Shown here one piece after another: positions 1 to 32,000 of a stretch of DNA of 32,000 bases; positions within the stretch are counted from its first letter, which is position 1, and each line of letters begins with the position of its first letter. The notes under the pieces are model-generated. The model made no database searches and was not told the DNA's origin. It saw nothing but the letters and a program-made list of their open reading frames with translations. A program made the translations under genes and the position numbers. Origin of the DNA: Wallemia ichthyophaga EXF-994 (Eukaryota > Fungi > Basidiomycota); the NCBI RefSeq assembly GCF_000400465.1, contig NW_008806290.1:30001-62000 (forward strand). The letters run 5' to 3'.

Positions 1-583
1 GCATGAATCTATAAAACGCTGTCTCTCATACTAAAAAAGAAGGCCAATTAAGTAAATATTTGATATACATTTAATCAGGTCAGTAATATTCTCGTTTAAC
101 TTTCATAATGTATACAAAGTAAAATAAAGCACAAAGGACATGTGAAATTCGTAGATCGTTCGTCTATGACAGGAATTTAGCCCATAATGATAATAATCTG
201 CTTGGAATATCAGTCAGTATGTTTCTCTCAGATATAGCTGAGAATAGCTGAGGTGCATAGAGTTCAGTCAAAAAGGCATAGTTTGTCGTCAATTTTGATT
301 CAGACGCAACTTACTTAAGAGTACCATCATGATACTCTGTGCAAGTCCCAGCTACTCCAACTGAAACTCACCTTAATGCTCGAACCACTCTCCTGTGTTG
401 TGGAGTGGTATGGCTATCAATTTATAATTCTCATCTTTTCAAATTTGATTGATGATGGAAGTTCAAGTAGAAAAGAAGTAGAGGTAGAATATGGGTCATT
501 AAAATGCAATGTATTGATTAGAATAAATGCGATGCGAGTTTTTTATCGAGAACGAGGGCAATCAAGAGAGCAATTCAAATCAT

Positions 584-1521
584 TTACAGCACTTTATCGA
601 TAATCTTCACTTAGTTAGTATGGTAAGACTCAAATCTATATGAACCCAGCTCACATGAATCACACCATTAGACAGTAAGATGTCAGTTCTGAGTATATTG
701 GCAGTAGTATACCCGTCATTCCCGACGACTTTCTTCCTACCGTCGAGACCATTAACGATAGCGACGCAGGTACCATAGAGGGTCTCCAGGGACATACCAT
801 CGACGAGATCAGACGAATAGATGAGAGTTCTATTAGTAGAGAAGTGTCTCAGCGCGATATCGCGCTTATTGTCTTGGTGATTTTGTTTATTGTGATGATG
901 GTGCTCATAAAATGCCTGAGATGTAGGCACGAAAGCTGTAACACCGGTCATGCCCCTAATTACATGCGCGAGAAAAGCGCTAGAAACAAAATCGGCAACT
1001 TGGTCCATCTTCATGGCTGAGAGAGTATTGAAAAAATCTTCAGGGATCTGGATCAATTGCGGTATTGTCCATATGTGAAGGTGCATGTAGGATGACTTGG
1101 CTTGAACACACAGACGAGAGAGAGGAGTAACGATTGTTGTGAAACTCCCATTTACGTCAACGATGAGTGATTGTGTGGGGTGCGAGTGGGGCAGGTCAGT
1201 GTATCTCGTGAGAAGGCTAGGTGAAACGTATCTGCCATTACGATTGGGTATCCAAACATCGAGTATATGGTAATTTAGTAGATCCTGGAGGTCGCTCGTG
1301 CTTAGTTGTGATATTCCGCTGCCGTGAAAAGCTTCATTGAGGGGTGCGAGTAGTGTTATTTGTTTTGAAGAAATGTGTTTATCGCTGCCGCTGCCACTAC
1401 TAGTACTTGCCAATTTCAGTTCAAATATCTCAGGTACCTGGCCAACGAGAGTGGCCATCGTGCTCGCATTTAGATAGTTCAGAGCGTGAACAAGACCATT
1501 TGCGAAAGTGGATAGTGGCAT
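584..1521 (-). CDS. Fasciclin (FAS1) domain protein, 2 exons (intron 605-654)
   Basis: ORF from ATG 1521 contains FAS1 motifs (LLNYHIL; VTAFVPTSQAF; DILLSNGVIH). Removing a 50-nt GTGAGC...CTAAC...AAG intron completes the FAS1 end motif GVIH|IIDKVL-stop (TAA 586-584). Confidence 0.75.
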
Positions 1522-1742
1522 TAATGGGATTTTGATGGTGAGAGTGTAAGCCTTGTTTTTGCTTTGTGTGTATCGTGTAAATCATGTGTGGCTAGAAGTG
1601 ACTATTTGTTGGGTAAATCAGGTGGACACGTGATAACAAATATAATCTGGACACTCCAATAGACATTTGTATTTTCAGCCAATTATTATCCCTGTATTGT
1701 CCATTTCTTGGTTGAATTCGTACAAAAATCCCGGCGAGACCA

Positions 1743-2750
1743 ATGGCAGCGCACTATTCACAGCCAGAGACGAGTTATGCGTTGGAGGGACTAATAAACA
1801 CTCCAATGGAGAGAATTGATGGAAGAAACTACGACGATTATCGCAGCCTCAAATTCGAAACTGGGAATTCACCGAGTAGCTCTGGTTCGGCATACATTTG
1901 TGGTGCAGGCTGTGAATGGCAGGTGTGTATCAAGCTTGATGTCGTTGAGGGATTCAGCGCTGGTGGACTAGATGCTCAAGTGGAGTACACGAGTGCTGCT
2001 GCGAATTCACAAAAGATACCACCACTTATTACACCAGGCTTACTCTCAAATCTCGTAAATGTCACTCTATCCCCTATTATTCCACCACGCGTATTTCAAA
2101 TATTAGATGCTGGCGATAAATCAAAGTGGTTCAGACTGCAGATGTCTGCGGCGTTGATGTCAGCTGAGAATTGCAGCAGTAGCAGCATTATCGACACACT
2201 CTTCTTAGCCGTAAAGATGGCCCTTTCTGAGACGAGGCTGCCTAGAACTCGTCCGCTAGTGTTCGAGGCACAGGGCGAGACAGCGGGGGAGAATATCAAT
2301 GAGGATCTCGAGAAATTTGGTTTGAAGACTGGTGGCTCTGGGAATAAGAACAGAAGCGCTGCTGATTTTGAACTGGTAGATCAGTGGCATGAAGGTGATC
2401 CAATTCCTGGCATAGATAACCTGCCATTGTCGATAACACTCAATGTTGTACGTATAGGGAGGCTGGGTGATACTGTACACTCGCTCACTCACTTACAGGT
2501 TCAATCGATCTACTTCGTTGACGCTACCTCGCTTGAGGGCGCTGTCCCTGGTCTCATCTCGTACACGCTACTCTTCGATAAGGATGGAGCTATCAGAGGT
2601 ACGCAAATGCTCGGAAGCGGTGAGCTGGAGTACAAGCAGCTACCAAAGCTGATTCATGTGGGTGTTGCTCGACGCAGGATATTACAATCAAGGCTAACGC
2701 ACGCCGCAGGAAGCATCAAAACTGATAACGGACCTTTTTACGCTTTTTAA
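1743..2750 (+). CDS. RRP42: Exosome complex component RRP42 (RNase PH family); probable in-frame 51-nt intron 2448-2498
   Basis: N-terminus (ETSYALEGLINTPMERIDGRNYDDYRSL...SSGSA) matches the Rrp42 pattern (SY...R.DGR...R). The late motif ITLNV|VQSIYFVDATSLE is restored by splicing GTACGT...CTTACAG. Confidence 0.8.
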   Translation: MAAHYSQPETSYALEGLINTPMERIDGRNYDDYRSLKFETGNSPSSSGSAYICGAGCEWQVCIKLDVVEGFSAGGLDAQVEYTSAAANSQKIPPLITPGLLSNLVNVTLSPIIPPRVFQILDAGDKSKWFRLQMSAALMSAENCSSSSIIDTLFLAVKMALSETRLPRTRPLVFEAQGETAGENINEDLEKFGLKTGGSGNKNRSAADFELVDQWHEGDPIPGIDNLPLSITLNVVRIGRLGDTVHSLTHLQVQSIYFVDATSLEGAVPGLISYTLLFDKDGAIRGTQMLGSGELEYKQLPKLIHVGVARRRILQSRLTHAAGSIKTDNGPFYAF

Positions 2751-2982
2751 CAAGGATGGGGGGCAATTGCAAGACGAGCAGGCAATGAAAGAGTAAGACA
2801 AATAAGAATCGTTTAAAACCCCTGTAATTTATTTATATTCATTACCTATAATCACTGCTTTCAGTCATCGCATAAAAATCTCGCGTATGGAATTGATCCC
2901 GGCCGTCCTCAGTTACGTGCACGCCCTTCTTATCACCCAAACGACCACGAAGGCTTACGAGGACTGGACGCTGGACGTCGAA

Positions 2983-3902
2983 ATGCCGACAAAGATTATG
3001 TTTGGAATATGGGCGCTGTTTGATATTTGTTTACTCGTCGCTGGCTCTGTGTGTATATCAGTGTCTACTGCTTGGAAATCTCCAGATTTATTGAGAGATT
3101 TGGTAATCAACGATGAAGAGAAGAGAGGTTGGTTGGTGTTACATGGGTAAATAATCACTCAATTCTCACTCCTCCTCAGCTGGTTTCGTACTCGGGATTC
3201 TAATCGTTATCACCGTCGCTTACTCGACTTTTGCAATTCTGCGACGGCGCGCGATACACTTGAAAGTACTTAACTTTACTTTCATTCTCTTAGCTGTCTT
3301 TGTAATTGTCATCGGCTCTTCTCTCTGGCTACTATCACTCAATCAACGTAGCTGTGAGCTTGACAAGTGGTTTGTTAAAACATACGCTCATTTGCCTTAG
3401 TAATGGCGGATCTTTGGAAGGAACATTCACCAGACGAGCAGATCAAGATACAGAATCATGTGAGCATTCTTGCTTGTGCTATTGTCTATTTGACACTCGA
3501 TAGTTCGAATGCTGTGGTATGCATAAGTTCCTGTATAAAAGCACACCCCACTCACATCGCAAACTTCACACTTCACAGGATATCAGAATACCACCGATGC
3601 AGGCCTTTTCTCAGAAGACGCCCAGCAGGACTTCTGCTTAGACCTTGATAATAAACGCGGGTGTATGACGCCAATCGTCAACTTTGCGAGTAATTATATT
3701 AGCTCGGTATACGCGTATGTCCGCTTTGGCTTAGTGTGTTGCGTTGCTCGCCTGCTGACGAAATTACAGTACAATCTACGGGTTTATCATCATTCTCATC
3801 TGTCTCTTCCTGACTACGGTGTGTGTTTTGAATGAGCGCGCTAAGGAAGATAGGTTTAGACGCATCGATTCAAAGCGCTCAGTGGGTAAGTTTGCTCAAT
3901 AA
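2983..3902 (+). CDS. PLS1: Fungal tetraspanin (Pls1-type), multi-exon
   Basis: Spliced product MPTKIMFGIWALFDICLLVAG...AGFVLGILIVIT...LNFTFILLAVFVIVIGSSLW...IQNHFECCGYQNTT...C...GCMTPIVNF...RAKEDRFRRIDSKR. It has hydrophobic TM-like segments, the tetraspanin CCG motif across a splice junction, and the basidiomycete Pls1-like C-terminal RF..ID.KR tail. The small 3' exons are uncertain, and an in-frame ATG at 2887 could extend the N-terminus. Confidence 0.8.
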
Positions 3903-3998
3903 AGCATATTAGAGTAGAGCAAAACATCATACCATTACTTGAATCAATACTCCTAGACAATTAAATGAATTGAAATGCATACCGATACCAATACACTT

Positions 3999-4862
3999 TT
4001 ACTTTTCCCTTGGCTGGGACCATTGTACAGACAAAATAAGATTATCATAACCCATGCCATTAACCTTCTCAAGGGCCTTCTCAGCATCTGAACGCATCTC
4101 GAAGCTGACGAAAGCGAAACCTTTAGACGCTCTCGTTTCTCTATCTCTACCAATAAATACTCTTTGAACGCGACCGAATCTCTTGAACAATTCTTTGAGA
4201 TCGTCTTCGTGTGTGTCTTCGGAGACGTTTGTGACACGCAATGTAGGATATTCATCTCTGGAAGGAGCACCAGGACCAGCACCGGAAGCTCTAGCACCAG
4301 CTCTTTGAGAAGGAGGAATGTATTTGCCGGTTGTGCTTGCAGCAGTGGCAGTACCTTGGTTCGCATTACTTTCATCTGGAGTTTGAGTGGAATCTTGAGC
4401 AGAATCGAGATCGCCGAGTGTAGATTTATATGGACATTTAGTTGTAAAGTGATCACCTTTACACAATCTACAGACAATCTTCTTCGATTTGAGACGCTCC
4501 TTCATCAACTGCTCTTCAGAAGGCTCATCAACGGCAGCCTTGTTTCCTGCAGATAATTTCAAAACAACATTCTCACCGACGGTGGTTGTTGCCCTGTCTG
4601 GACCAGGTGGTTTTCCCTTCTCGAGACCAAATTTTGGCCAATTTTTACGCTCAGCGACTGAGTGATTGACGTTTGACTTTTTCAAGACTTTTTTAAACTT
4701 TCTAGTGACTTGTACTCTCTTCCCATCTGGCAGCGTGCGTACTTCGATGGATGTAATAACATCGCTGTCTGGAGACGTTATAGTCTTTATTTCAGGTTCA
4801 GGCGCTGCGATAGTCTCGTCTACGTCGTCTGCCCAGCTTGTGGATTGCAGTTTATCAGACAT
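3999..4862 (-). CDS. TIF35: Translation initiation factor eIF3 subunit g
   Basis: Single-exon 287-aa ORF with SWADD start, VAERKNWPKFG, Zn-knuckle CRLCKGDHFTTKCPY and a C-terminal RRM (TLRVTNVSED...SKGFAFVSF...GYDNLILSVQW). Confidence 0.97.
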   Translation of the reverse strand: MSDKLQSTSWADDVDETIAAPEPEIKTITSPDSDVITSIEVRTLPDGKRVQVTRKFKKVLKKSNVNHSVAERKNWPKFGLEKGKPPGPDRATTTVGENVVLKLSAGNKAAVDEPSEEQLMKERLKSKKIVCRLCKGDHFTTKCPYKSTLGDLDSAQDSTQTPDESNANQGTATAASTTGKYIPPSQRAGARASGAGPGAPSRDEYPTLRVTNVSEDTHEDDLKELFKRFGRVQRVFIGRDRETRASKGFAFVSFEMRSDAEKALEKVNGMGYDNLILSVQWSQPREK

Positions 4863-4925
4863 GAGGATGATGATGGAAGGAAGAAGGCAAGCAAATCAGT
4901 TTAATCTGGGTATTTGAGAGTTTAT

Positions 4926-5684
4926 TCATTTAAATAGCTTTACTTGAAATGTACCTGTAATTCTATATAAGCTGTTTAACTCTATTTTATCAAAAACTCA
5001 CATCCAGGCAGTGAATTGATATCGTAGGTGACTTGTGAATCGAGTTGAAATGCACTAAGGCATCCTTGTATGATACCAACTTGAGTGGAAAGATACTATG
5101 TTCGTTAGAGTATAGCCCTAAATACGCCTATGTCACCCACAATATCCAACCTCCTCGCTGCATTTGCCTCTGAGCTGCTGACATTGAGTAGTGGCTTGTA
5201 GAGGTTATCATAGAGAACATAGGTACCCTATTGTTGTCATTATACTCCAATTCAATCACTCAAATTCACTCAAATTCACCTTATGATTCGTTCTTAGGTT
5301 ATCAAGCTGTTTCCCGTAAAGATGCGTCCAAATTTCTTTACAGAGAAGTTTGATGACTTCTAAATCATTTCCAAGTGATCCACGGCCTTGTGAAATCCTT
5401 TGTTCGATCATTAATCGCGTTATCACAGCGTATTGGTGATTAACCCACCTCTCAGCGACTCTAACGCCAATTGAACCACCGAGCTTCTTCAATTTACTAA
5501 TAAGCTCATCATCTAAGCTATCTTGGGTAATTTCACGCTCCTCGCGTCTCATTTGCACCTCTGTGGACCATCTCAACGCGTTGATCAATTCAATATTGAG
5601 AAGCTCATTAACAATACCATCCACCTCTGCAGACGACTCCAAATTAAAGCTATTTCTATTTAAATTTAACGATGATTTGGACAT
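4926..5684 (-). CDS. TRS33: TRAPP complex subunit Trs33/TRAPPC6, multi-exon
   Basis: LGGSIGVRVAER...LEVIKLLCKEIWTHLYGKQLDNLRTNHK, with spliced C-terminus LPG|CTFQVKLFK-stop (TGA 4928-4926). GT-AG introns are present, including an in-frame 51-nt one. Confidence 0.9.
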
Positions 5685-5799
5685 TTCTAGGTGGGCTAGG
5701 TGGGTTGATCACTCACTGTCATTTCCCAGTCATTGCCATCTAATTCGTGAGAATTTGCTTGGATTTTAATAGCTTTCACTAAGACATTCAATCTATAGC

Positions 5800-8700
5800 A
5801 TGATTTTACTCCCTGGCCCTGCAGCCTTGCCAACTGCTAAGCAGCACTCTCTCTCTCTTGCTGCGAATAAGTCTTTAAATAATGTTAAATCTGTTATAGC
5901 CAGATTCGTTCATTTCGTTAATCTACAAAGTCCTTTAAATGCCCAACAACACTCCATTCTCAATGATCTTCTCGTTTACGGAGAATCCAGCACTCTCGAC
6001 ATCACAAACGCATTCTACGTTATTCCACGCCCAGGTTCAATTACCCCTTGGTCCACAAAGGCCTCTGATATCGCTAAAATGTGTACTTTGGATGGCTTCG
6101 TTGATCGTATCGAGAGAGGTGTGGCTTTCGTCATTGAAACCACTGACAATTCCATTCTCTCTATCAATGATATTGCTCCTATTTCTCATTTGTTATTCGA
6201 TAGAATGACTCAATTACTGATTGACCACCCACCTCTGGACAAAGACATGTTCGAAAAATTTTCACCCGCCCAACTCAACACCGTCCCCCTACCAAAAAAT
6301 GAAAATGATGCTAGAATGACCCTCATTACTGCAAACTCATCTCTCGGCTTGGCCCTCTCTCCCGATGAAATTGAGTACCTCGTCGGCGCCTTCGTCAGTC
6401 ACCCTCAAAATGCCCTCATGAGAGATCCAACTGATGTCGAATTGTTTATGTTTGCTCAAGTCAACTCTGAGCACTGTCGCCACAAGATATTCAACGCTCA
6501 ATGGACTATCGACGGTCACCAACGCGATCTCAGCTTATTCCAAATGATTAGAAACACTGAAAACGTCATTAACGGCAACAACACTGTAAGCGCTTATTCT
6601 GACAACGCTGCCATTTTGAAGGGCTCCAAAGCTGCTAGATTCGCTGCTGTCAACGATGCTACCAACGGTCCACCTGTCTACACCGCCAGCCCCGAGGATA
6701 TGCCCATCTTGGCCAAGGTCGAAACCCACAACCACCCAACGGCTGTATCTCCTTATCCTGGCGCTGCTACAGGATCAGGCGGTGAGATTCGCGATGAAGG
6801 CGCCGTCGGCAGAGGTTCGAAACCTAAAGCTGGCATGAGTGGTTTCACCACCTCCAATTTAATCATCCCAGACAACCGTCAACCTTGGGAAACTGACTTT
6901 GGCAAACCATCCCACATCGCTTCCTCTTTGGATATCATGATTGATGGTCCACTTGGTGCTTCTGCATTCAACAACGAATTTGGTCGGCCTGCCATTTCTG
7001 GCTATTTCCGTACTTTCTCCGAGGAGGTACCTGTTGATAACAAAGGCAAGACTGAAATTAGAGGTTACCATAAACCAATCATGTTGGCAGGTGGTCTTGG
7101 TAATGTCCGCCCTCAATTCACCCACAAAGGTCAGATTAGCGTCGGTGCACATGTCATTGTCCTCGGTGGTCCATCCATGCTCATTGGTTTGGGTGGCGGT
7201 GCTGCCTCTTCCATGACCTCTGGTTCTAGTTCTGCAGAGCTCGATTTCGCAAGTGTGCAGCGCGAGAATCCGGAGATGCAACGTCGCTGTCAGCAGGTTA
7301 TTGACAGCTGCATTTCTTTAGACGACACCAACCCTATTCAGTCCATCCATGATGTTGGCGCTGGTGGTTTGTCCAATGCTTTACCTGAACTTGTTCACGA
7401 TGCTGGTCTAGGCGCTCACTTCGAAATCCGCAACGTCTTGCTAGCTGATGAGAGCATGTCGCCAATGGAGATATGGTGCAACGAGTCGCAGGAGCGCTAT
7501 GTAATGGCTGTCGACCAGACCAACATTGGTGTCTTCGAAGCTATTGCTAGACGTGAACGCTGTCCTTACGCTATCGTTGGACGTGCTACAGAGAGGGAGC
7601 AGCTGGTCCTGACTGACAAGTTACTTGGCAACACCCCAATCGATCTTCCTATGTCCATCCTCTTTGGCAAGACACCTAGAATGTCTCGTCAAGTTGTAAC
7701 CGCCCATCCACATAGGGAGGAATTCGACACCAGTCTTGGTAAATACCTGCATCGGAATATGGAGATAAATGAGATCATGCAGCATTCAGTTGAACGTGTT
7801 TTGAAGTTACCGACAGTAGCCTCGAAATCCTTCTTGATCACCATCGGTGACAGGTCAGTTACCGGTCTTGTCTCGCGCGAGCAGATGGTAGGTCCATGGC
7901 AGGTTCCAGTTGCAGATGTAGCTGTCACGCGTACATCGTATGGATTTGACAATGCTGCGGGTGAGGCTATGGCATGTGGAGAAAGAACACCGCTCGCTCT
8001 TCTTAATGCTGCAGCTAGTGGAAGGATGGCTGTTGCTGAAGCGTTGACTAACGCAGCAGCTTCCAACATAGAGGATCTCACAACAGTCAAGCTCTCAGCC
8101 AACTGGATGAGCGCAGCTGGGTACGAAGGTGAGGGTGCACGTCTTTACGAGACTGTCCAGGCTGTCGGCATGGATCTTTGTCCTAAACTCGGCGTGGGTA
8201 TTCCTGTCGGTAAGGACTCCATGTCCATGTCTATGAAGTGGAATGAGAACGGAGACGACAGACAGGTTACCGCTCCTCTCTCCGTTATCGTCACGGCTTT
8301 CGCTCCTGTTGCCGACGTCGGTTTGTCTTGGACACCACAATTGAGGAGGGATATCGGCGAAACTTCCCTTGTTTTTGTTGATCTCGCAAACAAGAAGCAG
8401 CGTATGGGTGGATCAGCGCTCGCGCAAGTGTTCAAGCAAATCGGTAAGGAGTGTCCGGATGTAGACGACGCGAACCTCATGAAAACATTCTTCGCTGCCT
8501 GTCAACTCGCTCGCCAAGTTGATCCTGAGTTAGTGCTGGCGTACCACGACAGAAGTGATGGTGGTCTTTTCACCACCATCGCTGAGATGGCTTTTGCTGG
8601 TCGATGCGGTGAGTGGGAAGCTTCGTGCATGCAAACCATACCAACTGACAACGCGCAGGTGTTGAGGTGATGACAGACTCGCTTGGATCTGATCCAATAT

Positions 8701-9905
8701 CGTCGCTCTTCAACGAAGAGCTCGGTGTAGTTCTCCAAGTGCAGTCGAACAAGCTGCCTCTGCTTGCTCAAACATTCCACAAGGCCGGTTTCCCCCCAAC
8801 CGCGATCCACGCAATCGGCAGAGTCACGCCTGATAATGAAAACATCACCGTCGTGCAGCACAGCAATATCATCTACGAAAGCACCAGAGCTCAGTTACAG
8901 GAATACTGGGCAGAGACATCGTACAAGATGCAAACGATCCGTGACGACCCGGCATGCGCAGATGAGGAATACGCAACAATCAGAAAATCTGCCGTCGAGA
9001 ACCCAGGTCTGCGCTACAACCTTACTTTTGACCCAGCGCTGTCGAGATTGCCGACATCACTCACTGAGCGTCCGAGTGTAGCTATTTTGCGCGAGCAGGG
9101 AGTAAATGGACATATGGAGATGGCTTGGGCTTTTGACATGGCTGGATTTAAGGCGGTTGATGTGCACATGTCCGATATTCTCTCGGGAAGTGTCTCACTG
9201 CAAGATTTCACCGGTCTGGCTGCATGTGGTGGTTTCTCGTATGGTGATGTCCTTGGTGCTGGTTCTGGCTGGGCGAAGTCGATCCTCCTCAACCCGATAG
9301 CGAGAAAGGAGTTCAAGGAGTTCTTCCATAATGAGCGCAAATTCGCCTTGGGGGTGTGTAACGGCAATCAACTCTTCGGGTGCCTCAAGCCGATTGTACC
9401 CGGCGCAGAACACTGGCCAGAGTGGAAACCAAACCGTTCGAACCGCTTCGAGGCGCGTACGACTATGGTCGAGATCGAGAAGAACACGCAGAGCATCTTC
9501 CTCAAACCACTCGCGGGCTCGAAACTCCCTATAGCCGTCGCTCATGGTGAAGGTAGGGCTGAGTTCAGCGATAACGCTAAGGACGCACTCACCGCTGATG
9601 GGGGTGTCGCTATCAGGTATATCGACAGCGATGATAAGTGGGCTTCTACTTACCCCGCTAATCCTAACGGTTCGCCTGATGCTATCGGGGGTGTAGTCGC
9701 TGCTAATGGTCGCGTTCTCGGTCTGATGCCTCAGTGAGTAGACGCTTCTCGGCATAGCTCGCTTTTGCTAACATAATACTCAAGCCCCGAACGTAACACT
9801 ATGGCTCAGTCTAACTCGTACATTGATCCTACTCAGTCGGCCGCTTGGAAAGGCACTGGACCATGGTTCTCAATGTTCGTCGCTGCGAGACAGTGGGTCG
9901 GATGA
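5800..9905 (+). CDS. ADE6: Phosphoribosylformylglycinamidine synthase (large PurL/FGAMS), 3 exons
   Basis: FAQVNSEHCRHKIFN, KVETHNHPT, GAATGSGGEIRDE, HDVGAGG, HDRSDGGL and glutaminase motifs CGGFSYGDVLGAG and GVCNG are present. The catalytic HPE is formed across the last intron (MPH|PER). The first intron (GTGAGT near 8610) joins ORFs 5800-8670 and 8667-9737; the stop is TGA 9903-9905. Confidence 0.97.
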
Positions 9906-9950
9906 GCCATATGCGTTGACTAGCTGTTATTTGTTCTTGCAAGTATACTG

Positions 9951-10044
9951 TCTGTTTCTATATCTCTTTCTATTTCTAGGATATGTGAATACATCTATCT
10001 GTTTCTTTATCTCTTTCTATTACCAGGATATGCAAATACATCTG
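9951..10044. repeat. Tandem duplication, two 47-bp copies (41/47 identical)
   Basis: tctgtttctatatctctttctatttctaggatatgtgaatacatcta (9951-9997) versus tctgtttctttatctctttctattaccaggatatgcaaatacatctg (9998-10044), lying between the convergent ADE6 and JJJ1 3' ends. Confidence 0.85.
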
Positions 10045-10128
10045 TGTTACATGATAAAGAATCTCCTATAATATGCAAAAATGCCAAATAAATCAAGTGG
10101 TGAAGATATCCATTTGCCCCAATTATGT

Positions 10129-12489
10129 TCATGTCGCGGTTGATGCTGTGGGTGCTGGTGCAGGGTGGTGTACTTTGTAATTTCCTTTTCCATTGCTATT
10201 TCCATTTCCACTTCCATTTCCTTTCCTTTTGTTCTTTTTGTGCTTGTGGTCATCAGGACCAGGCAGAGCGTGAGCAGTGTCCCTGACTAGATAGCTGGGT
10301 TAGTTGAGCACAGTTTGCATAGAGCAAAATGCTCACTATGGTTGAATAACTTTGTTCGTGAACCGAAGGGTTCGTGACAGACATTACAGTACTAGGGGAG
10401 AAGAACGTGCAAGTCAGATACACTAAACCCCTAACAGTATATCATAAACTCACTAGCGTAATCGGTACAGCATTCTCTAGTGCTCGTTTGGCAGCTTCGC
10501 GTGCTCTACGTTTTTCCTTTTTGGTGCGCTGAGGCTTTGCGTCGGGTATGTAAAGAGGTTTCTTCACTACAACCGGAGAGTCTCTACCATCCGAGTCGTC
10601 GTCTTGAGTGGGCTGTTGGGATTGTGTGGGTTGATTGGCTTGTGTTGCTTGCCCATTTTGGTTGTGATCCACTTGCAAGTCATTAACTTGAGAGACAATT
10701 TGCTCGTCAATCTCTTCGTTTATTTTTTTCTCTTCGTAGTCTACGCTTCCAAGGTCGGAGGTGTGTGTAGTGTCAGTCTCAGTGTGAGATTCACTTTCAA
10801 GATGATGGAGTTGATGCGCTTGGTGTGATTGATCTACTTGATCGTCCAATTCACGCTCAATATCATGCTCTTTCTCAGTCTGGTTAATCAAATTATCCAC
10901 TTTTGTTTCCACATTGTTACTGAGTGTTGGGGTAGACTCTCCAGGTGTACCCATAGTACTACTGGCAGCGTCCTGCACATGATCGTGTTCTTGCAGACTG
11001 CTCTCATTGAGACTATGTCCACTGCCATTCTTTGCCAGTTGACGTTCTTCGCGTTCGAGATGTTTGCGCAAGCTATAATTATTGTTAGTTTTTTAAGTAA
11101 TATCAAAACCCCAAAACTACCTACATTTTTACAGTCTGTAAGTGTTTTTTACTCTTTTCATGATTTTGGAATGATTTCTCCGAATTAAAGTTCTTGTCAC
11201 ATGCAAAGCAATGTAGTCTTTCCATCTCTTGTAACTCCTCAGCTTCCTCAAGAGCGATATTTTGTGGTGAGACCTGTTGCCAAGACTGTTCGACAAAATT
11301 CTGAGCAACCTGATTACGTTCCTTTTTGCGCCACTCATTAGCTTCGCTTCTTCTGGTTTGTGCGGCGTGAGGGGAGTTATATTGAGCTTGCTTCTTAGCG
11401 TAATTGCGATATCTCGGATCTCTCTTTCTGATGAAAAAGGTTAGTTGACGGATGGTATCGTTGTACTCCTTCCTCGCTTCTTCGCGTGCTGCTTTATTCT
11501 CTTTCTCCATTATACGTCTCACTCGTCTATCCTGAGCATCGCGCAGATGCCATAAATCACGCCAAGCGAAAGATTTGCGTGAGGAGAATGCACCAAAAAG
11601 GGCGTAGAAATCTCTAGGCGTGCTCTCGAAAGGTGTGTTTTCATTCCCGAAAGCTGGATAATCTGGACACGGTCCGCTATCTTCACCCAAGTCATAAGGT
11701 GCTGCTGTAGACTCTTCCTCAGAAAGACGAGCGTAGAGTGCACCAACGATGGTGTAGAAGCCCTGCGAATGATGTCAGCAGATGTGTGTAGCGGAAATGA
11801 GCTAAGTTGTAGGTGTACCTTGGATGAACTATCATAACCATGCCAAAGCTTTGGATTGAAGAAGCGGATGAGCTGTCTGGTGGTAATGCCAGGATCTTTT
11901 GTGAGACGAGACTTGGTATTGCGTCCATTGAGCATATCTTCAAACGCAGCTGCATCATCCTCTTCACCTGGGCAAGGATAAGCGGGTGTATAGGCGTTAT
12001 AAACAAACGCACCGGCTTCATCTGTAGTGTGGATATTCTGATCATACCAAGCGCGTTCTTGATCGTCGCTGGGATAACGGTTTAGGTAGGTGGAAGGGGG
12101 AGTTGGTCGACATACGATAGAGTCTCATAAGCTTCTTGTAAGCGTGAGAATTTCTGGTTGGCCGATTCAACATTCAAAGGATTCTTGTCAGGGTGATCTG
12201 TCAATCAATACCAAATCAGTAAGTGACGATAACGAGGTTTATCGCAGACGAACGAATCAGGGCGAGTTTTCTGAAGGATTTCTTTGGGAGATTAGACAGC
12301 CAATCAAGTGGTTTTGATTACTCACTTTGATATCTTCAGCTGTTGCATCTTGTGATATACCAAGCAGCTGATAGAACTGAGTTGGTGTAAGGAATAGAAT
12401 ATCATCAATTGAATAAACCAACTAACATCCTTATTATCATCATCATCGTTATTGCTATTGTTCACCGTTGCACTCTGTCTATTTCCCAT
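10129..12489 (-). CDS. JJJ1: J-domain + C2H2 zinc-finger co-chaperone (Jjj1/DNAJC21), multi-exon
   Basis: Spliced: MGNRQS...KD|FYQLLGISQDATAEDIK|KSFRKLAL.|HPDKN...QEAYETL|SDDQERAWYD, AREEARKEYNDTIRQLTFFIRKRDPRY, zinc finger CFACDKNFNSEKSFQNHEKSKKH, and a second finger YCNVCHEPFGSRTKLFNH|IRDTAH. Stop TGA 10131-10129. Confidence 0.9.
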
Positions 12490-12519
12490 TTAATTCAACT
12501 TTGTTTAGTTACCGTGGTG

Positions 12520-13028
12520 ATGGCTGCAGTTGAAGAAAATTATAAAACTACAATTGGTAGAGTTGGTCATCCCAAAGGCAGTGGTCAATTCACTGTACAA
12601 GTTCCTTGTTCCGTCGTTGCTCACGGTGGCACCGGCATCACTGATATTCTCGTCCAACTCGGCAAAAGTATGAGCAGTTCAAGGAAGACAAAGACTTGGG
12701 TTAAGAGGGGCTCTTACTGCTACTTGAGTCTCTTCAACGATCCTAAAACAAAGGTTATGGCTGAGATGACTCAGGTCATTTCTTCCGCTGAAGAGAAATC
12801 TCTAAGAAAGTCTGATATTTGGTGTGTATTTGGTGAATATGTCTTTACCCCTCTTATCGAATATACAGGCCAAAAGAGTTCGCTATAGGACATACTGATG
12901 TTACGAGCGACAACCAAAGCAAACAAGACAACCAAGATAGCCAAGATAACCAAGACAGCGACCTCTTCGTCAACCCAAATAGAAGAGTTGTCGTCGAGGA
13001 ATCAGATAGCGATGAAGAAAGCGATTAA
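12520..13028 (+). CDS. EIF1AD: eIF1A-domain (S1/OB-fold) RNA-binding protein, 2 exons
   Basis: GRVGHPKGSGQFTV...KTWVKRGSYC...LRKSDIW|PKEF...DLFVNPNRR plus an acidic tail, matching the EIF1AD pattern (W.KRG, WP..F, LF.N.NR). The start codon is uncertain. Confidence 0.75.
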
Positions 13029-13053
13029 TCAATGTATAAATAAAGTCATTTTC

Positions 13054-14415
13054 TTACTTTGTATTACTATCACCTTCAAATACCAAAGCTGTACCATCAT
13101 CCGAGCCTGATATTATTCTACTGCCATCACTTGAAACTGCAATACTCAATACGGGTTCTGAATGACCCTCCAATTCTTTGCAAAGTGTACCTGTACGTGC
13201 ATCGAATATGCGTACTTTATGATCAACTGAACCAACAGTAAAGAAAGGAGACTGTTTTTGGAATTCTAAAACTGTGACAGGTTCCTCTATAGTTATTGTA
13301 TTACGAACACGCATAGTTGTTAAATCAATCACGTTGATAACACCATCTGTACCACCAGTGACAACAACTCCAGCAGGACCTTGACCAGCAGCACCTTCAG
13401 GTAAAAATGAGATAGCTTCAATAGATTCACCTTCCTTGTGGCATTCGAAACTACCTACAACTTGACCATTTGCTAGGTTAACAGCTCTCACACCACCTGC
13501 AGCACCACCTGCGACTGCAATTGTACCTGCAGGGTTCACTGACATGGCAGTTATACCACCATCGAGGTTAAAACGAGCATCATTTCCAGTAATCTTTGTT
13601 ATTGGTGTTGCTTCTGTTGGTGACCACATGATGAGTGAGCCATCTGAAGAAGCAGAAACGATAGATTTCCCATCTGGGGTGAATCTACCACAGGTGACCA
13701 TCTCGGTGTGCCCAGAGAATACGTTCATATTGTCACCTTTTGGTAATTTCCACATCCAAATGGTCGAATCTGCACAACCAGTGAGTAAAACGTTACCTCT
13801 TGGATGCCAATCAATCCACTATAGATAATTTAGTTGGGTAAATGACTAAATAGGTTAAAACTAACCGTGCATTCATCACCAAGTTGTAAATCAACCTTCA
13901 AAGACCAATCTGAGGAATCCCAGATCTTAACAAATCCATCCATACCACCTGTAGCTAACAACTGACCATCACTTGAGAATGCAGTTGAAGTTACTGAATC
14001 GGTGTGTCCTTCCAAGACGGCAATAGCGTGTTCTCCGTCGGTTATAGACCAAATATGAGCCTTATCGTCACCACCACCACTAGCAACGATATCAGGGTTG
14101 ATTGGGTGTATGGATAGAGCGTAAACAGGTTCCTTGTGATTAAAGAATCCTTGAATGGAATCATCTTTTGCGTTAATCATGTCCAATTTCTGTTTCTTCT
14201 TTAGAAAAGCGTGGAGGGAACAACGATGATAAACTCACAGCCTGTTGATCTTCCATGTCACCTTGAACATCCCCATCTCCATCAACATCCCCTTCAACAT
14301 CCCCTTCATCATCGTCCATTGGTTCACCCGTATCCTCAACATCTTCTTCAAGCATTTCATCTTTATTCAGGTAGATATCTTGAGATTCTTGAATATCTGG
14401 TGTATCCCCACTCAT
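13054..14415 (-). CDS. SQT1: WD40-repeat ribosome assembly chaperone Sqt1/AAMP, 3 exons
   Basis: Acidic N-terminus followed by DDSIQGFFNHKEPVYA, VASGGGDDKAHIW, GHTDSVTSTAFSSDGQLLATGGMDG, WHPRG...LTGCADSTIWMWKLP, GHSEPVL...ISGSDDGTALVF. The true ATG is 14415; the ORF track start at 14433 is a TTG. Confidence 0.88.
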
Positions 14416-14488
14416 ACTGTAATAATATTCCAATGATGATCGTTCTGGTTCAACCCAGCACTATTCTCCTTGGTCTCGTTCCACCAAG

Positions 14489-17350
14489 ATGCCACCACCA
14501 AAATCATCGCAGCTCGGAAACAAAGAAATTTCTTTGTTCAGGCAGTTACTTGTGGGTATATGGCGATTAAAGGAGTATTGGGATATTTTTAACAGCTCAA
14601 TCAAAGCAACTCCACGATGAAAGGCAATACAAGAAAGGCGTTAAAACCGCTGATTCCATCCTGAAGAAGAATCCTGAACACGGCGGTTAGTTTCTCTCTG
14701 TCTTTTTTATCTCCTTCCTCACCGATACACGACAGAAACGCTTGCAATGAAAGGGTTGATTCTTTACAATATGGGCGAGAAAGATAATGGTTTGGAATAC
14801 GTGAGAAGAGGCGTTAGATTAAGCCTCACCTCACACATCGTTTGGCATGTTTTTGGTATCATTCAGCGCCAGGAACACAAATACGAAGATGCGCTTAAAT
14901 CTTACACTCAAGCTTTGCGTCATGATTCTGAGAATGTTGCTTTGATTAGGGATGTTTGCACCCTATCCACTCACCTTCGTCAATTCCAACCTTTGGTGGA
15001 ACAACGCCTCTTCTTGCTTAAAACTCGTCCTTCTATGCGTACTCAATGGGTTAGCGCTGCTGTGGCTTTAGATTTGGCTGGTCATCACGATAAAGCGCTT
15101 AGAATCCTCTCTGACTTTGAATCTACTCTCACTGACCTTGAAAATGCTGATAGCTCTCTCAAATATGAAATGAGCGAGGTTTTCCTCTATCACATCTCTA
15201 TTCTTGAGAAATCTGGCTTGTTTCAACAGGCTATTGATCTACTTGTCGAGCGTCAACCTAATATATGTGATATCGTCGCTTGGAGAGAGTCTCACGCACG
15301 CTTCTTGACTCTCCTCAACAAACCCGATGAAGCTGCAGATGCTTGGAGACTGCTCATTCAGAGCAACCCCGAAAACAGAGCTTACTATATCGGTTTCTTC
15401 AAAACAAAAGGTATCGATTTCACTCAAAACCTCAGCGAGCAAGACAAATCTTCAGCACTCAAAACACTCACCCTCTTCCTCGAACAATTCCCAAAGGCTG
15501 GTGTTATCCAGAGACTCAGATTAGACCTCGCAACCCACAATGCTTTCAGGGATATTGCTCACGAATACCTCACCACAAGAATCACAAAGGGTGTTCCTTC
15601 TCTTTTTGTAGACATCAAAGCGCTCTATGGCGACATTGAAAAGCAGCAAATCCTCGGTGATTTGGCTGAGGGATACCGCACCGAGCTTGAGAAGTCGTGC
15701 AAGTTCACCTCTACAGATGGTGAGTTATAGCGTTTGTTCTAGCGCACAATCTAATACCAACAGACAAAATCCAGCCAACGACTTCATACATCTGGACTCT
15801 CTACTACCTCTCCCAACACTACTCGCAAATTCGCCAATATGAAAAATCACTGCAAGTAGTCAAAGTGGCTATAGAGCATACACCAACACTGCCGGAACTT
15901 TACCTCGCACAGGGCCGTACGCTGAAAAGATTGGGATGTCAATCCGAAGCCACTGAAGCAGTAGAGATAGCCAGGGAGCTCGATGGACAAGACAGATTCC
16001 TCAACTGCAAATCGGCCAAGTACATGATACGCAATGGGGAGATAGAGCAAGCGGAGCAAATCCTCAGTCTCTTTACTCGTAAAGCAGCTCCGACATCTGC
16101 GGCGGATTTGTGCGACATGGAAGCTATATGGTTCATGCGCGAAGAAGCCAAGGCGTACAGCAAAAAGGGCGAGTATGGTATGGCTCTTAAGCGCCTCCAT
16201 CAGCTTTTCGACACTTTCAATACCTGGGAAGAAGACCAGTACGATTTCCACATATACTGCTTGAGGAAATACACTATCAGATCTTATCTCACTGCTCTCG
16301 AGCTGGAGGATGAGTTGAGGGAGGATAGAAATTACGTCGATTCTGCAATCGAGGCTGCTTCAATGTATATGAAGTTACACGATGACCCACGTATAGTTGA
16401 GCAAATCACCAACCCGCAGGGTGTGTACGGGTAGCCTATGCGTGCTAGTACTGACTCAGCACAGCAGATGACCAGCAAGATAAAAAGGCGCAGAAGAAGG
16501 CCAAGAAAGATAAGGAAAAGGCAGCAGCGCAGCAAAAAGCCAAGGGGAAGGACGGTAAAGATGCAGATGGTCTGCCAGCACCCGCCGAAGACAAGGATCC
16601 ACACGGCCATGGGATCATCAAGACGGAAGAGCCACTGGAAGCTGCGGCTAGAATTCTCGCTCCACTTTCCGCCACGAAACGCAAACGTATCGATCTCCAT
16701 CACGTCCAATTCGAAGTGGCTCTGAGGAGAGCGAAGTACGCTCAGGCGATGCGCGCGCTCAACAGTACCAGAGCGCTCGACCCTCACTGTGGAATGCTTC
16801 ATGTGCAGTCGTTGAAATTGAAGCTAGCTAGTGAGCGGATACACACACATATATAAATACGCTGACACATTCGCTAGTGGATGCAGAGAAGCAGAAGGAG
16901 GAAGAGGGTGATGAGATCATGCAAGCCCTGCACGAGGCTATGCACACCCTCATCCCAGCTGACGCCAACCTTGAAAGCTGGAATGCTGACTACTTGCAGC
17001 ATCACTCCCTCCACCCTACCAGGGTACTGGGCGCTGCTGAGGCTATAATCCTCATTCGTGGTCAAGGTAGTGCAAGAGATGCAGTCAACATTGTCATGAA
17101 CGTCGGGAAAGGGAGTGTCGATGCTCAATCTCAATCTCACCCTCTCGACGTCCCCTCGGCTACTCGTATGATGCTGTTCGTCGCTCATCACCAACCCGAC
17201 CGCGTCGAAGAATTGCGCTGCCTCCTCAATACTCGCTTTCCACATCAAGACTCCTTCAAGAGTGAACAACAGCTAGCGGAGCAGAAAAAAGCTATAGAGG
17301 CATCCCGCTTGGAGAGATCCATGGCTGAAGTGGACCTGAGTGCTAAGTAA
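14489..17350 (+). CDS. NAT1: NatA N-terminal acetyltransferase auxiliary subunit (Nat1/NAA15), multi-exon
   Basis: Spliced start MPPPKSSQLGNKEISLFRQLL|QLHDERQYKKGVKTADSILKKNPEHG|ETLAMKGL, then HIVWHVFGI, GVPSLFVDIKALY, HTPTLPELY, LDGQDRFLNCKSAKY and EEDQYDFHIYCLRK, which are hallmark NAA15 TPR motifs. Stop TAA 17348-17350. Confidence 0.95.
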
Positions 17351-18184
17351 CCGGTTTGTAACAGGTTCTTTTACAGGTGTGGTGCATTGCATTTTCATTT
17401 TAATTATTTTTTATGTTTGACTGTGTTGTGAGGGCAGTGTGCGAGTATTTTGCATATCGAATGTCATATGTTGCTGTGTTTGTCCTTCATTCTCAATCTC
17501 AATCTCAACCCAACCCAACCCTCGCAGCACTTTCTGTCTAATCGTCACCTTGTCTTGCCTTCCTCCCTAATTCGCCCAGCAGGTAGTATTCGCAGTTGCG
17601 TCTAAGGACAGCTAAAGGAGTGTTTATAGGTTTTGACACATCTTCTAATCCTCATTGTTACGACTTTTCCTTAAACTAGCTGATAGTTCAATTTGGATGA
17701 TGGCGTCAAGATGCATTTATGGGATGACAGGGCGCTTTAAATACATTTTTTTTTGTACTATCAAGGGCTTATAACAGTACTAAGCATTCGATTTTATCAA
17801 ATCTGCTCAAGATATCCTGCAAATGACCAAGAAAGGGTGACTTGAGAGTCCTACTGAATATGTTGCGCTACTCTCGATCTTATTCATCTCCCAATCAAAT
17901 TGATTCTGCTCAACTCAAACCGCAATTGGTTGAGCATTCACGGAATTTGTATAATACCAACATCCAAATCTTCAAAGATGCTAAATCACTCCGATACACC
18001 TTTAAAGCCACCATAGAAAGAGTATCGAGCTACTTGATTTTCACAGATTTCATCAGTCAAAGCTATATAATAACTTTATGTACGCCGTTATCTGCCTGAC
18101 TAGGAACGAGGGTAACCAGGTTCATGAAACATAACAAACAGAAAGCGCGAGCCACATATTCCTCTTTTACTTGTAGAAGGTAGC

Positions 18185-18192
18185 AAAAAAAA
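18185..18192 (-). terminator. RNA polymerase III oligo-T terminator (T8)
   Basis: Eight T on the minus strand begin 8 nt after A37 of the tRNA 5' half. Confidence 0.8.
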
Positions 18193-18199
18193 GAAGTCT

Positions 18200-18276
18200 T
18201 ACGAGTCAGGCGCTCTAACCCCTGAGCTAAAAGCGCTTTATGCGCCTTCGCGGATTTGAACCGCGGACCTCCTGAT
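18200..18276 (-). tRNA. tRNA-Thr(CGU), circularly permuted gene (3' half 18276-18241, linker TAAA 18240-18237, 5' half 18236-18200)
   Basis: Rejoining gives a 73-nt cloverleaf: GCGCTTT TA GCTC AGGGGTTA GAGC G CCTGA CTCGTA|A TCAGG AGGTC CGCGG TTCAAAT CCGCG AAGGCGC A. The acceptor stem has 7 bp (one G-U), the D stem 4 bp, the anticodon stem 5 bp and the T stem 5 bp; the anticodon is CGT. Confidence 0.93.
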
Positions 18277-18294
18277 ATCGGCTGCTGAACGTTA

Positions 18295-18345
18295 CCGTTG
18301 CGACAGGACTTCTTGACGGAGTATTACACGTAGATTAAATAATAT
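18295..18345 (-). promoter_or_regulatory. Candidate Pol III promoter elements upstream of the permuted tRNA: AT-rich/TATA-like tract 18345-18334 and A-box-like TGTCGCAACGG 18305-18295
   Basis: TGTCGCAACGG(TA) fits the A-box pattern TRGCNNARYGG at all but one position and ends about 32 nt before the B-box GGTTCAAATCC (18262-18252). ATATTATTTAAT lies further upstream. Function is inferred. Confidence 0.45.
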
Positions 18346-18577
18346 GCACCGATGTGTTTTAGTAACGTCATTCCCGCATCAAGCTTCATTGGTTAATGGG
18401 CACAAACGAGTAAAGTGTGAAACATGATAGAATGCAAATGTCAGCGTGCTTCTGATAATGATGGCTTAGTTGAAATAGCGAGCTGTCGATATTTCGTAAG
18501 TGGGCTGATCCTAGCAAAAGTCGAAATCAGGCGACGATCGCACCTGTACTTAAACCGCGAAGAGAGAATAAATCAGA

Positions 18578-21011
18578 ATGGAATATGACTTTCAGAGCGC
18601 ATTTCAACCAGTCACGCCGCCGTATACGGATTCAAGCAGTGCTGAATTCGATGAAGCGATCTCATCTCTACTCGATCAATCGCCGAATGGCACGAGTGAA
18701 TTGGGCGAGACGGCTGAGCTACAGGGCTGGCTAGAAACACAGCCTATCTTCAACGCATACGACGATCCTCTTCAATCCCTTCAGTCCCTCCAAGCTAACC
18801 TCATCGGCAACAGTGTCGGCGTAGATCCTCGCCGGGAATTGATGCTCTCTGGTGAACAGGATTTGCAGGGTGTGCAATTTGCCTACCCTGAGCAACCTTA
18901 TCCAGAAAATCATCTTGCAGAAGATATTAAACCGAAAGCCAAGCGTAAGGCCAAGGATAAGGCTAGCGAGAATGGCACAGTCACAAAAAAGCAGAAATCA
19001 GAAGCGCAGAAGCGTGAGTGATATATGATACAAGTCCTGGACTCTGCTAACGATGATGTCAACCAAGAACGGTTCCCAAAACCACCGCAACCTGTACCGC
19101 CACCACCGCGACAAGGTGGTCCGAAGAATCCATCACACAACGCCGTAGAAAGACGCTACAGAAATAACATAAACACGCGCATGCTCGCGCTGCGATGCGC
19201 TGTACCAGCTCTGGTCGCCCAGCCCCCTCAGACGAGCTCGCGGCGTAAAGCACCCCCGCTCTACGTTGAAGGAGTAGCTGTACCTGGCAAGATCAACAAA
19301 CAGACTGTGCTCATTGGCGCCACGGAATACATACGCCGCCTTAGAGGGAGAGAACAGAGGTTGATGCGCGAGGTTGAACTGCTCAGATCCCAACTGCCAA
19401 TGGCAGAGCAGACAGCATGGGCATATAACTGGGGAGCTGTGGATGATAGAGATCTTTACGATGAGGTGGATGACTTTGATCCGCCTGATAATGCTTTCGT
19501 GGATCTGGTCGATGAGCCAGACACCAAGACTAGCACGGAAGACCTGCAGTCGCAAGAATCGCAGGAGTCACAGGATTCACAGTCTAGCGAGGGCGGAAAC
19601 GCTCCTCGCTACCTTCTCGGCATGTTCTTGTCCTTTAGTTTGCTGCAGAAACCATACACAAAGCAACAACAGTGGCAGCATCAGAATATGTTTCGTAGAA
19701 GCTTTGAAGAGGGACATGTTGTTTCGAGCAGTCTTCCATCTAGCGCAGTTGCAGGGGGAGCGGCAGATGAGATAGATTGGAAGGATCATCTAATTCCTGA
19801 TCTTCTGCATCCACATTTTCATGACATTATCCAGACAGTCCTCATCTGCTTGACGCTCTTTGTGTTGCTGTACCCTCTCTTACCTAGCTTAAAAAGAAAT
19901 CCTGTCACTCAAGCAGCTCAGATTGGCTGGATGACCATTCAGCGACTATTGAAGAGCAGTCTTGGTGTGAGCTGTGGAAAGTTCACAGAGGAAACAATTC
20001 AACGCGCTCAGAAGCAGATTTACAAGCCGAAGGGTGCGTATTGCTTTAAATACCAATCACTTCTAACCCCCGAAGACAGAACACTCAAAGATGGACAGAC
20101 TACACACACATATGCTGCTTTCGACTTCGCCCGGGATGAGGGAATCTCCAGTCGCCCTTGCTACAGCAGCCCTGCACACTAAGTCGAGCAAGCTGTGGAA
20201 AGAAGCGCAGGATATGTATTTGGAGAGTGAACCGAGATATGTCCAGTTAGCATTGGAAAGGGATATCGAAGATGCCCACCAGCTATGCACGATGGGTGCG
20301 AGTAATAAGAAAGCCGACTTGAACGTTTTGCAGAAGATCTCCAGCAGCGTCTCTGTATTAGCACTAGAAGAGCTTTGGAGTTTAATATTCACCCAAATGG
20401 TACAAGAGAAGGCATCAGTAGGGGATGTACAACTCATCAACAAAGCTGTTGGACAGTTGGTGAGCTCTACAAGAAATCTACCAACGGTTGACACTATGTC
20501 TATGTTATCTGCTGCCATGTGGGCTTTATTACAGGGCAAGAAGGAGAGTGCGTTGCGTTTGGCAGCGCAATTAAGTGGTAGAACGGCGTCTTTGAAGTGC
20601 CTGAAGGTGTTCAGAATGCTCACCAAGACTTCTGAGAATCTGGACGATGTTGATGGGAAGGATGATATGTTTGATAGTCAAATTGATGAGGAGATTGAAA
20701 GATGCGACGATTTGGCTACTATAGCCATGCTTTACTTGTCACTCAAAATGTCTTTGCCAGGCAATAAAGGGAAAGGGCAGGGTAAGGCGCTGTATAGGCT
20801 CACACTGCGATTGCGCTCTTTGCTTGGCTCACTCGATGAAAGGAAAGGGAAGCTGATTGATGACGAAACTTATGATGCTGCTGTTGATTCTTTGCAAGTA
20901 ATTGGCTACCAAGTTATAGGAATGAGAATGTCGGCAATTGGTGAGACATGTCATGGAATCGGCATTCGTAATTGGGGACATGTCACTCGCATGGATAGCC
21001 AGGATAGCTAG
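18578..21011 (+). CDS. SRE1: SREBP-type bHLH-ZIP membrane-bound transcription factor (Sre1/SrbA-like), at least 3 exons
   Basis: The basic region SHNAVERRYRNNIN has the SREBP-diagnostic Tyr, followed by KINKQTVLIGATEYIRRL and a zipper. Two hydrophobic segments (YLLGMFLSFSLL; TVLICLTLFVLLYPLL) flank a short loop. Introns lie near 19015-19068 and 20034-20080. The exact C-terminus is uncertain (possible GTGAGA donor at 20941). Confidence 0.8.
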
Positions 21012-21252
21012 GATATCCAGGACAGACATTAATAAAAAGCTAAATCGTTTAAATGTTTGTATAAAATGAGGATGTGAATGGCTTTATAAAGCTGTCGAGA
21101 ATTACGAACCATGCATGTAAAGTAATAAACCAAAAATGTAAGTGTATTTGAAAATGTATTCGCGAACAGATAAAGTAATTCAATTTTTATGGATGGATAT
21201 TTTGGATACGAGTAAAATCCACTTGTGAATAGAAACAATCGAAACAATCAAT

Positions 21253-21978
21253 ATGTCAGACGTGAGTGGGAGTTGTAGTGTTAATATATGTGCTTAAAAT
21301 CATTAGGCACCAACAATTACCATCGGCAGCAAAGCTCATAGACCAACGACCGCCAAAACTCAAGGAGAAATCAATGGTGAGTTTGATTCGGGCTAGCCAC
21401 AGTAATCTAATCAGCGACCAGCAAACCTGAGATCAGGTGGTAGTGCAGGTGATCGTAAGATGGGCCAAGCCAACAAAGGTCATCAAGGTTAGCACAGTGG
21501 CAAAGACGTATCCACACCAACTAAAAGCTGAAAATAGGCACTGATCATCAGAAAATTGTAAAGTTGGACAGAGAGAATGAAGTAGCACCACCACCAAAGA
21601 TATCTCTTGGTGTTGGTAAAGTGGGTTGTGTCATCAAATCTGTCAAAACCCACTTACGCATGATATAGGCCATTATGCAAGGTAGACAGGCGACAGGCCT
21701 CACGCAAAAGGATCTTGCAACGCGTATTTCCGAGAAGCCTTCTGTTGTACAGGATTACGAAGTAAGCTGATCTTTATCAATTGCTCCCTCGCTAAAACGT
21801 TTTCCAGCAATCGAAGGCAACGCCTAACCCACAAATATTGGGTAAGCTGGAGAGAATCCTCAAGATAAAGCTCCGTGGAAAGGATATTGGCGCGCCTTTG
21901 GGAGGGTAAGTGTGGAGAATACCGCGTGGAGCAAAAGGCTGACGGGCAGCGCACAGACCAAAGAAGAGCGAAAAGTAA
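21253..21978 (+). CDS. MBF1: Multiprotein bridging factor 1, 7 exons (missed by the ORF track)
   Basis: Spliced: MSD|[23 protein letters not shown]|ANLRSG...NKGHQ|[28 protein letters not shown]|[31 protein letters not shown]|[32 protein letters not shown]|GPKKSEK-stop. All six introns are GT-AG and keep the frame. Confidence 0.93.
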
Positions 21979-22273
21979 ACAGATAACGAATTGTGTAAAG
22001 GAGATGAAAATTAAATTAAATATAATCTAGATCTGACACATTGGATCTGACACAGTAATTATAGATTACAGAACTAGGAACCAACAAGGGCCAGAGCGCA
22101 GTTGAAATGAAATAAAAAGAGTGAATTGAGCTGTAGTGAAGCTATTGAGCTATTTAACGACAGAATTAGAATTCATTTCGATTGTCGGATATTCTTCACT
22201 TATCCACCAGTATACTTCTATATTACCAACTATCAACCAAGGATTGCTTCTTCTAGGCTAAGGGAAACCTCCA

Positions 22274-25200
22274 ATGGCTTTAGCTAGTTTACCAGACTTA
22301 ACGGCGTATCCAAGGTCAACTACTGGCTCAATTCCGCCGCCTTTAGTTGTAAGTGGGGTGTTGTGTCACCATCATACGTGCTAATACGCCATCCAGGGAC
22401 CTTCAATGACTATTGTTAACGACCAGCTATACTTGATTGGTGGTAGAAAGGTCACTGAGCGTGTTATGACGAACAACGTCTATAAACTCGATCTACACAC
22501 TTTACGCTGGAATCTCATCCAATTCGATGATAGCTCTCAAATTCCTTCTGAAAGATACTTCCACTCTGTAGACCTTTGGAACGATAACTTGGTTCTCTTT
22601 GGTGGTCCGTTCCTTTTTTTTTTTACTCCGATAATCTAAGACTTAATTTATCCTTTAGGTATGGCATACAAGGATAATGACGAATTGGCTGTCCTTGATG
22701 ACGTTTTCTTCCTTAACCTCAAATCTCTTTCTTGGATTAAAATTGACACCTCTCTCTCCCCTTCTTACACTAAATCAAATGGCCCTATGCCGAGATACGC
22801 ACACCTCAGCTCCATCTCAGGCGATTGCTTGATTATAGCTGGTGGTCAAGGTAAAGACAACCAGTACATTCAAGAAATTGCCATTTTAGACTTACGCTCC
22901 ACTCAATGGCTTCACACTAGAGCTTACGATCACCAATGCGGCTCTTATCGCTCTGTGGCTGTCTCTTCTCCGCAACGCGTCGTCTCCCCTGATCCTTCTA
23001 CTATTAGGGTTGGCGGTGAAATTCTCCATCTCCTCCCTTACACTGATAATTGCTCTGAATTCGATCCTTCAGATGTTTACATATACTCCAACTACAACTT
23101 TCAAGATTTAAAGAGACAGTTAGAAGTTCTTGAAGCTCCATCAAATACTGAATTCTCGGTAGCTGATCATTCTGGCCTTATGAGAGGTGCCTCCCTCCCT
23201 CCTGGTTTGAGATTTCCAACTGGTAGTATATTAGGCAATCATTTGGTTATTTCTGGTACTTACCTCGCAAATACCTCACAAACCTTCTCCATCTGGGCTC
23301 TCGATTTGTCCTCTTTTGTTTGGCAGCGTATCGACCCAGGTGCTCATTTATCCAGTGGTTCTTGGAACAAAGGTACTCTATGGCGCGATACCAATAGATA
23401 TGTCGTCATGGGTAATCGTGATAGAAGTCTTGTGAATGATTATAACCACCGTCAGCAAAATTTCGATCACGTTTCCTTCGTTGAGTTGGAAGCCTTCGGT
23501 ATATATCAACCTCCACCAGTTACTTTAAGTTTGGACGCCCAACTACTCGGATTACAGTCACTAGTGGATGAAAGCTTAGCTGACTTTGATTTAATTCCTG
23601 AAGGTACCAATGAGGCTGACAGGGAAAAGTATAGATTCCCATGCAGCTCAAGAATACTTGAAGCTCGTTGGCCATGGTTTAGAGCGAGAAAGTTGGCATA
23701 CAATCAGCAACTTCATGCACAGAATCCATCCTCAGTTGCAGAGCAAAGATTATTGTCAAAAACTTTGACTATTCCTGAATCACCTACTGTCGTTAAAGCT
23801 CTACTAGAATGGTTTTACACATCTGCTTTGGTTACACCACTTCAACTAGCACAGCCCGTCTTAGCTTCTTTGTTGGGATTCTCTAGAACATACGGCTTAG
23901 AGCCACTTGAAAGGAATGTGAAGCATGCGATGCATGTGGAATTAGAACCAGCAACAGCTGTGCAAATACATGAAGCTGCCACACTATGTGGAGCTAGAAT
24001 GTTGCAAATACGTGCACTTAAAATGGTCATGTCGAGCAATAAGAGAACTGCACAACAGCCTTTCAATACGACAGGTGGACCAGGTAGCGGAGATGACAGT
24101 GAGACTCGCTTTGCTCAATTTGGAACAAATACCGGACCTGGATTGGGTAGTGCATCTCAACTTCACACTTCAAATTCAACGTCTCAATTTACTAGCAATG
24201 CTAATCAGTACGGTCGTCAAAGAAGCTATGATGTTGAAGATGGTCAGGAGGACCCATCAATTCATCTTGCCAATATGCTATCCAAGTTTGCTACAGTGGA
24301 TGAAGCTAATTACACTGCTGAAGGTGTGGCTAAACAGCCGCACGCAGTGGAAAGACCAACGTCACCAAACGCAGATCCAAAGCGAGTTTCGAGAATAATC
24401 AATCTACCAAGCGTGATGAATTTGCACGATGTAGCCAACGGTGGAATGGAACACAATGTAGTGGAGAATCCACCAGAAGTGCCAGCACGGCCATCCCTAT
24501 CACCACCGACAGTGACCACTAACCAGACAATAAGAAACAGGAGACAAGGTGCGATGTTGACGCCGAATGATTACTCATTGCGTAACAACCAAAAACCGAT
24601 CCCACAGTCAGCAATTCCTTCACCTCAAGCATCAATTCCGTCGCCACATTCAATGTCACCTCCACTCACATCGCCTATGGTATCGAGAGTTGGATCTGTG
24701 GGATCTGTGGGATCCGTTAACAAAGCAAGGACATCACCATTATTTAGATCGCCTAATCTGTCAGTAATGCAGGATGATAGTGTGTACTCACCATCAGCAT
24801 CGCCACGACCATTTGCGAATAATTACAACTACTCCCCACACGCTACTGAGTCAGCCATATCAACGGATAATAGTAGAGCACCATCACGACAAGGTGGTAG
24901 TGTGGGACTGGGATTGGGTATACATGATATATCGCACTCGCAGGGAATGCCGGGAATTCAAAACACACAGGTCACACAGGCCACGCAAGGAATGCATAAT
25001 ACACAAGTCACACAAAGCCCACCAGGATCACAAGGCTCACCAGGACTGTCAGTATCTACATACCCTCAAACGGATAGTCCATCTACACCGCAAGATTTCG
25101 AGCTGCTGTCTGCGTCATCTTGGCATCAAAACGATGAGAAGGTGTCAGAGCAAGCGACCTCCTCTACGACTTCTTTCGATAGAACTAGGTCATATTCGCA

Positions 25201-25728
25201 ATTCAGTAGTACGTCGCCGTCGATAGCTGCGACGTCGGTGACTACCTCAGCTGCGTCTTCTAATGGCAGTGCTAACGTTAACAACTCCAAGCGTGGGAAG
25301 TTGTTCAGTAAATTCAAGTCGTCGGGTAAAGAGGCGAAGGATAGCAAAGGAATTAGAGAAGGTAGGGAGAGTAGCGAGACAAGGACTAAATCTAAGACGT
25401 CGAGAGAAGAGCTCTATAAAACTAACTCCAAAGACACACCCTCTTTACACTCCTCGCAATCTTCTAGCCAGAATTCTGCCAACTCAAGCTATTACAGTCA
25501 GGAGGGTAAGGATGCGCGTAAGGTTAGAAAGGAAAAGGAAAAGACGATGCAGAGACAGAGAGTCGAGGCTCAGAGATTAAAGGCGATGAAGAGGGACGGC
25601 AAGGTGAGTTTGTGTCTGGAGGTAGAATTTAACTCATCCCTCTTCAGTTACGTCCTGTATTGGGAGAACCAGCGCCAGCTAAAAAGAAAGCTTCAGAATT
25701 TGACGCTTGGGGATCATTCTGTTATTAG
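22274..25728 (+). CDS. Kelch-repeat + BTB protein, Ral2/Mds3/Pmd1-like, multi-exon
   Basis: TTGSIPPPLV|GPSMTIVNDQLYLIGGR, RYFHSVDLWNDNLVLFGG|MAY, PRYAHLS, PPGLRFPTG, FSIWALDL, WNKG, GNRDRSLVNDYNHRQQNFDHV..VELEAFGIY, BTB-like CSSRILEARWPWF, then a long S/P/Q-rich tail. The last intron gives LRPVLGEPAP...FCY-stop (TAG 25726-25728). Confidence 0.8.
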
Positions 25729-25955
25729 AAAGTCTATATAAATCACATAGGAAACATAAGACCATCTACATTATACCAAAAAGAAGACAAATATATTTGA
25801 TATTCGATATAATAGAATTCACATTAATAATGAAGACTTCAAGTTTAAAACTGTTCAAATAATTATTCTTATACACGCTATTCTTCGAATATATAATAAT
25901 CTATTACAAGGATTAAATAAGAATTAGAATATGTTATGTCAAGTGCACAGCTCTG

Positions 25956-27621
25956 CTACTTGGCCGTAGGTATATTAATCCATTGATCGAGCGACTCTTG
26001 ACAAATAGCTTTTACGTTACGCAAATGACCGAGTAACTGTGGTAGAGCATCAGGTGTTAACTGCAATTTACAGTCGTCGCTTTGATCAGATTGATCATTC
26101 TCAATGTGGTTATGTGTCGGTGTTGATATCATCTTCGCATTCTCTTTCTCTCTTTCTATTTCTTTTTCTCTATACGAGCTAATTCTCGCTTTTGGTGTAG
26201 ACAAGTTTTCTGAATATGAGCGTGATTCGTGAGTGAGTCGTTTGGGTTTTGTCGGCGTCTGTAATGGAGTGACTTGCTCTTTCGGCAAGTTCTTTTTGTC
26301 TCTTGTGTTTGCTGCGTCTGCCTCTCCTGTCTCTCCTTCTCGCTGTGGTATAGTGTTCTCTCTCAGAGTGACAGAAGGTCTCGTCGAATCAAACGACGGC
26401 TTGCGTTGTAAAGAGACAGAAGAAGCTTTGCGTGTGAATAGTTGAGCGATAGACGGTCTTTTTCTATGCATCTTCTGTGGTATCTGAATTGGTGTGTCCG
26501 TTTCTTCAGGCGGTGTGGATGGAAATGCCAAATTTTCTTGGGATACTCTGATATTCTGCTCCCGCTGCTCCCGTCTCGTATCTTTCGTCGATTTCTGTGC
26601 TGTTGTCGGTGTCGGTGTAGGCGACGGCGTCGGCGTCTCCATTGAATCCGAACCTGAACCGACAAACTGTTTGAAGAAATCTTTGAAGCTGTTCAGTCCG
26701 GCTCGGGAGGCTCTACGAAGTTTGGAAGGATGTGTTTTGCGTGTGAGGGGAGTGGATGGAGGGGAGTCTGAGTTTGTTTTGGTTTTGGTGTTTGTGTCTA
26801 AGTTTTTGGATGGAGAAGACTGAAGCATAGTTTTGAGTATATCGAGTTGTCTATCATTGAGGCTGTCACCTGCTTTATGTGAGTGTGTCCGGTTGTTGTG
26901 ATGATCAGAGAAAGAGTTGAGATGAGCAGGTGAAGTGGATAGTGAACGTGGAAGGTCTGAGTTGTTGTTATCGTTATTATCGATAGGCACAACGCCAGAA
27001 CCAGAAGCGAGTTGAATGAGAACATTAGCAGAATCCCAGGAATTTGAGTAAATTGAATCAAGAGAAGTGCATTCATCTTTTAATTGAGCGGGTATTTCAA
27101 TTGATGGCCAAGGTATTTTATTCTTAATAGATTCCAGTGTGTTGCTCAATTGTCTCAATTCATCCACACCTTTAGCGAATTCACGTACAGAGCCCAATTG
27201 AACTCTCAAGCCTTGTTGAGCTGCTTTGACGCGTTGTGGAATGCGTAGGTCACTTAGACTATTTCTTCTTAAACGTGTGTGTTTGTGTGTATAAGTGGGA
27301 GGTGGAGTGAGTGAGCTATGCTTCGTAGGTGGTTGATTGTTTTCAATTAAAGATTTCAATGAATTCGATTTAGTTGAATTGCTATCGAATAGAGTTGATT
27401 GAGTGTAATCAGACTTCTGTATATCCTCATCCCATTCGGAGTTTTTAGTATTCTCATTTATTCTAATCGATTTCTTATCAAATTCAAAGTCATCATCCCA
27501 TTCTTCCTTGGTTTCATCTACCGAGTTTTGATCAGCAAAGACCCCAACAGAAATACCATTTAAACTCACTCTTTAATCCTAAATTTTCATTTAATTCTAT
27601 ATATTTCAACTGCAGTGTCAT
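25956..27621 (-). CDS. Uncharacterised Ser/Pro/Thr-rich protein with WDDDFEF motif and predicted coiled-coil segments, 2 exons
   Basis: The long 537-codon frame has an ORF-track start at 27569 that is actually a GTGAGT splice donor. Exon 1, ATG 27621-27570 (MTLQLKYIELNENLGLK), splices in phase to (N)ETKEEWDDDFEF. I do not recognise the family. Confidence 0.7.
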
Positions 27622-27752
27622 TCTCCTGATTTTTTTGATTTTTTATTTTACATGAAGGTCTCAATTCAAAGGAGTCTAAATCTATGAAGTTTTTGCTTTT
27701 TTATTCGATGAATTATCCTTTTTATTGTTAGTCTTAATCTTCTTGAAATACT

Positions 27753-29054
27753 CTATAAACTCACATCACTCTCACTCTCACTCTCTTCTTCCTCCTCACT
27801 TGGCTCATCAAAGTCCAAATTTTCAAGATCTTCTTCTGGGTCACCCATTTCTCCAAATTCATCATCCACTTCCTCCTCATCTACTTCATCCTCCTCTTCT
27901 ACTTGCTCCCCTTTAGCTTTTCTATCCTCCTTATCTTTACGCTTCCTCTCCACGTTCGCCTCCTGTTCCTTTCTTCGTCTTGCAACTTCAGCCTTTCTTT
28001 CTGTATGTTTTTTAGCCAAATCTTTAACTTCTCTCTTTGATTTGTTGATGTATTCATGGAATAATACTTCACCTTCATTGTTGCCGCCCAATCCATGTTT
28101 CTTTGGTTGAGATCCTGCTAATCCTGTCGTTATTTTAACCAAACTCAATTCCATTCTTGGTCCAATCTCCTTCAACTTGATAGCACGCTTTTCATCCTTT
28201 TTGTTCCCTCTACCAACGAAGTCCTCTGCCAATTGAACTACTCTAACTGGTTGACCTGTTTCATCTACTTCTGACTCTACTTCTGAGTCACTAGTAGCTG
28301 CTGATTCATATCCAGAGTTATCCTGATTGAGAATGTATTGTGATATATCTTGAACGTTTGAGAGATTTGGTAGTTTATTTGCAGTGCTAGCACCTGGAAC
28401 GACTCTCCTAACGCGCTTAGAAACACCATAAGGTTTTACAGTGATCTCATAATGACGCATATCAATTGTACGGGTAGACGCATTATAAGATAGCAATAAC
28501 AACCTTCTAGCTTGCGATAATGGCAAGTTTGAAACGTCTAAAGGCGGGAAAAGAGATTGAAACAGCTGAGTCATGAGCTTATGTGGCTTGCTATCACTCT
28601 CAAAGCCATTCAACACCAATAAAGGAGGAACATTATGAGTATTGGATAGATTTCCGATACGTTTTGATGAATTTTTTAAGTCACTCATCAAAGAATATCT
28701 TTCGACTCTAAAGTGCAAAGTAGGACCTTTAGGAGTGCGTGCTAAGCGCATATTGACATGATTGGCGGATCTAGTGAAAATAACGATATGAGTCAAACCA
28801 AGGGTACTCGTCAAGGCTAAGAAGTCAGGAAGTTTATTCTTCTTCCTCTCTTTCAATCTACTAGCGGTATTTGGTTCAAGTACACCACGTATTTCCTTTA
28901 CCAATTGATTTATAGATTTGCCTACATCGCCAGATTTGATAACGAATGATTTTGGAATTTTAAAAGAGCTATTCTCTTCACTACCAGGTGCGTGTGATAG
29001 TAATCCACCTTTCTTATGTGTTCTGTTCTTCTTCTCGCGTGATCTGCGTGCCAT
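27753..29054 (-). CDS. SSF1: Brix-domain 60S biogenesis protein Ssf1/PPAN
   Basis: MARRSREKKNRTH, IPKSFVIKSG, EPNTASRLKERKKNKL.DF, PKGPTLHFRVERYSL, IDMRHYEI, KRAIKLKEIGPRMELSLVKI..G, basic and acidic tail; single exon. Confidence 0.95.
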   Translation of the reverse strand: MARRSREKKNRTHKKGGLLSHAPGSEENSSFKIPKSFVIKSGDVGKSINQLVKEIRGVLEPNTASRLKERKKNKLPDFLALTSTLGLTHIVIFTRSANHVNMRLARTPKGPTLHFRVERYSLMSDLKNSSKRIGNLSNTHNVPPLLVLNGFESDSKPHKLMTQLFQSLFPPLDVSNLPLSQARRLLLLSYNASTRTIDMRHYEITVKPYGVSKRVRRVVPGASTANKLPNLSNVQDISQYILNQDNSGYESAATSDSEVESEVDETGQPVRVVQLAEDFVGRGNKKDEKRAIKLKEIGPRMELSLVKITTGLAGSQPKKHGLGGNNEGEVLFHEYINKSKREVKDLAKKHTERKAEVARRRKEQEANVERKRKDKEDRKAKGEQVEEEDEVDEEEVDDEFGEMGDPEEDLENLDFDEPSEEEEESESESDVSL

Positions 29055-29193
29055 GGCGGTCGTGGGTGTTGTGGTGGGAGATGAGTGTGCAAATAATTAC
29101 TAGTAAATTATAAAATATTCCCTATTAATTTACTAGTTATTGCGTTATTCCAAATTTTATTTGTTATCTTCTTCAACTCACACAACCAACAAG

Positions 29194-30484
29194 ATGCTTA
29201 CAAGAACTCTTAGAAGCGTGAGCGTGGTGGCTAATAAGAACAAGGTGGGATACTTGAATATTTCTAGTGTTCCTTTATTAATTTATATCTCAGCCAATCA
29301 CCCACTCACTTCGCCACGTCTCCTCTTCCGCTATGGGCGCTGAAAAACCATCAGACTTACCTTCAAAAGGTAGTGAGCCTTTCAAAGTTCAACTTCATGA
29401 AGACGCTTTCAATGGCTACCTCCTCGATCAGCTCCCTTCTCTCGAAGTTGAAACTACAAAGGATCAGCTCATTGAGTTATACCGCCAAATGACCACTATG
29501 AGACGTATGGAACAAGCCGCTGATCAACTTTACAAGGCCAAGTTGATTCGTGGTTTCTGTCACTTGGCTATCGGTCAGGAAGCTGTTGCCGTCGGTATGG
29601 AAGCTGCTATGACAGACAAGGATCGTTTGATTACTGCTTATAGATGCCACCCTTACGCTGTTCTTCGCGGTGGCTCGATTAAAGGCGTCATCGCTGAGTT
29701 ACTCGGTAGACAAGATGGTATGTCAAACGGTAAAGGTGGCTCCATGCACATCTTCACTCCTACCTTCTTCGGTGGTAACGGTATCGTCGGTGCTCAAGTC
29801 CCTGTCGGCGCTGGTATCGCTTTTGCTCAACAATACCTCAACAACCCTTCCGTAACCTTCTCCATGTACGGTGATGGTGCTGCAAACCAAGGTCAAGTCT
29901 TTGAAGCTTTCAACATTGCGAAACTCTGGAATCTCCCTTGTGTATTTGTTTGTGAGAACAACAAATACGGTATGGGTACAAGCGCAGCTAGATCTTCAAT
30001 GAACGTTGAATACTATAAGCGTGGTGACGTTATACCTGGTTTACAAGTAAACGCTATGGACATTCTCAGCGTTTACCAAGCTTCTCAATTCGCTAAACAG
30101 TGGGCAATCGATCACAAGGGTCCTCTTGTTATGGAAATGGTTACTTACAGATACGGTGGACACTCCATGTCTGACCCTGGTACCACTTACAGATCAAGAG
30201 AGGAGGTTCAACAAATGAGATCCACCAGAGATCCTATCAACGGTCTCAAAGCTAGACTTCTTGAGTGGGATGTCATGTCTGAGGAGGAATTGAAGAAGAT
30301 TGACAAAAACGCTAAGCAAGAAGTTGACCAAGCTGTCAATGAGGCTAAGGAATCACCTGAGCCTTCAATGGATGACTTCTGGTCTGATGTCTACTACAAG
30401 GGCACTGAGCCTGCTTATCTCCGTGGTCGTGAGCCTGAGGAGGGCAAATACTACAACACTGCACCAAATCTCGTTGGTGCTTAG
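29194..30484 (+). CDS. PDA1: Pyruvate dehydrogenase E1 alpha subunit, mitochondrial, 2 exons
   Basis: Presequence exon MLTRTLRSVSVVANKNK splices in frame to PITHSLRHVSSSAMG..., followed by IRGFCHL, ITAYRCH, GKGGSMH, GGNGIVGAQVP, the TPP motif YGDGAANQGQ..E..N and TYRYGGHSMSDPG. Confidence 0.97.
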
Positions 30485-31143
30485 AGTATAAAAAGTTCTT
30501 AAACCACTTTCTCGACTTATTTCTAGATAAAGATGAAATTATATAATTTTACAATGATTAAGAAGTGTTTTGTGTGATGTGTATTATTGTGTGCAATAGT
30601 ATCGGCAATACCACTGTGCAATGATTTCTGCAATAATATGTGCGTTTGTTTATATAGGGGTTTTCACGCCGAGTGCGTGCACCTGACACACACCCCTATG
30701 CATAGAACAATAAGCGGGTCATATTCAATAAATATGATTAAGATGAACCATCACATGCGCAGTAAGAATAGTCATCATTCCAACACCACGGCAATCTAGA
30801 ACGAGGTATGTGACACATTTCTCAGATTCACTCCACAATGCACAGCACAAATGAAGCCAGAAGTAGCTATGATTAAGCGTAGTGGCTGTCTCGGCGAGCG
30901 AAAAAACTTTGCAATATGAACATTTGACCAAATTAGGTAGATTTACTAATGATCACCTTCCAAACGCGTCAAAATTTTCCATTCCTGACCACTATTAGAG
31001 GGACATGAATTAAACATGAGAATAGGTTCCATGAATTAAATCAGCCGATTCATTTCAATTATTTAAGGTAAACTTCTTCCTTATCTACAACAAACACAGT
31101 GATACAGAGACGCACAAAGACACGAAGACACAAACATACAAGA

Positions 31144-32000
31144 ATGAAATATATATCAACAAGTACAATTTTAGCAGCTCTTATGGCTTTAGGTACTTCA
31201 CTACCACATCAGAAACGATCAGTGGGAGATTTAGTCCGCGGAGTGAATCTCGGAGGTTTGTGAAAATATTCCGCGCCCGCACCAACTCACACTCCATACT
31301 CTATAGGTTTGTTTGTATTAGAGCCATGGATCACGCCGCAAGTATTTGACAGCACTGGTGACAGCCGAGTGATAGACGAATTTACATTCGGACAGTATGT
31401 AGATTCTGGGACAGCCGAGCAACTGATAACAAACCACCTCGACACTTTCATAACGCAAGATGATCTCACGCAGATCGCCGCAGCTGGTCTCAACGCCGTC
31501 CGCATTCCATTCCCACACTTCGCCATCAACCCTACTGCCGATGAACCTTTCTACGATTTCGGCCGTTTAAGCAAACTGAAGGAGGTAGTTGGATGGGCGC
31601 GCGATGCTGGTCTGCGCGTGTGGATTGATCTACACACCGCTCGCCAGTCCCAAAACGGTTTCGATAACTCAGGTCATAAAGGAGACGTGCTCTGGCATAC
31701 TGATCAGCAGAACGTTAATCTCGCTCTAGAAGCTATTACCACGCTCTCGACTGAGTTCTCCAAGCCTGAGTATGCTGGTGCTGTGGAAGTCGTTGAGCTG
31801 CTCAACGAGCCTGCCTCTTTCGCAAGCACCGCCGTCGATCCGGTCGTCCGCCAGTACTACTACGATGGCTATGGCCGCATAAATGAACAGAGTTCGGCTA
31901 TGGGTGTTGGCCTTCACGACGCTTTCGAAGAAATTTACGAATGGGATGGTTTCATGACTTCCCCACAGTTCGAGAATGTCTGGATGGATGTTCATAGGTA
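31144..32000 (+). CDS. Secreted GH5 exo-beta-1,3-glucanase-like protein (Exg1 type), 3' partial
   Basis: Signal peptide MKYISTSTILAALMALGTSLP, KR, RGVNLG|GLFVLEPWITP, AGLNAVRIP, WIDLH...SQNGFDNSG, acid/base motif LLNEP (about 31798-31812), HDAF, MDVH. The frame runs off the window end. Confidence 0.9.

What the first reader, a model, noticed from the sequence alone, without database searches (positions are those of the whole stretch)
18185..18276. Circularly permuted tRNA-Thr(CGU) gene in a fungal genome
Seen: the minus strand reads 3' half (A38-A73, 18276-18241), then TAAA, then 5' half (G1-A37, 18236-18200), then AGACTTC and T8. The halves are mutually complementary (acceptor GCGCTTT/AAGGCGC; anticodon stem CCTGA/TCAGG). 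I see no matching 5' half upstream or 3' half downstream in the flanks, so this is not two ordinary tandem genes. After joining, the Thr features G1-C72, G35-U36, C32 and U36-A37-A38 are all present. Known: permuted tRNA genes occur in Cyanidioschyzon merolae, prasinophyte green algae, chlorarachniophyte nucleomorphs and Thermofilum pendens, and mature through end-joining to a circular intermediate. I am not aware of a report in fungi. S. cerevisiae tRNA-Thr(CGU) is single-copy and essential. Inference: this is a functional permuted gene that standard tRNA scanners would miss, and it implies a permuted-tRNA maturation route in this fungus.
Basis: partly seen in the sequence, partly recalled or inferred. 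Interest (0 to 1): 0.96.

Follow-up and report, generated by a model that had tools for sequence, protein, structure and literature searches.

The report
Permuted threonine tRNA genes in Wallemia
The salt-loving fungus Wallemia ichthyophaga carries a threonine tRNA gene whose two halves are encoded in swapped order, it is conserved with matching compensatory mutations in relatives, and I found no earlier report of this gene layout outside algae and archaea.

Summary
On the minus strand, 18276-18241 encodes tRNA positions 38-73. TAAA follows, then 18236-18200 encodes positions 1-37, then AGACTTC and T8. Joined, the halves give a canonical 73-nt tRNA-Thr(CGU). ARAGORN and Rfam miss the native locus.

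The window is Wallemia ichthyophaga EXF-994 (Basidiomycota). The unit is identical in three independent assemblies, so it is not an assembly artefact. A distant relative has the same permuted gene beside the same bHLH gene. Its acceptor pairs 3-70 and 4-69 and T-stem pair 49-65 are changed on both sides. Wallemia mellicola carries two paralogous permuted tRNA-Thr(UGU) genes. They are 73/73 identical, while the adjacent coding DNA is about 74% identical.

The W. ichthyophaga and W. mellicola genes share an 8-bp leader-trailer helix. All lineages share a T5-T8 terminator and an A-box-like element upstream of the B box.

No RNA evidence was available, and I could not check for a conventional Thr(CGU) gene elsewhere in the genome. 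One divergent strain has a C3-C70 mismatch. I found no fungal report in the searchable literature.

Verdict: a real, selected, type II (37/38) permuted tRNA gene family, and a new member of a known kind.

The parts
18241..18276 (-). 3' half of tRNA-Thr(CGU), positions 38-73: 3' strand of the anticodon stem, variable loop, T arm, 3' strand of the acceptor stem, discriminator A73
   Evidence: Identical in L009, L010, L011 and L003. L006 differs at 4 positions, each paired with a change elsewhere: three double changes plus the 5-68 one-sided change.
18252..18262 (-). B box GGTTCAAATCC (T loop, positions 52-62). In this gene it lies upstream of the true A box.
   Evidence: Read from the sequence. 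Invariant core in all Thr(CGU) copies.
18237..18240 (-). Intervening sequence TAAA joining A73 to G1. RNase P and tRNase Z would have to remove it.
   Evidence: The linker is 3-4 nt and free to vary: TAAA, TGAA, AAA, CCA, ACA.
18200..18236 (-). 5' half of tRNA-Thr(CGU), positions 1-37: 5' strand of the acceptor stem, D arm, 5' strand of the anticodon stem, C32 U33 C34 G35 U36 A37
   Evidence: L001 matches positions 10-37 plus the trailer at 40/40. It contains an internal T4 at positions 5-8.
18219..18229 (-). True A box TAGCTCAGGGG (positions 8-18), located downstream of the B box
   Evidence: Read from the sequence.
18191..18198 (-). Trailer strand GACUUCUU of the leader-trailer helix. It begins one nt after A37 and runs into the T tract.
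   Evidence: RNAduplex -10.0 kcal/mol, empirical p about 0.01. Present in the MFE fold. Covaries with the W. mellicola genes.
18185..18192 (-). T8 run, the putative RNA polymerase III terminator
   Evidence: T6 in other strains, T5 in L001, L006 and the W. mellicola genes. The conventional tRNA-Ala gene also ends with T5.
18307..18314 (-). Leader strand AAGAAGUC of the leader-trailer helix (-38 to -31 relative to the 3' half)
   Evidence: The homologous block CAAGGAATCC is invariant in four W. mellicola loci.
18295..18305 (-). A-box-like element TGTCGCAACGG in the leader, 43 nt upstream of the B box (normal spacing is about 44 nt). Inferred to be a surrogate promoter element.
   Evidence: at most 1 mismatch to a relaxed consensus, with counterparts in L006 and W. 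mellicola. Compare the real Wallemia A box TAGTGTAATGG. The consensus was relaxed after seeing the data.
18277..18294 (-). Proximal leader, removed at the 3' splice site. G at -3 (18279) could pair with C32 (anticodon-intron pair).
   Evidence: G(-3) is present in 5 of 7 distinct loci and absent in L006 and L012.
18334..18344 (-). AT-rich TATTATTTAAT at -68 to -58, a possible TATA-like element. Weak and not conserved.
   Evidence: Altered in L003 (TATTGTTTAAT), with no counterpart in L006 or W. mellicola.
14747..17350 (+). Flanking gene: NatA auxiliary subunit (contains introns). It ends about 835 nt before the T-run end of the tRNA unit (18185).
18578..21011 (+). Flanking gene: bHLH / SREBP-like protein, divergent from the tRNA gene. 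It served as the syntenic anchor in all relatives.

Best explanation
This is a genuine, selectively maintained, circularly permuted nuclear tRNA-Thr(CGU) gene of Wallemia ichthyophaga. It is type II, with the junction at 37/38, the canonical intron site. It belongs to a small family of permuted tRNA-Thr genes in Wallemia that also includes two Thr(UGU) genes in W. mellicola.

Proposed mechanism (inferred, not shown):
1. RNA polymerase III makes one transcript of about 125-140 nt: leader, 3' half, 3-4-nt linker, 5' half, short trailer, U tract. Initiation is probably directed by the B box in the 3' half together with an A-box-like element retained in the leader at normal spacing.
2. The transcript folds into a tRNA body whose acceptor stem is closed by the linker. 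Its anticodon loop is open and extended by an 8-bp leader-trailer helix, so it resembles an intron-containing pre-tRNA with a nicked intron.
3. The tRNA splicing endonuclease (Sen complex) removes leader and trailer at 37/38.
4. The tRNA ligase (Trl1) joins A37 to A38.
5. RNase P and tRNase Z remove the linker, and CCA is added.

Whether splicing comes first (circular intermediate, as in algae) or end-processing comes first (two base-paired pieces) cannot be decided from sequence.

The likely origin is tandem duplication of an intron-containing tRNA-Thr gene followed by decay of the outer halves, before the Wallemia species diverged. The leader's A-box-like element would be the remnant of the lost upstream 5' half.
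For: - Architecture and a perfect cloverleaf after joining, with G1-C72, C2-G71, C32, U33, G35, U36, A37 and A73.
- Identical unit in three independent W. ichthyophaga assemblies, with the L011 contig seen in 6 samples.
- The same permuted gene lies beside the same bHLH gene in L006, whose bHLH protein is only 48-50% identical and whose flanks cannot be aligned. The unit is 69/76 identical.
- L006 differs by 3-70 GC to AU, 4-69 CG to UA, 49-65 CG to GC and 5-68 UG to CG.
- Across five sequences the permuted cloverleaf is 97.1% paired, with 10 of 21 pairs changed on both sides. Slid controls give 30-46% paired and 0-2 such pairs.
- Two paralogous permuted Thr(UGU) genes in W. mellicola are 73/73 identical. 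The neighbouring bHLH genes are 79% identical in protein and about 74% in DNA.
- The linker varies freely while the halves do not.
- A T5-T8 run follows 6-7 nt after A37 in every copy.
- The leader-trailer helix has p of about 0.01 in W. ichthyophaga and 0.01-0.05 in W. mellicola. It is 100% paired with two double changes between the CGU and UGU genes.
- An A-box-like 11-mer lies 36-51 nt upstream of the B box in all lineages, against a background of 4.3e-4 per position.
- Wallemia also has conventional genes with 37/38 introns, so the splicing machinery is in use.
- ACG codons are used: 18 of 128 Thr codons in four window ORFs.
Against: - There are no RNA data of any kind: no transcript, junction read, circular intermediate or charged tRNA.
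- I could not scan the genome, so a conventional Thr(CGU) gene may exist elsewhere and the permuted copy could be redundant.
- Strain L003 (GCA_004918755.1) has G3 to C, creating a C3-C70 mismatch. Within W. ichthyophaga the unit (75/77) is no more conserved than its flanks (97-99%).
- The W. ichthyophaga 5' half contains an internal T4, which could be a weak polymerase III stop.
- No strict bulge-helix-bulge motif is present. The C32:G(-3) pair is missing in L006 and L012.
- The L006 leader-trailer pairing is weak (p about 0.1).
- The A-box consensus was relaxed after seeing the data.
- The identity of the W. mellicola paralogues could partly reflect gene conversion.
Confidence: 0.85

Rival explanations
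1. The locus is a non-functional relic: a rearranged tRNA pseudogene left by tandem duplication and decay. It is neither transcribed nor processed, and ACG is decoded by a conventional Thr(CGU) gene elsewhere or by Thr(UGU) wobble.
For: The C3-C70 mismatch in strain L003, and no excess conservation within W. ichthyophaga. The internal T4. The reversed A/B box order. No RNA evidence. The genome-wide tRNA set was not examined.
Against: Three pairs changed on both sides between the window and L006, while their flanks cannot be aligned. The W. mellicola paralogues are 73/73 identical in a background of about 74% identity. Terminator, leader helix and A-box-like element are conserved. Every identity and modification position is intact in all nine complete copies.
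Confidence: 0.07
2. The locus encodes a tRNA-like non-coding RNA that works in its permuted linear form, with a closed acceptor and an open anticodon region, like the tRNA-like module of Y RNA-like (YrlA) RNAs. It never becomes a decoding tRNA.
For: A weak Rfam match to YrlA (23.5 bits, E = 0.007), whose module has the same T-arm, closed stem, D-arm order. The MFE folds show a closed, stable structure with a terminal helix.
Against: The match is far below the YrlA gathering score of 69, and YrlA is bacterial. The anticodon-loop nucleotides on both sides of the break (C32 U33 N34 G35 U36 A37 | A38) and the ThrRS identity pairs are invariant. The two gene types differ precisely at position 34 (CGU versus UGU), as isoacceptors do. 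The break sits exactly at the canonical splice site.
Confidence: 0.05
3. The arrangement is an assembly or sequencing artefact, for example a collapsed tandem array of conventional intron-containing genes.
For: A Logan contig of a relative (L001, SRR25399871) breaks inside the 5' half.
Against: The same arrangement appears in the 2013 reference and in independent population assemblies of W. ichthyophaga, in an unrelated metagenome contig, and in four W. mellicola loci from different projects. The flanks run into unique protein genes. A T8 terminator immediately follows the 5' half, and no outer halves exist within 32 kb.
Confidence: 0.01

Closest known systems
Type II (junction 37/38) permuted tRNA genes of prasinophyte green algae (Ostreococcus, Micromonas) and the Bigelowiella natans nucleomorph (Maruyama et al. 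2010; reviewed in PMC3978253)
   Same: The 3' half lies upstream of the 5' half on one strand. The junction is at the canonical intron position 37/38. The intervening sequence between A73 and G1 is short (the known range is 1-74 bp). A T stretch follows downstream, and CCA is not encoded.
   Different: The host is a basidiomycete fungus, outside every lineage listed in reviews up to 2026. There is no convincing conserved TATA-like element. Instead an A-box-like element lies in the leader at normal spacing from the B box. There is no clear BHB motif, but there is an 8-bp helix between the distal leader and the trailer. The isoacceptors are Thr(CGU) and Thr(UGU). Expression has not been shown here.
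Permuted tRNA genes of Cyanidioschyzon merolae (Soma et al. 2007, 2013)
   Same: The same principle of gene permutation, and the same proposed maturation by the splicing endonuclease and ligase, then RNase P and tRNase Z, then CCA addition.
   Different: In C. merolae the junctions lie at many positions and carry BHB motifs, 11 of 43 genes are permuted, no homologues of the A/B-box-binding TFIIIC subunits have been identified, and TATA-dependent transcription is proposed. In Wallemia the known cases are all at 37/38 and, so far, only Thr. A fungus would be expected to use TFIIIC (not tested).
Permuted tRNA genes of Thermofilum pendens (Chan et al. 2011)
   Same: Circular permutation with a very short intervening sequence.
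   Different: The T. pendens junction is at 59/60, CCA is encoded, and promoter and endonuclease are archaeal.
Conventional intron-containing nuclear tRNA genes, e.g. W. mellicola tRNA-Ala(UGC) with a 35-nt intron (L013 15726-15832)
   Same: The same interruption site, the same expected enzymes (Sen endonuclease, Trl1 ligase), the same type of terminator (T5) and a similar A-box sequence.
   Different: In the permuted gene the 'intron' is open, because its two ends are the ends of the transcript. The acceptor ends are covalently joined by the linker.
Split (trans-spliced) tRNA genes of Nanoarchaeum equitans
   Same: The halves are brought together by complementary extensions next to the 37/38 junction, which is comparable to the leader-trailer helix.
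   Different: Those are two separate genes and transcripts in an archaeon. Here there is a single transcript unit in a fungus.

Membership tests
Circularly permuted tRNA gene (Soma 2007 definition) | 3' half encoded upstream of the 5' half on the same strand, separated only by a short intervening sequence joining the acceptor ends | tested here: met
   The linker is 4 nt here and 3-4 nt in relatives.
Circularly permuted tRNA gene (Soma 2007 definition) | The joined halves give a canonical cloverleaf tRNA with a coherent identity | tested here: met
   ARAGORN calls tRNA-Thr for all five joined sequences tested. 97.1% of cells are paired, with 10 pairs changed on both sides.
Circularly permuted tRNA gene (Soma 2007 definition) | No complementing outer halves nearby, so it is not simply two tandem genes | tested here: met
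   One copy of each half in 32 kb at up to 7 substitutions. The flanks are unique protein genes.
Circularly permuted tRNA gene (Soma 2007 definition) | Leader and trailer form a BHB or intron-like motif at the junction that the splicing endonuclease can recognise | tested here: inconclusive
   The junction is at the canonical 37/38 site. There is no strict hBHBh' motif. C32:G(-3) is possible in 5 of 7 distinct loci. An 8-bp distal leader-trailer helix is supported in W. ichthyophaga and W. mellicola but is weak in L006.
Circularly permuted tRNA gene (Soma 2007 definition) | Downstream T stretch and an upstream promoter | tested here: inconclusive
   T5-T8 is present in every copy, so the terminator criterion is met. 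The TATA-like element is not conserved. An A-box-like element in the leader is conserved, but it was defined post hoc.
Circularly permuted tRNA gene (Soma 2007 definition) | Expression through a circular (or otherwise rearranged) RNA intermediate to a mature CCA-tailed tRNA | not testable with these tools
   No RNA data are accessible. See the decisive next steps.
Circularly permuted tRNA gene (Soma 2007 definition) | Evolutionary maintenance (conservation or covariation in relatives) | tested here: met
tRNA-Thr identity | G1-C72, C2-G71, G35, U36 and discriminator A73, plus A37 (t6A) and C32 (m3C) contexts. The list of identity elements is from established knowledge. | tested here: met
   All are present in the CGU and UGU copies.
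Rfam tRNA (RF00005) | Score at or above gathering threshold on the genomic sequence | tested here: not met
   No hit at gathering threshold, nor at E up to 10 on the native locus. This is expected for a permuted gene.
Rfam YrlA (RF02553, Y RNA-like) | Score at or above the gathering threshold of 69 bits | tested here: not met
   23.5 bits, E = 0.007. The resemblance is only in the order of the tRNA-like arms.

The most novel reading that the evidence does not exclude
Wallemia maintains a family of circularly permuted tRNA-Thr genes that are the functional, perhaps the only, source of the CGU and UGU isoacceptors. This would be the first case in fungi or any opisthokont. In this reading they are transcribed by the ordinary TFIIIC-dependent route, because the leader keeps an A box from the lost upstream half. 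They are then matured by the ordinary ruler-type Sen endonuclease and Trl1 ligase without a BHB motif. That would mean standard eukaryotic tRNA machinery can express permuted genes, so such genes may be hidden in other 'complete' eukaryotic genomes that appear to lack an isoacceptor.
Probability: 0.5. Interest if true: 0.9.

Novelty: new member of a known kind. Interest (0 to 1): 0.82.

Why it matters
Permuted tRNA genes have been treated as an oddity of a few unicellular algae, nucleomorphs and one archaeon. Their persistence has been explained by upstream-promoter, TFIIIC-independent transcription and by BHB-recognising endonucleases (PMC3978253).

A conserved family in a culturable basidiomycete would show that the layout can arise and persist in an opisthokont with conventional tRNA genes alongside it. 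It would place the processing pathway next to the well-characterised yeast enzymes (Sen, Trl1, RNase P, Trz1, Los1). It would offer a testable promoter solution, namely an A-box relic in the leader.

It would also expose a blind spot in annotation, because ARAGORN and Rfam return nothing here. Missing isoacceptors in fungal genomes may sometimes be permuted genes.

If tRNA-Thr(CGU) is single-copy in Wallemia, as it is in S. cerevisiae, an essential decoding function would depend on this unusual route.

Tried and rejected
- Two scans of JGI metagenome contigs, with a junction-spanning pattern and then a broader T-loop-gap-D-arm pattern, found nothing. Both scans are now used.
- The Rfam 'evalue' search gave no partial tRNA hits, only weak YrlA and Plastid-ycf2 matches.
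- The sigma-70 promoter and intrinsic-terminator scan is irrelevant to a eukaryote and found nothing.
- The NatA route to relatives gave a contig (L001) that ends inside the 5' half, and another (L002) that is too short. The matching contig on the other side (L004) does not contain the 3' half.
- I looked for Thr(CGU) halves in W. mellicola near the bHLH genes at up to 9 substitutions and found none. The tRNA genes there are Thr(UGU) in the opposite orientation.
- I considered a strict archaeal-type BHB formed by positions 32-35 with the proximal leader. Only the 32:-3 pair is possible, so I rejected it.
- I considered the AT-rich block at 18334-18344 as a TATA promoter. It is not conserved, so I did not rely on it.
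- The leader sequence similarity between the CGU and UGU genes (an 8/10 block and a 7-mer) is not significant on its own by my estimate. Only its coincidence with the helix and the A-box position carries weight.
- One literature query with min_terms=2 was uninformative.

Full report
**1. The observation**

| Piece | Coordinates (minus strand) | Sequence / content |
|---|---|---|
| 3' half | 18276-18241 | ATCAGGAGGTCCGCGGTTCAAATCCGCGAAGGCGCA (tRNA positions 38-73) |
| Linker | 18240-18237 | TAAA |
| 5' half | 18236-18200 | GCGCTTTTAGCTCAGGGGTTAGAGCGCCTGACTCGTA (positions 1-37) |
| Trailer | 18199-18193 | AGACTTC |
| T run | 18192-18185 | T8 |

Joined 5' half to 3' half, the 73-mer is called tRNA-Thr(cgt) by ARAGORN. 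It has a standard cloverleaf: a 7-bp acceptor stem including U5-G68, a 4-bp D stem, a 5-bp anticodon stem, a 5-nt variable loop and a 5-bp T stem. On the native sequence ARAGORN finds no tRNA in the whole window. Rfam finds nothing at gathering threshold. A search tolerating 7 substitutions finds one copy of each half in the 32 kb, so there are no complementing outer halves.

**2. The organism**

The flanking genes are eukaryotic: a NatA auxiliary subunit with introns, a WD40 protein, a bHLH protein and a Kelch protein.
- The bHLH ORF is 96% identical to a Wallemia ichthyophaga protein.
- The window is 100% identical over 3301 nt to W. ichthyophaga EXF-994, GCA_000400465.1 KE007240.1.
- 'Fungal genome' is therefore correct: Basidiomycota, Wallemiomycetes.
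- The published annotation of this genome used tRNAscan-SE 1.23 and Rfam 10.1 (PMC3849046). I did not run tRNAscan-SE. ARAGORN and Rfam 15 both miss this gene.

**3. Not an artefact**

The 77-nt unit is identical in the EXF-994 reference and in two independent population-genomics assemblies. These are L010 (GCA_004918065.1) and L011 (GCA_004918305.1), and the L011 contig is seen in 6 samples. Only the T run differs, T8 or T6.

The most divergent strain, L003 (GCA_004918755.1, 98.5% identical over 3.3 kb), has two changes: linker TAAA to TGAA, and G3 to C in the 5' half. The second creates a C3-C70 mismatch. Within the species the unit (75/77) is no better conserved than its flanks (97-99%). 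These strains therefore say nothing about selection, and the L003 variant is a real caveat.

**4. Conservation in distant relatives**

I used the flanking genes to fetch syntenic contigs.

- **L001 (Logan SRR25399871).** Its flanking genes are about 72-75% identical in DNA. The contig ends inside the 5' half, but its last 40 nt match the window at 40/40 (18188-18227). That stretch covers tRNA positions 10-37, the AGACTTC trailer and the T run, which is T5 in L001.
- **L006 (metagenome contig ERZ27248941 k119_15675).** Its bHLH protein is only about 48-50% identical to those of W. ichthyophaga and W. mellicola. It carries the whole permuted gene in the same place and orientation, with a 3-nt linker (AAA), trailer ATCCAA and T5.

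L006 differs from the window as follows:

| Pair | Window | L006 | Type of change |
|---|---|---|---|
| 3-70 | G-C | A-U | both sides |
| 4-69 | C-G | U-A | both sides |
| 49-65 | C-G | G-C | both sides |
| 5-68 | U-G | C-G | one side |

The acceptor partners lie in different halves, 6-10 nt either side of the linker. Apart from the linker (AAA versus TAAA), every difference from the window falls in one of these four pairs. The flanks of the two loci cannot be aligned. This is the signature of selection on the assembled tRNA.

**5. A second permuted gene type**

I wrote a scanner that cuts candidate segments around B-box-like motifs and lets ARAGORN treat each as circular. It recovered the known units and the positive control. 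It also flagged a new cluster just upstream of the bHLH gene in W. mellicola.

Reading it gives, in order:
- 3' half: ATGCTGAGGTCCCAGGTTCGATCCCTGGTAGGTGCA
- Linker: CCA or ACA
- 5' half: GCACCTGTAGCACAGTGGTAGTTGCGCAGCACTTGTA
- Trailer: TGATTCC, CGGTTCC or CGATTCC
- Terminator: T5

Joined, it is tRNA-Thr(tgt), again split at 37/38.

The cluster listing shows that single W. mellicola strains carry both bHLH proteins. L007/L012 and L008/L013 are therefore two paralogous loci.
- The paralogous bHLH proteins are 79% identical, and their DNA is about 74% identical.
- The 73 tRNA nucleotides are identical in all four loci examined, including the independent CBS 633.66 reference assembly.
- The linker and trailer vary.
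- At 26% divergence, 73 unchanged positions would be expected with probability of about 3e-10 (my arithmetic). Gene conversion between tRNA copies could contribute.

On an alignment of the five units then in hand (three CGU, two UGU), the cloverleaf written in permuted order is 97.1% paired, with 10 of 21 pairs changed on both sides. Sliding the partners by 1-3 columns gives 30-46% paired and 0-2 such pairs.

**6. Flanking signals**

*(a) Terminator.* T5-T8 begins 6-7 nt after A37 in every copy. A conventional Wallemia tRNA-Ala(UGC) gene also ends in T5.

*(b) Leader-trailer helix.*
- In W. ichthyophaga the trailer GACUUCUU pairs with leader AAGAAGUC at -38 to -31. The energy is -10 kcal/mol, and only 1% of 60-nt windows from the same sequence do as well.
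- In W. mellicola, GAUUCCUU (or GGUUCCUU) pairs with AAGGAAUC, with p of about 0.01-0.05.
- Between the two gene types, two pairs of this helix change on both sides and one changes to a wobble. It is 100% paired, against 28-66% in slid controls. With only four distinct rows the shuffle control is weak (32/500).
- The helix appears in the minimum-free-energy folds of the putative transcripts.
- In L006 the pairing is weak or ambiguous, with p of about 0.1.
- The shared leader and trailer architecture suggests that the CGU and UGU genes descend from a single ancestral permuted gene.

*(c) A-box-like element.*
- In a permuted gene the real A box lies downstream of the B box. For that reason, reviews attribute the persistence of such genes to TATA-dependent, TFIIIC-independent transcription (PMC3978253).
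- Here the only TATA-like block (18334-18344) is not conserved.
- Each leader instead contains an 11-mer within one mismatch of TRGCNNARYGG, in the normal orientation and 36-51 nt upstream of the B box:

| Locus | Element | Distance to B box |
|---|---|---|
| Window | TGTCGCAACGG (18305-18295) | 43 nt |
| L006 | TGGCTTGATGG | 36 nt |
| W. mellicola | TGGTTCAAYGG | 50-51 nt |

- The background rate is 4.3e-4 per position, about 2.6% per 60-nt leader.
- I relaxed the consensus after seeing the data, so this is suggestive only. It does resemble the bona fide Wallemia A box TAGTGTAATGG.
- It fits the tandem-duplication model of origin: the leader would be the decayed upstream 5' half.

*(d) Anticodon-intron pair.* G at -3, able to pair with C32, is present in 5 of 7 distinct loci but not in L006 or L012. 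No strict bulge-helix-bulge motif can be drawn.

**7. Mechanism**

*Shown:*
- the gene architecture;
- its conservation and covariation;
- the terminator;
- the leader-trailer complementarity;
- the presence of conventional genes with 37/38 introns in the genus.

*Inferred:*
- A single polymerase III transcript.
- Folding into a tRNA body with a linker-closed acceptor stem and an open, helix-extended anticodon loop.
- Removal of leader and trailer by the Sen endonuclease, which in eukaryotes measures from the mature domain.
- Ligation of A37 to A38 by Trl1.
[quoted passage not shown] Splicing first would give a circular intermediate, as in algae. End-processing first would give two pieces held together by 7 + 5 + 8 base pairs.

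**8. Caveats**

- There is no RNA evidence.
- No genome-wide tRNA census was possible with these tools. Whether this is the only Thr(CGU) gene is unknown.
- The essentiality of the single-copy S. cerevisiae gene is background knowledge and was not tested here.
- L003 has the C3-C70 mismatch.
- The W. ichthyophaga 5' half has an internal T4.
- ACG codons are in use: 18 of 128 Thr codons in four ORFs.

**9. Comparison with known cases, and novelty**

The closest known cases are the type II permuted genes of prasinophyte algae and the B. natans nucleomorph.

Reviews from 2014 and August 2026 list permuted tRNA genes only in red and green algae, nucleomorphs and archaea. Searches for 'permuted tRNA' with fungi, for 'permuted' with Wallemia, and across all 45 papers since 2015 returned no title or abstract start pointing to a fungal case. 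I opened only two of those papers. The library lacks most subscription journals, so 'not found' is the strongest statement I can make.

I classify this as a new member of a known kind, with possibly distinctive promoter and recognition features that remain to be tested.

**10. Verdict**

Confidence is about 0.85 that this is a functional permuted tRNA gene. It is lower, about 0.5, for the specific transcription and processing details.

Noticed in passing
L007 9388-9463 (+), L012 9391-9466 (+), L008 9624-9699 (+), L013 9687-9762 (+): Wallemia mellicola has two paralogous permuted tRNA-Thr(UGU) genes. Each lies 240-540 nt upstream of one of two paralogous bHLH genes, in the opposite orientation to the W. 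ichthyophaga Thr(CGU) gene. The halves are identical in all four loci, and the linker is CCA or ACA.
   Followed up: yes
L003 5623-5699 (-), equivalent to window 18234 and 18239: Strain GCA_004918755.1 of W. ichthyophaga has G3 to C (a C3-C70 mismatch in the acceptor stem) and linker TAAA to TGAA. Three other assemblies are intact. This could be a tolerated or mildly deleterious variant, a sign of redundancy, or a sequencing error.
   Followed up: partly
window 18205-18273 (-): A weak Rfam match to the bacterial Y RNA-like family YrlA (23.5 bits against a gathering score of 69, E = 0.007). The tRNA-like module of YrlA has the same T-arm, closed stem, D-arm order as a permuted tRNA. I read it as structural mimicry, not membership.
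   Followed up: partly
L013 15726-15832 (+): A conventional W. mellicola tRNA-Ala(UGC) gene with a 35-nt intron at the canonical site, A box TAGTGTAATGG and a T5 terminator. It was the only conventional tRNA gene in about 170 kb of Wallemia-related sequence fetched.
   Followed up: partly
L013 13250-13894 (-): A reverse-transcriptase (RVT_1) ORF lies just downstream of the paralogous bHLH gene. A retroelement sits next to the duplicated tRNA-bHLH module. This may bear on how the module was duplicated, or on reverse-transcription models for the origin of permuted genes.
   Followed up: no
L001 12910-12949 and L004 1-950: In Logan run SRR25399871 (an unidentified relative) the assembly breaks inside the 5' half of the tRNA, and the neighbouring contig does not contain the 3' half. 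This may reflect a repeated k-mer (another copy of this tRNA sequence in that genome) or heterogeneity.
   Followed up: no
L012 about 8805-8911 and 9017-9125: A direct repeat of about 110 nt (about 84% identical), with copies roughly 210 nt apart, lies upstream of the W. mellicola Thr(UGU) gene. It showed up as secondary BLAST hits.
   Followed up: no
window 18578-21011 (+); P0013 and P0014: The neighbouring bHLH gene is annotated as sterol regulatory element-binding protein 1 in EXF-994. In the W. mellicola strains checked it is present as two copies (79% identical), and only one copy (P0021) turned up for W. ichthyophaga EXF-994.
   Followed up: partly

Follow-up and report, generated by a model that had tools for sequence, protein, structure and literature searches.

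A circularly permuted tRNA-Thr(CGU) gene in the fungus Wallemia ichthyophaga, with a leader and trailer predicted to pair in an intron-like layout

Circularly permuted tRNA genes have so far been viewed as an oddity of one crenarchaeon and a handful of ultra-small algae, and the literature searched, up to a 2026 review, places them only in algae and Thermofilum pendens, with none described there for fungi or for Wallemia. In the algae, each permuted pre-tRNA forms a bulge-helix-bulge (BHB) between its leader and trailer, with a TATA-like sequence upstream of the gene and a stretch of T residues downstream (PMC3978253). Type II genes, which are permuted at the 37/38 junction, are found in Cyanidioschyzon merolae, Ostreococcus, Micromonas and the Bigelowiella nucleomorph, and C. 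merolae carries a type II permuted tRNA-Thr(CGT) (PMC3978253). The upkeep of permuted tRNAs has been connected with a broad BHB specificity of the endonucleases (PMC3978253). The heterotetrameric eukaryotic splicing endonuclease (TSEN) relies on a ruler that is applied to the mature tRNA body together with a local bulge-helix-loop containing an anticodon-intron (A-I) pair, and a symmetric or strict BHB is therefore not required (PMC10485636).

Here, we describe a locus in the halophilic basidiomycete W. ichthyophaga that is, by its structural definition, a circularly permuted, type II (junction 37/38) tRNA-Thr(CGU) gene. It lies in the stretch of 32,000 nucleotides that was analyzed as a whole (the window), and its features are collected in the table below. 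In common with the algal type II genes, the 3' half comes first, the halves are permuted at the 37/38 junction, the intervening sequence is short, and CCA is not encoded (PMC3978253). The leader and trailer can likewise pair around the junction, the expected processing signal for permuted genes, and there are candidate counterparts of the upstream TATA-like element and the downstream T-stretch, with neither signal in the intervening sequence. The Wallemia gene differs in its host, a basidiomycete fungus, and in an intervening sequence of 3-4 nt as compared with a eukaryotic minimum of 5 bp (Table 1 of PMC3978253). It differs further in its junction motif, which is predicted to be relaxed, with a central helix of 3 bp and a 25-nt hairpin opposite the 5' bulge. 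Given the phylogenetic distance, the permuted Thr genes of C. merolae and Wallemia are presumably independent in origin.

Features of the permuted tRNA-Thr(CGU) locus, in window coordinates
Feature	Position	Strand	Remarks
TATA-like element, ATATTATTTAAT	18345-18334	minus	begins about 30 nt before A18314
Leader strand of the outer helix, AAGAAGTC = AAGAAGUC	18314-18307	minus	likely 5' end of the primary transcript
Leader hairpin, CUGUCGCAACGGUAACGUUCAGCAG, core AACG-GTAA-CGTT	18306-18282	minus	pair probabilities 0.79-1.0 in the constrained fold
Leader 3' end, CCGAU (CCGAT)	18281-18277	minus	3' processing site 18277/18276
3' half of tRNA-Thr(CGU), A38 to discriminator A73	18276-18241	minus	CCA not encoded
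Intervening sequence, TAAA (UAAA)	18240-18237	minus	closes the acceptor stem
5' half of tRNA-Thr(CGU), G1 to A37	18236-18200	minus	anticodon CGT at 18203-18201
3-nt bulge, U36, A37 and A(+1)	18201-18199	minus	holds the 5' processing site 18200/18199; stays open in every constrained fold
Trailer strand of the outer helix, GACTTCTT = GACUUCUU	18198-18191	minus	
T8 run, likely Pol III terminator	18192-18185	minus	2-nt overlap with the outer helix

Several lines of evidence identify the gene. Once its halves are re-joined, ARAGORN calls a tRNA-Thr(cgt) in three lineages, namely the window, the W. ichthyophaga strain contig L005 and L008, an ENA metagenome contig from a distant Wallemia-like species, and the re-joined tRNA has the T-loop GGTTCAAATCC as well as U8, G18 and G19, and U33. 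Contigs L005, L008, L012-L016, L020, L022 and L023 show the arrangement of the window, with the 3' half preceding the 5' half on one strand. In the comparison of these tRNAs, the proportion of paired cells was 98.4%. The tRNA bodies of the window and L008 differ at seven positions, all seven of them in stems and with pairing kept throughout, as three double compensatory changes (C49-G65 to G-C, G3-C70 to A-U and C4-G69 to U-A) and one change of G-U to G-C (U5-G68 to C-G). The L008-type gene, moreover, is identical across six independent metagenome assemblies. A conserved permuted tRNA gene in a fungus is a more notable result than the helix that we describe below, and such a basidiomycete case would bring permuted genes to a group that uses the well-studied pathway of heterotetrameric TSEN and Trl1. 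It would also account for a tRNA-Thr(CGU) gene of Wallemia escaping the standard tRNA finders. Were the gene matured by the ordinary TSEN and Trl1, it would mean that permuted tRNA genes can arise and persist without an archaeal-like, BHB-only endonuclease.

With the gene as arranged in the genome, ARAGORN indeed called no tRNA in the window, and no Rfam family reached its gathering threshold there, an outcome to be expected of a permuted gene. The best sub-threshold Rfam match to the locus was YrlA (RF02553), at 23.5 bits against a gathering score of 69. We rejected this identity, since YrlA is bacterial and the likeness is topological only, arising because the T-arm, the acceptor-like stem and the D-arm share the same permuted order. 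Scans of JGI metagenome contigs with a junction-spanning pattern, and for a leader followed by the 3' half, returned no matches. The intervening sequence reads TAAA in the window, TGAA in L005 and AAA in L008. The W. ichthyophaga gene also contains an internal TTTT directly after G1-C4, at tRNA positions 5-8 (18233-18230), where L008 has only TTT; this T4 could act as a weak premature Pol III terminator in some organisms.

Putative signals for transcription flank the gene on both sides. The TATA-like element is not constant from strain to strain (L020 has ATACTATTTAAT and L005 has ATATTGTTTAAT) and is weak in L008. The T-run measures 8 residues in the window, 6-9 in other strains and 5 in L003, a contig from a second species, and in L008. 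TATA dependence has been described for algal permuted tRNA genes and for fission-yeast tRNA genes (PMC3978253), and by analogy ATATTATTTAAT would be a Pol III promoter element. From the spacing to this weak and variable element, we infer that transcription starts at or near A18314. With a TATA-like element about 30 nt upstream and a T-run right after the helix, the helix would then bring together the very first and last parts of the primary transcript. The outer helix of L008 starts 33 nt from an AAAATTT stretch, a distance similar to that in the window, and in L008 a second TATA-like stretch, GATAAGAA at about -34, would give a leader of only a few nucleotides.

The segments 18314-18307 and 18198-18191, which flank the permuted tRNA, are perfect 8-bp reverse complements of each other, and the complementarity that had been claimed in the preliminary description is thus borne out when both are read on the minus strand. 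The last two pairs use the first two T's of the terminator run. To gauge chance pairing, 9,098 genomic controls were drawn from the same window, each with 77 nt between a 60-nt 'leader' and a 12-nt 'trailer'; perfect complementarity over at least 8 nt occurred in 0.45% of them, and in 0.56% when the trailer was forced to end in T5. The outer helix is therefore unlikely by chance (about 0.5% in genomic controls). In support of this notion, the check by folding that had been suggested for the helix came out in its favor, as the helix appears both in the unconstrained minimum-energy fold of 18320-18186 (z = -2.5) and in the constrained folds. When the cloverleaf was imposed, seven of the eight pairs reached probabilities of 0.95-1.0, and the terminal A18314:U pair reached 0.59, rising to 0.76 when the leader was extended. 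Together, leader and trailer contributed an energy gain that exceeded that of 98.9% of shuffles (P about 0.011).

These figures bear directly on a chance or compositional origin of the pairing, whereby an A/G-rich leader start would simply face a C/U-rich trailer with its oligo-U, and the real leader would be shorter, so that the pairing would be absent from the RNA. We consider this account improbable, against the energy test and the presence of leader-trailer pairing in every known permuted tRNA gene (PMC3978253). In its favor, a rate of 0.5% is low but not negligible for a finding that was selected after the fact, two of the pairs fall on terminator T's, and A-rich leaders readily pair with oligo-U. 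The placement of the transcription start by spacing only, and the few-nucleotide leader that GATAAGAA would give in L008, are also compatible with it.

Under the cloverleaf constraint, the RNA of the window is predicted to run from the anticodon stem through a small loop with the 3' site, then a 3-bp central helix and the 3-nt bulge, to the 8-bp outer helix. Here, C32, U33, C34, G35, U36 and A37 correspond to 18205-18200 and A(+1) to 18199 on the minus strand, and the leader ends in C18280, G18279, A18278 and T18277, followed by A38 at 18276. The central helix pairs U33-C34-G35 with A(-2)-G(-3)-C(-4) at probabilities of 0.91-0.95, and the predicted 3' site is an internal loop of 2 nt by 1 nt, with U(-1) and A38 opposite C32. 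The leader hairpin, placed between the outer and central helices, turns the structure into a three-way junction and branches opposite the 5' bulge. A strict BHB, with a central helix of 4 bp and two 3-nt bulges on opposite strands, is formed in neither the window nor L008, where the prediction gives a 4-bp helix, a 2x2 loop and a 4-nt bulge. The leader and trailer are thus predicted to build a relaxed, BHB-like motif around the junction in both.

Part of what the preliminary description had proposed for the junction agrees with this model. U36, A37 and A(+1), which it had left unpaired, are unpaired in all constrained folds, and the sequence does contain the leader end CCGAT ahead of A38, with G(-3) at 18279, as well as the AACG-GTAA-CGTT hairpin (18306-18282). 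Its A-I pair between C32 and G(-3) fared less well: the two nucleotides are complementary in the window, yet the fold prefers to pair G(-3) with C34, which is equally compatible with the sequence, and L008 has U at -3. Likewise, its statement that a strict BHB is not formed stands, and in place of its single central pair C32:G(-3) the model prefers a 3-bp helix with nucleotides 33-35. The broader proposal that the transcript ends pair to mimic an intron matches the algal descriptions (PMC3978253), and the same layout is predicted in L008. Taken as a whole, the earlier interpretation is partly supported, with a helix and an intron-like layout that are credible and fit a known kind.

The predicted motif can be set beside two related architectures. 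With the archaeal hBHBh' motif it shares the succession of helix, bulge, central helix, bulge and helix, and a 3-nt 5' bulge that would be cut after its second nucleotide. It departs from that motif in a central helix of 3 bp rather than 4 in the window (4 bp in L008), in its 3' side, where the window has a 2x1 internal loop and L008 a 4-nt bulge, and in the side facing the 5' bulge, which is not a continuous helix. With the canonical intron of a eukaryotic pre-tRNA it shares processing sites at 37/38, an unpaired 5' site, a mature body open to the ruler and the pairing of leader nucleotides adjacent to the 3' site with the anticodon loop, and a C32:G(-3) pair is possible in the window. Unlike in a canonical pre-tRNA, the Wallemia 'intron' is open at its loop, where the two transcript ends lie, the acceptor stem is closed by a loop, and an A-I pair at -3 is neither predicted nor conserved.

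Comparison with relatives gives a mixed picture of the helices. In L008, the same permuted gene occupies the same position and orientation upstream of a gene resembling that of sterol regulatory element-binding protein (SREBP), although the protein encoded beside the tRNA is only 50% identical to that of the window. The leader (...GAUGGAUGUUGAGUUG) and trailer (AUCCAAUUUUU) of L008 are unrelated in sequence to those of the window. In its constrained fold, the outer helix comprises 5 bp (UGGAU/AUCCA) and begins at +1, adjoining the 5' site, and the central helix comprises 4 bp (UGAG/CUCG) between C32-G35 and U(-7)-G(-4), with a 4-nt bulge at the 3' site and with U36 and A37 unpaired. Since L008 has U at -3 and its C32 pairs with G(-4), G(-3) is not conserved; nor is the leader hairpin a conserved feature, as it is missing in L008. 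A layout common to both, defined as a central helix of at least 3 bp that ends at G35 together with an outer helix of at least 5 bp that starts at +1 or +2, arose in 5.5% of shuffled leaders at the composition of the window and in 13% at that of L008, which puts a joint coincidence below 1% for a definition that was set post hoc, when both structures were known. The pairing energy of L008 by itself was no better than that of shuffled leaders (P about 0.1-0.17), and it therefore provides no statistically sound covariation. Both a leader and a trailer were available from just two independent lineages, too few to prove true covariation.

The trailer side could also be followed in L003, which comes from the Logan sample SRR25399871 and ends inside the D-arm; a further contig, L006, starts more than 950 nt away from it. 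The fragment of a NatA subunit encoded by L003 is 89% identical to that of the window. In this contig, the end of the 5' half is followed by AGACTTCTTTTT, which equals the window sequence, so that the 7-nt trailer AGACTTC and the T-run are 100% conserved, while the DNA beyond the T-run cannot be aligned with the window. An identical trailer beside unalignable DNA points to selection on the trailer. On the covariation that had been proposed as a check, the trailer is kept in L003, G(-3) is not conserved, and the pairing in L008 is no better than that of shuffles. For a chance origin of the pairing, the comparisons cut both ways, because the behavior of L008 against shuffles is what such an origin would predict, whereas the conserved trailer of L003 and the recurrence of the same predicted layout in L008 are not.

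Within W. ichthyophaga, the window-type gene is present in three strain assemblies (L020, L022 and L023), and a fourth, L005 (GCA_004918755.1), carries it with two changes found in no other strain: G3 to C (window 18234), so that the acceptor stem has a C3-C70 mismatch, and TGAA as the linker (window 18239). The leader strand of the outer helix is identical in these four gene-carrying strains, and across strains there are zero changes in the 38-nt leader or the 7-nt trailer. L005 nevertheless shows seven differences within the 47 nt just upstream of the leader (18364-18318), and the constancy of leader and trailer against this divergence is suggestive only.

On this basis, we propose how the RNA could be matured. 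Pol III would initiate at A18314 or close to it, about 30 nt past the start of the TATA-like element, and stop within the T-run, yielding an RNA with the order leader, 3' half, UAAA, 5' half and trailer. Its body would fold into a cloverleaf in which the 4-nt linker closes the acceptor stem, the initial 8 nt of the transcript would pair with the last 8 nt ahead of the oligo-U tail, and C(-4), G(-3) and A(-2) would pair with G35, C34 and U33 of the anticodon loop. The paired ends and the pairing with the loop would together present an opened-out 'pseudo-intron', a relaxed BHB. The splicing endonuclease would then cut after A37 and before A38, measuring from the mature body, a Trl1-type ligase would join A37 to A38, and RNase P and tRNase Z would take out the linker, with CCA added. 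If splicing came first, the intermediate would be circular; if end processing came first, it would be a two-piece complex clamped by the outer helix.

End processing before splicing is the usual order in budding yeast. Were the same order to apply here, two RNA pieces would result, and the 8-bp helix could serve as an extra clamp. For this case, the split tRNA genes of Nanoarchaeum equitans offer a useful analogy, in which complementary non-tRNA extensions unite the 5' and 3' halves for the endonuclease and ligase. Unlike in N. equitans, both Wallemia halves reside on one transcript, the host is a eukaryote, and trans-splicing is unneeded.

A permuted tRNA-Thr(CGU) whose ends pair into a pseudo-intron that is spliced by TSEN and Trl1 is, in our judgment, the best explanation of the locus and a somewhat probable one. 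The body is intact, the predicted 5' site is bulged and correctly spaced, and the leader is predicted to pair with the anticodon loop beside the 3' site, which makes ordinary TSEN and Trl1 the most likely processors, although processing by these enzymes is itself proposed by analogy with algal permuted pre-tRNAs and fungal tRNA splicing. In this scheme, the leader-trailer helix is a candidate for what decides whether the fungal machinery reads the RNA as an intron, although it may be dispensable for a eukaryotic TSEN. More tentatively, and as a possibility that falls somewhat short of probable, the permuted gene may provide tRNA-Thr(CGU), possibly the only one of Wallemia, be the first of its kind in fungi and opisthokonts, and be matured by TSEN and Trl1 through a circular or helix-clamped two-piece intermediate for which the helix is required. 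In S. cerevisiae, tRNA-Thr(CGU) comes from a single essential gene, so that mutants of the Wallemia helix and of the A-I pair could be scored by complementation.

The role of the helix could, however, be a different one. It may form without contributing to the recognition of the cleavage sites, both of which TSEN would find by its ruler on the body, and instead clamp or protect the ends, hold the pieces together after RNase P and tRNase Z have acted, or be left over from the hairpin of an ancestral intron. We regard such a passive helix as unlikely, if well short of negligible. The reliance of eukaryotic TSEN on tertiary structure and body distance rather than on a symmetric BHB (PMC10485636), the weak and variable central helix with its non-conserved G(-3), and the fact that the anticodon stem already holds the exon ends after cleavage all fit it. 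It accounts less readily for a trailer that is kept between two species with unalignable flanks, for the placement of the window helix against the 5' site at exactly BHB-like spacing, and for the lack of significant tandem-duplication relics in the window.

Contigs of several strains and samples also revealed a boundary within the leader. The three Logan contigs L009-L011 and the W. ichthyophaga assembly contig L021 (GCA_004917865.1) match the window only as far as 18308, the T of AAGAAGT ahead of the next C; L009 stops there, and L010, L011 and L021 continue into the unrelated sequence GTAAACGTCTT, A or G, and ATCTTTGTGAGGTGAA. No tRNA was found in the 118 nt of L021 that follow 18308. On the other side, the W. 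ichthyophaga strain contigs L005 and L020-L023 (5/5) end at about 20509-20516, within the SREBP-like gene. These breaks are most simply read as the edges of a segment of about 2.2 kb (18308 to about 20510) that is repeated or rearranged and whose left boundary falls 7 nt into the putative transcript. We rejected an origin of the junction at 18308 in splicing or RNA-seq, since, where an intron is expected, the contigs follow the genome collinearly through an in-frame stop, and no AG acceptor is present. We also rejected an inversion between the inverted repeats, since reverse-complementing the tRNA does not give the variant sequence. The arrangement of the tRNA beside the SREBP-like gene also occurs in L008 and is hence ancestral. 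The boundary does not contradict the helix, and the promoter-proximal 7 nt have a history of their own.

This boundary is one of the grounds for a reading of the locus as a decaying or non-expressed tRNA relic, with the inverted repeat marking the edge of a rearrangement or insertion rather than an RNA structure, and we find that reading very improbable. It would agree with the segment edge exactly at 18308/18307 in L010, L011 and L021 and the end of L009 at the same place, with the C3-C70 mismatch and linker change of L005, and with the silence of the standard tools. Decay is hard to reconcile with 7/7 substitutions between the window and L008 that keep pairing, or with a gene that has stayed beside the SREBP-like gene while neighboring proteins are only about 50% identical, and leader and trailer sequences that differ between lineages are a poor fit to the conserved terminal repeats of a mobile element.

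An origin of the permuted gene by tandem duplication was considered and set aside for the window, in which no significant relic of a 5' half upstream or a 3' half downstream was present. L008 yielded one marginal match, between ATGCAATTTTT upstream and the trailer ATCCAATTTTT, which was equalled by 53 of 2000 shuffles. ATGCAATTTTT lies about 87-97 nt upstream of A38 in L008 and resembles the trailer together with the terminator, ATCCAATTTTT; marginal as the match is, it may descend from a duplicated 5' half with its trailer, the kind of relic that an origin by tandem duplication predicts.

The surroundings of the gene assign the window to W. ichthyophaga or a very close relative. The neighboring helix-loop-helix gene is 96% identical to a W. 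ichthyophaga protein, its protein cluster includes a 'sterol regulatory element-binding protein 1' of strain EXF-994, and four W. ichthyophaga strain assemblies match the 1,250-bp intergenic region at 97.1-98.9% identity. The tRNA lies 264 bp upstream of this SREBP-like gene, in divergent orientation. The open reading frames of the SREBP-like gene span 18578-19021, 19025-20182 (in the same frame, with a stop between them) and 20091-21011, a split that is consistent with short introns. A protein search with the N-terminal open reading frame of L008 gave no matches. In the L008-type species, a gene for an E1 dehydrogenase lies directly beside the tRNA/SREBP-like locus (L013 and L016); in the window, the E1 dehydrogenase gene (29333-30484) is about 10 kb away from the tRNA, and the neighbor is the gene for the NatA subunit. 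These differing neighbors indicate a rearrangement beside the tRNA between the lineages. Elsewhere in the window, the gene for FGAR amidotransferase (5800-9737) is divided into two overlapping open reading frames, 5800-8670 and 8667-9737, with the same split in L003, which probably reflects either a short intron or a gene model with a change of frame.
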